From Candidatus Thorarchaeota archaeon (lineage in GTDB: Archaea; Asgardarchaeota; Thorarchaeia; Thorarchaeales; Thorarchaeaceae): a DNA stretch of 64,000 bases. A program made the translations under genes and the position numbers. Where the stretch lies: positions 1-64,000 of the forward strand of contig JBHLRZ010000010.1 in assembly GCA_048882045.1 (NCBI GenBank), in the 5' to 3' direction. Every line of letters starts with the position of its first letter. Positions within the stretch are counted from its first letter, which is position 1. Shown here in pieces: positions 1 through 64,000 of the stretch. The notes under the pieces are model-generated. The model did not search any database. It saw nothing but the letters and a program-made list of their open reading frames with translations, and was not told where the DNA came from.

Positions 1-458
1 GATGCGTGGTTCCTCACAAGGTAATCTGGATCCTTAGCCACGGTTTCATACAATGCTTCTACTACTTCCTCTGTAGGGAATCTCCTCAACGCTCTAGCAG
101 CATCCATCCTCGAAGTCCAAAAAACATGGTTCTTCAAGACGTTGATGATGTGTGGGACATATTCGAAAGTGTCCTTTATCATACAGAGCGCAACAGCTAT
201 TTCGACTGTGAGTGTTCCAGAACCTGAAAAGAGGTTCATCACCAAGGTTGGGATTGCTTTTGCGGATCTTAATTCTCGAAGACCTTTTGCTGCGTAGTGA
301 TTCCCTTCTGTAAGAGATTCGATGAGCATGTCTTCAGCCTTCTCCCGCTCCTCTCCCTTCAAATGTGTAACAGATTTCTCATCTATCCCGTCATGCCACA
401 TCATGTAGGGGTCACCATAGTAATTCTCCATGAAGTATTCCCATTCACGACTTTGCAT
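1..458 (-). CDS. HEAT/PBS-lyase-like repeat protein (3' end runs off the window)
   Basis: Not in the ORF track. Manual translation from ATG 458 (MQSREWEYFMENYYGDPY...) stays open to the left edge and contains HEAT-like segments AAKGLRELRSAKAIPTL and RMDAARALRRFPTEEVVEALYETVAKDPDYLVRNHA. Confidence 0.7.
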   Translation of the reverse strand, partial: MQSREWEYFMENYYGDPYMMWHDGIDEKSVTHLKGEEREKAEDMLIESLTEGNHYAAKGLRELRSAKAIPTLVMNLFSGSGTLTVEIAVALCMIKDTFEYVPHIINVLKNHVFWTSRMDAARALRRFPTEEVVEALYETVAKDPDYLVRNHA

Positions 459-493
459 GATTCATTGCATCTCCATATCTTTATTGAACTTAT

Positions 494-1543
494 TCAAGTT
501 CCAAAGAGTAGTCCTTCCCGGTCTTGTTCTCTGTACCAGATAGCGGACTGGAAACGCTCAGGTGGAATTGGGAGAATACCTCTTGACTCCAGGGTGTCGA
601 TAGCGACGCTATAGGCTATGTGTGCATACCAACAGAAGAACTCTCCATAGCTGTGAGGAGCATATTGACCTGATTTGAGACTCTTGTGAAGTGATTTTAT
701 AGAATGTTCATGTTTTACATAGTTGGCTGAAAGTAATGAAGCATACTTTTCAGAAGTCTGTGCGAATCTCACCGAGTCAGACATACTAACAACTGGTATT
801 CCAAGTTCTTTTCCCAGATGATCTGGACCATTAACAGATCCTTCATCTATGATGTCGAAACATCGAGTATCCATCTCTTCGCGTCCTATATTGGGCGTCC
901 CGTTAATGAAGTTCTGTGCAAACGAGAAGTAACGCCATGGCAGCCATGGCAGGTCATAATCGTTTAACCCATACTCACCCATGTGTTTCTTCTCTCCTTC
1001 AACCATCCAAAAGTAGTAGTGAGCATCAGGTCTGTCTGGACTGGGTCTTGCTGGTGCAGGAGGCATGAGACATGTTCCAAACGCGAGGTTCTCAAGAAGT
1101 TTGATGTCAATAATACGACCACCAACCATGAGGAAAGCTAACGATTCGAATCCCCATAGCTTACTTACATCTAGTTCTTGGTATGACTGCTTGATTTCTG
1201 CAATATGGTTCTCAAGGGTATCTGCAAGTTTAGCACTGAAGTCAGACGCATGATCGTAGACCAGCACTGTTTCGGATTCATCAGTCATAAGAAACGATGG
1301 TCTGAGTTCACCATCGGATTCTATCACTAGGCTGACATCTCGAAGTGGTCTAAGCTCAGCCATCACACTATCATAAGAGATGTCCAGAACTTTGGCGAGT
1401 GTTTTTGGTCCAGCTCCATCAGACAGTCCTTTCATAAGTTGGACACGAAACTTTGTCAAGGAGGACCAAGGATCACCACATCCTGCTAAGGAGAAATGGA
1501 TTCGACTGAAATCAATCTCTTTGATCCATGAAGTCTCAGACAT
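494..1543 (-). CDS. Hypothetical protein with N-terminal winged-helix-like region
   Basis: 349-aa ORF; LAKVLDISYDSVMAELRPLRDVSLV is HTH-like; the rest is unrecognised. Confidence 0.6.
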   Translation of the reverse strand: MSETSWIKEIDFSRIHFSLAGCGDPWSSLTKFRVQLMKGLSDGAGPKTLAKVLDISYDSVMAELRPLRDVSLVIESDGELRPSFLMTDESETVLVYDHASDFSAKLADTLENHIAEIKQSYQELDVSKLWGFESLAFLMVGGRIIDIKLLENLAFGTCLMPPAPARPSPDRPDAHYYFWMVEGEKKHMGEYGLNDYDLPWLPWRYFSFAQNFINGTPNIGREEMDTRCFDIIDEGSVNGPDHLGKELGIPVVSMSDSVRFAQTSEKYASLLSANYVKHEHSIKSLHKSLKSGQYAPHSYGEFFCWYAHIAYSVAIDTLESRGILPIPPERFQSAIWYREQDREGLLFGT

Positions 1544-1641
1544 GAGAAAGAACTTAGTTTTTGGAATATTAAGACTGGTTTTCTGAGCAACATCTCATCT
1601 CACAAAATAGTGAAATTAATGAGAATCATCTGCAATTAGAC

Positions 1642-2574
1642 GTGGTGGAGAAAACTGGCTTGGACTCAATCGATAGAAGAATCCTATGGGAACTTGATGC
1701 AGACTGTAGACAGACATATGAGAGATTGGGTCAGAAACTGGGACTGTCGGCCAATGCCATAAGGAAGAGAGTTGAGAACCTCATTGATGATGGTGTAATC
1801 ATTCGTTTCATGGTCGTACCGCACAACGCAGTGATTGATGCAGATTTCATTTCAATCATAGTCTATACAGATGGCACAGAGGATCAGGATGACCTGATAA
1901 AGCAGATGGGAAATCATCAGGTCATCCATCATGCGAGTCCACTCGTCACCAACGAAGGAGGAGCTTACCATCTCTTCGGTCAATATTCTGGAATCGACAT
2001 GATGTCGCAACTTGGGCAGTTCTTGAAAGAGATTGAGGTTGTGAAAGAGGTCAAGCAATATCCAGTCCTCTTTCCGAGAGGGGAGAAGATACAGCTAAGC
2101 AACTTGCAGCTCAGGGTTTTGGAGTGCGTCATTGAGGACCCTAGGATGTCGATAAGCGAGATATCCAAGTGCAGTGGTCTGAGTGCACGAATGACACGAA
2201 GAGCGTTGACACAGCTTCAGGATAGTCATGCTGTCAGATTCACAGTACGGTGGGATATCAATGCAGGCGATAACACCTCGTTCTGGATATTAGTAAACTG
2301 GAATCAGAAATTGTTGACTCATGAAAGAGTTACCGAAAGACTTCACGACGAGTTTCCAGATGATTACTGGACAGCCTTCGTTGTAGCGACAGAACCGATT
2401 GTGTTTGCTAGATTTGTGGTTGATAGTCTCCAAAGAGTCAATGAAATCACTTCCATTGTGAAAAAACTGGACTATGTTGAATCGGCGCAAACACTAGTTT
2501 GTTACTCATCTCACGATTTCCAGTGGTACGGTGAAAGGTTGCTCAAGGATATGATTTCCAATCGGGATGCCTAA
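1642..2574 (+). CDS. Lrp/AsnC-family regulator with two HTH-effector modules
   Basis: LDSIDRRILWELDADCRQTYERLGQKLGLSANAIRKRV and a second HTH (LQLRVLECVIEDPRMSISEISKCSGLS). Confidence 0.88.
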   Translation: MVEKTGLDSIDRRILWELDADCRQTYERLGQKLGLSANAIRKRVENLIDDGVIIRFMVVPHNAVIDADFISIIVYTDGTEDQDDLIKQMGNHQVIHHASPLVTNEGGAYHLFGQYSGIDMMSQLGQFLKEIEVVKEVKQYPVLFPRGEKIQLSNLQLRVLECVIEDPRMSISEISKCSGLSARMTRRALTQLQDSHAVRFTVRWDINAGDNTSFWILVNWNQKLLTHERVTERLHDEFPDDYWTAFVVATEPIVFARFVVDSLQRVNEITSIVKKLDYVESAQTLVCYSSHDFQWYGERLLKDMISNRDA

Positions 2575-2623
2575 AGGGGAATTCCTGCGCACAAAACATT
2601 GGTTATATTGAATCTGGAGGGGG

Positions 2624-3517
2624 ATGTCAGACATCCTAGAGGTTGACGATTTGAAGAAAGACCAGTTAGAGGAACACAGTCTAAGTAGGACCATGAATGG
2701 ATTCCTACTATTACTATTCATTGGATGCAGCTTCCTCGTATTCAACGTTGGAGGGTACAACACGTTCATTCCCTCAGACATGAGGCTGCTTACGCGTATT
2801 GCTGTGGCAGGAATTATGTTCATTTCAACATACATTCTCTATCGTTCACAAGGAGAAGCGAATAGGTATTGGAAGATTTCGTTCTCGTTTCTGATCGCAT
2901 CGATTGGACTGCTTATGGCTTGGTTCTTTGGAACATGGTACTATCTTATTCCAGGCCTCTCACCTAGCACTGTTGAAGGTGCAGCAATCGCCAAGGTTGC
3001 TGAGGCACTCCCAATAATCTTGAGTATAATGATCGGAATCTGGATGGTGGAGAAGGATTTCACACCGGTCTATGTTCAAGGTGGTGACCTGAGAAGAAGT
3101 ATCAAACTGGGGCTTATCGCCTCTCCGGCAGCACTGTTCCCCTTCATAGCCCTTGGGGGTCTAGGATTCTCTGCCAGTCTGGAAGCTCTCTTCTTTGGAT
3201 TGCCTTGGATCTTTCTATTCTCATTTAGCAACGGACTGATGGAGGAGTTGATGATCAGAGGTATATTTCTCAGAGAATATGACTCTCTCTTTGGCCAGAC
3301 ACAATCATTGATTCTGACTTCTGTCATATTTGCTATATTTCACCAAGCAATAATTGGCATTACTGATATCATCACCCTGGCTTATTACTTCAGTATACCA
3401 CTCATAATGGGTTTGATATGGGGATACATAATCCAGAAATCGGACAACATATGGGGAGCAGTGTTGGCCCATATGATTGCTGATGTCCTCTTCTTCCTAG
3501 TCATGTTTGGAGTGTGA
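2624..3517 (+). CDS. CPBP/Abi (CAAX type II) intramembrane metalloprotease
   Basis: Polytopic protein with EELMIRG, FAIFH and AHMIAD motifs. Confidence 0.9.
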   Translation: MSDILEVDDLKKDQLEEHSLSRTMNGFLLLLFIGCSFLVFNVGGYNTFIPSDMRLLTRIAVAGIMFISTYILYRSQGEANRYWKISFSFLIASIGLLMAWFFGTWYYLIPGLSPSTVEGAAIAKVAEALPIILSIMIGIWMVEKDFTPVYVQGGDLRRSIKLGLIASPAALFPFIALGGLGFSASLEALFFGLPWIFLFSFSNGLMEELMIRGIFLREYDSLFGQTQSLILTSVIFAIFHQAIIGITDIITLAYYFSIPLIMGLIWGYIIQKSDNIWGAVLAHMIADVLFFLVMFGV

Positions 3518-3530
3518 CTGAATAGTCAAA

Positions 3531-3920
3531 CTAGTGGTTTGGTTGCATCTGAGCCGTGAAAGTCGTTTGATCGAAGTATTCATGGACCTCTGATATCTTC
3601 CCATCTTTCAGCCTAACTACGTTACAGATCGGGACTCGAATTCCACTTTCTCCGGGATTTGTGCCAATCACGTAGGCTTGAAAGCAGACCCAATCATCCT
3701 GTCCGAAGATGTTGACTATCTCGACTCTTAGGTCTTTGAACATCTTCCTAAATGCAATGTTGTCTTCGACAATGGATTTCTTTCCAATCAATGGTTTTCT
3801 GTCAAATGGAAAGTAGTCAATGACATCCTCGTTCAGGAACTCAGCAAAGCCTTCTGCACCAATGGTGTTGAACGCATCATTTGCGTGAATAACAACTTGG
3901 ATGTTTTCTGAAACGCTCAT
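3531..3920 (-). CDS. SnoaL/NTF2-like protein
   Basis: 129 aa; C-terminal VVRLKDGKISEVHEYFD signature. Confidence 0.85.
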   Translation of the reverse strand: MSVSENIQVVIHANDAFNTIGAEGFAEFLNEDVIDYFPFDRKPLIGKKSIVEDNIAFRKMFKDLRVEIVNIFGQDDWVCFQAYVIGTNPGESGIRVPICNVVRLKDGKISEVHEYFDQTTFTAQMQPNH

Positions 3921-3988
3921 GATTGATAATTTTGTTAACTATTGTTAAAATTATTCCTATGTCTGTTTTTCCAACATCAATTCCCTGA

Positions 3989-4219
3989 TTACTTACCATC
4001 AGAGTACATCTTCTCTAGCTGCTTTCGGTCTTCGTAGGTCTTGTATACCCCGACAGCAACTACACACGGACCAACAGTTCGAAGGATAGGTTGAACTTTT
4101 TTATGCTCCCAGACTCTGTTGGGCTGGCGCAAAACACGTTCAAATGCCAATATGAGAATGGGAAGCGCGAACACTACTGAGAGCACAAACAAGCCTATTT
4201 CCATGTGTATTGCATTCAC
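3989..4219 (-). CDS. Small membrane protein, hypothetical
   Basis: 76 aa with one hydrophobic segment; co-oriented with both neighbours. Confidence 0.5.
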   Translation of the reverse strand: MNAIHMEIGLFVLSVVFALPILILAFERVLRQPNRVWEHKKVQPILRTVGPCVVAVGVYKTYEDRKQLEKMYSDGK

Positions 4220-4258
4220 TAGAGTAATAAAAGCGTCATTAACTACGCAGAGAAACTC

Positions 4259-5314
4259 CTAGTCCTTCCTCGCCTCTTCCTCTCGTTTCTGGCGTTCCTT
4301 CTCAATCTCCTCGAGCCGCTTCCTCTTGGAGTCCTCAGCCTTTTTGATTCGTTTCTCTACGTCACGAATCCTTTTTTCAGCGTTCGACAACTCTTTCTTT
4401 CGATGGTTTTCTGCGTTCTTGTGCTCCTTTCTTGCTTCGTCGTACTCAGCTCTTGCAAGACGTAGGTCTCGCTCGATACTTTCGACCCGTGTACGTTTGA
4501 CTGCAGCGGCAGTAGCATACCGCTCAGTTTCTTCATCTAGACGGATGCGTAGTGATTCCATCTCTGACTGAAGTTGCTGTAGTTCAATATTGTAAGCATT
4601 GAGTTCAGACTCCAACGTCCGAACCTTTTCATCCTTTGCAAGTATATCAGTCGTTTCAGCTGGTCGAGAAGGCACAACAGCACTCTCAGCTGACTCAGTT
4701 GATGCAGCCATTTCAGATGGCTCTTCGAATTCTTTGAACTCTTCCTCTGGTTCTGGTGCAACAGTTGGCTCTTCAATTTCAGGTTCGACTTCAGGTTCCT
4801 CATAATCCAAAGGTTCGTCAATCTCTTCTGGCTCGGGTGGTGGAGGTTCTAGTTCTGGTTCTGCACTCTTTGCTCGGGCTTCTGCAGCTCGTACCTTCTC
4901 AAGAATGTCCTTAACAACCTCCTTCCCCTTCTCCCTGTCCATTGGTGCGAAGGGTGTGGCTTCTTCTTGATCTTCTTCTTCCTCTTCTTCGTCGTCGAGT
5001 TCATAGACTTCAGCAACTTCCTCATCGGTTTCCTCCTCTACCTGTTCAGAAGCAACCTCACTCGGTCGTACAAGTGGTTCATCTTCAGAACTAGATACAC
5101 GGTCACTAGGACGCACAAGTGATTCTTCATCAACAGCCTTGGATGTTTCCGCTTCTTTTGCACTGGCAAGTATTTCTTCTAGTTCATCGATAGGCGCTTG
5201 TTCAGGCTCATGTTCTTCCTCCAGCACTATTAAAGAAGCACCACAAGCTCTGCAAAACCTACGCATTGGATCATTCGCTTTCCCGCACTTGGCACATTTC
5301 TTAATGGCAAACAA
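4259..5314 (-). CDS. Zinc-ribbon + acidic low-complexity + coiled-coil protein
   Basis: CAKC...CRAC at the N-terminus, Glu/Pro-rich middle, and a highly charged helical C-terminus of about 120 aa. Confidence 0.8.
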   Translation of the reverse strand: MFAIKKCAKCGKANDPMRRFCRACGASLIVLEEEHEPEQAPIDELEEILASAKEAETSKAVDEESLVRPSDRVSSSEDEPLVRPSEVASEQVEEETDEEVAEVYELDDEEEEEEDQEEATPFAPMDREKGKEVVKDILEKVRAAEARAKSAEPELEPPPPEPEEIDEPLDYEEPEVEPEIEEPTVAPEPEEEFKEFEEPSEMAASTESAESAVVPSRPAETTDILAKDEKVRTLESELNAYNIELQQLQSEMESLRIRLDEETERYATAAAVKRTRVESIERDLRLARAEYDEARKEHKNAENHRKKELSNAEKRIRDVEKRIKKAEDSKRKRLEEIEKERQKREEEARKD

Positions 5315-5448
5315 CTCCTGATTCGTAAAACGATATCCTACCCTATGATTTAATCTTAGATATACATTTGGCGTATCCAGTCAGTGGCCTAGTTAGAAAG
5401 ATATTTGCATCTCAAATTAGGCCAATTTGCCTAGTCAGGGGTCTTCAA

Positions 5449-6345
5449 ATGAACGAATCAAATCAGCATAGAGTCGTAATCAATCCCACGGAGGAAGACG
5501 TGAAGAAGTTACAACAAGGACTTGAATCATTCAACTTGGATAAAACCAATGGAGAATTCAATAGCCCACAGCCTTGGCATAATCTAGTTCTAAGAGATCA
5601 CGAAGACACGATTGTCGGTGGCATCTCTACAAGTACACTTTATTGGACTCAATATCTTGAGGTTCTATGGGTTGATGAAAAGTATCGTAGATTAGGATAC
5701 GGAAGAGACCTCGTCCTAGAAGCGCAGAGATTGGCGAGAGAAATCGGATGTATTTCCTCTCATGTATACACCTTCTCTTGGCAAGGACCTGAATTTTATC
5801 AGGCAATTGGGTATGACCTCCTTGTGACCTATGACGGATACCATGGTGGAATCAAAGAACACATCTTGATGACCCGTTTCGACTCTATGGAAAGTCAGAA
5901 GACCTCGAATGTAGACCAGTCCCGATTCACAATCACCTCTGATCCTTCAAAGGAAGAACTCAAAGTAGTCCGTGCAGGACTTGGGAAATCCTTTGACAAC
6001 AATGTAAAAAATGTGCTGAGGGAAAATCCCCATACCGATTATTGTTCTGTGATAAAGAATGATGATGGAACAGTGATTGGCGGAATAAGTGGTTACACAA
6101 CACTGGGAATATTGAACATAGCTGAATTATGGGTGGACGAGAATCATCATGGTCTTGGATATGGAAAAGAGATGTTAATGCATGCAGAAACACTTGCAAG
6201 AGAAAGGAGATGTGTAGCTGGACAAATTGCATGTTTTTCATTCCAGAATTTGGAGTTCCTGAAAGGGCATGGCTATGAAATACTTGGTTTCTCAAATGCA
6301 TATCCGAAAGGAGTCAAGGAGTATTACCTTACTAAGAAATTTTGA
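5449..6345 (+). CDS. Tandem GNAT acetyltransferase
   Basis: Two acetyl-CoA motifs: LWVDEKYRRLGYG and LWVDENHHGLGYG. ATG 5449 preferred over TTG 5368. Confidence 0.88.
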   Translation: MNESNQHRVVINPTEEDVKKLQQGLESFNLDKTNGEFNSPQPWHNLVLRDHEDTIVGGISTSTLYWTQYLEVLWVDEKYRRLGYGRDLVLEAQRLAREIGCISSHVYTFSWQGPEFYQAIGYDLLVTYDGYHGGIKEHILMTRFDSMESQKTSNVDQSRFTITSDPSKEELKVVRAGLGKSFDNNVKNVLRENPHTDYCSVIKNDDGTVIGGISGYTTLGILNIAELWVDENHHGLGYGKEMLMHAETLARERRCVAGQIACFSFQNLEFLKGHGYEILGFSNAYPKGVKEYYLTKKF

Positions 6346-6583
6346 ACCAGGATACTGTCATTATTCACTGACAACCCAGCTCAACCAGATTTCAGAAAAG
6401 ACATTATGAAAGAGCACCATTTGTCCTTCAGTTTAAGATATTCACTGTCTTGTGTCACCATCACATCCCTCATCAGCGAGATGCATCTTCCTGTTGATGA
6501 GTTGACAGGCTGTTCCAATACTCTGGTCTAGTACTTGGAGTATATTTTTATGCTACCAGTAATAGAGAATTGGTTACAAATTT

Positions 6584-7510
6584 GTGTATAGTCACAAAAG
6601 GGAGATATTGAATTTGAAGTTACGAGAACAAAGATTGACTATCCCTCTTGCTATCATCTTTCTTCTGCTGATGATCTCAATGCAACCTTCGGTGAGGGCA
6701 GCAGAACTCATCGCTGATAATTTCGATGATATGAACTATGATGGCTGGGGAACCTATGGAACGGCATTCAATAGAACTGAGGATATGTATTATCCTGCTG
6801 ATACTGCGAATTTCTCTGCTGCTGATAAAACATTGAGGGTTACAGGACCAGGAGGCGATTGGTTGCGTCAGCTCTATAGTGTTGCCTACTTAAATCACTC
6901 AGTCAATTATGGCACATGGAGCTTCGATCTGTATGTGGTTGATACCCCTGGTCATGAATGTGTTATTCACCTGCTTTCAGATTACTATTATCCACTAGAA
7001 GGTGAAAATGGAATTTCACCCATCCATTTGAACTATAGCTATCTTTTCGTCATCCTGACGTACGGTTCTTGGCCCAGTACCAGCTATGATAGACCACTGA
7101 TCGAATTTTGGTATATTAATGATGGAGCACACCAAGTTATGGCTAGATATGAAATTGGACCTGCAGGGAGTACTTGGTCAGATAGATGGACGCATTTTGA
7201 TATAACAAGAGACGACACAGGGCACTTCGACATATATCTCAATGGAACACTATGTATGTCAGCGCGACCAGGTGTTCACTATATCCAATCATGCTACTTT
7301 CAATTCATTGGTCAAACTGGTCAGGCAATTGATAACTTGGCAATATATGATTACGTCGTTCCGCATCCACCTGAAACGACTGAGACCACTACTGAAACCA
7401 CTACTACATCTACAACAGGATTCGATTTAACACCAGTCCTACTAACCGTTAGCATAATCGAGCTGGTTGTCATAGTCCTCTTGGTTGTAGTCTACTTCAG
7501 AAAGAGTTAG
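6584..7510 (+). CDS. Secreted, C-terminally anchored jellyroll (LamG/ConA-like) protein
   Basis: Signal peptide, DNFDD, GTWSFD, WTHFDITR...IYLNG, Thr-rich linker, TM helix with RKS tail. Confidence 0.7.
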   Translation: MYSHKREILNLKLREQRLTIPLAIIFLLLMISMQPSVRAAELIADNFDDMNYDGWGTYGTAFNRTEDMYYPADTANFSAADKTLRVTGPGGDWLRQLYSVAYLNHSVNYGTWSFDLYVVDTPGHECVIHLLSDYYYPLEGENGISPIHLNYSYLFVILTYGSWPSTSYDRPLIEFWYINDGAHQVMARYEIGPAGSTWSDRWTHFDITRDDTGHFDIYLNGTLCMSARPGVHYIQSCYFQFIGQTGQAIDNLAIYDYVVPHPPETTETTTETTTTSTTGFDLTPVLLTVSIIELVVIVLLVVVYFRKS

Positions 7511-7665
7511 ACGTCTTGATCCTCCTTCACTCACTATGGACTACGATTCAGTTCCTGAAAAACGTTAGGAACCTATTGCTGAAAATTTGAATGAGATACA
7601 CTATGGAAGGAGTTGTTTGCGACCAAATTCGTGATGCACCTGCGTCACTCCCCAGGGGGAACATC

Positions 7666-8280
7666 CTATGTCCTCATTCGAGGGAGGAAGCGTCCAGTTC
7701 TCTTCATATATTCAGAGTATTCATCGCCAAAGGTTTCCAGAAGCATCTCTTCTTCTTTTCGTGCCACGAAAGGAAATTGAATGATAACTAATACCGAAAG
7801 GATGATTATCAGGAAGTTCGCAGTCAATAAAGAAACTCCAAACGAGAACATGTTCAGAACAGTATACATTGGATGACGTACCCTCGCATATGGTCCTTCT
7901 GTAATCAACATATGGCTCTGTTTGATCTGCAGACAGGCCGAATACTGGCGATCAAGTGTTTTGTGAATCCACCAGAGGAACGGTATGCTTGCAAAAGCCA
8001 ATAAAATCCCAATCCAGCGTACAAATTCAGGGTAGTTGGGAATTTGTGTCCATGAAAACCAAGGCTGATTCAACAGATAGAGAATTATGGAACCGAAGTA
8101 TGCGAGGATTAGAAGACTCATTGCTACCTCAGCTTTTCCAAATGGTTTCCGTTCATCTACCACATCTGGTTCTTCACGTTTGGGCTTTACGAATCGATAG
8201 TATCCTCTGACACTGAAGAAGAAACCATAGAGCGCAATAAAGAAAATTCTGTAGAATAACTCATCAGCCATTTCGATCAC
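7666..8280 (-). CDS. Isoprenylcysteine carboxyl methyltransferase (ICMT/PEMT) family protein
   Basis: LITEGPYARVRHPMY and EEEMLLETFGDEYSEYMKRTGRFLP. Confidence 0.9.
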   Translation of the reverse strand: MIEMADELFYRIFFIALYGFFFSVRGYYRFVKPKREEPDVVDERKPFGKAEVAMSLLILAYFGSIILYLLNQPWFSWTQIPNYPEFVRWIGILLAFASIPFLWWIHKTLDRQYSACLQIKQSHMLITEGPYARVRHPMYTVLNMFSFGVSLLTANFLIIILSVLVIIQFPFVARKEEEMLLETFGDEYSEYMKRTGRFLPRMRT

Positions 8281-8301
8281 CAGTTCGTCATTGATAAATA
8301 C

Positions 8302-8339
8302 ATACGCATGAGTCAGTATAAATACTAATAAGTCACTTT
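8302..8339. promoter_or_regulatory. Putative tandem TetR operators
   Basis: Two related 18-mers, ATACGCATGAGTCAGTAT (8302-8319) and ATACTAATAAGTCACTTT (8322-8339), between the divergent ICMT and TetR genes. Confidence 0.45.
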
Positions 8340-8397
8340 TTAACCTTGTTAGTTAAGCAATTACCAGAGCTCTCTCAGAACAGAGGTCAGAAGTACG

Positions 8398-9012
8398 ATG
8401 CCAAGAGTAATTCCAGAGTATAAAGAGAAGGCTAGACACAGGATAATTGAAACAGGTGCAAGTATATTCATTCAGAAGGGGTATCACGAAACAAGCATGG
8501 ATGATATTGCACAGGTATTGGGAGTAAGTAAAGGAGCAGTCTATCAGTATTTCAAGAGTAAAAAGCAGCTCTTCTCGGAAGTGATTGAACACATCTTAGA
8601 AGCCCAAAAAGATCAGGTTATGTCCATCATACTCTCGGATAATCCTATGTACATAGCGTCGGAAGAGTTTTTTGAAAAAAGAATCAGCACAGCTCTTCAG
8701 ACTCGGTCTCTTGGTTTTGACCTGCTCTTTGAAGCTGCTAGAAATGAAGATATCAGACACCGAATGATTGAGGTCTATGATAGAGGATACAATGAATTAT
8801 TGGAACAAATTGAGCACCTGAAAAGACAGGGCATCATTAGAAAAAGTGCAGATGTGAGTGCTATGTGGAGAGGTTTGGTTGCTCTTCGCGATGGTTTAAT
8901 CAGCTCTGTCATCTTTGGTGCTGATGCTTCAGACGCAAAGCGAACTTGGGAGAAGGTAGCCACAATTCTTCTCAATGAGATACTTGTTCAAGAGAGAGAA
9001 AAGACGGGCTAG
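8398..9012 (+). CDS. TetR/AcrR-family regulator
   Basis: FIQKGYHETSMDDIAQVLGVSKGAVYQYFKSKKQLF. Confidence 0.93.
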   Translation: MPRVIPEYKEKARHRIIETGASIFIQKGYHETSMDDIAQVLGVSKGAVYQYFKSKKQLFSEVIEHILEAQKDQVMSIILSDNPMYIASEEFFEKRISTALQTRSLGFDLLFEAARNEDIRHRMIEVYDRGYNELLEQIEHLKRQGIIRKSADVSAMWRGLVALRDGLISSVIFGADASDAKRTWEKVATILLNEILVQEREKTG

Positions 9013-9035
9013 GTTTAGGATGCATTGTCTGCAAA

Positions 9036-9075
9036 ATGAGATATAGAGCTGGTTCAATGACCAGTTCATTCTCAT
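9036..9075. terminator. Hairpin between convergent genes
   Basis: ATGAGA..GAGCTGGT-TCAATG-ACCAGTTC..TCTCAT. Confidence 0.4.
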
Positions 9076-9162
9076 ACGAAATCTTTTCACATTCTTGGCC
9101 CATTCATAGTCAAGTGTAATAATTCTACACTGAAAGTTTCTTAATATCTGTAAAGATTGCCT

Positions 9163-12100
9163 CTAGGGATCTTTATGGATGATGATGTTTCCACCCTCAA
9201 GATAACCTACTGGGTTAAAGCCCACCTCATAGAACATTACTCCGTATTTGTCGAGAACACGCATCTGATAAACATCGACACCTCCAGCCTCATCATTGTC
9301 CCAGACATCCACTCTGAACTGGTAGTTACCCTCATCCCAGATGAGCTCACCTGTCAGAGAATTAAACTTCTGGACAGTGCACTTACCCTCGAAGAATGCA
9401 TGCCCATCCTCAATAGCCATGCCCAGCCAGGCATTGCTCTTCACGATGTACTCCCAGTCACCAACACGATAGACGTAGATAGATTGACCCCGTGGAAGCC
9501 CATTCTTTCTGTATTTCACATTAAAGCCAAAGTTGGCCTTATTGCCATAGGAGTCATACATCCATCCGCCGCCAGTGACGAAGTCACCTGAAGGCTCATA
9601 CACTGTGAGGATGACAGCGTCTGACCAAGATGCAGTGAAGTGGCTGTTAGGATTGTCCTCCAGCACCACATAGACAAGATACCCATTCTCAGGGAGATTT
9701 GGAATCTCAAGTATCGCGACACCCACGCCATCTACCTCAGTGGCTTCTACCTGAACTGGTCCATATGAGAGATAGCTTGTGAGGTCAACTGCTCCTGTGA
9801 AGATGTAGAATGTCACATAGACATTCGATAGATCACCATAGTTACCATCGAAATCGTCAAACACAGTAGCTCTGAGCGTGATAGTAGATACTGTCGTTGG
9901 GACTACTGTGCTACCAGTGTAGGTCAGAACAGCGGTTTCCTTACCAAGGTCAAACTCCACAGAGTCAGCACTTGACAGATAAAATCCATCTCCGGAAAAC
10001 TGTACAGAAACCAGGAGCTGTCCCGAGGGCTGATCAAGAATGATCGTCGCATACGCATATCCAGTGACGTCTGTTGTTCCAACTGCAGTCTGTGTGCTCA
10101 AAGTGAACAGGACTGTCTTCCCTTCAATGGGTTCTAGTGTGACAATATCGACGAGTATTGCTGCAAGATTAACTGGGTCGGAATAGATTCCATAGGTTTC
10201 TCCGACATATGTCATCCGTGATGCGTCTACAACAACAGACAGGAACTTCTCAGTCTCCCCGTTCCCAGCAAAGTCAACACTTCTGAAGTAGACAGTCAAG
10301 GTGTCAGGACCAACAACCGAGAAGGGTCCTGTGTAGGTCATCCATGGACCATCATCGATTCTGTACTGAGTCAGTACGACTCCAGAGAGGTCATCGGTCC
10401 AGGACAGGGTGAACAGGGTGTTCGATGTGACATAGGTAATTCCAGACTCTTCATATGACAGGTCTAGCGACAGATTTGTGACTGGCGCTTCAAAGTCGAT
10501 GACCTCCATGACTGCCAAGACTGAGAACCCATCAGTGATCCCATAGATGATATTGTTCTCAGTGTCGATCCATGATGTGATGTCTTCCCACTGTCCGGTG
10601 AGTTCATTGTAGTGCATGAAGCGAAGTTGGGTCTCATCTGCCACTTGTGACTCATCGTATGGTATGCCTATCTCTATTGGTCCATTGAAATCAAAAGTGG
10701 TTGAGATCTCGAAGTAATAGTCCCCCAACTGGAATCCAGCTGGTGCCTCGGGCTGAGTTTCTGGGACCTCAATTGTGGTTGCTCCACCATCAACAACCTC
10801 TGTGAAGCTCAAGCTGATTCCTGTGTTATAATTAGTTATGACAACATCGTCACCGAGGGGCGTGTAGGTATCAACGGGATTCCAAGGATCGGTTCCATAG
10901 ATGTTAATTTCATCGTAAGTAGATATCCCGTCTCCATCCCAATCACCTTCCCATGGAACGGATCCCCGGATTAGCTCTTCATAATCAGACACCCCGTCTC
11001 CATCTGTATCCCAGGATCGTGGATTGAGGCTGAACCAGGTCATATCCTCGTAATCACCAGACTGCCCGTCTTCATTCCAATCAATTGGGGCCATTGTATA
11101 AGCCTGGACTACCTCTTCCCAAGTAATCCCCTCGACATTTTCATAATAAGTCCAGGGGAATATCTCTGTGAAGTCAGGAACCCCGTCCCCATCTGTATCC
11201 GCGGATGTTGGACTGCTATCGAACCACACTAACAGCTCGATATTGTCAGGCAATGTGTCTCCATCCGAGTCTACATTGTTTGGACTAGTACCAATACTCA
11301 CTTCTATTCCGTCACTAAGGGAATCACCGTCTGTATCCCAGAGTAAGGGATTCGAGAGGTATAAACGCCATTCTTGTCCATCATTGATATCATCAGAGTC
11401 AGAATCAGGATTCCCGGGGTCAGTGCCAATTAGTAGTTCCGCGGCATCTGTTAAACCATCACCATCTGTATCCAAGTTTGAGGGAACTAGCGGATAAAGG
11501 TCGAATCCCATATCTGGCCATGGTACATCTGTATCCCCGATTCCATCTCCATCTAAGTCCACACCGATGTAGTGGCTCCAGTAATTTCCTTCCAGCAGTA
11601 TTGGATGATACCAGTAATTTCCATAAATGGAGTTCTGATCCTCTACCTCAATCATGTCAGCAGTTATGTAGTTGTGGAAGACCAAATTATACGATGAGTG
11701 AAACATCGATATACCTTCCCTACTACATGAAATGGCATTCTCTGACAGCGTATTGTTGTCGCTGTATTCAAGATAGAAGCCTTGACCATAGACGTAGCTA
11801 CCGCTGTAGATATCGCCAGAAAGGTTGATGTCGATATAGGCTGCGTTTCCTGACAGCGTGTTTTTGTCGCTGTATTCAAGATAGAAGCCTTGACCATAGA
11901 CGTAGCTGCCGCTGTAGATATCACCAGAAAGGTTGATGTCGATATAGGCTGCGTTTCCTGACAGCGTGTTTTTGTCGCTGTATTCAAGATAGAAGCCTTG
12001 ACCATAGACGTAGCTGCCGCTGTAGATATCACCAGAAAGGTTGATGTCGATATAGACTGCGTTTTCAGATATGTTATTGTAATTGGACGAGCTTTCAAAA

Positions 12101-13872
12101 ATACCAGAGTGAATGTTATAGCTAAAATTGTTGTGATATACAATGTTCACAGTGCTTCTCTCTGTTATAGAAATACCATCCTCGGTGTTGTTGTTGCAGG
12201 TATTCCTAACAATTGAATTTCCATTAGAATTGTAGATGTATATCCCCGAGTAGCCATTAACGTTGCATATATTATTGACCACATAATTATCAAAAGAGAA
12301 TTGCAGATAAATGCCCGATAGTCCATTTCTTGTAATGTTGTTTATAGAAATAATGTTAGAATCTGAAGACCAGAGCGCAATACCAGCCAATAGATTGTTC
12401 CTACAGATATTATTTCTAACTATATTCTCGTCTGATTGATGGAGCCAGATACCTTTTCCATTCTTGACAACTAGATTATGAATGATTCTGATATTTGTAG
12501 ATCCATCCAGATGAATGCCATTTTCGCTATTGCGAATCGAATTGTCAAAAATCGCTCCATTTCTGACATTACGCAGATAGATTCCATCCCATGACCTGCT
12601 CACACCATCGAGAATACAGCCGCGAATAACGAAGTAAGCTGTTGTATCTTGAATGTGTATCAATGTTGTAATAGAATCGGAGATATGCAGGTTCTCAATC
12701 ATGTATGGATTTCCAAGGGTGCCTTCGCCAGCAAAACCAAGTGTTTCAAAATCAGAATTCTCATCAATAAAGAGGGTATTGGATGCGATTGTGAAGTAAA
12801 CGCTGAACCTTTCGGTACTTGGAGACACATAATTTCTGATCTTGACACGATAATCATCACCAGGCTCAATTGCAAACGGCACTGTCCAATCAAGGCTACC
12901 TGTAAGACTATTTCCCAAATAAGACAGGAGTACATCTCCCTTGTATAGCTCAACTTCATGACGGTCGTTAGGCCCCACCCAGTGCCATTGGAAAGAGAAA
13001 GTATCTCCAGCAATCAAGGTGACTTGGCTAGTTGGGGCTGTTATAGAAAGCTCGGAAATTGAAACCGTTCTAGTTTGAAGTATACTTGCACCAAACGAAT
13101 CAGTAACTCTGAGAGCTACAGTATACTGACCAGGGCTGTAGTATGTGAAAGTTGTGGTCGAAGAAAAGCTGTCAGCTATGAAGTCAACACCATTGTATTC
13201 ATTGTCCCATTCGTAAGTAAGGGTGTCACCCTCAGGATCAGTGGTAGTGATGTCGAATTCGACTATCTGAGTACCTTGAGGCGATTCCAAGTGTGTTATG
13301 GTTATGATTCCAGGATCAGGGCCTTTGTTAGAAATCCCATATGTGAAATAGAGATCCATGTATGAGTCCCCTGTATAACCAGAATAATACAGGTCCATTC
13401 CCTCCTCAAACGGGACTGTGACTGTGTAATAGAAGACATCGTCTTCGTCGACATCCTGATCTGTGACTCGGATTTGAAATGAAAATGATGAACCAGAGAT
13501 ATATCCGGAATCAGTAATATCTGTGAAATCCACCCAAGACCCCGGCGCTCCTGTATATACTCCGCCGGGTGAAATCCATGAAGAAACGTATAGCTCGAAC
13601 ATCCACTCGCCGCCGTTAGTATCCGGCCAGGGATCAGGGTTTAATTTCACATAGGCCTTTTGCAACGTAACAGTCAATAAGTGTCCCGAGCTGCTCAGTT
13701 GATGATTCCGACCATCACTTGCTGACGAGGGATTCACAGATTCCGCGATAGGTTGAGCTGCTTGTGCGGCAAGCAAGAAAATCATCAAAAAACTCAAAAA
13801 AACACCTAACACCAACATTCTTCGGTTCAAGGTTCTTTCATCCCTTTTCTTCAATGATATTAACAAGCACAA
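9163..13872 (-). CDS. Large secreted mosaic surface protein (PKD/Ig, NosD beta-helix, DxDxDG Ca-binding repeats, Ig-like domains)
   Basis: 1569 aa; signal peptide, DPEGDTLTYEWD, GEGTLGNPYMI, Asn-rich beta-helix coils, many DTDGDG repeats, YRIDDGPW, C-terminal VTGGGW...FGFNVKY domain. Confidence 0.85.
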   Translation of the reverse strand: MCLLISLKKRDERTLNRRMLVLGVFLSFLMIFLLAAQAAQPIAESVNPSSASDGRNHQLSSSGHLLTVTLQKAYVKLNPDPWPDTNGGEWMFELYVSSWISPGGVYTGAPGSWVDFTDITDSGYISGSSFSFQIRVTDQDVDEDDVFYYTVTVPFEEGMDLYYSGYTGDSYMDLYFTYGISNKGPDPGIITITHLESPQGTQIVEFDITTTDPEGDTLTYEWDNEYNGVDFIADSFSSTTTFTYYSPGQYTVALRVTDSFGASILQTRTVSISELSITAPTSQVTLIAGDTFSFQWHWVGPNDRHEVELYKGDVLLSYLGNSLTGSLDWTVPFAIEPGDDYRVKIRNYVSPSTERFSVYFTIASNTLFIDENSDFETLGFAGEGTLGNPYMIENLHISDSITTLIHIQDTTAYFVIRGCILDGVSRSWDGIYLRNVRNGAIFDNSIRNSENGIHLDGSTNIRIIHNLVVKNGKGIWLHQSDENIVRNNICRNNLLAGIALWSSDSNIISINNITRNGLSGIYLQFSFDNYVVNNICNVNGYSGIYIYNSNGNSIVRNTCNNNTEDGISITERSTVNIVYHNNFSYNIHSGIFESSSNYNNISENAVYIDINLSGDIYSGSYVYGQGFYLEYSDKNTLSGNAAYIDINLSGDIYSGSYVYGQGFYLEYSDKNTLSGNAAYIDINLSGDIYSGSYVYGQGFYLEYSDNNTLSENAISCSREGISMFHSSYNLVFHNYITADMIEVEDQNSIYGNYWYHPILLEGNYWSHYIGVDLDGDGIGDTDVPWPDMGFDLYPLVPSNLDTDGDGLTDAAELLIGTDPGNPDSDSDDINDGQEWRLYLSNPLLWDTDGDSLSDGIEVSIGTSPNNVDSDGDTLPDNIELLVWFDSSPTSADTDGDGVPDFTEIFPWTYYENVEGITWEEVVQAYTMAPIDWNEDGQSGDYEDMTWFSLNPRSWDTDGDGVSDYEELIRGSVPWEGDWDGDGISTYDEINIYGTDPWNPVDTYTPLGDDVVITNYNTGISLSFTEVVDGGATTIEVPETQPEAPAGFQLGDYYFEISTTFDFNGPIEIGIPYDESQVADETQLRFMHYNELTGQWEDITSWIDTENNIIYGITDGFSVLAVMEVIDFEAPVTNLSLDLSYEESGITYVTSNTLFTLSWTDDLSGVVLTQYRIDDGPWMTYTGPFSVVGPDTLTVYFRSVDFAGNGETEKFLSVVVDASRMTYVGETYGIYSDPVNLAAILVDIVTLEPIEGKTVLFTLSTQTAVGTTDVTGYAYATIILDQPSGQLLVSVQFSGDGFYLSSADSVEFDLGKETAVLTYTGSTVVPTTVSTITLRATVFDDFDGNYGDLSNVYVTFYIFTGAVDLTSYLSYGPVQVEATEVDGVGVAILEIPNLPENGYLVYVVLEDNPNSHFTASWSDAVILTVYEPSGDFVTGGGWMYDSYGNKANFGFNVKYRKNGLPRGQSIYVYRVGDWEYIVKSNAWLGMAIEDGHAFFEGKCTVQKFNSLTGELIWDEGNYQFRVDVWDNDEAGGVDVYQMRVLDKYGVMFYEVGFNPVGYLEGGNIIIHKDP
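11742..12065. repeat. Three near-identical 108-bp in-frame tandem repeats
   Basis: GCTGTATTCAAGATAGAAGCC recurs at 11761, 11869 and 11977; each unit encodes YIDINLSGDIYSGSYVYGQGFYLEYSDKNTLSGNAA (36 aa). Confidence 0.97.
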
Positions 13873-13956
13873 GGGAATCCAATGTATCAGACTTAATTCA
13901 CACAGTCAATTGATACGATTTTGATGTAATCGAAAGTTACTATCAGGAAACGATTT

Positions 13957-13974
13957 AGTTATCACATGATAACT
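13957..13974. promoter_or_regulatory. Palindromic operator-like site
   Basis: AGTTATCA-CA-TGATAACT between divergent surface-protein genes; a half-site AGTTATCA also lies at 14123-14130. Confidence 0.5.
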
Positions 13975-14130
13975 GGTGGGTGATAGATTTAGTAAGTTCA
14001 GAATATAAGTCACTACAGGCAACATTGTATAGTCATTTTTCGATATATTAAAGAAATAATATGCGAATCTAGCCCGATAAAGCAATCTCAGCTTGAGGAT
14101 TTCTAGACATCTTTCTCAGGGGAGTTATCA

Positions 14131-14175
14131 CTGGGGGTGTTTATATTCAAGTTCAGCTAAGGAGTTGGAGAGTCA
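14131..14175 (+). repeat. Direct repeat copy 1 (contains TATA-like TTTATATT)
   Basis: 38/45 identical to 15498-15542 by manual alignment. Confidence 0.85.
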
Positions 14176-14202
14176 GGTTCGAGTCAGGTGGAGGAAGATA
14201 TA

Positions 14203-15489
14203 ATGAGAAGACTGATGCTGGGTCTACTTACTATCTTTATCTTACTCCTTAGTTCCACTACCCAACTTTCCTCCCTCGTTTCAGTACTACCTCATAGAGA
14301 ACCAAACAGTTTCAAACTGTCACAAAGTACAGAGCGAACAGAGCACAATCCAATCAATATCACTGATGATAGTCATTTCTTTGAAATGGGATTCAGTGGT
14401 TCTGGAACTGATGAAGATCCCTATGTTATTGATGATTTAATAATAGTAAATGAAGACTATTGCATTCGTATAGCTGAAACAAATTCTTTCTTTGAAATTC
14501 GGAATTGCTTTCTAACTTGTCATAACGGTTTTGCAATCAAGCTTGAGAATGTATCCCATTGCATAATTGACGATTGTATAATCGAAGGGGGTGAGTTTGG
14601 CATCAGTCTAAGAAACTGTAGCTTCATAGAAATTGTTAGTACTATAATAGCTGGCTCTCATTCTTCTGGTATATACGCAAATGGTTGTGACTACAACCTC
14701 TCAATATCTAGCAACAGAATATTCGGATGTGAAACTGGCATCTTCGTCGAAAATACAGAAAATTGCATAATAAACATGAACAGAATCTATTACAATAGGT
14801 TTGGCATTCATCTTCTTGATGATACGAATAGCAATATGATTACTCAAAACTCACTCGGATGGAACAATAATTCAGGTAACCGTTTTGGTGATAATATTGA
14901 TGGTGGAAATGTAGTTGATTCTGGTTCCGATAACTATTGGGATGGAAATAGTTGGAGCGATTACAATTCTGTGGATGCTTGGTATGAAATTGGGGGAGGT
15001 TCAAATCCCCAGGACTATCCACGGGATCTTAATCCATCATTACTACTCGATCTATCTTCACCAGTAATCACAATTTCAGATATTGATAGGGTTATCGAGG
15101 GTGACTCTATTGCTTTCCTTAGCTGGAGAATTATTGAAGAATTCCCTGCGTCATTTGAGTTGTATAGGAATACCATCGCTATCGATGAGGGGTACCTGAC
15201 CACAGATATTCTTGTACAACCTCTTGGATTATTGAGTTATGGAACACATAACTTTACGATAATAATCAGAGATGCTGTAGGGAATATTGAAACTCTTGAA
15301 CATGATATTAGAGTGGTTTCGCCAGTTGTGGAGATATTCCTCATACTTAGTTTGGGAGTCTGTATTTGTGTATTCACGATTTTGCCTTTGGATTATCTCC
15401 TAAGGATTAGAAAGAGAAAGATGATCGATGAGCTTGAATCTGATGAACCAGAGGATTCGATATTGGAACCCTCCCAGTTGCTCGAGTAA
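14203..15489 (+). CDS. NosD/beta-helix surface protein with C-terminal TM anchor
   Basis: Signal peptide, GSGTDEDPYVI, beta-helix coils, GNSWSDY, Ig-like domain, TM helix; GGAGGA precedes ATG 14203. Confidence 0.85.
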   Translation: MRRLMLGLLTIFILLLSSTTQLSSLVSVLPHREPNSFKLSQSTERTEHNPINITDDSHFFEMGFSGSGTDEDPYVIDDLIIVNEDYCIRIAETNSFFEIRNCFLTCHNGFAIKLENVSHCIIDDCIIEGGEFGISLRNCSFIEIVSTIIAGSHSSGIYANGCDYNLSISSNRIFGCETGIFVENTENCIINMNRIYYNRFGIHLLDDTNSNMITQNSLGWNNNSGNRFGDNIDGGNVVDSGSDNYWDGNSWSDYNSVDAWYEIGGGSNPQDYPRDLNPSLLLDLSSPVITISDIDRVIEGDSIAFLSWRIIEEFPASFELYRNTIAIDEGYLTTDILVQPLGLLSYGTHNFTIIIRDAVGNIETLEHDIRVVSPVVEIFLILSLGVCICVFTILPLDYLLRIRKRKMIDELESDEPEDSILEPSQLLE

Positions 15490-15497
15490 TCAGAGTT

Positions 15498-15542
15498 CTG
15501 GGGGTTTTTATATTCGAGATATGCTAAGGAGTTGGAAGGTCA
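15498..15542 (+). repeat. Direct repeat copy 2
   Basis: CTGGGGGTTTTTATATTCGAGATATGCTAAGGAGTTGGAAGGTCA, starting 8 bp after the stop of 14203-15489. Confidence 0.85.
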
Positions 15543-15732
15543 TCGAGTTCCAGGTCACATCAAATGGCCAGCTTCATAGTGACCCTGCGCTCTGTCCGTG
15601 AGCTGGATACTTTCTGGAGTCACGACTGATGAAAAGGCTTCTCAAGAAGGAGGAGAACACCTCAAGGCAACTGGATGCGATGAGAGAGGTTCAGGGGAAG
15701 TTTGTGTTTACCTAAATTAGTGACAACAAATG

Positions 15733-15759
15733 AGGATGAGGGCTCGAAAGCCCTCTCCT
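15733..15759 (-). terminator. Terminator-like hairpin
   Basis: On the minus strand, GAGGGCT-TTCG-AGCCCTC immediately after the stop at 15767. Confidence 0.65.
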
Positions 15760-15766
15760 TTGATTA

Positions 15767-17248
15767 TTAGTAACAAAGCAAATCCATTAGCTCTCTCTTA
15801 TGTTCCATTGCTGCTGCAATAGCTTGACCAGGCGAATTACCCTGCATGTTATTGACGCCGACAAAGACGTTTGTTGTGATACCAAACCAGTAGGTGTTCT
15901 CATCGAACACATCATGTCCTCCAATGACCATGCACTCACTGGTTCCGATGCCAAAGTAAATGTCAGCCAGATATGAATCAAAGCCTGCAAGATTGTTCCC
16001 AATCAACAAACAGCGAGTCGATGTCACATCACTAATTCCCCAATCAGCAGCTCCCGTGAGGTAGATTGCAGCTAATCCTTCACCCCTGAAAATGTTGTAA
16101 GCAATAACTGCATCATCTATACTGCATCCAAAGATCGGACCCCATGGTGCGATATGAGTTTCAGAAATGATGAGATTCTGCTGGATTACAGGCTTTATGG
16201 TTGACTCACCATACCATGCATTCCAATAATCCCATAGCTCGATTCCAGCCCAATCGGTAGCATAAGCTGATGGTTGACGAAATGTATTATGATGAATGAG
16301 CAAGGTTGATGGGCTTACATTCGGCACTGGATAGAAACGACCTGCTTGTCTGAACCAGACACCACTATTGTCGTATGTTTCACAATAACTGACCTCGATA
16401 TTGGTATTAGCCACATCCATTATTGCTACAGCTTGAAAATCAGCACCATTATACGCGTTATAATTGTCAAAACCTTTGACAAAGACATTCTTGGATTGTG
16501 GACTTCCACCGATTGTCACGGTCGAGTCCAAATAACCACCTACAAAAATGCTCTCCCAATCATGGTCCTCGAAGATACAACCACTCACTGTGAGTGTTGA
16601 ATCTCTGAAGTATTCAATATCTATACCCCATAAACTATTGGACCGATACTGAGGATGTTCTCCTCCAGTAAAGCGCATGTTTTCAAAAGATACGTCTACG
16701 TAGCTGTGTTTTCCCTCATTCACCCAGTAACCTGTAAATACATTAATCAAGCCTCCGAACTGGGTTGTAAGGGCTCCATGGTTCCAATAAGGTTCAGTTT
16801 CTCCGTATGCACGAAGTGACATGTCTGAAAACTTGACATCCACTGGACTATTCGCATCTGCTCCTGCATAAAGATAACCAAAATCAAATAAAGCTGCCCA
16901 GCCATCGACAGTCCCAAACGGGGCATCTCCACGACTACGAACCAAAGTCTGATCCATTCCTGCTCCTTTGAAGGTACCGACAAAGTCAGCTACAAAAATA
17001 TCATGACTAATGAAATAAGTCCCCTCAATCAGTTGAACTGTGCTCTCTATCCCTGATGCTGCAGCTGTATCAAAGGCAAGCTGCAAGTTTTCCGTATCAT
17101 CTACGTCCGTTGGCAACACTGTGTAAGTATGAGTGCTAGGGTCATAGATGACATACTCGTTTCCATTCGCACTCACTATTCCTGGTAATGCCAATATCAG
17201 ACATAATCCAACAACTATGGCAAGTGCTCTAAGTCTATTTTTCCTCAA
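15767..17248 (-). CDS. Secreted beta-helix (pectin-lyase-like) protein
   Basis: Signal peptide; DDTENLQLAFD...VQLIEGTY...GTFKGAG N-cap motif; TTG 17248 follows GGAGGAG. Confidence 0.78.
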   Translation of the reverse strand: MRKNRLRALAIVVGLCLILALPGIVSANGNEYVIYDPSTHTYTVLPTDVDDTENLQLAFDTAAASGIESTVQLIEGTYFISHDIFVADFVGTFKGAGMDQTLVRSRGDAPFGTVDGWAALFDFGYLYAGADANSPVDVKFSDMSLRAYGETEPYWNHGALTTQFGGLINVFTGYWVNEGKHSYVDVSFENMRFTGGEHPQYRSNSLWGIDIEYFRDSTLTVSGCIFEDHDWESIFVGGYLDSTVTIGGSPQSKNVFVKGFDNYNAYNGADFQAVAIMDVANTNIEVSYCETYDNSGVWFRQAGRFYPVPNVSPSTLLIHHNTFRQPSAYATDWAGIELWDYWNAWYGESTIKPVIQQNLIISETHIAPWGPIFGCSIDDAVIAYNIFRGEGLAAIYLTGAADWGISDVTSTRCLLIGNNLAGFDSYLADIYFGIGTSECMVIGGHDVFDENTYWFGITTNVFVGVNNMQGNSPGQAIAAAMEHKRELMDLLCY

Positions 17249-17576
17249 ATTCTCTCCTCCTAAATCAGCGATGTTAATCACAAGAACAAGGGTTTCGATG
17301 TTCGAAAGACTGCGTATGGTCTAGAAACTCGGTGAAGATTGATGATACCACTGACTTGTTTTCGTAATTGTGGGTCAGTGCACAGGATTGCTTTAAGGCT
17401 TCCATTAGTGAGCGTATGCACGAATGATTGCCAGACAGATTTTCAATAGGAGTATTCAAGTGCAAAAACAGCACCTCAGTAGTAGGCGATGGAGGATACT
17501 ATTACTCAGTTTCACGCAACAGTTTGTATGACTACTAATCAGGTTTCATGTTGGATTCTATTAAAAAGAATAAGAG

Positions 17577-17597
17577 GAGCTGGTGTAGAACCAGCTC
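17577..17597 (-). terminator. Terminator-like hairpin of the thiolase/DUF35 operon
   Basis: GAGCTGGT/ACCAGCTC stem followed by a T-rich tract on the minus strand. Confidence 0.65.
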
Positions 17598-17610
17598 ACT
17601 TTGCCAAAAT

Positions 17611-18276
17611 CTACTTCATGGATTGGACCCATTCATAGACAGGTGAACACATCTCCTTCATGCGCTCCTTCTCGGGGTTCATGGGACCCGGTTTCCAGTC
17701 ATCAGCGGGCTCAAAATGCCAGTCGGTGACGGTGCCCTGTCGCTCGTTCTTAGGTTTCCAGACCACTTTTACAGGCATGCCAAACTCTGCGTCCCATGGA
17801 TCTAGACCTCTAAGCTCGTTTGCTATTGCAGTCTTGCAACCATCAACGATGACATATGCCAGTACAAATGGAAGACGTTTCAATGAGGACTTTCCACTCC
17901 ACCCGGCAATCGTGAAAGTATGAACAATGCCTTCCTCTTTGAGCATGACCCATTCCGTCTTTTCGAGGTTATCGTCAAGGTTCCAGCAGTTCACCCTTGG
18001 CGGGAAGAACTTGTCTCCACATTTGGGACATTTGGTTCCCCAGAACTCTCCATCAACAAAGCCTTTGCCAAGCTTTGAGACCTCTGCATACTTCCAGTAG
18101 TACAGCTGATCGTAGTGAAGATAGACCTTAAACTGCTCTTCTTTCGAATCCCAATCGTAGCCCATGAAACCAATACCAGTTTCCTTGACATCACCACGGA
18201 ATTCATCCGAGTGCTTGTCATCCCACTCCACATCAGTATGACCTGGGATCTTGTGCATGCGTTTGTCCTTCGTCAT
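17611..18276 (-). CDS. DUF35 Zn-ribbon/OB-fold acyl-CoA-binding protein (extended)
   Basis: GTKCPKCGDKFFPPRVNC, GIVHTFT, PFVLAYV, GMPVKVVW; lies 1 bp downstream of the thiolase. Confidence 0.88.
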   Translation of the reverse strand: MTKDKRMHKIPGHTDVEWDDKHSDEFRGDVKETGIGFMGYDWDSKEEQFKVYLHYDQLYYWKYAEVSKLGKGFVDGEFWGTKCPKCGDKFFPPRVNCWNLDDNLEKTEWVMLKEEGIVHTFTIAGWSGKSSLKRLPFVLAYVIVDGCKTAIANELRGLDPWDAEFGMPVKVVWKPKNERQGTVTDWHFEPADDWKPGPMNPEKERMKEMCSPVYEWVQSMK

Positions 18277-18277
18277 C

Positions 18278-19555
18278 TTATGGCCTCCTTAGAATGAAGT
18301 TCGAGATACTGGTTCCAGTTCCCGCGTGACTGTTGACAAGACCAGTGTTTGCATCCTTGACATAGGTCTTGGAGCTCAGGTGCTTCTTCGGTGCTTTGTC
18401 GTTGAGGTGATACGCACACTCGACAGCGGACATGATTCCAGTCGCTCCCACTGGGTGACCATAGCCCATCAAGCCACCGCCGATGTTAGTGGGGACCTCT
18501 CCATCAATGAAGGTCTGCTTGTCGCGGATGAACTCCCTCATGTTGTCTTTGTCGCACCAATAGAGTGCCTTGTAAATCTGCACTTCTGACGAGCTAAAGG
18601 CATCGTGAATCTCAGCCACATCAATCTCCTTGGCGGCGTTCTTGTACTCAATTCCAGCCATATCGTAGGCCATCTCGCCTGAGCGACGACATGCAGCAAA
18701 CTCTGTCATGTCAGGGTAACCCTTTCCATATCGTTCGTTCCAACCTGGAAAGTCAATACGGTCTCCAGCCCTGATTGTGCAACTGCTAAGACCAGCGCCA
18801 TCGATGACAACATAGTTGTCAGGAGCATGCTTCTTCGCCCACTCCTCAGTGGTGACCAGAGAGAAAGCTCCACCCCTGCTCATTAGACAACAATCCAATC
18901 GCTTCAATGGGTAACTTATCAGACGACTCTCCATGACATCCTCCACTGAGAGTGTCTTTTTGTGGTATGGTGACTTTGGATTTGTAAAGTCACTTCTGTA
19001 CCACTGACTCTTCTCGTTGTCAGCTGCATAATTCCTGTTCTTCATGGCAGCCATGGCAAAGTCTTCCTCTGTGAGACCGTTGTCTTTCATGAACTTGTAC
19101 GCCATCGCAGCGTAGTAGATAGGATAGATACCTCCAGCAAGGGCTTCGTAACGTGTGTCAGAGGCAAGAGCAATGAACTCGCTACCCTGACTCTGAGTCA
19201 CATTATCCATTGTTTCCCAGCCAGCTACGCCAACTACATCGAACATGCCAGATTTGACAGCCATAAAGGCACCATAGAGAGCTGACCCCCCTGTGTTTCC
19301 TCCATTTTCAATTCGTATATGCGGTAGGCCGACTAGTCCCAGATGATCATGAACGATCCACTCCGGACAGAGCTGCTTACCAAAGTGCACTGAGAAGTGC
19401 GAATAGACCATAAACTCCAGGTCCCTCAATGTGAAGTCGGGAATATCTCCCTGTGTCTCCACAATAGCATTGGCAATCATTCCCTCTGGAGTGATATGCA
19501 TGGGATAGTCGAATGGAGTGACCGCCCCACCAGCAAGGCACACTTTTCGACTCAT
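18278..19555 (-). CDS. Thiolase-fold (SCP2-thiolase-like) protein lacking the catalytic Cys
   Basis: EIHDAF and GGGLMGYGHPVGATG motifs; the nucleophile loop reads IENGGNTGG. Confidence 0.88.
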   Translation of the reverse strand: MSRKVCLAGGAVTPFDYPMHITPEGMIANAIVETQGDIPDFTLRDLEFMVYSHFSVHFGKQLCPEWIVHDHLGLVGLPHIRIENGGNTGGSALYGAFMAVKSGMFDVVGVAGWETMDNVTQSQGSEFIALASDTRYEALAGGIYPIYYAAMAYKFMKDNGLTEEDFAMAAMKNRNYAADNEKSQWYRSDFTNPKSPYHKKTLSVEDVMESRLISYPLKRLDCCLMSRGGAFSLVTTEEWAKKHAPDNYVVIDGAGLSSCTIRAGDRIDFPGWNERYGKGYPDMTEFAACRRSGEMAYDMAGIEYKNAAKEIDVAEIHDAFSSSEVQIYKALYWCDKDNMREFIRDKQTFIDGEVPTNIGGGLMGYGHPVGATGIMSAVECAYHLNDKAPKKHLSSKTYVKDANTGLVNSHAGTGTSISNFILRRP

Positions 19556-19751
19556 TTTATATCACTGAATCCTCTTTCACGCCCCCAAAATGGCGGCGAT
19601 TCTGCGTCTTCACAAAAGTGGAGGGTACTTAACAGCTTCGGATAACCGCAACTTTAGACAAAATCTCAGTTCACACTCCCACTTTTTCGAAACGACACAG
19701 AGATAATAAAAAGTTAAAAGAAGCGTTCCCTGTCACTAACTGGGTGGACTG

Positions 19752-22700
19752 ATGCGTGGGCAATGTAGCAAGTTCATTATCACTATTGTAATCATTACTA
19801 TACTCTCAATTCCAATAAGAACTCCTTACAATCAAGTTGTCGAAGATATCGGCAACTCAAGTAAAACGCAACTTGCTGAAACTAGTTCGACTTGGCATGA
19901 TGATTGTAGCTCAACGGTTGGATGGGCATCTCAGAGTGTATCCTCAGGATTTGATCCAAAGCATCCGATATTGGAATCGGGCACACTGACTACAAGTGGA
20001 GGATACCTTACTGTGAGTGGGATTGCTGATCCTGTCACGGAGCGTAAGGGACCACTGTATATCAAGGAATTGAGTGATGACGTATCAATTAGCAATATTG
20101 AGTTATTCCAGGCAGAAGTCGAATTCACCTATTACAGTGACACATTCGGTTTCCTGTCAGTCTACCTTTTTGATGAGAACAAGCAGAAAGCAGTCATGCT
20201 TAGATTGCATGATGCATGGGCTGCAAGTGAGAGCCACCCTGAAAGCGTCTTTTTTGACCCAGGAGAGGTCGGAGATGGGACTGTTCACGATGAGATCCTC
20301 TTCGGTTCATGGACAGGATTCTTGCGATTTTGGTATGATGGATCCACAGGAGATATAATTGGAGAGCTTGATGATGGGACACCAAATCAAGCAACACTGA
20401 AGACTTCAGGGACTTTTGATGCAGGGAGAAGAATCAAGTATGTTGGCATTCAATGGAGTCGACACCCAGGATTGGCCTATAATAGTGATGGCTATCGCCT
20501 TTTAGACATCCAACTGACATATGAGAAGACTCAGCCAGCATCTGATTGGTTGACAGGGTGGAACTACAGGAAATCCCTCGCTATCAATGGTTCTGCTGGT
20601 GCAGGTCCGGATTATCAAGTCAAGGTCCTTGTACAATATGGTTCTGGAATAGATGGTCAAGAAGCTGTTTATTGTGATAATCTCTGCAATGTGGATTTCA
20701 GTGACATTCGCTTTACTGATGATGATGGCACCACAGAGCTTGCATTTTGGAGAGAATCATTCTATTCGGCTGATAATGCAACTTTTTGGGTCCGTGTATC
20801 GGATGATTTAAGCTTCTCCCAAATGATCTATCTCTACTTTGGAAACCCTGGTGTTGCTACTACTAGTGATGGTCAAGCAACATTCGATTTCTTTGATGAT
20901 TTCGAAACTGGCTCTTTCGAAAGATGGGATTCAGTCAACAGTTGGTCGATAAGCTCAACCTACGCAAGGACTGGAACATACGGTGCTTATGGTATCGGAG
21001 GAGTGACTCAACCCTTTCTGTTCCATAACATGTCCCAAACCGGGAGTTTCCTAATTCATATTGATGCTCGCACATTTGACAACTTCAACACTTTTCCAGT
21101 GTTGCTAAGCTCTGATGAAGGAATATGTTACCCCTGTGCATTTGGTTGGACAAATGCACTCTATCACACTGGGTCTTTTCAGAACTGGCCCAGCAACAGT
21201 TCCCTTTCATACAACACTTGGTACAATCTCCAGATTGGTATTGATGTAGTTAACAGTAAGATGCATGGATGGAAAGATGGTGCATTTATGGGGGAGGTTA
21301 TTTTCAGGTCTGACTCTGGCACCATACCCTCCAATATCACTGGTTTCAGACCTGCTCCAGGAACACAAGCAACCAGATATCTCGCAGTCGATAATGTTTA
21401 CATCCGGAAATGGATAGCAGATGAACCATCCTACGCCTCTTGGGGGGCACTGGAGTTTGAACCTCAGAATGGCTCGAATTGGTTGACTGGTTGGATGAAT
21501 AGGAAATCGTATCAGATTCTTGGCACACCTGGTGCAGGAATGAACTATCAGATCCCAATCATTGTATACTTCGGTTCTGGCACAGATTCAACCAACAGCG
21601 TCTACTGTGATTCCAAGTGCCAACCAGATTTCGATGATATCAGGTTTACAAGAAGTGATGGTTATTCGCTTCTCGATTACTGGACCGAAAGTGTCTACGA
21701 TTCGGATAATACTACCTTCTGGGTGGAAGTAAAAGACAACCTCGATTTTAATACTACAATCTACATGTACTATGGAAATTCCGCCGCATCTACAATTAGC
21801 AATGGTACAGCGACATTCATCTTCTTTGATGATTTTGAAAGTGGGAACTTCAACAAATGGGATGATGCAGGAAGCGCCTGTTCTATTGAGTCATCTACTG
21901 TATTTTCTGGATCTTATTCAGCTTTACTACCAGGAGGAGGAAGTGAAAGACATCTCTGGAAAAACACCGACGCTCAATGGAGTACAACTACGTTCATGGT
22001 GCATGTTGCGGCGCGGTTAATAGATCCTGGCACTTATGCAGGATATCCAGTGTATTGGCAGGGATATAGCAATACAGATACATTACGATATGGGTACACA
22101 ATATTTGGGAATTCTTTGTCCTGGTCATATGGAGATCATACAGGGGGAAACATACCTTGGAGCTCAAACAACACATACTCCACAAACGTCTGGTACCAAA
22201 TGGAAGGAGCAATTGATGTCATAGGGGACAAACACTATGCCTGGAAGGATTCGTCCTTTATGGGAGAATCTCTCCTTGAACCCGATGGTCAGACTGAGCT
22301 AATGAATAACATAACAACCCTGCTTGTTGCAGGAGGCGCATTCACTGGAGGGGACCTTCTGATAGATGATTATTTCGTGAGAAAATGGATTGCTAGTGAA
22401 CCAGTTCATGGACTATGGTCTGATTATGAATCGTGGTTGATGGGATGGAACTACAGAAAATCCCACGAAATTATTGGCTCGCTGGGAGCTGGTGAAAACT
22501 ATCAGATGGAGATAGTCGTTCATTATGACCACGGACCAGATTCTGGAAGAGATGTATTTTGCGACCGGCGATGTCAATCTGACTTTGATGATATCAGGTT
22601 CACGGATAATGATGGTTATTCGCTACTCGACTATTGGACCGAAAGCGTCTACGATTCGGACAATGCCACCTTCTGGGTGGAAGTAAAAGACAACCTTGAT

Positions 22701-24986
22701 TTTGATACAACAATCTACATGTACTATGGGAACGCCACTGTATCTACAATCAGTAATGGAACAGCGACGTTCATCTTCTTTGATGATTTTGAAAATGATG
22801 CCCTTGGAGCAGATCCAAATCCAGCGAGATGGTGGTTGGAAGCTGCGCAAGACCCCGACGATTATGTCCGGATTGAGCTAGATCCAATTGATAGTAGTAA
22901 TCAGGTTGTATGCGCTGCAGAAACAGGCGACACTGTTGCAAACGTTGCATGGACTGTGAATTTCACATATAGTGGACCAGTGGCAATCGGTCAAAAGTTC
23001 CGATATGACTTGGATTACAAGGGTTATTTTGGAGTTCACAACGAATCGTCATGGCTTTTCATCGACCAACTAGAAAACCTAGGTGTCAATGATCACCAGT
23101 GGTTCTTAGATCAAACTCCCTACGATTACTCGCCTGCAATTGAAACTACAACTGACCGCTGGTTCAGCTGGGAATATCGATTCTCACCAACTGGTATGAC
23201 ACTCTTAGATCGTGAAACAGGCACGGTCCACACAGGAGGATTTACTCACGTAGATTATTCAGACGCAACCTTTGCTTCCATTAGATATGGTCTCAGAATG
23301 GGCGCGAATAAGTGGTGGACCGATGACATGTATGTCCGTAAATTTGTGTCTTCAGAACCAGCTCATGGAGAATGGAAGGGAGCTACTTTATTGAGCTGGC
23401 ATCATGACTGTTCAAATAGTACTGGTTTTGTTTACAATGACACTTGGAATATAAACTGGATGCCTTGGGTTATTCAACCGGGCACCCTGGCATCCGATGG
23501 GTCCATGCTCTCTGTGACTAGTGTGGTCACAGGATCAGGGTGGCATGGTCCAGTCTTTGAATATGAATTGCCTAGAACTTTGAGAGTGCGAGATATAGAG
23601 AACTTCACAGCTTTCTTCGATGTGGACAATTCCCTGAATTCGTATTTGGGATATGAAGGACTAATGTTTGGAGATTCTGATAGAAATCCTATACTCTTTT
23701 GTGGCTTCCACGATGGATGGGCGGATTATCGACAGGGATCTTATGGAATTTCGTATGGGTTTCTGAATGGTAGTCGTTCCGGTGTTGGTTCGGGGTATCC
23801 TGTAGGGTGGACTTCCTTCAGCGGCAAAATGAATGCGAGTTTCACAGAAGCAGGTTTGTTGTTGTATGTTGATGGACTCGGGGAAGGTTTACTCACAGGT
23901 CTTTCAGAGGGGGAGTTCAACCGAGAGATAAAATACGTGGCAATTGCTAGTGCACGGTTCGGTTCAGACCCATTGATTCCAGTTCATATCGATGAGATAT
24001 ACCTCAATTACGAGTTTGTCAGTGAACCGCCAGAACCTCCTCAACCATCGATTGATGATGTTGAAGACTTTGGATACGAGGTAGGCACATCAGGCAATGT
24101 GATAGTTTGGACAATTGCGAATTTCACTCCGACTTCCTATGAGCTCTATAGAGACGGTGGCTTGCTTACTTCAGACATTTGGCTAGGAGGATCAACTATC
24201 GAGGTTGATATTGACAATCTTTCTCCGGGAGAGTATAATTATACAATAGTCGTCTTTGGAGAAGGTTTGATTGAAGTATCGGATACTGTGATCATCACAG
24301 TCGCAGATACTACTGGTCCAAGTCTAGGAAATCCTCTAGATGTCAATTATGAACTCGGTTCAAGGGGACACTCAATAACCTGGACAGTAGCGGATCTGTA
24401 CCCAGATTCATATATTATCTATCAGGATGGAGTTCCTATTGAAACTAATGTGTGGACTTCTGGGACAATTCAAATAGATATAGACGGTTTAGGACTAGGA
24501 GTATATGACTTTAGCATTGAAGTCAATGATACTTCAGGAAATGTGGCTACAAATTCAGTGATTGTAACTGTAGCTGATACAACTTCACCTTTCATCGACC
24601 ATCCGACAGACATTGTAATTGATATTCAATCAGCGACTATCCAGATCACTTGGCGACCGACCGACCTTCGCCCATTCAATTATGAGATATACCGCAATGG
24701 CACAACAGTGGCTAGTGGAACATGGGCGAGTGGAGAGAACTTAACCTACAGTCTTGGTGATGACCTGACCATTGGCACCTACAACTACACAGTTGTTGTA
24801 TGGGATACCTCAGGCAACTACAATTCCGATACGGTAATTGTAACAATTGAACCAATAATGGGTGGAGATTACCTCGGAATAAGCATCTCGATCGGTAGCC
24901 TTGTTGTCATCATTGTTGTTGCAGGCTTGATATGTCGAAGGCGAGGTAGTCCTCCAGCAGTGGAACCTAGCGGATACAACTGGTAG
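19752..24986 (+). CDS. Membrane-anchored surface protein with three DUF2341 units, lectin-like inserts and Ig-like repeats
   Basis: Three WL(T/M)GWxxRKS...DFxDIRFT...TFWV...FFDDFE units; two WH(D/H)DCS domains; three GxYxYT-type Ig repeats; C-terminal TM helix. Confidence 0.88.
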   Translation: MRGQCSKFIITIVIITILSIPIRTPYNQVVEDIGNSSKTQLAETSSTWHDDCSSTVGWASQSVSSGFDPKHPILESGTLTTSGGYLTVSGIADPVTERKGPLYIKELSDDVSISNIELFQAEVEFTYYSDTFGFLSVYLFDENKQKAVMLRLHDAWAASESHPESVFFDPGEVGDGTVHDEILFGSWTGFLRFWYDGSTGDIIGELDDGTPNQATLKTSGTFDAGRRIKYVGIQWSRHPGLAYNSDGYRLLDIQLTYEKTQPASDWLTGWNYRKSLAINGSAGAGPDYQVKVLVQYGSGIDGQEAVYCDNLCNVDFSDIRFTDDDGTTELAFWRESFYSADNATFWVRVSDDLSFSQMIYLYFGNPGVATTSDGQATFDFFDDFETGSFERWDSVNSWSISSTYARTGTYGAYGIGGVTQPFLFHNMSQTGSFLIHIDARTFDNFNTFPVLLSSDEGICYPCAFGWTNALYHTGSFQNWPSNSSLSYNTWYNLQIGIDVVNSKMHGWKDGAFMGEVIFRSDSGTIPSNITGFRPAPGTQATRYLAVDNVYIRKWIADEPSYASWGALEFEPQNGSNWLTGWMNRKSYQILGTPGAGMNYQIPIIVYFGSGTDSTNSVYCDSKCQPDFDDIRFTRSDGYSLLDYWTESVYDSDNTTFWVEVKDNLDFNTTIYMYYGNSAASTISNGTATFIFFDDFESGNFNKWDDAGSACSIESSTVFSGSYSALLPGGGSERHLWKNTDAQWSTTTFMVHVAARLIDPGTYAGYPVYWQGYSNTDTLRYGYTIFGNSLSWSYGDHTGGNIPWSSNNTYSTNVWYQMEGAIDVIGDKHYAWKDSSFMGESLLEPDGQTELMNNITTLLVAGGAFTGGDLLIDDYFVRKWIASEPVHGLWSDYESWLMGWNYRKSHEIIGSLGAGENYQMEIVVHYDHGPDSGRDVFCDRRCQSDFDDIRFTDNDGYSLLDYWTESVYDSDNATFWVEVKDNLDFDTTIYMYYGNATVSTISNGTATFIFFDDFENDALGADPNPARWWLEAAQDPDDYVRIELDPIDSSNQVVCAAETGDTVANVAWTVNFTYSGPVAIGQKFRYDLDYKGYFGVHNESSWLFIDQLENLGVNDHQWFLDQTPYDYSPAIETTTDRWFSWEYRFSPTGMTLLDRETGTVHTGGFTHVDYSDATFASIRYGLRMGANKWWTDDMYVRKFVSSEPAHGEWKGATLLSWHHDCSNSTGFVYNDTWNINWMPWVIQPGTLASDGSMLSVTSVVTGSGWHGPVFEYELPRTLRVRDIENFTAFFDVDNSLNSYLGYEGLMFGDSDRNPILFCGFHDGWADYRQGSYGISYGFLNGSRSGVGSGYPVGWTSFSGKMNASFTEAGLLLYVDGLGEGLLTGLSEGEFNREIKYVAIASARFGSDPLIPVHIDEIYLNYEFVSEPPEPPQPSIDDVEDFGYEVGTSGNVIVWTIANFTPTSYELYRDGGLLTSDIWLGGSTIEVDIDNLSPGEYNYTIVVFGEGLIEVSDTVIITVADTTGPSLGNPLDVNYELGSRGHSITWTVADLYPDSYIIYQDGVPIETNVWTSGTIQIDIDGLGLGVYDFSIEVNDTSGNVATNSVIVTVADTTSPFIDHPTDIVIDIQSATIQITWRPTDLRPFNYEIYRNGTTVASGTWASGENLTYSLGDDLTIGTYNYTVVVWDTSGNYNSDTVIVTIEPIMGGDYLGISISIGSLVVIIVVAGLICRRRGSPPAVEPSGYNW
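21621..22793 (+). repeat. Internal DNA duplication of the DUF2341 core (about 21621-21840 and 22575-22793)
   Basis: Shared long runs such as ACCTTCTGGGTGGAAGTAAAAGACAACCT, ACAATCTACATGTACTATGG and TTCATCTTCTTTGATGATTTTGAAA. Confidence 0.9.
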
Positions 24987-25375
24987 ATAATTCAATCCAT
25001 GACCGGTAACATAACTGCATGTATATTGCGTAATAGATGGAGAAGATGAGGAAGGCAAGACCAGCTTTTGCAACATTGAATATTTATATAACAATTGCTT
25101 AATATTTTAGATAACTTTATAATTATACTATCATTAAAACTATATGGAACTCAGGCACCACCTGAAGCAAACACCCATTAATTATGAGAATGTCACGAGT
25201 AGAAATAAAGCAGTTCTCTCTACAATCCAAACACGATTTGCGAAAATCTGTTCCCCTTTCAATAGATTTCCAAAGTGACTGAATTGTTGCAGGTGATGTG
25301 TCTGTAAGTTCCGTTTGTGTGAGGGGGAACCTTACAGATTCATTATAAAAGTGAAATTAAAAGAAGACGGAAAAA

Positions 25376-25708
25376 TTGCTAGTGAAGAATGATTCTGAAT
25401 ATGAAACTCTGGATCATATGTTAAAGCTCTTGAGAATAGATGTAAGAAAACTCCTTGCAAAGCTCGACCAATCGGAGTCGCTCAACATTGAAGATGAACT
25501 ACTTGAAGACGAAAAGTGGCTTGCTAGTAAAGACGAGTACGAAATCTTCGGCTTCATTAGAAGCCTTGCTCTCATTGCAACAAAGCTGCAACCTGAAACA
25601 TTTGAGGAAACGAAGAACAGTCTGACGGAGTTTTGGAAGGATGTAATCTCCGAGGGCGATTGGGAAGATTATGAGAAGGAAGTTCCAGACAAGGTAAAAG
25701 ACTTTTGA
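25376..25708 (+). CDS. Hypothetical acidic protein
   Basis: 110-aa ORF with protein-like composition; no recognised motif. Confidence 0.55.
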   Translation: MLVKNDSEYETLDHMLKLLRIDVRKLLAKLDQSESLNIEDELLEDEKWLASKDEYEIFGFIRSLALIATKLQPETFEETKNSLTEFWKDVISEGDWEDYEKEVPDKVKDF

Positions 25709-26021
25709 AGGTGATTGTTTTGCTACGCCATTTAATATCAACAACAAGCGAATGTGAAGCTCAGACCTATCTTAGACAAAACTCTGAGAGAATAAAGAAG
25801 GCATTTATCATCACCACCAGGATTCCTGACGATTGCAATCATTTGAGGTATGATGTATTTCAGGTCGTGAAAGAAACTGAAAGGAACTGAGGTGATTGAT
25901 CAACACAAACCTCAGACCAGCAGAATCGGTATACTTCAGCTGACTTTCCAAATCAGTGTTTCTACTCTGCGTTGGTGTCAAGATATAAAATGCACACAAT
26001 AGCCAAAAAGAGTCGAGAGAT

Positions 26022-26525
26022 ATGAATGTAGTAGAGTTTGTCCGGTCTATGGCAGATTCCACGAGAGCTTGGCGTGAGAGGGCTCTTCAAAACTTGCGAG
26101 ATGAGAAATGCGATAATCTGGGATATAGACCCCACTCAAGGATGTCCTCTGTGGGATGGCTTCTCGCTCATCAGGGTGCGGCCTACGACTACGTACTGAA
26201 CATGCTGATCAAGGGCAATTCGCCCAAGAATCCAGACCTCTTCTACGCATACAGAGGGGATAGTAGCGATCCGGGCGATTGGGCAGGAACTCCTCTTCAA
26301 GAGATCAATGCCTACTTCGACTCAGTCGAAAATGACTTCCTTTCTTGGCTTGAGCAAGCGCCTGATGGAGAACTGGGTCGCATACTAGAAGGATCCGACA
26401 CTCCTCAATACTTTCAGGGCATGCGCGTGACAGATGCGATTACTGACATGTTTGCACATCTGAACCACCACAATGGACATCTCAGTTCTATCAAAGGTGA
26501 TTGGTGTCAGCAGAAAGAGATGTGA
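26022..26525 (+). CDS. DinB/DUF664 superfamily protein
   Basis: SVGWLLAH and HLNHHNGHL metal-binding motifs. Confidence 0.85.
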   Translation: MNVVEFVRSMADSTRAWRERALQNLRDEKCDNLGYRPHSRMSSVGWLLAHQGAAYDYVLNMLIKGNSPKNPDLFYAYRGDSSDPGDWAGTPLQEINAYFDSVENDFLSWLEQAPDGELGRILEGSDTPQYFQGMRVTDAITDMFAHLNHHNGHLSSIKGDWCQQKEM

Positions 26526-26595
26526 GAAAAAAGGACTCCAAGACATGCGATTTCCTTCAGGAAGAGCATGCTTGGAGGAAACAATAGTACCAGAA

Positions 26596-27363
26596 TTACA
26601 CAGGTTTTGCATGAGCTCGAACAATTGATTCGATCTTGTCGAGTTTGACCTGAATATCAGCATCATTGATGTTGACAACAACTGAAACATCGATGTCGGC
26701 TATCTCTTGCTGACCTTTCTTGTTCGTATATGGTACATCGACCTGGAAGTTGACTCTGTCATTTTGTTTTGCTCTGAATCCCTTGGCTTCCTGCTCGATA
26801 TTGTAACCACCCCTTATTGGGTAGAGAACTCCATAGTTCACCATCTGGTATCCACTGTCGGTAATTCCCTTTGATATCTGTTCCATAATCGACTTGTTGT
26901 ACATATAGCTGCCTAGTTGAATCAGACTCAGGAAAGCGAAAACGCCGCCTCCACTGACTCTAGCCTTCTTGGCCTCCTGTACACCGGTTGCTATGATACG
27001 ATGGTCTGAAACAAAGACCTGGCCCTTGATTACAGACTTGCCGGTTTCGACCCAACCATCACAAATCACAGCGAATTCCTCACCAGGGAGTTTGCAGAAG
27101 TTCTGGACAAAGTATCTCTCGAATTCAGCTAGCTTGTCAGCCTTCCTTGCACGCATCATCTTGTCAAAGAGAATGTATGCCTTTTCAGAGAACATTGCAG
27201 GATCCACGAGAATGGCATCCCTCATGATCTCACCAAAAATCTGGAACTCGGAAGATTCTATCTTTTCGAATGCCTTTCGTAATTCATTTCCAACGTCGCC
27301 AGATTTTCCTTTGTGCATTTTTTCCATGACTTTTTCTCTTAGTTTGTTAAAGTCTACACCCAT
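26596..27363 (-). CDS. Hypothetical protein, possible PH/GRAM-like domain
   Basis: LPGEE...GQVFVSDHRII resembles the start of a PH-like domain. Confidence 0.55.
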   Translation of the reverse strand: MGVDFNKLREKVMEKMHKGKSGDVGNELRKAFEKIESSEFQIFGEIMRDAILVDPAMFSEKAYILFDKMMRARKADKLAEFERYFVQNFCKLPGEEFAVICDGWVETGKSVIKGQVFVSDHRIIATGVQEAKKARVSGGGVFAFLSLIQLGSYMYNKSIMEQISKGITDSGYQMVNYGVLYPIRGGYNIEQEAKGFRAKQNDRVNFQVDVPYTNKKGQQEIADIDVSVVVNINDADIQVKLDKIESIVRAHAKPV

Positions 27364-27549
27364 GAGTAAAACCTCAGAATAGCATCTATTCTGAGTTGAC
27401 GTATATTAAATCAGTTAGGATGCACAAAATAGCATTTCTGTCACAGGTGAGTGATTTCAGCAGATAGAGATGTGGCATAATTACACGTAGTGAGTCAATA
27501 TAGACACATTTTATTTTTGTCTTGCTTTGGCGCATAGAAGATAACACTC

Positions 27550-28470
27550 GTGGAAGATGCAACAATGACAGTCCACAACAACGAGCTTCTTACGGCGGCA
27601 GAAGATGGAAACATAAATGGAGTCAGGGATGCTGTTGAATCCGGGGCCGATATCAATGCACAAAATGAGTTCATGAAAGACTCTGCACTACATATCGCAT
27701 CAAGTCGAGGTTATCTAGAGATAGTCAAATACCTCGTAGAGAAAGACGCGGATATGCTCTTGACTAACGGGACTGATATGACTCCACTCCACCTCGCTGC
27801 TCGCGATGGGCAAACCCACATCGTCGAATTTTTACTAGAGAAGATGGAATCGGTACCTGAAAGGGTGTTGAATGATGTTCTCCATGTCGCGTCTATGTCA
27901 GTCTATGGAAGATCAGAGATTGTGCAAATGCTTGATGATTTTAGAACAAAACAGGCAAGACCCAGTACAAGTGGAAGAGAGAACGCAGACTCAATTCTTC
28001 TCGAAGCCTCAGAAAGCGGAAGCCTGGAAGAAGTCACCGAAGCAATTCAAGATGGTGCAGATGTTAGCATTGTAGATGGAAGAGGAATGATGCCGATTCA
28101 CTGGGCAGCATTGAGGGGACACACACAGATTGTAAACATACTTCTTGAAAACAATACGGATGTAAATAGCACAAATTCAGCAGACTGGACTCCAATTATG
28201 CAGGCAAGTTTTGAAGGGCACACCGAGATTGTCCAGCTACTCATCGAGAAGGGGGCGGATGTCAATGCCAAGACCTTTGTCTCAGGGACTGCACTCATCT
28301 TTGCAGCAGGGAAGGGACATTTTGAAATCGTCAAGATACTTCTTGAAGCAGGTGCAGATTCCTCCGTAGAGATTGACGGATCAGAGAATGAGGATGGGAT
28401 GACTGCGTTGGACTATGCTCGTCGTGAGGGACATCTGGAGATAGCAGAGCTGATTGAGAATCACAGTTAG
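27550..28470 (+). CDS. Ankyrin repeat protein
   Basis: Repeated SALHIAS, TPLHLAA, PIHWAA, TPIMQAS, TALIFAA and GADVN motifs. Confidence 0.95.
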   Translation: MEDATMTVHNNELLTAAEDGNINGVRDAVESGADINAQNEFMKDSALHIASSRGYLEIVKYLVEKDADMLLTNGTDMTPLHLAARDGQTHIVEFLLEKMESVPERVLNDVLHVASMSVYGRSEIVQMLDDFRTKQARPSTSGRENADSILLEASESGSLEEVTEAIQDGADVSIVDGRGMMPIHWAALRGHTQIVNILLENNTDVNSTNSADWTPIMQASFEGHTEIVQLLIEKGADVNAKTFVSGTALIFAAGKGHFEIVKILLEAGADSSVEIDGSENEDGMTALDYARREGHLEIAELIENHS

Positions 28471-28607
28471 AATGGATATTTGACAGATGTCGAAAACTGG
28501 AGATATTGATATCGGGTCAAACACAAGCTCAAGTGATTATCCTTACGGAAAAAGGCATTGAAAACATCCACATAATCTATTTTACTGAATCTTGACGCGT
28601 TTTTGCT

Positions 28608-28892
28608 ATGACCAGCGAATCAGAAGAATTTGAGGATATCATCCGGGTCATTGAGGGGATCCATTGCGCCAAAGGCCCCAAGGGATGCAAGAAATGTGAG
28701 GAGGCTGGCATTCAAAACAAGCTATGTCTCATCAGAATCTTCAAGGAAGCTGGCAAAGAGGTTAGACCAGTCATCGAATTAGATCGGGAGGACCAGCAGT
28801 ACTTCACCTATGAAGTTCTGAAGTGTTTCGACGACATTCAACAGGCTCATGACTATGCACAGCAGAACGACATCTATGATGTTGAGTATTGA
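28608..28892 (+). CDS. Small Cys-containing hypothetical protein
   Basis: HCAKGPKGCKKC...C; 94 aa. Confidence 0.65.
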   Translation: MTSESEEFEDIIRVIEGIHCAKGPKGCKKCEEAGIQNKLCLIRIFKEAGKEVRPVIELDREDQQYFTYEVLKCFDDIQQAHDYAQQNDIYDVEY

Positions 28893-28980
28893 TAGACAAT
28901 CAAAAAGTCTGATGCTCGAGTGAAAACTAATATCATGCAGTGCTTTCGTTGATTGTGAGAAGAGAGCTGGTGCAATCTCT

Positions 28981-30573
28981 ATGGAGGAAACCGATAAGAC
29001 GCAATCATCAACAGCATTGATTTTCCAACTTCGACAAATACTCTGTATAGAGAGAGAGTCATGGAAATTCACCCTATTGACAGCAATTCCCATCACCATC
29101 ATCACTATCTGCTATGTCCAATACATAATGGCCATATGGGGCATCTATGGGTTCTGTTTCGATGATTCATGGATTCATGTACAGTACGCTAGGACTATCT
29201 TCGAGGGAAGGCCTTGGGAGTATGCACGGGGAATTCCAAGTACTGGCTCGTCAGGACCTCTTTGGTCAGTTGTTTTGACACCTATCTTTCTCCTCGGGAC
29301 ATCGCATGATGCAATAGTAACATCTGTTCTGACTATCTCAGGAATTATGTTCATAGTGGACACTTTCCTTGTTGGAGAGATTGTCAGACAACATACTGGT
29401 AGATGGCAATATGCTGTGTTAGGACAGATCATCTTCGTTTTAGTACCAAGGAATGCGGGGCTGATGTTGTCTGGAATGGAAACTCCTCTAGGGATGATGA
29501 TGCTACTAGGTGCTCTTCTTGCCCTCCCAAGATCCGAATGGCAGTATGACATCCTCCTTGGAGTCTTAGTTGGCTTTGCCTATTTGTGTCGTCCCGAGTT
29601 CGTTCTACTCGCAGTGCTCTGCCTTCCTGTCAGGTCATTGGTCATGCTTTATCGGGATAAGAACAGAAAGAAACGTCTTCTTACACTGACTGCTATGTTT
29701 GCAATTGCACTGCTTGTGGTTTTACCGTGGATCTTGCATTGCTACAATACAACAGGACTCCCATTGCCAGACTCGTATTACTCGAAATTGAGATGGGGAG
29801 TGAACCAGGAAATGATTGACCTCTGGAACTATTTCTGGTTTGTTGCGTGGTTTCCGACAGAACCCTATCTTGCTCTGAGCTTTGTTGGAGCTGGTGTACT
29901 TCTGATTTTGAAACGGCGGCCATACGAACTGATGATGATTGTGTCATTCTACGCATTGTACAGACTTACAATGCCCAGTATGGCTTTCCTGTTTGCGGCC
30001 CGATATCTAGTTCCATTGTTCGACATAATGGCAATTGCGTTCTTCTGTGGGTTTGCGCTTATAATTGAGCGACTGTTTAAGATGAAACCCTTGAGAGATA
30101 CATTTAGTGTAGACTTCACGATTCTGCTCACTATTGTGGTAACATTCCTGTTGCTTACTCCCTCAATCGTTAGTAGCATCGGTTATGTAGATCATCACGC
30201 AAATCAAGCGAAAAATATCGAGGAGATGCAGGTACATCTTTCATCTTGGATTCTAGAGAATGTCCCAGATAATGCGACCATAGCAACGTACGATGTGGGA
30301 GCACTTGGATATTTTGCCAAAGGGATAGTATTGGATCTCTACGGTCTTGTCACACCTGTCGTTTTGCATAACTTGACAGGTCTAAATGACGCTGCAGAAT
30401 TCCTCCGCGAAGTAAATTGTACGTATATCATGTTCTATGTCGAGTGGTTCATAGGGTATTATATAGCCCTACTCTCAGCCGGAGCAACAGTTACAGAGCT
30501 CTATAGAGTGACTTTGTCAGACCCTGTTGTTGTGGGAACTCCCAACATGGCTGTATACCATATAGATTGGTGA
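28981..30573 (+). CDS. GT-C-fold membrane glycosyltransferase
   Basis: DDSWIHVQYA after TM1, SGMET, RPE, DVGALGY and DLYGL motifs; many TM helices. Confidence 0.8.
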   Translation: MEETDKTQSSTALIFQLRQILCIERESWKFTLLTAIPITIITICYVQYIMAIWGIYGFCFDDSWIHVQYARTIFEGRPWEYARGIPSTGSSGPLWSVVLTPIFLLGTSHDAIVTSVLTISGIMFIVDTFLVGEIVRQHTGRWQYAVLGQIIFVLVPRNAGLMLSGMETPLGMMMLLGALLALPRSEWQYDILLGVLVGFAYLCRPEFVLLAVLCLPVRSLVMLYRDKNRKKRLLTLTAMFAIALLVVLPWILHCYNTTGLPLPDSYYSKLRWGVNQEMIDLWNYFWFVAWFPTEPYLALSFVGAGVLLILKRRPYELMMIVSFYALYRLTMPSMAFLFAARYLVPLFDIMAIAFFCGFALIIERLFKMKPLRDTFSVDFTILLTIVVTFLLLTPSIVSSIGYVDHHANQAKNIEEMQVHLSSWILENVPDNATIATYDVGALGYFAKGIVLDLYGLVTPVVLHNLTGLNDAAEFLREVNCTYIMFYVEWFIGYYIALLSAGATVTELYRVTLSDPVVVGTPNMAVYHIDW

Positions 30574-31112
30574 TGCCAATAGCTATAAAGAGGATACCTC
30601 CCCATGAACAGAGTATGAAAGATGAGGATTGCATCGAGAAGGTTACGATTACTGTATTTCCTCCCATGGCTGGAATTGGTATCGTAGAGGGCGATCCTGT
30701 GATCGAAGACGAGGATGCATGTGGTGATACCACAGTTTCTTCGGTTCCAATCAATCCTGCAGATGCCAATGTAGTAGTTGTGAAGCTCAAGAGCGATGAT
30801 CCAATGATGAAGATCAGTCAGCTATTAGAGAAGGCTCAGATAAAATACGGGGAGAGTATCTGTATTAGAACCGCGAAATATGACACGAAGGAAGATCTGG
30901 GTGATGCAATTGAGTGGTTAAATGCCTCCTTACGCGGGAGTGGTGATAATACAGTTCTTGATGGACCCAGTTTCTCAACCTTCATCGGTGCTTCTGCACC
31001 AATCTTGTCCATAAACAATAGGCTCTCATTCGTGGGGATGATACCCAACGAAAGTCAGTTTCTGTCTAGACTAGGTGCAGCTATTCGAATTGCAGAAGAG
31101 GGTGTCAAGTAG
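30567..31112 (+). CDS. Hypothetical protein, possibly thioredoxin-like fold
   Basis: C-terminal APILSINNRLSFVGMIP; no CxxC. Confidence 0.55.
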   Translation: MVMPIAIKRIPPHEQSMKDEDCIEKVTITVFPPMAGIGIVEGDPVIEDEDACGDTTVSSVPINPADANVVVVKLKSDDPMMKISQLLEKAQIKYGESICIRTAKYDTKEDLGDAIEWLNASLRGSGDNTVLDGPSFSTFIGASAPILSINNRLSFVGMIPNESQFLSRLGAAIRIAEEGVK

Positions 31113-31119
31113 TAGATCA

Positions 31120-32073
31120 TCATTGCTTGAGAATGGAATGGACCTCTTCTTCGCTGATATTCCCTCCACTCAGAACTAAGACAACTTTCTTACCAGCAAA
31201 CTCCTCAGCATTCTCCAAGAGAGCGGCTGTTGACACTGCGCCAGCTCCCTCGATTCTTAATCCTTCATTCTCGTAAAGGATTCGCATAGCTTGCAAGATT
31301 GAGCTCTCTTTGACAAGAACAACTCTATCTACCAAGTCCTTGATGATGTCAAGAGTGATGGAGGTAGATTCCACACCGCCCATGAGACCCTGAGCCAGAG
31401 AGTCTGACTCTTCAGCTTCAACCCAATGTCCTGCGATCCAGGACTCGTACACCTCCGGTGATACCTCGGATTGGACTCCTATGATTATTGTGCTCGGATG
31501 TTTTGCCTTGATTGCAGTGGCTACACCTGAAATCAGACCTCCACCCCCGATAGGAACAATCACGAGATCGATATCATTCAGTTGCTCAAGAATCTCAAGC
31601 CCGGTGGTTCCTGCTCCAGCTACAATCTCATGATCACTGTAAGGAGCGACATAAGTCAAACCACGATCCTTAGCCAACTGGCGAGCGTAGGTTTCAATCT
31701 CTTCATAACCTGTTTCCTGAATGACTTCAACACCTTCTTTCTCCATCTTTGCCTTCTTTACTTCTGATGCGTCAAGAGGGAATACTACCCTAGCTGAGAT
31801 GTCTAGAAGTTTCGCAGCATAGGCAACGCCTAGTCCATGATTACCTGTTGATGCAGTAATCACACCTTTTGCTACTTCTTCCTTAGACAGAGTCATTAGT
31901 CTGTTGAGGGCTCCTCGTACTTTGAAAGACCCAGTTACTTGTTCATTCTCAAGTTTGAGATACACAGAGGAACCTGTCAATTTCGAGAGGTATTTGGATT
32001 TTCTAAGTGGAGTTTCTTTGATGTGGTTTCTAATTCGCTCTCGTGCTCTTTCGATATCTGACAAGGTGGTCAT
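31120..32073 (-). CDS. ilvA: Threonine/serine dehydratase (PLP fold II, no regulatory domain)
   Basis: LKLENEQVTGSFKVRG, ASTGNHG, PIGGGGL, SGGN; ATG 32073 avoids overlap with the upstream gene. Confidence 0.82.
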   Translation of the reverse strand: MTTLSDIERARERIRNHIKETPLRKSKYLSKLTGSSVYLKLENEQVTGSFKVRGALNRLMTLSKEEVAKGVITASTGNHGLGVAYAAKLLDISARVVFPLDASEVKKAKMEKEGVEVIQETGYEEIETYARQLAKDRGLTYVAPYSDHEIVAGAGTTGLEILEQLNDIDLVIVPIGGGGLISGVATAIKAKHPSTIIIGVQSEVSPEVYESWIAGHWVEAEESDSLAQGLMGGVESTSITLDIIKDLVDRVVLVKESSILQAMRILYENEGLRIEGAGAVSTAALLENAEEFAGKKVVLVLSGGNISEEEVHSILKQ

Positions 32074-32152
32074 GATTACAGCCTCATGCAATATTTTCAA
32101 AGTGGCATCATGTTGAAAAACAATGTGGCTTTCTATAGAACTCATCATTTCT

Positions 32153-32710
32153 TCAATCTTCATATTCCTGAGAGAAGCGGTTTTCAATCCATGAACGTAT
32201 ATCAGAGTCCTCCATTGATGACGGTGTGGACGGTTTTTGTCGTCCCTGTAGTCTTCGCTGCTCCATAACCTCTCGTAGGTTAATCACATTCACTATATTC
32301 CCGTCCTCGACATGAAGCTCTAGTACATCATAATATGACTCAGCACTCTGGAAGCCCATATGTACATACATTTCCTGAATGAAGTCCCGACCAATCAGAA
32401 TACGTCCTGTGAACTTAATTTTGAGACCGATATCCTCGTAGAAGTGTTTGAACCCCCAACCGTCCTTTGGTTTTCTGGGTTCCACACCGTTCACAGGCTT
32501 GACCTCAATGGGATTTGCTAGCATTGCATCCAAGAATATTTCATCATCAACACAGGCATAGAACATCTGATAACCACGCCAGCATGCAGTGGTTGCCATG
32601 GTGGTCTCCATACCAAAGTCAACAGGGACCGGAAGACCTTCTCCATTGACTCCAATAAGGGAATATGTTTCTCCATTGTAACGGACCTCATCTGAGATTT
32701 GACCAGTCAA
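32153..32710 (-). CDS. Hypothetical protein (TACWRGY motif)
   Basis: 185 aa; MTGQISD...TACWRGY...YVHMGF. Confidence 0.7.
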   Translation of the reverse strand: MTGQISDEVRYNGETYSLIGVNGEGLPVPVDFGMETTMATTACWRGYQMFYACVDDEIFLDAMLANPIEVKPVNGVEPRKPKDGWGFKHFYEDIGLKIKFTGRILIGRDFIQEMYVHMGFQSAESYYDVLELHVEDGNIVNVINLREVMEQRRLQGRQKPSTPSSMEDSDIRSWIENRFSQEYED

Positions 32711-32808
32711 TAGTACTACCCATTTCAGATATCAAGCGTGAAGGCTAATAACTCTGTCATTGACCAAAGCTTATCTAGGTAAACTATCACGGAAAATGAG
32801 TCACAGGT

Positions 32809-34278
32809 GTGATGATGATGGATAGAATGAAGGTCCTTGGTATTTTGATTGTTGGTGTTCTGGTAGCTTCAATTGTTGTTATAGTGATCAATCTGCCCCC
32901 AACGACTCCACATGACAATGGAGATACAACACCACCTATCATCACAATAACAGGACCTTCTGCAGAGGCAGTAGTATATGGTGCAGAAGCTATTACCTTC
33001 TCAGCGACAGATGAGAATGGAATACCAAGAGCAGAGATATACATCGATGGTGATCTGACCGCAGTAGGGCAGTCATACAACTGGAACACACTAGGAGTTG
33101 CAGACGGACCCCACACAATAATGTGTCGCGCGAGAGATCCTAGTACAAACTGGGCAAACCAAACAATCAGCGTAACTGTGAATAACTCAATCGACTTCTC
33201 ATCGTCAGACTTTGACCCTATTTTCAAGGTCATGGCATACAACATTCAGGAGTCAGGTATCAATCCGGATTGGAAAGAGGTTGTGATGGAAGAGAACGCA
33301 GACATAGTCATGTTTGTGGAAACCGGATTTTGGGACGATGATGGTAGTGCAGACATGATTGCAGCTGTTGAAGAGTTCAACACATACTTCTCAGAGGAAA
33401 CCCCCTATGAAGCATTCTGTACACAAGGGATTGCTTTCGAAACTAGTGGCGAAGCTGTGTTCAGTAGATATCCGGTCTTGAGGATAATCCAAATCCAATC
33501 AGTTTCACTAGATGACGAAACTGGTTATGATGTTACGCATGACTTCCTTGATGCTGTCATAGATATCAATGGAACAAGTGTTCATTTTGTTGGAGTTCAT
33601 CTAAAGGCGGCAGGTGGAGAAACAAACGAGAATAGAAGAGAATGGGAGAATGAGGGCATCATCAACTATTTCGACTCGCTCGGAAACGTACCAATCGTGT
33701 ATCTCGGAGACTTGAACTCTGCATCACCTGTCGATGTTGGACCCCTAGCACCATTCTGGGACCCTGGGGTTGGCCCAATGACCATGTTGATTGACCCAGA
33801 CGACCCAACATATGGACAGTATTCTTCTGAAATCCACAACTTTACTGATGTTTTTCGCACTTTGAATCCAACTGATCCAGGTTATACCTTTGGGCACACA
33901 TTTACTCCTCAGACAGCCCGGATTGATTACATAATCACGAATGATTTCTTTGAGGACAAACTGATTAACTCAACTGCAGGTGACACTGCACATGCCTACA
34001 CTGGCGCAGACCATTATTCTGTCGACGCATGGCTAAACTGGAGCGGTGGGATGAATGTTTCAGCTCTGGCATACTCACCAAATGATTCAGTAATCACAGA
34101 CCTCAATCTAGATCTGCGAATCTATACACCAGAAGTGTCTGTTGATGTCCCAGTGGAATCATCAGCTCTGCGAGAAACAGGGTCCTCATTGAGGATGATT
34201 GCAAGTGAATCCACAAAGCTGTCAGCATTTTGTTTGGTAAAGACCATTGGCGGTTTGATCTTCAAAATATTGCTATGA
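32809..34278 (+). CDS. Membrane-anchored Ig-like + endonuclease/exonuclease/phosphatase (EEP) protein
   Basis: VMAYNI, GVHL, LGDLN, RIDYI and ADH motifs; N-terminal TM and Ig domain. Confidence 0.87.
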   Translation: MMMMDRMKVLGILIVGVLVASIVVIVINLPPTTPHDNGDTTPPIITITGPSAEAVVYGAEAITFSATDENGIPRAEIYIDGDLTAVGQSYNWNTLGVADGPHTIMCRARDPSTNWANQTISVTVNNSIDFSSSDFDPIFKVMAYNIQESGINPDWKEVVMEENADIVMFVETGFWDDDGSADMIAAVEEFNTYFSEETPYEAFCTQGIAFETSGEAVFSRYPVLRIIQIQSVSLDDETGYDVTHDFLDAVIDINGTSVHFVGVHLKAAGGETNENRREWENEGIINYFDSLGNVPIVYLGDLNSASPVDVGPLAPFWDPGVGPMTMLIDPDDPTYGQYSSEIHNFTDVFRTLNPTDPGYTFGHTFTPQTARIDYIITNDFFEDKLINSTAGDTAHAYTGADHYSVDAWLNWSGGMNVSALAYSPNDSVITDLNLDLRIYTPEVSVDVPVESSALRETGSSLRMIASESTKLSAFCLVKTIGGLIFKILL

Positions 34279-37223
34279 GGTCCATCAAGACTGACCAAAA
34301 TTCTAAGGTCTTTCATCCGTTGAATAATATAGTGTGCTTCCTTTTCAGCTGGTTCGAGGGTTTCACTGTTTAGAACTAATTCGACACCAATGAAGAGCCC
34401 ATGTCCACGGACATCACCGATGATTTTGAATGTCTTCTGCATGTCGATCAAACGTTCCTTGAGATAATTGCCAACCTCTAGAGCATTCTTTTGTAGATGC
34501 TGATTCTCAATCTCATCCAAGACAGCCATTCCCACAGCACACGAAACAGTGTTCCCACCAGTGGTACTGAAGAACTCCATTCCAGTTGTGAATGATTCCG
34601 CTATCTCAGGGGTGGTAATTACAGCACCAATGGGATGTCCATTACCTATTGGTTTACCTAAGGTCACAATGTCAGGTACAACGCTTTGGGTTTCAAAGCC
34701 CCAGAAGTGGGTACCCATCCTGCCAAACCCAACTTGGACCTCATCAACAATACAGACACCACCAGCTTTTCGAACATACTTGAAGGCATTCTTCAGATAT
34801 CCATCAGGGAATACTATCTGACCACCACACCCCATGAGAGGTTCACAAATGAATGCAGCCAATCCTCGACCTTGTTCTTCAAGACTTTTGGTTACCTCAA
34901 GGATGTCTTCGGCATACTTCTTGCCTGTCTTGAAACCTTTAAACTCCCCACGATAGGGATTAGGCATCCGGACAACATGGACATATGGAGGAGCTCCTTC
35001 TCCCCCTGGGCCATCATGTTTGTAGGAACTGATGTTGATGAGTTCCCTGGTGTTTCCATGATAGGCCCCATCAATCGCAATGATGTCTTTCTGTCTAGTA
35101 TGGGTTCTTGCCAGTCTCAATGCCAATTCGTTGGCTTCACTCCCACTATTTACGAAGTAACAAACACTGAGTTTGGCAGGGAACTTGGAAGTCAAACGTT
35201 GGGCATACTTGACTAGATTGTCATGGAGGTAGCGGGTGTTGGTGTTCAGGACAAGAGACTGTCTACTCAGGACCTTAACAATCCGAGGGTTGCTGTGACC
35301 CACATGAGGAACGTTGTTTCTCATGTCGAGGTACTGTTGTCCATTCTCATCATACAGATACTGCATGTATCCTCGAACTATCTTGATAGGAGTCCTATAT
35401 GACACGCTCAAGGATGGTCCAATGTGTATCTTTCTAATCTTAAGGATCTCTTCACTTGTCAGAGGTGATTCAGGAAACAATGAGTCTGGAATCTGAAGAA
35501 TCAGGTTGGGATCAGGACATATGCTGAGCCAGACATCGAGCTTGCTTGGTGGTGCGACACCAAAGAGGTCACCTTTCTGACCCATCATGTCAACAATGAG
35601 CTGGAAGTGAAGATGAGGAGGCCAACCTCCATTGTCGGGATATTCTCCAACCCGCCCGAGCTGTTCCCCTTTCTTTACTTCTTTCCCAGCAAAAAGTCCT
35701 GAGAGAGAGTCTCTTGTTAAATGACTGTAGAGTACATAGAAGGGAGGTCCATCTGGATCAGTCTTGTACTCAACCACAATCGTGGGGCCATTATCGTACG
35801 GTCTTGCATTGTCCTGAAAACTATGAATGACACCATCATGGATAGAGTAGATAGGAGTATTTCTCTCGACGAACAGGTCAGTTGCTATGTGTACAGTGCG
35901 GCTTTCGCCCCCTGAAGAAAGGTACTGGTCACCACTATAGATGAGTCTAGGTTCATTGTATCTACCTATTCCAATCTTAACACCAGCTTTGGAGATTTGC
36001 TCTGAAACAAGTCCTTCAAAGGATAGGTGGTTTGCTAGATAATGAGGGGATTTAACATCAATAGATCCAACACTAAGATCAATCACAGTACTGTTTGATT
36101 CAGAGATTGGTGTGCCGATTGGACTTGTGAATTGGTCCGTGTTTTTCATAACCCACTCTGTGACCCTTTGTGAATTCGGACAGGGTTCAAATCCAGCCGC
36201 CTGACGAAAACAGTAAGCAGCAAACCTAGGGTGCACTTCAGCAAGTCGAGTCAAGAGCTCCCATGCTCTCGCCTCACTGATGATTAGATATTCATTATCA
36301 GGTTCAAGTGTCTTCTGATACGCAGAAACAGACACGCTTGTCGCAAGTCTTGTACAAGCAAGTGGAAAAAGTAGCTCGATTTCCTGCTCAGTGATGGGAA
36401 ACACAGAATGATATCCACTGATTATCTTCTGGGCAGTACCAATTGGGTCATCTTTATCGAGCATTGCATAGCTTATCGCGATTGCTAATTCGTTAATTGT
36501 ATGAGAGTAGACCATATCCCCGAAATCAAGAATGCCAAAGATTCGTCCATCATCATCATGGGGATTGTCGATAACAACATTATCATCGTTCGTGTCATTG
36601 TGAATGATACTCTTCCGTAGTACAACCATTTGCGGCACGACGATGGTCTGATACATATCCAAATAGTAGTCGACAAGCTCCCTCTTGTCTTGCTCAGGGA
36701 TATGCTCCTTGAAATTTGCGATAGTAGAGCTGGCTTTCCCTAGGTCCCAATAGAAATCTCTGTGAGCTGCTGGGTGATTGAAACCTGCTAAACTCTTACT
36801 TAAAATCCCGACAAAGCGCCCAAAATCGTTGAGCAAGTTTGGTGAATGCGGTTTCACTGAGGACATGACTTTCCCAGGCAAGTAGGAAATCAATCTCACG
36901 AAATGTGAATTCCCTTCGGGAGTTTCAATCTGTGCTATCTCTTCACCTGAAGTGGTTTTTTGGACTGTGGAGGAGATTGGTGACTTGCTTTTACCAGCCA
37001 AATACTTCAATGCACTGACCTGGAGATCTAAGGTTTCTCGCTTCTCAGAAATAGTTGAAATCTTCAGAACGTACTCGTCCCTGGTTTCAGTAACTAGGTG
37101 AAAATTCTGATCCCGTTCGCTGGGTAATTCCTGTAGACTGCCTGATAGAGCATATAATGAACTGATGATATCACCGGCATATCCAGCATCGATTTGGGGG
37201 CGTTCTGGGTCTCTAGCATCCAA
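34122..37223 (-). CDS. APH-like kinase / M23-like / class III aminotransferase fusion (hydroxylysine kinase + phospho-lyase-like)
   Basis: IHNDTNDDN and LDFGD (kinase); HIATDL and PHLHFQ (M23); [10 protein letters not shown] and TLGKPIGNG (PLP Lys). Confidence 0.9.
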
Positions 37224-37361
37224 GAAAATCTCACCACGTGACGATGACTAGTGAGTCATTCAATGCCATAAATGTAAGCGTTCTTGTCTATGGATTTTGT
37301 ATTATGGTAAAGATGAAAAAACCTAGGAATTTAAGGTAGAACTTGAGAGTTCCGGTACTTT

Positions 37362-37868
37362 TCATTTAGAGTTTAGACCCCTGAGGTCCAGTGAGTCATA
37401 GTACGTTTCCATTGCGAACATAGTGAGAGTCCTATCTACTTCGGGCAGCTCACGAAGGTAGTCAACAATGAACTTGTTCATGGCATCGATGTTCTTGGCT
37501 CGAACCTTGAGTAAGACATCATATTCACCACTCAGTACATGAACACTCTGGACAAGGTGGTGCTGGGCGATGGTCTGACAGAACTCACGTTGCGACAGTA
37601 CCTTCGACTTACCTGGTACTCTGTAACGTACTGTCACAAGAATGAAAGCCAAGGTTTCACGATCGAGCTTCTTTGGATCCAAGACTACTGTAAATTTGTC
37701 GATTATCTCTTTAGACTGTAGGTTCTTTACCCGTGTGTGCACTCTTGAGATGCTTCTCCCAACTTTCTTCGCAAGCTCTGCGTTGCTCATCTTCCCATCC
37801 TTTTGTAATAGAGCGAGGATTTTGAGGTCAGTCTTGTCTATCTTTGAATCGGTAATTTTTTCCGCCAT
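37362..37868 (-). CDS. Lrp/AsnC-family regulator
   Basis: IDKTDLKILALLQKDGKMSNAELAKKVG; SGEYDVLLKV. Confidence 0.93.
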   Translation of the reverse strand: MAEKITDSKIDKTDLKILALLQKDGKMSNAELAKKVGRSISRVHTRVKNLQSKEIIDKFTVVLDPKKLDRETLAFILVTVRYRVPGKSKVLSQREFCQTIAQHHLVQSVHVLSGEYDVLLKVRAKNIDAMNKFIVDYLRELPEVDRTLTMFAMETYYDSLDLRGLNSK

Positions 37869-37885
37869 AGGATATAAATTAGGAA

Positions 37886-37910
37886 AAAATCGGAAATACT
37901 TTCCGGTTTT
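37886..37910. promoter_or_regulatory. Palindromic Lrp-type operator candidate
   Basis: AAAAT-CGGAAA-TAC-TTTCCG-GTTTT between the divergent lrp and glnA genes. Confidence 0.6.
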
Positions 37911-37952
37911 AGCAGGAAAACAATATAGCCAGTTATAACTTACAGAGGGTCA

Positions 37953-38049
37953 GAGAGAGGCGATTACTGCCTCATGACATGAAATAATTGGAAACTCAAG
38001 TTTCATCGCCCCACCAGGGCTTCCGCACACTTGAGGCAGGCACTCTCTC
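37953..38049 (+). ncRNA. Structured 5' leader of glnA (candidate cis-regulatory RNA)
   Basis: Nested stems GAGAGAG/CTCTCTC and CTGCCTCA/TGAGGCAG enclose smaller hairpins; TATA-like TTATAA at 37933-37938. Confidence 0.45.
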
Positions 38050-38077
38050 AGCATTACAATGAAGCCAGAGGAATCCT

Positions 38078-39382
38078 TTGATGACAACAGACCTGAGAAA
38101 GCCAGAATTCCTACGACTGATCTTTACCGACATTTTAGGACACACAAGGAGCATAGAGGTCGGAATGGACAGGCTTGATGAAGTTATTACACATGGATTG
38201 GCAATCGATGGGTCATCAGTTCCCGGCTATGCATCCGTTAACGAAAGTGATCTACTTCTCCTTCCAGAAAGCGCCACCCCCACCCTCCAACCTTGGGACC
38301 CAGCAGCAGCATTCATCATGTGTGGAGTCCATGAAACTACTGGAAAACCGCATCCACGAGATCCACGCAACATCCTTCGAAGAGTTGCTACAAAAGCTGC
38401 TGAGATGGGTCTTCAGCTTAAAGTAGGAAGCGAGCTAGAGTTCTTTACCCTGAGCAGACATACAGATGGATCAGTCGGGCCCTACGACCAAGGAGGTTAC
38501 TTCTGTTCACAGCCTGCTGATGGATCACTGGACCTTAGACGTGACATAATCAGGACATTGAACGCTCTCCATATCCCCACAACATCTCATCATCATGAAG
38601 TTGCTAATGGACAGAACGAAATCGGCCTTCATTACAGGACTGCTGTTACTGCTGCAGATGACATCATGTTAGCCCGGACTGTGATTTCTGAAGTGGCCTA
38701 TAGACAAGGACTCATTGCGACCTTCATGCCCAAACCATTCTCAGACCAGAATGGATCAGGTATGCACCTTCATCAAAGCATATGGGGACTCGATAGCACA
38801 AGAAACCTCTTTACTTCTGAAAAGATAGGTAATATCTCTCAACTCGCTACACACTATGTAGGAGGTCTCTTGAAACATGCGACTACTCTTGCTGCTGTGG
38901 TCGCACCTTCAGTGAACTCATACAAGAGATTGGTTCCGGGATTTGAAGCTCCGACAAAAGTCGCATGGGGATACAAAAACCGTAGCACAATGGTTAGAGT
39001 ACCATACTTCAACGGTTCTGCAAAAGCGGCCAGAGTGGAGCTTCGTTGTCCAGATGCAACCTCATCGCCACATCTTGTGATTGCAGTGGTGCTTGCAGCT
39101 GGGCTAGATGGTATCAGCCAAAAGATAGAACCACCGACACCAACAGATGAGGACCTGTTCGAGGGAAAGTCTGATACAGAATCACTCCCAGGTTCGCTTG
39201 AACTGGCACTCACTAATCTGGAGAATAGCAAAGCGATGAGGGAGATTTTGGGTGGGACTGTCGTTGACAAGCTAGTAGAGCTGAGACGGAAAGAGTGGAG
39301 AGACTATGTTAAGGCTACTGGAAATCCTGGAATATCCGAGATTACCTCTTGGGAGATTGATAGATACCTACATGTAAATTGA
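38078..39382 (+). CDS. glnA: Glutamine synthetase type I family
   Basis: IDGSS, ELEF, HHEV, FMPKP, NGSGMHLHQS, NSYKRLVPGFEAP and RVELR motifs. Confidence 0.88.
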   Translation: MMTTDLRKPEFLRLIFTDILGHTRSIEVGMDRLDEVITHGLAIDGSSVPGYASVNESDLLLLPESATPTLQPWDPAAAFIMCGVHETTGKPHPRDPRNILRRVATKAAEMGLQLKVGSELEFFTLSRHTDGSVGPYDQGGYFCSQPADGSLDLRRDIIRTLNALHIPTTSHHHEVANGQNEIGLHYRTAVTAADDIMLARTVISEVAYRQGLIATFMPKPFSDQNGSGMHLHQSIWGLDSTRNLFTSEKIGNISQLATHYVGGLLKHATTLAAVVAPSVNSYKRLVPGFEAPTKVAWGYKNRSTMVRVPYFNGSAKAARVELRCPDATSSPHLVIAVVLAAGLDGISQKIEPPTPTDEDLFEGKSDTESLPGSLELALTNLENSKAMREILGGTVVDKLVELRRKEWRDYVKATGNPGISEITSWEIDRYLHVN

Positions 39383-39442
39383 TTCGGACTTCCAAAAGAC
39401 TTGTATCTCGCCGCTTTACTTGAGCTGTACGGGAGGACATTA

Positions 39443-39868
39443 ATGATGCCCGGTTTCGAAAGTAAAGAACAGTTTCAGCAAGTATTCAACAAGTTCTGGG
39501 AAAAGGCAACTCAGCAATCTGAGATAATAGAGAAGCTTACAAAGTCACAGGTTGTTGTCAGGTTCGATGTTGAAGACCCAGAAGTCCACATGACCATCAA
39601 CTTCAGAGACCCTGGCCCGAACGGAGAGATAGGAACACTAACCTTTGATAGTGATGTAGAACCTGAAATCTCAGTCTGGTCTAAATCAGAAACTACGAAC
39701 AAGTTCTGGCAAGGCAAGCTCAACACGACTGTAGCCATGGCACGAGGGCAGGTCAAGCTTGATGGATCAGTAGCTAAGGCTCTTGGACTGCTATCAAAAA
39801 TCAAGCCACTATATGCTTTGTACCCGGACGTGCTCAGAGAGGAAGGCTTAGACCATATGTTGTTGTAG
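39443..39868 (+). CDS. SCP2 sterol/lipid-binding domain protein
   Basis: FWQGKLNTTVAMARGQVKLDG; GGAGGA precedes ATG 39443. Confidence 0.85.
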   Translation: MMPGFESKEQFQQVFNKFWEKATQQSEIIEKLTKSQVVVRFDVEDPEVHMTINFRDPGPNGEIGTLTFDSDVEPEISVWSKSETTNKFWQGKLNTTVAMARGQVKLDGSVAKALGLLSKIKPLYALYPDVLREEGLDHMLL

Positions 39869-39949
39869 TATCAAAAGCAAAATATATATTCACAAATCTA
39901 ACAACAGAGCTCGTTAAGACAATTAATTATTGTTAATAAGGTGTATACA

Positions 39950-40159
39950 ATGGCAGCAGTAACGAAAGAAATGAGCATTGGCGAGGTCGTAATGAAGTGG
40001 CCTGAAACAGCAGCGGCCTTCTTGGAGCATGGACTAATGTGCTACGGATGCGCCGCCGCAAGATACGAAACCATCGAGCAGGGAGCACAAGCACACGGCA
40101 TCGATCCAGATGAGCTCATCAAGGCAATCAACGAAGAGATTGAAAAGAAGGAGAAATAG
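39950..40159 (+). CDS. DUF1858 (ScdA_N-like) protein
   Basis: MSIGEVV..WPE...GLMCYGCAAARYETIEQGAQAHGID. Confidence 0.88.
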   Translation: MAAVTKEMSIGEVVMKWPETAAAFLEHGLMCYGCAAARYETIEQGAQAHGIDPDELIKAINEEIEKKEK

Positions 40160-40196
40160 ACTCCTTCCTGAGCCCTCTACATAGGGGACTTTATCA

Positions 40197-41054
40197 TTAT
40201 TTCTCATTAGGTTTAGTACGACCGTAGAGACGGCCAGTTTCTTCCTCAGTCATCTCGAAACTGTGCTCAGGGTCTGGAAACTTTCCCTCACGGACTTCCT
40301 TTGAATAATCAGAAACTGCATTCTTGATCATTTCTCTCACATTAGCGTATTTCTTAACGAACTTTGGTTTGAAGTCTTCAAAGAGACCCAGCATATCCCA
40401 GAGTACAAGGACCTGTCCATCACAGTATGGTCCCGCTCCGATTCCAATTGTGGGGATGTTCACCGACTCTGTAATGACCTTAGCAGTTTCGCTTGGAACA
40501 AGCTCTATGACCATCGAGAATGCTCCTGCTTCTTCTAGTTGAACAGCTTGGTCGATCAGCATTTTGGCCATATCAGCTGTACGACCTTGGATACGGTATC
40601 CGCCCAGTTGGAATATGGACTGAGGTGTAAGACCGATGTGGCCCATGACTGGAATTCCTACATCCACAATTGACCTAACGATGTCCACCACAGGTTTAGT
40701 TCCACCTTCGATCTTGACAGCTTCAGCACCACCCTCCTGCAACATGAGCCCACAGTTCTCCAATGCCTGTTGGGTACTGACTTTATAGGACATGAAAGGC
40801 ATGTCCCCCACAATCAGACTATCTGGTCTGGCTCTGGCAACCGCGGCACAATGATGGATCACATCTTCTAATGTAACAGGAATTGTGCTCTCATAACCTA
40901 ACAAGGAGTTCCCTACTGAATCTCCCACTAGAATCATGTCCACTCCCACCTCACTTAGTATCGATGCTGTGGGAGCATCGTAGGAAGTGAGCATCACTAT
41001 CTTCTTACCTTTCTTCTTCATGAGACGGATACTGTGTGTGGTTTTTCTTGCCAA
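40197..41054 (-). CDS. panB: 3-methyl-2-oxobutanoate hydroxymethyltransferase
   Basis: MLTSYD, LVGDS, GDMPF, VKIEGG, GHIGLTPQ and IGIGAG..CDGQVLV motifs. Confidence 0.96.
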   Translation of the reverse strand: MARKTTHSIRLMKKKGKKIVMLTSYDAPTASILSEVGVDMILVGDSVGNSLLGYESTIPVTLEDVIHHCAAVARARPDSLIVGDMPFMSYKVSTQQALENCGLMLQEGGAEAVKIEGGTKPVVDIVRSIVDVGIPVMGHIGLTPQSIFQLGGYRIQGRTADMAKMLIDQAVQLEEAGAFSMVIELVPSETAKVITESVNIPTIGIGAGPYCDGQVLVLWDMLGLFEDFKPKFVKKYANVREMIKNAVSDYSKEVREGKFPDPEHSFEMTEEETGRLYGRTKPNEK

Positions 41055-41155
41055 GGCGTTATCTCCACTCTAGACAATATAGTATGCCCTTGATATATAT
41101 TCGTCACACAGAATGTATAATGTATATACATTTGAGTGGAGCTCGTACTCTTCGA

Positions 41156-44068
41156 TTACAGGTCAATACCTTTCCTTCTGAATCGACGTTTATACCACTC
41201 CATTCCTCCAATTGCTGGGATTGAAGCAGCAATACATACAATCCAATCGTTGATTGTGAGTGGTGCAAAGTAGAACTCGAGTCCATACGGAGCGAGAATC
41301 TCCTGAGCCAGTGGAACGTACATCAGTAGGTAGTGTGCCAGATAGATCAGACCAATCAGAATAACGAATATCCATGTACCAGGCTCTCGAATGCTCTCCG
41401 ACAGAGGCATGTTGATTCGCCGAATGATCAGGACCATTGTACTCTCGACAATCAGAATCACTGAGAGTAACATCACCGTGGCTTTGAAGACAGGGTCTAT
41501 CACACCATAGTATCCCAGGTTATTCTCAGGATATATGGGTACAATCCCACCCCAAGCTGTCAGAGTTATTGCGTAGACTAAGGTAGCCCCAATGGTCATT
41601 AGGAAAACATTCAGTGCCATGAACTTTGCTAGATTCCGGGTTATGATCTCTTGACTGTCTCGAGGTTTGTCCTCCATTGCCCGTGGCGATGTCCTGTCGA
41701 ATACCAACGCAAGACCGGGGAATGAGTGAGTAGTAACCACCAAGTAGAGACTCTGCCACTGTGATAGCATGTTGATCCATTCAGGCAGAATGAACAGGGC
41801 TCCAAAGAAGATGATACTCTCAAACAGGTTTATGGCTACATAGAAGTAGATCATTATTCTGATCTTGTTGAAGAGACCCCTTCCCTGATGCACACCAGAC
41901 ACGATAGAAGCAAAGCTGTCATCAGTGATAACAAGATCTGCAGCCTCCTTAGCTACGTCCGTACCTGTGATTCCCATGGCGATACCAGCATCACTCATGG
42001 CAAGAGCAAGGGCGTCATTCACACCATCACCAGTCATGGCCACGACACGGTTTTGGTCTTGGTAGCGTTCTACAATCACCTGTTTGTGTTCAGGGTTTAC
42101 CCTAGCGAAAACATTGGTCCTGGCAAAGTCCTCATCACTGATTGAGTCTATCTCAGTACCTTCAACAGCAAGTGAGCTCTCGCCAAAAATACCTAGGTCA
42201 GTTGCTATTGTCTTGGCTGTTGCAGAAGCATCTCCAGTTATCATGATTACATTGATTCCTGCACTGTGACACTCTTGAACAGCTTCACGAACACCCTCTC
42301 GTGGTGGGTCTACAATGCAAGCAAATCCTAGATAGATCAAATCCTTCTCAGTCTTCTCACGAGCGTCTTTGCCTGTCGGAACACTATCCAAGTGTCGATA
42401 AGCGATTGATATCACTCGATAGCCTTTAGCAGCAAAATCATTGGTCATCTCCCTTACACGATTGACAACGTCGGGAGATATCTTCGAGGGAGAGTCCTTC
42501 CCATCAATGTAGGTGCATTTGGTTATCAGGACTTCAGTTGCACCTTTAACGAAGGCCACAAACTTTTTGCCATCCTTGCATATCTTAGACATTCGTTTCA
42601 GTTCTGACTCAAATGGAAACTCCTCCACGACCTCGTACTTCTTGAGGATGGCTTCTTCATCCAATCCGCTCTTTCGGAACATAGTCAGGAGTGCTGCATC
42701 AGTCGGGTCGCCCAATGGCCTCCAGATTGTGCCTTGGTCAGGTATCTCCTCCCTAATGATCTCGGAATCATTGTTTATACCACCACACACAACAAGTCGA
42801 TAGAGACCTTTCCAGGAGAATATGTCCTTCACCTCATCCTCCTCTATGCTGATGGTTGCCGGGTCAGCAGCGCCTTTGAGTAGATAGATACCACCTGTCG
42901 GCTCATAGCCATCACCCTTTACTGAGTATAGGTTATGAGTGTCCCAGATGTACTTGACCGTCATCTGGTTGCGTGTCATAGTGCCTGTCTTGTCGCTGCA
43001 AATGACACTCACTCTTCCAAGGCTCTCGACTGCAGAGAGGTCTCGAATGATGACTCCCTTCTTGGCCATAGCTAGAACACCAGTAAGAAGAACTATGGTC
43101 GTGAGCAGAGGAATGTTGATGGGCATGATGGTCATTGCACGTGTGATTCCTTCTTGAGCCCGTGACATGATTGAATCAATATTGAGATCTATAATTCCAG
43201 TACCATAGACAATCGGATAGAGAAAGACCTGCCAAATGAGTGAAACTGCCATTAGTACAATTGCTGCGATTCCGAGATACTTTGCCAACAGGTTGGTTTT
43301 CTTTCGAAGTGGAATATCCCCTGTATTGAGTTCTCCAAGTGTGCCTTGAATCTTGCCAATCTCGGTCCTTCCTCCTGTTGCAGTCGTGACAACAGTCGCC
43401 ATCCCAGTGGCCACGTAAGAACCGAAGAAGACCATGTTTCGCATGTCAGTGAGAGGCGCATCTTTTCCAATTATTGCATCGTTATCCTTAATGGCTGGAA
43501 CGCTCTCACCAGTCATTGATGCCTCATCTGTGGTCAGGTTAGAACAGCTGATGATTCTACCATCAACAGGGATTCGATCACCCTGCTCAAGGATAACGAT
43601 ATCCCCAGGAACAGCGTCCATTGGAGGAACACTCATCTCAGAACCATTTCGAATCAATCGAGCCTCTCCAGCTGACAGTTGTTCCAGAGCCTCTAGTTTC
43701 TTCTGTGCACGGAACTGCTGGACAATAGCTACTAGGGCATTTACAGCAACGACTCCAAGCCAGACAAGAGCTTGCGCCATCTCGTTCTCGTCTGACGGGA
43801 AAAGGTATGCGATGAGTATCAAAGCAAATGAGCTGACGATGTAGATCGTAATGAGCCAGTTCAGAATCGGAGCGATGTAGACTTTCCAAAATGGCCCTCG
43901 AATCCGTGGGATAGTGTTAGGGCCAAATTCCTCAAATCGTGATTTTACATCAATATCCGACAGACCACGGGCAGGATCTACTTTGAGGACCTCGTATACA
44001 TCCTTGAGGGGCATGGAATGGTAGGGGAGAACGGATTCGTCTTGTGTGATGGCGTCTTCTTCCGACAA
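41156..44068 (-). CDS. P-type ATPase on a P2A-like scaffold with atypical transport site
   Basis: TGES, DKTGT, KGA, DPPR, MITGD and TGDGVND motifs; about 10 TM; TM4 reads PINIP. Confidence 0.93.
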   Translation of the reverse strand: MSEEDAITQDESVLPYHSMPLKDVYEVLKVDPARGLSDIDVKSRFEEFGPNTIPRIRGPFWKVYIAPILNWLITIYIVSSFALILIAYLFPSDENEMAQALVWLGVVAVNALVAIVQQFRAQKKLEALEQLSAGEARLIRNGSEMSVPPMDAVPGDIVILEQGDRIPVDGRIISCSNLTTDEASMTGESVPAIKDNDAIIGKDAPLTDMRNMVFFGSYVATGMATVVTTATGGRTEIGKIQGTLGELNTGDIPLRKKTNLLAKYLGIAAIVLMAVSLIWQVFLYPIVYGTGIIDLNIDSIMSRAQEGITRAMTIMPINIPLLTTIVLLTGVLAMAKKGVIIRDLSAVESLGRVSVICSDKTGTMTRNQMTVKYIWDTHNLYSVKGDGYEPTGGIYLLKGAADPATISIEEDEVKDIFSWKGLYRLVVCGGINNDSEIIREEIPDQGTIWRPLGDPTDAALLTMFRKSGLDEEAILKKYEVVEEFPFESELKRMSKICKDGKKFVAFVKGATEVLITKCTYIDGKDSPSKISPDVVNRVREMTNDFAAKGYRVISIAYRHLDSVPTGKDAREKTEKDLIYLGFACIVDPPREGVREAVQECHSAGINVIMITGDASATAKTIATDLGIFGESSLAVEGTEIDSISDEDFARTNVFARVNPEHKQVIVERYQDQNRVVAMTGDGVNDALALAMSDAGIAMGITGTDVAKEAADLVITDDSFASIVSGVHQGRGLFNKIRIMIYFYVAINLFESIIFFGALFILPEWINMLSQWQSLYLVVTTHSFPGLALVFDRTSPRAMEDKPRDSQEIITRNLAKFMALNVFLMTIGATLVYAITLTAWGGIVPIYPENNLGYYGVIDPVFKATVMLLSVILIVESTMVLIIRRINMPLSESIREPGTWIFVILIGLIYLAHYLLMYVPLAQEILAPYGLEFYFAPLTINDWIVCIAASIPAIGGMEWYKRRFRRKGIDL

Positions 44069-44291
44069 TGCTTCTACCTCTCAAGTAATATTGCTGTACA
44101 AAGACAACAGATAAATCAAACTCGATGGTCCTACCTTCAAGTCCGACAACAGCTGTTGAACGACCGAACCTTTTGAAGCTTTTCCGTTTCATTTTTCAGA
44201 ACATTTCAACCATTACCTGTGCCGATAGGTTCTTGAGGCCTCATGAGTGTTCTCGAATGCCGCACGCGGTAGATACTCATTGGTGCAGACA

Positions 44292-46268
44292 ATGTCAATG
44301 GACTATTACTGGCAGACCACCGACACTCGTAAATCCTCGTCGGAGGGACGACGGATTGTCGCAGCAATCATTATTCTCATGATAGTAATTTCTACAGGGA
44401 TTGTACTCATTCTCCAGGGGGACTTCCCAGGTAGTACTACAAGTGGTAGTCCAGTGAGAGTCGCAATACTAGACTCAGGTATCGACCAAGACTTTTCACT
44501 GCAGGGGCGAGTCGTAGAGGAGAAGAGTTTCATTGAGGTCCAATACGGATACGATCAACCCGACCAAACAGTCACAGATGCCAAACCCGAAAGTGTCCCC
44601 CATGGAACGCTAGTGGCTAAGTTAGTGGCAGAAACACCAAACGCGCAAATTGTAAATGCAAAAGTTTTGAGCTCGGATGGAACTGCAACGACTCTGGCAC
44701 TCGTGGCTGCGATATACTGGGCTGTAGAGCAGAACTGCAGTGTTATTACGATGAGCCTTGGTTCTTCACCTGTGCACAATGACCCATTGGCAGAAACATT
44801 GGAATGGGCCTTCTCTAGGGGAGTTGTCATTGTGTCATCAGCAGGCAATGAAGGAGAAGGAGGCGTCGCTGGAACGAGCATATCATCCCCTAGTGTCTTT
44901 GAACACTGTATATCAGTTGCAGCGCTTTATGAAACCGGTGAGCCTACAGAGTTTTCATCGACAGGTCCGACCAGGTCAAGATACATGAAGCCAGACATCA
45001 GTGCTCCAGGATGGGCGAACATTGCAGGAGGAGTTTACTACGGGACGAGTTTCGCATCTCCCAGGGTTGCTGGAGCGGCCGCTGACTTGATTGGATATTG
45101 CGTGACGAACAACATCACCTATACTCCTGGATCCATTATAACTGCTCTATTGAAAGGAGCCACTCCCGTAGGCAACTATCCGAGCTACATTGTCGGAGCA
45201 GGAAGGCTCAATGTCCAGAACTCACGAAACCTCATCAGCGAGAATAGTGTGGATGGGGATCTTCCAGCTTTCAGTCTAGCTTTCCCTGGAGAGCTGCCAA
45301 TAGATTTTGAGAGGCTCTTTCTAGGGGACACTTACAGATTTGATATTAGGCTCATAACCTCAGGATACACTACTTTTAGTGTCAGCATAACTGGTGACCC
45401 ACTTGGGACCATAGATATCCCATCTACAGTCGTAGTAAATCAGACACGGATTTTTCCTATGACTGTGAACATACCCAGTTCTGGTCTTTCTTCTGTTGAT
45501 GCAACCATTACGTTCACATCTTCTGTTTTTGGATCGTCTGAGCTATCACTGTTGTTTGATGTGACAAGTCCTGTTGCAAGAGTTGCCTTTGACATCAGTC
45601 ATACTGGATGGTCCATTGATTCATACTATGGTCAGTTCAGAGAGTTTTACAAAGAGTTGATTGATAATGACATCTCTGTTACAGAGATACGCAACAGCTC
45701 TGAAACAACACTCTCGTTCCTGCAGGAGTTTGATTCTGTCGTGATCCTAGATCCATGTGTGTACAATGTCAATGAAACAAACCCACTGAATCCCGAAGCA
45801 TTCACCTTGCCCTTCTCATCCTCTGAGAAGGCAGCATATGAGGATTATTTCAATTCGGGAGGTGGAATCTTTGTATCATCTCTCTCATCTGGTGCAACAA
45901 ACCTTACGCAACTCAACAATTTTCTCGACTGGTCTGGATTCGAGATCATAGATTCAGAAATTCCATCATCATCAGAAACTGATCCTATAATTATCGACAA
46001 CATTGACACCCATATCATCACCCAAGGAGTTTCTGGTTTTCATTACCTTGGAGCACCAATCTCAATTCCCAGTGGTGGAAATAGGCTCGCTAGATATGGA
46101 GCGATGCCAGTCATGGGCTATCTAGAGGGAGGCGGAGGAGGAAGACTCGTAGTAACAGGTTCTAATTATATGATAGACAACTATGCTTTCCTTGGAGAAT
46201 ATGGACCTGGGGATGATGCACTGATTGCACTCAGGGTTGTGCTTTGGACTTCAGGACTAATTGTCTAG
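44292..46268 (+). CDS. Membrane-anchored S8 subtilase with C-terminal GIFT/DUF4350-like domain
   Basis: Triad ILDSG, HGT, GTSFASP with SAGN; C-terminal RVAFDISH...YFNSGGGIF...GRLVVTG. Confidence 0.88.
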   Translation: MSMDYYWQTTDTRKSSSEGRRIVAAIIILMIVISTGIVLILQGDFPGSTTSGSPVRVAILDSGIDQDFSLQGRVVEEKSFIEVQYGYDQPDQTVTDAKPESVPHGTLVAKLVAETPNAQIVNAKVLSSDGTATTLALVAAIYWAVEQNCSVITMSLGSSPVHNDPLAETLEWAFSRGVVIVSSAGNEGEGGVAGTSISSPSVFEHCISVAALYETGEPTEFSSTGPTRSRYMKPDISAPGWANIAGGVYYGTSFASPRVAGAAADLIGYCVTNNITYTPGSIITALLKGATPVGNYPSYIVGAGRLNVQNSRNLISENSVDGDLPAFSLAFPGELPIDFERLFLGDTYRFDIRLITSGYTTFSVSITGDPLGTIDIPSTVVVNQTRIFPMTVNIPSSGLSSVDATITFTSSVFGSSELSLLFDVTSPVARVAFDISHTGWSIDSYYGQFREFYKELIDNDISVTEIRNSSETTLSFLQEFDSVVILDPCVYNVNETNPLNPEAFTLPFSSSEKAAYEDYFNSGGGIFVSSLSSGATNLTQLNNFLDWSGFEIIDSEIPSSSETDPIIIDNIDTHIITQGVSGFHYLGAPISIPSGGNRLARYGAMPVMGYLEGGGGGRLVVTGSNYMIDNYAFLGEYGPGDDALIALRVVLWTSGLIV

Positions 46269-46326
46269 GTTCAAAGTGTGTCTTGAAACACTATGATTGC
46301 CGGAAATCCGTGCTTTATATATAAAT

Positions 46327-46432
46327 AGGGGAACGGGTTGAATCACTAACAACCTTTCCGAGTCGAAGTCGGAACATGCCGGTGACAGGGATTAGTCCTT
46401 GGTCGCCGGCTCACCGACACTTCTTTTCCCTT
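46327..46432 (+). ncRNA. Candidate structured RNA upstream of the MFS gene
   Basis: Closing stem AGGGGAA/TTCCCTT with three hairpins (46335-46355, 46356-46374, 46378-46410); all non-Watson-Crick pairs are G-U on the + strand. Confidence 0.5.
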
Positions 46433-46499
46433 GGTATATACCAGCATGCTTAACATAGCGGTTTGTACGAATCTCGATGTCTGGGCGTGAGTCAGAGAT

Positions 46500-47741
46500 T
46501 TGGCAAGATCTACGAAAGCATCCTATGCAGTCCTTGCGGCTGTCACAATGGCACACTTTCTGAATCATGTTTACACAGGAGCATTATCGCCATTCTTACC
46601 TAAGATCCAGGATGACCTAAATCTTGGATATACAGAGGTTGGTATTATCACAAGTGCTGTAGTCATAGCGATGACCTTGTCGCACTTCATTGTTGGCTAC
46701 CTTGGCGACAGAGGCTCTCGCTGGCGTGATGCTTTCATCTCAACTAGCATACTTCTTAGTGCTGTAGCAATGATTCTTGTCAGCTACTCTAGCAGTTTCC
46801 TAATTCTTGCCATCTTCCAATTCTTTCTAGGTGTTGGTGCATCGGGATATCACCCTAGTGTCTTTCCAGCACTTGCTGAGAAATTCCCTCAAAGAGACCT
46901 AGCAAAAGCGACTGGTATTCAAGCCATGGGTGGTCTCGTAGGTATGGCAATGATACCATTCCTAGGAGTAACACTCTATGTCATTTTCAATGACCAATGG
47001 CGACCCTCACTAATTGCACTAGGTGTTATGGGATTCATAGTATTCGTCCCATTCATAATTTTGATGAGATACTCCAGGTCAGGATACGCTGATGGTTTTT
47101 TGGATAAAGAGGAGGAGTGTGAAGGAACAGACGGATGGACCAAAGGATATTGGCTAGGGTTGATTCTCATGGGTTTGAGAGGGATGTCCTTTAGATGTAC
47201 CTCATTGCTAATGCCAGTATATCTGGTAGCCACGTATCCGGTGGACCTAATCGAAGCTGGATACCTGACAACAGTCATGTTGACAGCTGGACTCTTTGGT
47301 GAGATATTAGCTAGCTGGCTCTCGGACAGACTTAACAGACGAGTTCCATTCCTCGTGGTTTCAACAGGACTGGCAACGCCAGCTCTGCTCTTACTGAACT
47401 ATTCGCTAGAGATTTGGGTCCTCATAGCAATGCTGGTTGTTATTGGTTTCTTCTTCTATCTGGGAGTGCCAGCCAACACAGCCTACCTCACTGAGGTCAG
47501 TCCCCGAGAGAACAGAGGCCTCGCTTTTGGTATGCTGTTTTCCATAGGTGCTCTGCCTGGTGCAATATCGCCAATCATCTTTGGGTGGATTGGAGACCTG
47601 TATGGACTCCCTGCATCTATTCTCTTCCTCGTTAGCACAACAATCTTAGCCACTATTGTAGCGCTCCTAATGAAAGATGTCAAACCAAGTGCGTTCGTAG
47701 ATTCTCGGCTCTACCTAGATACTTCTCCTCCAATCGAATAG
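46500..47741 (+). CDS. MFS transporter (Fsr-like)
   Basis: About 12 TM; GYLGDR, YHP, WLSDRLNRR and GWIGDLYG motifs. Confidence 0.92.
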   Translation: MARSTKASYAVLAAVTMAHFLNHVYTGALSPFLPKIQDDLNLGYTEVGIITSAVVIAMTLSHFIVGYLGDRGSRWRDAFISTSILLSAVAMILVSYSSSFLILAIFQFFLGVGASGYHPSVFPALAEKFPQRDLAKATGIQAMGGLVGMAMIPFLGVTLYVIFNDQWRPSLIALGVMGFIVFVPFIILMRYSRSGYADGFLDKEEECEGTDGWTKGYWLGLILMGLRGMSFRCTSLLMPVYLVATYPVDLIEAGYLTTVMLTAGLFGEILASWLSDRLNRRVPFLVVSTGLATPALLLLNYSLEIWVLIAMLVVIGFFFYLGVPANTAYLTEVSPRENRGLAFGMLFSIGALPGAISPIIFGWIGDLYGLPASILFLVSTTILATIVALLMKDVKPSAFVDSRLYLDTSPPIE

Positions 47742-47772
47742 GACACTGATTCATCTGTAGACAATCTGATAT

Positions 47773-48660
47773 ATGGAGAGATTTGGAGAGAAGATAATGT
47801 TCGACTATCACATCCATCCCAATTATTCCATTGATGCAGAAGGAGAGATTGATGAGTTCTGCAGAGCAGCAGTCGAGGTTGGTCTGAAGGAGATTGCTTT
47901 TACAACACACCTAGATACAGACCGGATCGCTGATGACTGTTATGTCAACGTGAAGGGGAAGAGAGTGGATATTTCAGCAAGTGTCTGGCTCGAAGAGTAT
48001 GAGTCAGAGATACGAGATGCTAGCGACAGATTTGTAGACTCAGGTCTTGCAGTCCTATTAGGAGTAGAGGTTGACTGTTTCCCTGGTGTGGAAGAAGCGC
48101 TTCCAGAAAGATTCTTCTCAACAGATTTTGACCTTATTCTTGGATCAGTCCATCTCATTGACCATATTGCTATCTCCGCAGGAGGGAGAGCAGAGGATGT
48201 CCTGAGAAAGTACAACATGGAGGAGTTGGGTGAGAAATACTTCACTCTGATGCTCGACTCCATAGACCTGGATTTGTATGACGTTCTTGCTCATATCGAC
48301 CTCTATAGGAGGTATGGAGAGTCATTCTTTGGTGAAGCTATTCATGACCTCTGGAAGACCTACATCCATGAGCTCAGTAACAAGATGAAAAGCAAGAATG
48401 TGGGCTTTGAGATCAACACGTCCTCTCTGAGAAGAGGGATGAACCAGCCAATGCCAGATGAGCGTATAGTTCATGCGTTAAGGAAAGAGGGTGTTGAAAT
48501 AGTGACAGTTGGTTCTGACGCTCATACTCCGAGTGAGGTTGGTAAAGGAATCGAGGAGGCGCTGCAAATTGCTAGAAGAGCAGGATTCGAGGGTCCATCC
48601 ACATTTAGAAAGAGAGAGCCAGCTATTTGGAAATTGACCAACCGAGGGAAACAGAATTAA
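47773..48660 (+). CDS. PHP-family histidinol-phosphatase-like (HisJ/HisK type)
   Basis: DYHIH..SID, FTTH, GSVH, AHID, EINTS and GSDAH motifs; the start may be ATG 47797. Confidence 0.88.
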   Translation: MERFGEKIMFDYHIHPNYSIDAEGEIDEFCRAAVEVGLKEIAFTTHLDTDRIADDCYVNVKGKRVDISASVWLEEYESEIRDASDRFVDSGLAVLLGVEVDCFPGVEEALPERFFSTDFDLILGSVHLIDHIAISAGGRAEDVLRKYNMEELGEKYFTLMLDSIDLDLYDVLAHIDLYRRYGESFFGEAIHDLWKTYIHELSNKMKSKNVGFEINTSSLRRGMNQPMPDERIVHALRKEGVEIVTVGSDAHTPSEVGKGIEEALQIARRAGFEGPSTFRKREPAIWKLTNRGKQN

Positions 48661-48679
48661 ACCAGCGCAGATTAGACAC

Positions 48680-49324
48680 ATGGATGGAGGAATAATCACC
48701 TTGTCTGGTAATGATGTGGAAAGCCTCCAAACAGCACTACGACTATTGGAGTCGGGCTTGACTGCAGAAGCTATCAAAGTACTCAGAGAGTTGGTCAAGG
48801 ACAGGCCGGACATGATTGAAGGCTGGTATAATCTTGGCTATGCTCTTACAGAAGCAGAGGAGTATGATGAAGCAATCAAGGCATATGATGAAGCGCTGGC
48901 TATTGATAACTTCATCTTTGAGATCTGGTTCAACAAGGGCAACGTTCTGTATGCACTGAAGGATTTTGAGAATGCCAGAGATTGCTACGAAGAAGCTTTG
49001 GAGATAAATCCTGACGATGCTGAGGCATGGAACAACCTCGGAAACTGCTTTTCAAGACTTGCAGAAGGACAAGCTGCAATCGAAGCCTATACTCATGCAG
49101 TAGCCTTGAAACCAGACTATGCAGAGGCATTCTACAACAAGGCCAATGCTCATTTCATTGAGGAACAAGATGACCACGCCATTACATATGCAGAGTACGC
49201 TTTACAGCTGGACCCATCTTTGGCTGAACTTGTGGGTAAATGGATCAATGTAGCAAGAAATAGGATTGCCTCGAGAAAAGAACAGGAAGAGTACAAGCGT
49301 AGACAGATGGGTCAAAGCGAATGA
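48680..49324 (+). CDS. TPR protein
   Basis: WYNLG, WFNKG, AWNNLG and FYNKA repeats. Confidence 0.93.
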   Translation: MDGGIITLSGNDVESLQTALRLLESGLTAEAIKVLRELVKDRPDMIEGWYNLGYALTEAEEYDEAIKAYDEALAIDNFIFEIWFNKGNVLYALKDFENARDCYEEALEINPDDAEAWNNLGNCFSRLAEGQAAIEAYTHAVALKPDYAEAFYNKANAHFIEEQDDHAITYAEYALQLDPSLAELVGKWINVARNRIASRKEQEEYKRRQMGQSE

Positions 49325-49371
49325 TTGTTTGATTCATCACACCTAAAAGGAGTTTCAACAAGGCACACACT

Positions 49372-49917
49372 ATGATGCCTATCAACCCAGACAGGCAAGA
49401 ATCGCAGATAAGAATGCCCGAACCGAAATACATTGCCGGTCTCTCTTTAATCATCATCATTGGAGGGATTATTGCGGCATTTCTAGCAGGACAGGGGTAT
49501 CTTCCGGTTGATCCAGGGATGGTTTTGGGCATGAGCATACTTGGTGCGACTATCATTGTCTGTTGTACTTCTACTATCATGATAGGTTCATACGCACAGA
49601 GGGTCCCAGAGTATGGAGACATGGAGATCAGGTTTGAGGAAGGCAAGACTCAGTTTGATAACGAAGATTGGGAGTATGCTCTGGAGATATTCAAGACTCT
49701 TGCTGGACCCAAACTTGACCATAAGAGAGCATTGTACTATGGTGCGCGATGCTATGAGGAACTACAAGATTGGGAGAACATGAAGATTTTCTGCAAGGCG
49801 TATTTGAAGATGAAACCGAAGGACAAGGAAGTCTGGGAGATGTTGAATCGAGCACATAAGAAACTCTTCGAGTATGAGGAAGCCGAGAATGCGTTGAAAA
49901 GAGCAAATGAACTCTAA
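49372..49917 (+). CDS. Two-TM membrane protein with C-terminal TPRs
   Basis: Two hydrophobic helices followed by TPR-like ALYYGARCYEEL...KPKDKEVW. Confidence 0.8.
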   Translation: MMPINPDRQESQIRMPEPKYIAGLSLIIIIGGIIAAFLAGQGYLPVDPGMVLGMSILGATIIVCCTSTIMIGSYAQRVPEYGDMEIRFEEGKTQFDNEDWEYALEIFKTLAGPKLDHKRALYYGARCYEELQDWENMKIFCKAYLKMKPKDKEVWEMLNRAHKKLFEYEEAENALKRANEL

Positions 49918-49921
49918 AGAT

Positions 49922-50827
49922 CTACTTGGTCACTGGATTACGTAAATAGCCAATCTTCTCGATGTACATTTCGACACTATCATCAGGCTTTAGGAATTCA
50001 GGTGGATCTCTCACAAAGCCTACTCCAGAAGGAGTACCAGATGCAATCACATCTCCAGGCTCAAGGGTGAATGATTTTGATAGGAACGAAACAATCTGCT
50101 CCACTTTGTATATGAGATTAGATGTTGAAGAGTTCTGCTTGGTTTCTCCATTGACCTTTGTATACATACTTAATCCTGAAGCGTTCCCAAGCTCGTCACA
50201 GGTAACGATACAAGGTCCCATGGGGCAGAATGTATCAAGCGATTTTCCTCGGACCCATTGTCCATCACCCAGCTGAATGTCACGGGCGGAAACATCGTGG
50301 ATGATAGTATAGCCCGCGACATAGTCGAGAGACTGCTCTTCAGAAACATCTTTGCAGCTCTTACCAATCACAACACCAAGCTCGACCTCCCAATCAATCA
50401 TGGAAGACACCTTTGGAATCACAATCGGATCATTCGGACCAATTACACTGGAGGAAAATTTGGTGAAGACAACAGGAAACGCTGGGACTTCGGAACCAGT
50501 CTCCTCAACATGGTCCAGATAGTTCTTACCTAAAGCCACAATCTTGCCAGGACGAGAGATTGGAGCTTCCAATGTTACAGAATCCAGAGGATAAGTCATT
50601 AATCGTTCCTCCTCTGGAGTTTTCTCATACCTGTCAATAATCTGACTGACAACGCTGATGCCTGCAGACCATTGAAGAAGCTCCAACATCGTCGAGGGGA
50701 AACTGTGACCCCTTACGTGGTATTTCCTACCAAAGTGTGAAGCAGCATCAGGGATATCGAGAATGCCACTCTCGAGCTCTACACCGATTGAAGGGACACC
50801 CATCCTTGAATATGTGACGAGTCGCAT
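49922..50827 (-). CDS. Fumarylacetoacetate hydrolase (FAH) family protein
   Basis: GKNYLDH, DWEVEL, HDVSARD, GKSLDTFCPMGP and GDVIASGTPSGVG motifs. Confidence 0.94.
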   Translation of the reverse strand: MRLVTYSRMGVPSIGVELESGILDIPDAASHFGRKYHVRGHSFPSTMLELLQWSAGISVVSQIIDRYEKTPEEERLMTYPLDSVTLEAPISRPGKIVALGKNYLDHVEETGSEVPAFPVVFTKFSSSVIGPNDPIVIPKVSSMIDWEVELGVVIGKSCKDVSEEQSLDYVAGYTIIHDVSARDIQLGDGQWVRGKSLDTFCPMGPCIVTCDELGNASGLSMYTKVNGETKQNSSTSNLIYKVEQIVSFLSKSFTLEPGDVIASGTPSGVGFVRDPPEFLKPDDSVEMYIEKIGYLRNPVTK

Positions 50828-50891
50828 GAAGTTGAAAGGTATACCATCTCATTTATCCGTACCTATGTCAAATCGGACTTTGGTGTAGCAT

Positions 50892-51215
50892 TTGGTCGAC
50901 GAACCTACATTGGACGAACTACCAGACAGAGTGTTTGTGGCACTTGGAAGAAGGGGAATGGAACCTATCCCTTTGAAGGAATGCACCTATGAATGTGACG
51001 GCCAAGAATTGAAACTCATAGAAGTAAAGAAAGACCCAGTTGGAGGGACTGGGACTGAAGAGGTTGAAGAGAACTGGTTGGTCGAATGTACAAAGTGTAA
51101 TCGGCAGTTTACAATCCAATGCATCGTACGCTATCACGACGGAGAAAGAATAGATACAAGAGTGAATTTGATAGATGACAAAGGGCAAAACCTCGGTTGG
51201 TTGGGTAGCTACTAG
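50892..51215 (+). CDS. Small Zn-finger-like protein
   Basis: CTYEC and CTKC; first gene of the leuBCD-like operon. Confidence 0.75.
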   Translation: MVDEPTLDELPDRVFVALGRRGMEPIPLKECTYECDGQELKLIEVKKDPVGGTGTEEVEENWLVECTKCNRQFTIQCIVRYHDGERIDTRVNLIDDKGQNLGWLGSY

Positions 51216-51225
51216 GTGATGAGGT

Positions 51226-52365
51226 TTGGGTCGCAACTACAAAATAGCAGTACTTCCAGGAGACGGAATCGGAAGAGAGGTCATTCCAGAGGCTATCAAG
51301 GTGCTGAGAGAGGCCTCAACTATCACTGGTCTCCAACTTGACATCCATGAATTTGAGTGTGGAGGGCAATACTACCTCGAACATGAGAGGGAATGGTCTG
51401 AAGAAGCAGAAGATTTCACTAAGAAAGAGGCGGATGCAATCCTGCTTGGAGGGATTGGAGGAACTGACCAAGCAGGTAATGTCGTCAGATTACACGATGG
51501 CAATCTAGCTGGATACAACATCGTGATTGGGTTGAGGCAGGACCTTGACCTTTATGCTAATGTACGACCAGTGAAATTATACCATGGAGTTCCAACACCT
51601 CTAGCTAACAAACGTCCTGAAGATATCGACATGGTCATTGTAAGAGAAAACACTGAAGGACTCTACACTCCTGTACGAGGGAGGGTGTCAGATTCTGACA
51701 GAGAGCTTGCGTTTGATCTGCGATTGATTACAGCAAAGGGGTCAGAACGTGTGGCAAGGTATGCATTCAATCTGGCCATGAAAAGAAACGGAGCTCCTGT
51801 TGACAAACAGAAGAGAGTGACCTGTGTCGACAAGAGCAATCTCCTTGCAGGCTGTAAATTGTTCAGAGAGTCTTTCGACAAGGTATCAACAGAGTTCAAA
51901 GAAGTATCCAAAGACTATGCCTATGTTGATGCATGGACACTCTTGGCTTTGAAACAACCAGAGTTCTACGATGTTGTTGTTGCACCAAATGCCTTTGGTG
52001 ATATAATCAGCGATTTAGGAGGAGCGATTCAAGGAGGATTGGGTGTCGCTCCATCCGGCAATATCGGAGAGAAACATGGAATGTTTGAACCAGTCCACGG
52101 ATCAGCCCCAGACATTGCGGGAACATATCAAGCTAATCCGATAGCTGCAATACTGTCAACTGCAATGATGCTAGAATGGCTGGGTACCAAACATAATGAC
52201 GCAATATCAACTCAGGCTGCTGAATCAATTAGGTGTGCAGTAGAAAGTGTCCTACATGAAGGGCAGGACCGTACTGTAGACTTATGTAGAGGAAGATGGC
52301 AAAAAGTAAAGCCTGCAACCACTCTAGAAGTGGGCATAGCAATCGTCAAGAGAATCAAGGGGTGA
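51226..52365 (+). CDS. Isopropylmalate/homoisocitrate/tartrate dehydrogenase family (LeuB-like)
   Basis: PGDGIGREV, DLYANVRP, RENTEGLY, NAFGDIISD and FEPVHGSAPDIAG motifs. Confidence 0.92.
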   Translation: MGRNYKIAVLPGDGIGREVIPEAIKVLREASTITGLQLDIHEFECGGQYYLEHEREWSEEAEDFTKKEADAILLGGIGGTDQAGNVVRLHDGNLAGYNIVIGLRQDLDLYANVRPVKLYHGVPTPLANKRPEDIDMVIVRENTEGLYTPVRGRVSDSDRELAFDLRLITAKGSERVARYAFNLAMKRNGAPVDKQKRVTCVDKSNLLAGCKLFRESFDKVSTEFKEVSKDYAYVDAWTLLALKQPEFYDVVVAPNAFGDIISDLGGAIQGGLGVAPSGNIGEKHGMFEPVHGSAPDIAGTYQANPIAAILSTAMMLEWLGTKHNDAISTQAAESIRCAVESVLHEGQDRTVDLCRGRWQKVKPATTLEVGIAIVKRIKG

Positions 52366-52369
52366 GAGA

Positions 52370-53635
52370 ATGGGGAAGACTCTAGCTGAGAAGATATTGG
52401 GCAGTCACACAAATGATGGAGATGCAAGCGCTGGAGAGATTGTTGAGGCACGAGTAGACCTCCTTATGGTTCATGAGGTGCTAGGCTCCAGAATTCTACC
52501 CATCCTTGACGAGATGAATTTCAAGAAGGTGTGGAACCCTAACAGAGTGCTTGTTGTCAATGACCACTGGGCGCCAGCCTCAGATATCAATAGCGCAGAA
52601 ATCCATCGAAGAAACAGGAACTTCGTGAAAGAGCAAGGCATCACAAACTTCTGTGACGTGGATTGCGGCATCTCACATCAAGTCCTCCCTGAGATGGGGC
52701 TGGTGGTTCCAGGTGCGTTGATTGTGGGCAGTGATTCTCATTCCACAACATATGGAGCATTCAATGCTTTCTCAACTGGCTTGGCAGCAACAGATTCAGC
52801 ACTGATTCTAGCCACAGGAGAGATTTGGTTCAGAGTACCGGAAACTCTGAAGATTATTGTAGAGGGAGAGATTCCAGAAAGGGTGATGAGTAAGGACCTG
52901 ATTTTGAAGATTATCAGCGAACTGGGTCCTGATGGAGCGAACTATCAATCTATGGAATTTCATGGTCCGACCATTGACACCATGAGTGTAGGCGAACGGA
53001 TGACAATGTGCAACATGACAGTTGAGGCAGGGGCGAAGTGTGCTCCAATGCCCATCAATCAGGACGTGAGGTTCTGGATGGAGGACTATGCACCTAAGAA
53101 GAAGTGGAAAGAGGTCTCGGTCGATGCAGATGCTGATTATATCGATGAACGTCAATATGACCTGTCGGACGAACCACTGGAACCAACGGTTGCACCGCCG
53201 GATCTCCCAACAAACGGAAAGCCTGTGGCAGAAGTTGCAGGAGTTCCAATCGATCAGGCTTTCATTGGTTCGTGTACCAACGGTAGGCTCGGGGACTTGA
53301 TAATAGCAGCAGAGATTCTGAAAGGCAAGAAAGTGAAGGAAGGAGTTCGACTAATCATCACTCCTGCGAGTAAAGCGACCTACATGGAAGCGCTGGAAAG
53401 AAGCATCATCAAGATACTGATGGATGCAGGTGGCATAGTGACCAACTCGACTTGTGGTGCGTGTGTTGGAGGTCACTTGGGAGTATTAGGGGCTGGTGAA
53501 GTGTGTATTTCCAGTACAAACCGTAACTTCAGAGGAAGAATGGGGCATCAAGACTCACGTATCTATCTGGCCTCTCCAGCCACTGTAGCAGCAAGTGCCC
53601 TGAAAGGCGTGATTACGGACCCGAGGAGTGTTTGA
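52370..53635 (+). CDS. leuC: Isopropylmalate isomerase/homoaconitase large subunit
   Basis: DH, GSDSHS, IGSCTNGR, CGACVG and STNRNFRGRMG motifs. Confidence 0.88.
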   Translation: MGKTLAEKILGSHTNDGDASAGEIVEARVDLLMVHEVLGSRILPILDEMNFKKVWNPNRVLVVNDHWAPASDINSAEIHRRNRNFVKEQGITNFCDVDCGISHQVLPEMGLVVPGALIVGSDSHSTTYGAFNAFSTGLAATDSALILATGEIWFRVPETLKIIVEGEIPERVMSKDLILKIISELGPDGANYQSMEFHGPTIDTMSVGERMTMCNMTVEAGAKCAPMPINQDVRFWMEDYAPKKKWKEVSVDADADYIDERQYDLSDEPLEPTVAPPDLPTNGKPVAEVAGVPIDQAFIGSCTNGRLGDLIIAAEILKGKKVKEGVRLIITPASKATYMEALERSIIKILMDAGGIVTNSTCGACVGGHLGVLGAGEVCISSTNRNFRGRMGHQDSRIYLASPATVAASALKGVITDPRSV

Positions 53636-53638
53636 ACT

Positions 53639-54142
53639 ATGAGTAAGGACTTTAGTAACATCACTGGTCGTGCATGGGTGTTTGGAAATAACATCAACAC
53701 TGACCAGATCATTCAAGGCCAATACCTCACACTCCTAGACTACAGCGAGATGACAAAGCACACCTTCGAGATTCCAAGACCCGTCTTTGCATCTAAAGTG
53801 AAGCAGAATGACATTGTCATAGCAGGAACCAACTTCGGAAGTGGTTCTTCACGTGAAGAAGCTCCAAAGGTTCTCAAGCACAGTGGTATTGGTTGCGTGG
53901 TTGCAGAGTCTTTCGCTCGGATATTCTACAGGAACTCATTCAATGTAGGATTGCCATTGTTGATCATTCCGAACATTGGAAAGCTCGTCAAAGACGGGAA
54001 GACTGTTACTGTCAATCTCTGGAAAGGCACACTGGCAATCAAGGATGATGGTGTTACACTACATGGGAATCCACTCCCTGAGAAGATGGTTGAAATTCTT
54101 AGGGCTGGTGGAGCTGTGCCCTGGTTCAAAAAACACTCATGA
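53639..54142 (+). CDS. leuD: Isopropylmalate isomerase/homoaconitase small subunit
   Basis: NINTDQII, NFGSGSSREEA and SFARIFYRN motifs. Confidence 0.88.
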   Translation: MSKDFSNITGRAWVFGNNINTDQIIQGQYLTLLDYSEMTKHTFEIPRPVFASKVKQNDIVIAGTNFGSGSSREEAPKVLKHSGIGCVVAESFARIFYRNSFNVGLPLLIIPNIGKLVKDGKTVTVNLWKGTLAIKDDGVTLHGNPLPEKMVEILRAGGAVPWFKKHS

Positions 54143-54217
54143 TCTCCAAAAGGTGGCAAAACACTAAAAGGAGTCACTCTGTGGACAAGACAGTAACCTT
54201 GATTGTGAGGACACTGG

Positions 54218-56002
54218 ATGAACGTAATCTTCTTTCTATTCATTAGTTTGATTCTTCATGCGATTCCAATCCCGTTCAGGACTGAAATGCTGAAGCCAAA
54301 CAGACTGATCAAATGGCTTCCATTTAGACTGATTTGGGGATCTGTGGCATGGGCTATAATAACTCTCTTGATGGTCTCAACCCTTCCTTGGGCAATACTG
54401 ACCCTTCTCACGAGTCTAGGACTGCTTTTGATTTTCTCAAGCGGATTCAGGGGCGGCGATATTGAAGAGGTCCTGCAGGGAATTAGAGTGCCTCTGACTT
54501 GTATTGGACTTTTAGTCATCATTCTGGTCCCAGCATTCTCAGGAATCATCAGCTGGACTTCTGATGTATCAAATGCGAACTACTTCGATGGCAAAATCAT
54601 TGAAAGTGATGAACCACTGTTTAATACGACAATTCCTGACAATATGGTGCGTTTGGTGACTGAAGAATATGCTATGTACGTTGCAAGACAGCATCTCTCA
54701 CCCTTTGGATCTAATGTCTATGTTGCGGCTGCACATATCACTACGAGAAATGACAAGTTAGTATGGGTGTGTACAATAGTATCGACCAATGTCTTGGCAG
54801 AGAACTTCATCAAAGGATTCATCGTGGTTGATGCCAATGATCCACAGTCTGAAACACCTGACTTGATCCAAGGTACAAACATTACTGTTGGAGAAGGTCT
54901 CTTCTGGGACCGCAATATTCAGTTTGGAAACTACTTGAATGACATGACTTCAAGCTATGAGTATGCCTACCCAACATGGGATCCCGACGGCGATATGGTC
55001 TATGTTCAGACCAGAACGCCGATTGGTTTCGACTTTGTCGAGAGGGCTAGCGGACCAGTTCTCTATTATGAGAATGGTTCAGTATTCAGCTATGCAACCA
55101 TCGAAGAAACCCCAGATTGGGTCACTCAGGCATATGGCGAAGAGTATCTAGAGCGACAGATCTCAAGATGGGGTGGCTACAGGCGAGGTGACGGATTCGA
55201 TCTCTTTGCAGGTGGATTCCTCTGGGTCATTGCGCCTTCAAACAACCGATTGGAGATTCATGAAGACACGCGATACATCATAAATCCTGACACTAACCGA
55301 GTAGAAGCTTTCATAGCAATGAATCCCGTGACAGCTACAAGAACCCTTGCAGGTGTATTCAGGGCTACAAAGGATGAGATATACTACCATGACCTGAGTG
55401 GAGAGGGATATGTCAGCGGCGATGCAGCTGCAGCCAATGTTGTTGCAGTTTTAGGAAAGCCAGCAAGTGGAGAGTATTTTGGTGCAATGCCACTTCTCTA
55501 TCCAGTCGTGATCAACTCAACACTGACCAAATGGACATGGTATGCACCTATCTATTGGGCAGACTATGCCTATGATGAGGAATCTGAATCCTACACCGCG
55601 ACAAACATGCGACTCATTGCATTAGGGATGGTGGATGCGTCCAACATCGATAGGTTTGCTTGGAAACTTCTTGAAGGAGGTCTTTCAGGAGAGGAACTCG
55701 TGCATTCTGTACGGACGGAATATGTAGAGTTGTTGGGAGGAACAGTAGAACCAGAGCCCACTGGAACCTTCGAGATGACTGCATCAGTCGTGAACAAGAC
55801 GAGCTATGTAGACGGTGGTGACACTCACATAGTACTCAAGACCGATAATGCAACATATCCATACATCGAGGGAGCTCGGGACTGGATGAATCTGACAGAC
55901 TGGTATACACTACTCAACGACATCGGAGTTGGAAACTCTTTCACAGCAACCATCCAAATCGTTGGTGACATGTATCGGATAATTGCTATATTTAAGAACT
56001 AG
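54218..56002 (+). CDS. Membrane protein with large extracytoplasmic domain, unknown function
   Basis: 3-4 N-terminal TM helices followed by a soluble domain of about 480 aa. Confidence 0.75.
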   Translation: MNVIFFLFISLILHAIPIPFRTEMLKPNRLIKWLPFRLIWGSVAWAIITLLMVSTLPWAILTLLTSLGLLLIFSSGFRGGDIEEVLQGIRVPLTCIGLLVIILVPAFSGIISWTSDVSNANYFDGKIIESDEPLFNTTIPDNMVRLVTEEYAMYVARQHLSPFGSNVYVAAAHITTRNDKLVWVCTIVSTNVLAENFIKGFIVVDANDPQSETPDLIQGTNITVGEGLFWDRNIQFGNYLNDMTSSYEYAYPTWDPDGDMVYVQTRTPIGFDFVERASGPVLYYENGSVFSYATIEETPDWVTQAYGEEYLERQISRWGGYRRGDGFDLFAGGFLWVIAPSNNRLEIHEDTRYIINPDTNRVEAFIAMNPVTATRTLAGVFRATKDEIYYHDLSGEGYVSGDAAAANVVAVLGKPASGEYFGAMPLLYPVVINSTLTKWTWYAPIYWADYAYDEESESYTATNMRLIALGMVDASNIDRFAWKLLEGGLSGEELVHSVRTEYVELLGGTVEPEPTGTFEMTASVVNKTSYVDGGDTHIVLKTDNATYPYIEGARDWMNLTDWYTLLNDIGVGNSFTATIQIVGDMYRIIAIFKN

Positions 56003-56035
56003 ATGAGGGGAGGGGGTTTTCCCCCTTCCATTCAT
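56003..56035. terminator. Hairpin between convergent genes
   Basis: GGGAGGGGG-TTTT-CCCCCTTCC followed by a T-rich tract. Confidence 0.7.
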
Positions 56036-56046
56036 TTCTTTTCGTG

Positions 56047-57216
56047 CTAACTAGGAAAGAAGTCCTTGAAGACTTCACGCTGGATGAGGAATCGTAGAAT
56101 CTCAGCGGTCCCCCCACCAATTGTCATGAGTCGTGCATCTCGCATGAAGCGTTCCACGGGATAGTCTGTTGTATATCCCATTCCCCCTAGTATTTGAATT
56201 GCGTCGTTTGTGATTTGGACTGCAGCCTCTGTGGTGAACAACTTGGCTATTGATGCCTGTTTAGTTATTGGCTCTCCTCGGTCATACATTCTTGCTGCAG
56301 TAAGGGTGAGGGCACGACCAGCCTCCAGCTTCATGTACATATCGGATATTTTGAAGCTCACTCCTTCAAAGGCACGAATAGGTCGACCGAATTGATGGCG
56401 TTCGTTCGCATACTTTACCGAAATCTCATAGGGAGTGCGCGCATATCCAATCGCTTCTCCAGCAATTGCTGTTCTCTCACTATCAAGTTCATCCATGAGA
56501 ATGTGGAATCCCTGTCCAGGTTTCCCAAGAAGCATATCACTAGGAACTCTGACATCCTCCAGTTTCAACCAAGAGACTCGAGCAGATTTCATTCCTAGTA
56601 ATTCATGGTCTTGGACTACAGTAAATCCATCCATGTTTTTGTCCACGATGAATGCAGACATTCCATCCTTGGATTTCACTTTGGGATCAGTAATAGCGAA
56701 GGCACACATGAAGTCTGCTTGACTTCCATTCGTGATGAAACGTTTCTCACCGTTTAGAATCCAGTCGTCTCCATCCTTCACAGCAGTTGTCTTCATCCCA
56801 GCAGTATCACTTCCCACATCAGGTTCTGTGATACCGATACATCCTATCTTTTCGCCAGCAACGACTGGCTCTAGGAATTTCTTCTTCTGCTCACGTGTGC
56901 CAAAGCGTGCGAGAGGCATCCCATATAGCGTTGTTGAAGCCATCCTAGCCATGTCGAGACCGCCGTTCACAGCAGAAATCTCCTCAGCCACAATGATCTC
57001 ATAGGAGAGACCCTTCTCGGTTCCACCTACGGACCTGTCATGATGGACTCCCATGTAGCCCGCTTTGCCTATCTTGCGAAGAAGTTCCCGAGGATATGGA
57101 CCCTTGTCAATCTCATCTGCAATCGGTGCAATCTCTTTTGCACAAAACTCCTGTATCTCCCTTCTGAAGGCGATTTCATCATCTGTCCAGAGTGCATTTG
57201 ATAGATAGTCGACCAT
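56047..57216 (-). CDS. Acyl-CoA dehydrogenase
   Basis: ITEPDVGSD, LNGEKRFITNG, RHQFGRPI, QILGGMGY and IGGGTAEI motifs. Confidence 0.95.
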   Translation of the reverse strand: MVDYLSNALWTDDEIAFRREIQEFCAKEIAPIADEIDKGPYPRELLRKIGKAGYMGVHHDRSVGGTEKGLSYEIIVAEEISAVNGGLDMARMASTTLYGMPLARFGTREQKKKFLEPVVAGEKIGCIGITEPDVGSDTAGMKTTAVKDGDDWILNGEKRFITNGSQADFMCAFAITDPKVKSKDGMSAFIVDKNMDGFTVVQDHELLGMKSARVSWLKLEDVRVPSDMLLGKPGQGFHILMDELDSERTAIAGEAIGYARTPYEISVKYANERHQFGRPIRAFEGVSFKISDMYMKLEAGRALTLTAARMYDRGEPITKQASIAKLFTTEAAVQITNDAIQILGGMGYTTDYPVERFMRDARLMTIGGGTAEILRFLIQREVFKDFFPS

Positions 57217-57279
57217 CGTAGACCCCTATGTTTTGAAGAAATAACTTGCTAAAATAACTAACTGGAGATGCAACTTGCA

Positions 57280-57603
57280 TCATGAATCAAGATTAAACAA
57301 GAACCGCTCTTCAGAGTCTAAAGAAAGAATCACGCTGTCACCAATCTCCAGAGTAGACAAGTCATTATCCTTGGCTAGACAAAGGACCACTGCCCCATAC
57401 TCGAGTTCAACAAGTGCCATCATTAGGGGAGGTTCAAATCCCTCCGGAGGCATCTGGAGTGTGGTGAAGCTTGCAACTGTTCCCTCACCCTCTATTTCCA
57501 ATAAGTCCATCGTCCCAGATTTTGGTCCGCAGTATGGACAGATTTCACGAGGGGGGACAATGGCTCGTTCACACTCCTGGCATCGAGAGGCTGTAATCTT
57601 CAA
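57280..57603 (-). CDS. DUF35 Zn-ribbon/OB-fold protein
   Basis: CQEC...PPREICPYC; GTVASFT. Confidence 0.9.
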   Translation of the reverse strand: MKITASRCQECERAIVPPREICPYCGPKSGTMDLLEIEGEGTVASFTTLQMPPEGFEPPLMMALVELEYGAVVLCLAKDNDLSTLEIGDSVILSLDSEERFLFNLDS

Positions 57604-57696
57604 CCCTGTATCACAAGAAAATACTGAGTTTCACCGGTGAAAAGGTTTCTGTCAAATGACCATTGGGACTGTCGAGTCTTGATGTGAATCATGAAT

Positions 57697-58860
57697 CTAG
57701 ATACTAAATAGTCCAACACACATGTTGTTGCCAAAGCCGCCTATGTTATGTGTCAGTCCAATTTTGGGAGAATCGACTTGGAGACCTGAAGGTGCGTTGC
57801 CAACAAGTTGCTGGTAGATATCATGAATCTGTGCGATTCCTGTAGCTCCTGTGGGATGACCTCTTGCCTTCAGACCACCAGTCGCGTTTACAGGGATGTC
57901 CCCGTCAATCTCGGTCTTTCCCTCCTTTACAAGGTCAATTGCATGGCCTCGTTCGATCAGACCAATGTCCTCCATATTGATGAGTTCAAGTATGGAGAAT
58001 GCATCATGGAGCTCACAAATGCCAACATCACCAGGGTTGATCTTTGCCATTCTGAATGCCTTTTCAGCTGCTGCAACTGTTGCACCGAAAGAGGTCATTG
58101 AGAGTCTGTGTTGGACAGCATGATAGTCTGTTCCATGTCCAACTCCAAGAACTCTGACAGCCTGATCCTTCAGTTTCAAGTCTTTCAAGATTCTGTCAGA
58201 TGCCAGAACTATAGATGCGGCTCCATCAGATGTCGGACAACAATCGAACAACGTTAGTGGTTCCGCAACAATCCTACTATTGTTGACTTTCTCAATAGAA
58301 ATCTCCTTTTGAAAATGAGCCAGTGGATTCTTTGCTCCATTTCTATGCGCCTTGACAGGAATGAGGGAAAGCTCATCTCTTGTCAAACCATAATCATGCA
58401 TGTAGCGTCGTGCGACCATCGCAGCAAGAGCCGTAGGAGTGGCTCCATATCTGATTTCATTCTCATACGACATCATCTTGGCAAGGATTTTCGACGCAGT
58501 TCCTCTGTCTACCTCTGACATCTTTTCAACTCCAATGACTAGGACAAGGTCAGAGTATCCAGAAGCAATCATTGTGAATCCAACCTCGAAAGCACTTGAT
58601 CCTGAGGAAGGTCCAGTTTCAACACGAGTCGCTCCCGCTGGAACAATCCCAAGACGGTCTGCCAGAAGTGTTGAAAGATGACCTATACCAACAAACTCGT
58701 CAGGATTCTGAGAAGATACAACCAGATGGTCAAACTTTAGCTCTAGAGTCATTGACTGTGTCAACGCTTTAGATGCAGCCAATTCAGACAAATGAATCAG
58801 AGTATCATCAAGAATCCCAAAAGGAGTCATTCCAGCACCAATGACGTTCACTGACTCCAT
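57697..58860 (-). CDS. Thiolase-fold protein lacking the catalytic Cys
   Basis: ELHDAF, GGLKARGHPTGATG and HNIGG motifs; the nucleophile loop reads RVETGPSSG. Confidence 0.9.
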   Translation of the reverse strand: MESVNVIGAGMTPFGILDDTLIHLSELAASKALTQSMTLELKFDHLVVSSQNPDEFVGIGHLSTLLADRLGIVPAGATRVETGPSSGSSAFEVGFTMIASGYSDLVLVIGVEKMSEVDRGTASKILAKMMSYENEIRYGATPTALAAMVARRYMHDYGLTRDELSLIPVKAHRNGAKNPLAHFQKEISIEKVNNSRIVAEPLTLFDCCPTSDGAASIVLASDRILKDLKLKDQAVRVLGVGHGTDYHAVQHRLSMTSFGATVAAAEKAFRMAKINPGDVGICELHDAFSILELINMEDIGLIERGHAIDLVKEGKTEIDGDIPVNATGGLKARGHPTGATGIAQIHDIYQQLVGNAPSGLQVDSPKIGLTHNIGGFGNNMCVGLFSI

Positions 58861-58870
58861 GTATAGGACC

Positions 58871-59395
58871 TCATTCAATGAGTACCAGAAGGTCATTAGG
58901 TGTGACCATTGTTCCCACCTCAACGTTGACCTCCTTCACGGTCCCCCCTGACCCAGCCTTCAGTTCATTGAACATCTTCATGGCTTCTAGGATGACAACG
59001 GTGGCTCCGGATTTGATTTTATCACCTACTTTGATACGCACTTCGGTGATTTTACCTGGCATCGGAGGATAGATACCTCCTGAAATTTTTGGTCCAGCAG
59101 AAGATCCAGCCGCACTCTTCACTGCTTCTTCTTCCCGCACTCGTTCCCACTCCAGAACTCTCTCCTCGCCATTTATTTCAAGAGTAATGTTCTTTCCAGA
59201 CCTCTTTAGAATCTTGAGAGAGTAGTCAGAAGATGTATCATTGACAGTCCAATTACCTTCATCATCCTGGAATGGCTTCATTGTATAGCTCTGGTCCCCA
59301 ACACTGATCACGAGAAGACCACCTTCATCGAGCATCTTGACATCAACATCGAATGATTTCTCGTCAAGGAGTGCTTTGTATTTACTGGGACTCAC
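58871..59395 (-). CDS. Biotin carboxyl carrier protein
   Basis: PMPGKI and EAMKM; GTG 59395 lies just after the upstream stop. Confidence 0.92.
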   Translation of the reverse strand: MSPSKYKALLDEKSFDVDVKMLDEGGLLVISVGDQSYTMKPFQDDEGNWTVNDTSSDYSLKILKRSGKNITLEINGEERVLEWERVREEEAVKSAAGSSAGPKISGGIYPPMPGKITEVRIKVGDKIKSGATVVILEAMKMFNELKAGSGGTVKEVNVEVGTMVTPNDLLVLIE

Positions 59396-59396
59396 T

Positions 59397-60977
59397 TCAC
59401 CCTCTCCTTCGACCACGCATGATGTCTTTGCGTCCAGCAGTTGACCACGCAGATGAGGACCTGTCCCACTGTCCAGGAGTATAGGTTGCTGTTCTGCCAA
59501 CCACTAAATCAGACCGCCCTGCATCAGACCAAGACTGCGCACGATCTGCAGCAGTTGCAAGAGAACCAGGTCCTGCACCATTCATGTGAAGAACAGCTGC
59601 TGCAAGTGCGACCTCTTGTTCAGGCGTCATGGTCCCTCTACTCTTCCTCTGGGCCTTACGTTTGAGAAATTCCAGAGCATATTGTGGATACAGAGCATAG
59701 GAAACGAGGTCTCTCGGTTCATGTGGAATGTCTTTCAACGCCTCACGAGCTGCTGGAAGCTCAGGTTCAAGCATGTCTGCAGGTCTACAGTCTAAAGGTT
59801 TCTCATCTCCTATGGCTTTCTTCTGGACCTCAGGATCAATCTCAGCTGGTGGACGACCATAGTAGCCACGGATGTATTGCTTGACCTCAGTCGGAATCAT
59901 ACTATACCTCTTGCCCGTAATCACGTTGAGTGTAGCTTGGGTTCCCACAATCTGGCTTGATGGAGTGACAAGTGGAGGATATCCAAGTTCAGCTCTCACC
60001 CTGGGAACCTCTGCCAGGACCTCATCATAGCGGTCAAGGGCGCCCTGCTCTCGCAGCTGATTGTCAAGATTGGAGAGCATTCCACCAGGAATCTGGAATT
60101 GGAGAACCTGTGGATTGACTCCCTGGAGGCTCCCCTCGAACTGACCGTACTTTCTCCGTATCTTTCGGAAGTAGTTTGCTATCTCTGAGAGGAGGTTCAG
60201 GTCAAGACCTGTGTCTCTCTTTGTACCTTTCAACGCTTCAACAATCGACTCTGTTGCAGGTTGTGATGTGGCCATGGAGAGTGCTGAAATTGCACAGTCG
60301 ACAACATCTACTCCTGCCTCAGCACCCTTCAGATATGCCATCGCAGCCATACCACTGGTATAGTGTGAGTGGAGTTGAATAGGTATATCAATCTCCTGCT
60401 TGAGCTTCGTGACGAGATCAAAGGCTGCCTCAGGTGAGATGAGACCAGCCATATCTTTGATGCATATTGAATCAGCATCACGGGCGTAGAGTTCCTTCGC
60501 CATTTCCACAAACTTGTCATTCGTATGGAACGGACTCAATGTGTAGCAGAAGCTTGCCTGAACATGACCACCCTCACGCTTGACAAACTTCATTGCAGCC
60601 TCCATGTTTCGAATATCATTGAGTGCGTCAAAGATTCTGAAGACATCGATTCCCACTTTTACAGATTCGTGCACAAACCCCTCAAGAACGTCGTCACTAT
60701 AGTGGCGATAACCAACCACATTCTGTGCTCGTAATAAACACTGGAATCTGGTTTTTGGTATAGCTTCTCGAAGTTTTTCAACTCGCTCCCACGGGTCTTC
60801 ATCAAGAAAGCGCATCATTGAGTCAAATGTTGCTCCACCGAACATCTCGAGAGACCAATATCCTACCTGATCTAGCTTCTCACAGATAGGAAGCATGTCC
60901 TCAGTTCGCATTCTAGTTGCTAGAAGGGATTGATGCGCATCTCGAAGAACAGTGTCACAAATCATCAATTTCGACAT
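59397..60977 (-). CDS. Pyruvate/oxaloacetate carboxyltransferase (PycB/OadA/transcarboxylase 5S-like), without fused biotin domain
   Basis: RDAHQSLLATRM, GGATFD, IKDMAG, HSH, QIPGGM and PPLVTPSSQIVGTQA motifs. Confidence 0.93.
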   Translation of the reverse strand: MSKLMICDTVLRDAHQSLLATRMRTEDMLPICEKLDQVGYWSLEMFGGATFDSMMRFLDEDPWERVEKLREAIPKTRFQCLLRAQNVVGYRHYSDDVLEGFVHESVKVGIDVFRIFDALNDIRNMEAAMKFVKREGGHVQASFCYTLSPFHTNDKFVEMAKELYARDADSICIKDMAGLISPEAAFDLVTKLKQEIDIPIQLHSHYTSGMAAMAYLKGAEAGVDVVDCAISALSMATSQPATESIVEALKGTKRDTGLDLNLLSEIANYFRKIRRKYGQFEGSLQGVNPQVLQFQIPGGMLSNLDNQLREQGALDRYDEVLAEVPRVRAELGYPPLVTPSSQIVGTQATLNVITGKRYSMIPTEVKQYIRGYYGRPPAEIDPEVQKKAIGDEKPLDCRPADMLEPELPAAREALKDIPHEPRDLVSYALYPQYALEFLKRKAQRKSRGTMTPEQEVALAAAVLHMNGAGPGSLATAADRAQSWSDAGRSDLVVGRTATYTPGQWDRSSSAWSTAGRKDIMRGRRRG

Positions 60978-61222
60978 TGTAGACCAAAAATGTTCAGTGT
61001 GCCTCTACATATAGTCGTTCTGATTTGGTCGAGGGGACTATTTTGAAAATCCATAGCATACACCCCACGTGCCAGACCACCATTCATACATCACAGCAGA
61101 AGAAACTCATAAAGAGCTGAGCAATAAATGTTATCTGAAATTTCGCTTCTGTTGTCAAGAAGACGTGGAGCTTCTGGAGGACTTACACAAGAACCGTACA
61201 GAAGGTAGTAAATTGTTGGTGG

Positions 61223-61837
61223 TTGTATATGAGTGACTCCTTGAGCCTCTTGCACCTTGTTGAGTCATATCTCATGACTAAGGACTACAAAGCAGCAATC
61301 AAGCTGTGTAGAGAGATTCTCATCAAGGAACCAAACAATGTCGGAGCAATCCACAATCTTAAGTTTGCGTTGCATGATCTGGGGGAGGCTAAGGCGTGGA
61401 TAGAGTGTGCATTCTGCAGACGAACTCTCGAAACTGACATCTATCCCACCAACATACCTAGGGACCAGATACAGAAGGCTGTTTTCGCCATCAAGTACGC
61501 AGAGATTCCAGAAACTGTAAGGGTCGTATACTGTCCTGATTGTGACAGGAACACACCGGTGACGTTCATCCTGTGTATCAAGTGCCGCGAGGGGTACTTG
61601 AAACACTACTATACCTTTCTTGGGGTAAACAAGGAAACCAAGCAGGAAACCTTCATGGAACGGATCTTCCGATGTGAGAAATGCAACTACCGATCTACAT
61701 TGGCCGAAGAAAAATCACCCGCTGAGCTGAGGGTCTATGAGGGTCTCTTGCAGGTGAGACCAGAGATCAGAGAAATGATAGAGGTATTATTCCAGCAAGA
61801 GGAAATGCATGGTAAGATGAGAAGCAAATCAGAGTGA
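61223..61837 (+). CDS. TPR + multi-zinc-finger protein
   Basis: N-terminal TPR-like helices; CAFC, CPDC, CIKC and CEKC. Confidence 0.78.
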   Translation: MYMSDSLSLLHLVESYLMTKDYKAAIKLCREILIKEPNNVGAIHNLKFALHDLGEAKAWIECAFCRRTLETDIYPTNIPRDQIQKAVFAIKYAEIPETVRVVYCPDCDRNTPVTFILCIKCREGYLKHYYTFLGVNKETKQETFMERIFRCEKCNYRSTLAEEKSPAELRVYEGLLQVRPEIREMIEVLFQQEEMHGKMRSKSE

Positions 61838-62109
61838 ACGGAGAATCGGAGGCCACGACTCGGTTTCAAGCCTGTTACAGAGGTCCTTCCTCTCTAACCA
61901 CTGTTCGAGTTTCCGGTCCATACTCTTCTCTATATCAGCTCCATAGCCCCTCACCTCATCGTAGAGTGGCTCCCTCAGCTGACACAGGACCAGAACCTGA
62001 ACTCCTCACCCTCCTCTCTCACATCGAAGGAGTGCCTGTTGGTCACATTGTCGAAGGTGATGACTGCGACCAAACCCTCTGATATGGTCTTCATGAATAT
62101 CCGTCGCAT
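61829..62109 (-). pseudogene. Possible frameshifted gene remnant
   Basis: MRRIFMKT...EFRFWSCVS* (62109-61975) appears to continue in a shifted frame as QLREPLYDEVRGYGADIEKSMDRKLEQWLE...* (61981-61829). Confidence 0.3.
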
Positions 62110-62212
62110 GCACACTCCGTGGTAGACCACTATTCTTTCACCGGAACTATGTGCAGATGGAGCCTGAAAAAGACCTACTGAGATTAATCAAATGATTCTG
62201 TCAATGGTTAAC

Positions 62213-64000
62213 TCAAGCGAATATCCATACAGCTTCGAACATCGTCACATCATTAAGTGAATAACTGTTTTCAACAGTGCCTTGAACGACTACACTCGAT
62301 CCAACGGATGGAGGTTCAACTCCATCCCAGAAAAATGATAGGAAGCCTAGATATTCCACGTGCTCATCTATAATAGTAAAGTAGTTGTCGTCAACAATCG
62401 CGAGTATTCCCTTTACAGTGACTACTGTTCCAACTCCAGCTTTATCATCATTTATGTCCTTAATATCAGTCACACCGAAGACGCCGTCATGCCAAGCTAC
62501 TGAAGATAACAATAGAATAAACACAACAATGATTACCAAAATAATACGACGTTTAGTGCTCATCAGAAATTTTGGCGTCCTAAAGCCGCTTCCCGCGGTT
62601 TCAGGACGATTGTAGAAAAGAGTATAGATAATAAATAGGAAGACGAAGACTCTCATTGCAGTATCAAGTAGAAGCCAAAATGCCACCCGTATAGGATAGA
62701 ATTGCGGATCAGCTCTTGGATAAGTAAGGAAGGGAGATATACGTGTGAATTCAATCCCGTTGTATTGAACTGGTAATCCAATGCTAGCAATGATATAGTC
62801 AATATTGGGAAAGATGACCCACATTGTGAAAGATATTAGGACTCCTGTTGTTAGAGCGAATGATAATGGACCTCCCCTCTTCCTGTCTCTATATCGGTGT
62901 CCAAAGAAACCCATCGTGATAATCGTTAGCAAGGAAATCATTAGAATCGTTACAGCGTATTGACCCTCATGAAGTGCTACTAGATTGGAAAATCCCCAAG
63001 GAGAGTAATAGGTGACAGTAACACCATTACCTGTGTCTAGTGGTGGAACATATGGTGCGTAAAACACATAAAACAGAGTTGAAAAGAACATGACGACAGT
63101 GTATAAACCTAACACTACTACACTGGTTTTTAATACAGCCCGCCAATGAATGAGTTCTGAGAACTTCCATCCATAGACATGTTTGAGAAATATTATACCT
63201 ACGAAGTATGGAATTGACAATAGTAAAATCAGCCCGGGAATCATCATTGGAATGACATACCATAGCGAATTCAGCAATGGAATGACATTGAACAGTGTAT
63301 ATGCGCCTAAAATTGGAATGATTATATTTGGGAAATATTTCCAATTGGAAACCTTCAGACGTAATTTCATGAATAAAGACACTAATCTCACACAAAAGAT
63401 GGTAGCATATTTTTCAACGAGTGGCAACACCAAGACTGCAAAAATGATTGGGATGAATGCTAAGACAAATCCAGAAAGATAGGTTGTTGCGAATAACTCA
63501 AGCCCAGGAGTTCCAGCAATGGACAAGACTTGGAAGATATTCTGCAAGATTGCGACTATAGAGAGGAGGATATTAATCTTGAAGAACGCTCCAAAATGGG
63601 TGCTTGGATCCTGTTCAAACTCGACCTCACGAATGAAGAAACCTGCTGTTTTAGCAATCCTTCCGGTTGCTGGATATCCAAATCTGTAGATCCATGTAAA
63701 GAAGATGAGAATATTCAGAATATAATAGTCCATTATTGGTAAAATGTATATTTCCAGTGAAGGAATGATTGTGGCCAGCCCTATAATGAAGTACTCTTTC
63801 CTTGCTTCACCAATGTCTGTCTTCGGAATACAAGCAAACCGTTGAGTTTTACCAGCAACCAACTTTGCATAGTCCGATTTTTTCTCCCATTCAATTAGAC
63901 GCTGCATGGTTTCCTTTCTGCGCCAAGTAAATGTCCTCAAAACTAGCAATAGAAAGCAGAATAATGCAGAATAGAATGACACCATAATCCAAATCATATA
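62213..64000 (-). CDS. Polytopic membrane protein with C-terminal OB-fold (5' end probably outside the window)
   Basis: More than 10 hydrophobic segments; IKDI...VTVKG...FTIID...VGSSVVVQGTV; the frame is open to the right edge. Confidence 0.75.
   Translation of the reverse strand, partial: YMIWIMVSFYSALFCFLLLVLRTFTWRRKETMQRLIEWEKKSDYAKLVAGKTQRFACIPKTDIGEARKEYFIIGLATIIPSLEIYILPIMDYYILNILIFFTWIYRFGYPATGRIAKTAGFFIREVEFEQDPSTHFGAFFKINILLSIVAILQNIFQVLSIAGTPGLELFATTYLSGFVLAFIPIIFAVLVLPLVEKYATIFCVRLVSLFMKLRLKVSNWKYFPNIIIPILGAYTLFNVIPLLNSLWYVIPMMIPGLILLLSIPYFVGIIFLKHVYGWKFSELIHWRAVLKTSVVVLGLYTVVMFFSTLFYVFYAPYVPPLDTGNGVTVTYYSPWGFSNLVALHEGQYAVTILMISLLTIITMGFFGHRYRDRKRGGPLSFALTTGVLISFTMWVIFPNIDYIIASIGLPVQYNGIEFTRISPFLTYPRADPQFYPIRVAFWLLLDTAMRVFVFLFIIYTLFYNRPETAGSGFRTPKFLMSTKRRIILVIIVVFILLLSSVAWHDGVFGVTDIKDINDDKAGVGTVVTVKGILAIVDDNYFTIIDEHVEYLGFLSFFWDGVEPPSVGSSVVVQGTVENSYSLNDVTMFEAVWIFA

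Follow-up and report, generated by a model that had tools for sequence, protein, structure and literature searches.

A P2-type ATPase with an apparently rebuilt transport site in an Asgard-centred clade of pumps

The window, by which we mean the whole 64,000-nucleotide stretch of Candidatus Thorarchaeota DNA that was analyzed, contains an intact P-type ATPase gene with a P2 scaffold (Table 1). The 970-amino-acid product matches all five domains of P2/P3 pumps in Pfam (Cation_ATPase_N, E1-E2_ATPase, Cation_ATPase, Hydrolase, and Cation_ATPase_C). It also has the features of the P-type (HAD-IC) superfamily, namely DKTGT, a TGES-type motif, the GDGxND hinge, and the KGA lysine of the nucleotide site, and it scores 265 bits against the superfamily model TIGR01494 (cut-off 62). 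A preliminary description of this DNA had called the catalytic motifs intact and P2-like, and TGES, DKTGT, and TGDGVND are indeed all present in an open reading frame of 970 codons. The superfamily motifs, the KGA lysine among them, are invariant across 30 family representatives; within TGES, this holds for G187 and E188, and T186 is at least 90% conserved. The TTG start is taken to be real because the N-terminal sequence MSEEDAIT is conserved among orthologues, some of which have no methionine at position 19. An AF2 model of the protein has a pLDDT of 82.6 and a pTM of 0.74.

Table 1. Features of the pump gene and its surroundings (window positions; residue equivalences in SERCA1 numbering)
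Feature	Coordinates	Strand	Remarks
Intact P-type ATPase gene, PINIP/His family	41156..44068	-	970 codons open, TTG start, ten predicted TM helices
A-domain dephosphorylation motif TGES, residues 186-189	43502..43513	-	P2/P3 form, not P4 form DGET
TM4 motif PINIP, residues 316-320	43109..43123	-	At unwound part of TM4; I317 = SERCA E309, N318 = G310
Phosphorylation motif DKTGT, residues 359-363	42980..42994	-	Invariant in family
Hinge motif TGDGVND, residues 679-685	42014..42034	-	G680, D681, G682, N684, and D685 invariant in family
TM5 INLFE, residues 746-750	41819..41833	-	N747 = SERCA N768, E750 = E771 (site I ligands kept)
TM6 VVTTHSFP, residues 777-784	41717..41740	-	V777 = N796, T780 = T799, H781 = D800
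TM8 Glu875	41444..41446	-	Aligned with SERCA E908 (site I)
Divergent intergenic region, pump/S8 subtilase gene	44069..44246	.	178 bp
S8 subtilase gene	44247-46268	+	Pump neighbour, divergent

The surroundings of the gene are conserved only locally. Among 22 pump loci of the family Thorarchaeaceae, the S8 subtilase gene is adjacent in 21 and panB is found in 16, and neither arrangement occurs at any locus outside this family. These neighbours therefore reflect synteny inside Thorarchaeaceae, which weakens the idea of a lipid-homeostasis neighbourhood. When 54 ORFs flanking 15 diverse pump loci were examined for a conserved operon partner, no Pfam family was found more than three times.

Residue equivalences were drawn from a HMMER alignment to SERCA2. 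The preliminary description had placed PINIP in TM4 at positions 43,109 to 43,123, had noted a Val/His replacement in TM6, and had seen that the INLFE of TM5 keeps its Asn and Glu. PINIP lies at exactly these positions, and the alignment bears out both other readings. Because E309, N796, and D800 are all replaced, canonical Ca2+ binding is impossible, as had also been proposed. The equivalence of E875 and E908 is an addition to the earlier account. In the predicted model, the TM4 helix is broken at residues 315-318 (PINIP) and TM6 is broken at residues 779-782 (TTHS). Read through the alignment, SERCA site II is evidently erased, and site I is evidently kept with its Asp exchanged for His.

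This arrangement is strongly conserved. Neither PINIP nor TTHSFP varies in any of 121 Thorarchaeota orthologues, which reach down to 66% identity, and the wider clade of the pump spans 33%-65% identity. Individual columns were compared between 30 family representatives and 99 pumps that carry PEGLP in TM4. The E309 column is hydrophobic in all 30 family members, versus Glu in 98 of the 99 PEGLP pumps; retention of PEGL by orthologues, which the preliminary description had named as evidence against its reading, was thus checked and did not occur. Asn occupies the G310 column in 27 of 30 members and His the D800 column in 29 of 30, the N796 column holds V, Y, F, I, or T, and Thr is found in the T799 column of only nine. 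For the TM5 positions, Glu is universal at E771 (30/30) and Asn is nearly so at N768 (26/30). The E908 column of TM8 is Glu in 28 of 30 members, versus 55 Gln and 39 Glu among the 99 PEGLP pumps. This higher conservation is as expected if site I works.

About 35 clusters at 50% identity carry the signature, and all lower matches have PEGLP and N..TD. The earliest branches of the clade, which read PWNFP and PFNFP, already have the Asn, Glu, and His, suggesting a single rebuilding of the site, followed by its retention. Invariant in 121 orthologues, the PINIP/TTHSFP pattern is far beyond chance. The counts also support the view that the site changes are concerted and maintained by purifying selection rather than being a product of lineage-specific decay. 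The earlier statement that the changes are concerted in an intact gene therefore holds both for the invariant motifs and for columns kept across the clade, and its corollary, that a substrate other than Ca2+ is likely, agrees with changes of this kind. The residues whose conservation it had proposed to check are kept in part. PINIP and TTH are conserved in the Thorarchaeota orthologues, but across the family only the His of TTH is kept. The TM4 Arg (R310 in ITRAMTIM, residues 308-315) is R, S, or K in the Thorarchaeota orthologues and is unconserved in the wider clade.

Membership of the family can be judged by score, as the family profile gives ordinary PEGLP pumps 800-908 bits and true full-length members at least 1077 bits. 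About 90-93 of the 151 Asgard genomes sampled have members (roughly 60%; 90 with E = 0 and 3 with fragments), as do 12 of 27 Asgard families. Outside Asgard, the family is found in one Korarchaeota cluster. Many genomes have two to five copies, often in tandem. The source genome also carries three P1B pumps and two canonical PEGLP pumps, of which the gene described here is a paralogue.

Trees were built with Asgard P3A pumps as the outgroup and without P4, P5, and eukaryotic P2A-D reference sequences. Within this sampling the clade is monophyletic (SH-aLRT 100), forming one side of a branch with support of 100 and a clade with the same support when rooted on Asgard P3A. In the rooted tree it falls among or next to the prokaryotic PEGLP (P2A-like) pumps, with support no higher than 81 for the backbone forks. 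Scores against NCBIfam equivalog models are all below their cut-offs, and P2 models lead: PMR1 (TIGR01522, 449 bits vs. a cut-off of 798.3), SERCA (TIGR01116, 407.2 vs. 703.4), IID (400), and IIB (391). The P5 model TIGR01657 reaches 198.5 bits (cut-off 618.25), and TM4 reads PINIP rather than the PP(E/A)LP of P5 pumps. The closest solved sequences are LMCA1, SPCA1, and SERCA. A structure search with the predicted model gave, as its 50 best folds, SERCA, SPCA1, and LMCA1, followed by Na,K-ATPase and H,K-ATPase, with TM-scores up to 0.79. The clade is apparently an undescribed, Asgard-centred offshoot of the calcium-pump family, a statement that refers to comparison with P1-P6 and not with the FUPA families of TCDB. 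PINIP was not found in the biological literature searched, and the literature searched on Asgard P-type pumps held no description of a PINIP/His site.

The preliminary description had further suggested that the protein may move lipid and could represent a prokaryotic step toward P4 flippases. The sole point for a flippase, for another giant-substrate pump, or for an intermediate toward eukaryotic P4 is the Ile at the E309 position. Ile does replace the TM4 Glu as in the PISL of P4 enzymes, but it does not serve as a flippase marker because Asgard P3A pumps (PVALP) also have a hydrophobic residue at this position. Other characteristics disagree with a flippase. The A-domain motif is TGES, not DGET; TM4 is PxxxP, with the second Pro kept as in P2/P3 pumps, not PISL; and the hinge is GDGVND. 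The P4 model TIGR01652 is the weakest match among P-type models (94.9 bits vs. a cut-off of 431.25), below even the heavy-metal P1B model (232.6). A Pfam search found no match to PhoLip_ATPase_N or PhoLip_ATPase_C on the pump, and the 50 nearest folds include neither a P4 nor a P5 chain. The position of the clade within or beside PEGLP pumps, in the trees described above, argues against a step toward P4. The Glu of TM5, which is invariant, and that of TM8, which is conserved, are ligands for cations, and no partner gene is conserved at the 15 loci. CDC50/LEM3 (PF03381) had no match in the source genome, in a search that was run without a positive control. A lipid flippase thus fails every test that gave a result (motifs, P4 model score, domains, and folds), making this reading very improbable, and the clade has no bearing on the origin of lipid flippases.

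We consider it quite likely that the product of the gene is a functional ion pump of the P2 type, derived from P2A, with an ordinary Post-Albers cycle and a rebuilt transport site. In such a cycle, D359 would be phosphorylated, TGES would promote dephosphorylation, and access would alternate through the unwound parts of TM4 and TM6. The cavity of SERCA site II would be filled by hydrophobic side chains, with I317 standing for E309 and V777 for N796. The site I residues N747, E750, and E875 are kept, and N318 (for G310) and H781 (for D800) add two nitrogen-bearing side chains. Alignment to SERCA predicts that these five residues cluster in one pocket. One small cation per cycle may then bind this Glu/Glu/Asn/Asn/His pocket from the cytoplasm and be expelled, where direction, stoichiometry, and ion are all as we infer them. 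H781 could either bind the ion directly or serve within the site as counter-ion and carrier of protons. In P1B-4 pumps, a His is reported to act as an internal counter-ion (PMC10654040). It is formally conceivable that the protein has a regulatory role or transports nothing.

The substrate is probably a small ion other than calcium, and probably a cation because the TM5 Glu is invariant and the TM8 Glu is conserved. Coordination by His is unusual for Na+, K+, Mg2+, and Ca2+. The leading candidates are H+ and a His-liganded divalent metal.

Transport of protons would imply that a proton pump arose independently of P3A, with E750 as proton acceptor and donor and H781 as the neighbouring basic group, so that the two form a charge-swapped analogue of the TM6 Asp and TM5 Arg of P3A pumps. 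This hypothesis, which we hold as tentative, fits a site made of one invariant carboxylate and a titratable His, a TM4 of the form P-hydrophobic-x-hydrophobic-P as in Asgard P3A pumps, and the presence of Asn (N70) in TM1 where PEGLP pumps often carry Asp. P3A pumps are found in none of 26 Thorarchaeaceae, where the PINIP/His family is present. However, many genomes have both the family and P3A pumps that score above the curated cut-off, as seen in lineages f9, f12, f13, f14, f16, and f22, and no phyletic complementarity between the two was seen in Asgard genomes. Moreover, five conserved polar residues, including the strengthened E908 equivalent, exceed what a proton relay needs, and the TM6 Asp that P3A pumps keep is replaced here.

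With the other leading candidate as substrate, the protein would be a P2 derivative that exports a borderline divalent metal (Mn2+, Fe2+, Zn2+, Co2+, or Ni2+), with His781, Glu750, Glu875, Asn747, and Asn318 as ligands. By established coordination chemistry, a His/Glu/Asn ligand set is typical of such metals, and one His, two Glu, and two Asn suit them while being poor for Ca2+, Na+, and K+. The exchange of Asp for His specifically gains a nitrogen donor. Two to five copies per genome, often in tandem, are common for detoxification pumps, and the best NCBIfam model is of the Ca2+/Mn2+ PMR1 type, although its score is far under the cut-off. Against these points, none of 150 family members has a metal-binding terminal domain, a CxxC, or a His-rich or Cys-rich stretch. 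There is no conserved metalloregulator in the flanking ORFs of the 15 diverse loci and no riboswitch near 16 pump loci, and the source genome already has its three P1B pumps. We hold metal export, like the proton pump, as tentative.

Orthologues carry the automatic JGI label 'Ca2+-transporting ATPase', and the pump still has equivalents of N768, E771, and E908, the ligands of site I, as would be the case in a Ca2+ (or Mg2+) pump with a non-canonical single site I. Such a pump is improbable, since His replaces D800, which in SERCA coordinates both Ca2+ ions, and a hydrophobic residue replaces the gating Glu309. To our knowledge, the characterized single-site Ca2+ pumps (LMCA1, SPCA, and PMCA) all use site II, not site I, and LMCA1 has Ala at the E771 position in our alignment. 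The two canonical PEGLP pumps of the source genome also speak against a further Ca2+ pump. With respect to Mg2+, the source genome has two copies of CorA, which occurs in 98 of 151 Asgard genomes, and its distribution shows no complementarity with the family.

Taken by substrate, H+ and a His-liganded divalent metal (Mn2+/Fe2+/Zn2+/Co2+/Ni2+ class) are each possible at a level well short of even. They are followed, in descending order, by Na+ or K+ (unlikely), an organic cation or other substrate (rather unlikely), Mg2+ or atypical Ca2+ (improbable), and lipid (highly improbable).

The subfamilies of P-type ATPases are defined by the chemistry of their transport sites, and each known one has its own substrate. 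A recent review recognizes only P1-P6, lists no family with PINIP or His, regards prokaryotic diversity as still undescribed, and asks whether further families exist (Palmgren 2023; PMC10654040). The clade described here is a concrete candidate, being old, strongly conserved, present in roughly 60% of sampled Asgard genomes, and often multicopy. It comes near to an even chance, while falling a little short of one, that the PINIP/His clade is a distinct and unnamed 'site-I-only' subfamily of single origin and largely Asgard distribution, with a substrate that no P2 pump is known to carry through such chemistry, either the proton (through a Glu-His pair that evolved independently of P3A) or a transition metal (through His, Glu, and Asn on a P2 scaffold). 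Once identified, the ion would add a new solution for selectivity to a very well-studied machine and supply a missing piece of ion physiology in the closest archaeal relatives of eukaryotes.

Among known systems, the P2A pumps (Listeria LMCA1, 6zhf/6zhh/9euq; human SPCA1, 8iwp and 7yag; SERCA1/2) are the most similar. Common features are the domain set, ten TM helices, TGES, DKTGT, TGDGVND, the N..E of TM5, and the unwinding of TM4 and TM6 at equal places, and the P2A pumps give the top sequence and fold matches. The PINIP/His family differs in having neither the Glu of PEGL nor the TM6 Asn or Asp, with His at D800. Site II is the sole ion site of LMCA1, SPCA, and PMCA, whereas the residues preserved in this family are those of site I alone. 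Its site is thus a mirror image of those of the known single-site Ca2+ pumps, with site I kept, site II erased, and His at the pivotal D800 position.

P3A pumps (TIGR01647; Asgard examples L137-L140) resemble the family in the hydrophobic residue at the E309 position of a PxxxP TM4 (PVALP vs. PINIP) and in having a single membrane acid/base pair, the second cation site being absent in both. In contrast, they have a TM6 Asp (D684 in AHA2) together with a TM5 Arg (ETIRV...LLND), are about 820 amino acids long, and form a separate clade; the pump scores 306.4 bits against their model (cut-off 615.5). P4 flippases (TIGR01652; PISL, DGET, CDC50-dependent) have only the Ile after the TM4 Pro in common with it. 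The P6 pump CtpE of Mycobacterium offers another parallel, as it is likewise a prokaryotic offshoot that has a P2-like scaffold and another residue in place of the TM6 Asp. In CtpE, a member of the latest proposed family, PEGL is retained and the TM6 Asp has given way to Ile (Palmgren 2023; PMC10654040), whereas the PINIP/His pump has lost PEGL and carries His at this TM6 position.

The ATPase is encoded by one uninterrupted open reading frame, and its translation confirms the motifs of the preliminary description, with the catalytic ones intact and PINIP at exactly the nucleotides claimed. The TTG start is genuine because orthologues keep the N-terminus MSEEDAIT, several of them without Met at position 19. 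The protein carries a complete P2/P3 domain set in Pfam (Cation_ATPase_N, E1-E2_ATPase, Cation_ATPase, Hydrolase, Cation_ATPase_C).

Locations of the pump gene, its motifs and other features (window positions, or genome:contig handles)
Feature	Location	Strand	Remark
P-type ATPase, 970 codons	41156-44068	-	open reading frame
TGES	residue 186	-	translation
PINIP	residues 316-320; nt 43109-43123	-	translation
DKTGT	residue 359	-	translation
TGDGVND	residue 679	-	translation
INLFE	residue 746	-	translation
VVTTHSFP	residue 777	-	translation
S8 subtilase	44247-46268	+	divergent to pump, 178-bp spacer
panB	40197-41054	-	downstream of pump
Lrp/AsnC, glnA, SCP2 genes	37362-39868		regulator divergent to glutamine synthetase (glnA), then small SCP2-domain protein
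1033-aa ORF	34122-37223	-	APH-type phosphotransferase (30-268), Peptidase_M23 (444-544), class-III aminotransferase (611-1010)
P3A examples, loci L137-L140	G041:C7, G058:C89, G034:C20, G109:C74		TM4 PVALP, TM5 ETIRV, TM6 LLND
Tandem pair, locus L119	G129:C86:1961-7938		
CorA-like genes, family f12	G067:C3:112039-112926, G060:C2:131416-132306, G122:C34:38817-39707		PF01544

In SERCA, Ca2+ site II is made by E309, N796 and D800, and site I by N768, E771 and E908, with D800 as the Asp shared between the two sites. HMMER aligns the C-terminal 241 residues of the pump with SERCA2 (SERCA1 numbering is used throughout) and equates N747 with N768, E750 with E771, V777 with N796, T780 with T799, H781 with D800 and E875 with E908. 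In TM4, I317 stands at E309 and N318 at G310. All three site II ligands are replaced, which bears out the early claim that the canonical Ca2+ ligands have been rewritten. The site I set N768, E771 and E908 is retained, with His where the shared Asp stood. An AlphaFold2 model built from a 30-sequence alignment (pLDDT 82.6, pTM 0.74) has ten TM helices, with TM4 unwound at 315-318 (PINIP) and TM6 broken at 779-782 (TTHS), the same places as in SERCA; how the side chains are arranged around the pocket is inferred from the alignment to SERCA.

Among the 120 best database relatives (Thorarchaeota/Promethearchaeota proteins, 66-89% identity) plus the query, MPINIPLL is invariant in 121/121, and TM6 reads TTHSFP in 120 and TSHSFP in one. 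Across 1.84 billion representatives, a full HMMER scan reveals a sharp break. About 35 clusters at 50% identity, down to ∼510 bits, carry the signature P-[IVLFW]-[NSM]-[ILF]-[PVI] in TM4, N..E in TM5 and His in TM6, and all matches below that score have PEGLP, N..E and N..TD. When 30 family members are aligned jointly with 99 PEGLP pumps, the two groups separate column by column.

Site columns in the joint alignment
SERCA1 position	Family (of 30)	PEGLP pumps (of 99)
E309	hydrophobic 30	Glu 98
G310	Asn 27, Ser 2, Met 1	Gly 93
N768	Asn 26	Asn 95
E771	Glu 30	Glu 92
N796	Y/F/V/I/T, Asn 0	Asn 97
T799	Thr 9	Thr 93
D800	His 29, Gln 1 (P0143)	Asp 94
E908	Glu 28	Gln 55, Glu 39

The exceptional member P0143 also has Ser at G310. 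Judged from these sequences, the rewritten site is a conserved family feature and not decay; PEGLP is absent from the family columns. The His of the originally proposed TTH motif holds up, its two Thr are not family features, and neither is the TM4 Arg.

In a FastTree phylogeny of 83 representatives, every signature-bearing sequence lies on one side of a branch with a support of 100 and a length of 0.42. A quick IQ-TREE analysis (LG+G4) was rooted on bona fide Asgard P3A H+-ATPases (PVALP, ETIRV and LLND in TM4, TM5 and TM6), which exceed the TIGR01647 cut-off. It recovers the family as a clade (SH-aLRT 100, stem length 0.40) among prokaryotic PEGLP pumps, where the backbone is poorly resolved. 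Because Asn or Ser at G310, the Glu and the His are all present in the earliest branches (PWNFP/PWSFP and P[VF]NFP), the site was rebuilt once, at the family base, and has been kept since.

All named members come from Thor-, Hel- and Odinarchaeota or 'Promethearchaeota', except that the core clade has one cluster from Korarchaeota nested within it. When 151 Asgard genomes were searched with a family profile, full-length true members scored at least 1077 bits. Loci at 880-908 bits proved on inspection to be ordinary PEGLP pumps, and PEGLP pumps of unrelated archaea score 800-883 bits. Such Ca2+-type pumps (800-908 bits) reach E values of about 1e-240 to 1e-273, and matches that include the inspected loci occur in 144 genomes; counts by E-value alone exaggerate the spread of the family. 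True members are present in 90 genomes at E = 0 and as clear fragments in three more (∼60% of the 151), within 12 of 27 Asgard GTDB families. The other 15 have PEGLP pumps only, and several are represented by 4-7 genomes each. No match at E ≤ 1e-290 was found in 201 genomes from the phylum of an unrelated archaeal genome. Many Asgard genomes hold 2-5 copies, often in tandem. Tandem pairs are common in some Asgard families (for example loci L119, L121 and L136); often one member is of the PINIP/INLFEG/LH type and the other of the PINLP/LNLMEG/VH type, and both have the Asn, Glu and His.

The preliminary description had suggested a flippase-like pump and a possible precursor of P4 enzymes, given the hydrophobic residue at E309. 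That residue is not a flippase mark because P3A pumps of the same phylum also have one. The pump has TGES, PxxxP and GDGVND, where the P4 form would be DGET and PISL, and Pfam finds no PhoLip_ATPase domain. The P4 model TIGR01652 gives 94.9 bits, short of its 431-bit cut-off; this is the weakest of the P-type models listed, below even those for P1B. In a Foldseek search of the PDB, SERCA1/2, SPCA1, LMCA1, Na,K- and H,K-ATPase account for the whole top 50 (TM-score up to 0.79), which contains no P4 or P5 chain. CDC50 was not found in the pump's own genome, in a search run without a positive control, and no conserved partner gene was found among the loci examined. Cation ligands, by contrast, are present: the invariant Glu of TM5 and the conserved one of TM8. 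The flippase reading fails on motifs, domains, model score and structural neighbors, and it is extremely improbable that the pump moves lipid.

The accompanying proposal of a new substrate fares better and is likely to hold: the site II ligands are gone, and canonical pumps coexist with this one. The pump's own genome (93% complete) encodes six P-type ATPases: three P1B pumps (CPC, CPC and CPH), two canonical P2A-like pumps (PEGLP/NFDE/NLATD and PEGLI/NFAE/NLVTD) and the PINIP pump itself. That Ca2+-type pumps are already present argues for a different job for the PINIP pump.

Gene context is lineage-bound. Across 15 loci from nine Asgard families, no Pfam family recurs in more than three of 54 flanking ORFs. 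Within Thorarchaeaceae, panB accompanies the pump at 16 of 22 loci and the divergently transcribed S8 peptidase at 21 of 22; this synteny is absent from every other Asgard family sampled. SCP2 adjoins the pump in three other Thorarchaeaceae loci (L100, L105 and L111) and in none outside, and the SCP2, ATPase and protease neighborhood is Thorarchaeaceae synteny only. The glnA gene lies beside the pump in none of 50 other loci searched. The three-domain architecture of the nearby 1033-aa ORF is unusual. CorA occurs in 98 of 151 Asgard genomes, with two copies in the pump's own, and shows no complementarity with the family. In many f12 genomes the pump has a divergent CorA-like gene (84-97 bits) at a distance of 10-13 kb, which is probably lineage synteny.

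Two ideas about the transported ion lead. One, no more than tentative, has Glu750 and His781 form a proton relay, as a charge-swapped counterpart to the Asp/Arg pair of P3A pumps; the other, about equally doubtful, has a borderline divalent metal bound at a His/Glu/Glu/Asn/Asn site. Both would follow from site chemistry, and the indirect tests were all negative. No Rfam family, as a riboswitch would be, was found near 16 family loci, and no His-rich, Cys-rich or CxxC segment in 150 members. Of the 151 Asgard genomes, 25 encode P3A H+-ATPases (TIGR01647, 700-1077 bits, ∼820 aa), some of them with 2-4 copies. These genomes fall mostly in lineages that also have the PINIP/His family, none of them Thorarchaeaceae, and the two show no phyletic complementarity across the 151. 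P1B-4 pumps offer a precedent for a His that serves as an internal counter-ion (Palmgren 2023, PMC10654040).

Public annotations call relatives generic 'cation-translocating P-type ATPase' or, automatically, 'Ca2+-transporting ATPase', and the Asgard transportome paper reports only 'a putative Ca2+ ATPase' in all five proteomes (PMC7997004). Among the papers searched, no biological one contains 'PINIP'. The P-type ATPase review recognizes P1-P6, notes 'undescribed diversity' in prokaryotes, poses further families as a question and mentions no site like PINIP/His (PMC10654040). The clade is a candidate unnamed P2-derived subfamily, which may already stand as an uncharacterized TCDB family, and offers a clean, testable case for that question. 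Its closest solved relative, LMCA1, is the reverse of the pump in the HMMER alignment, with Ala at the E771 position and N..ND kept in TM6.
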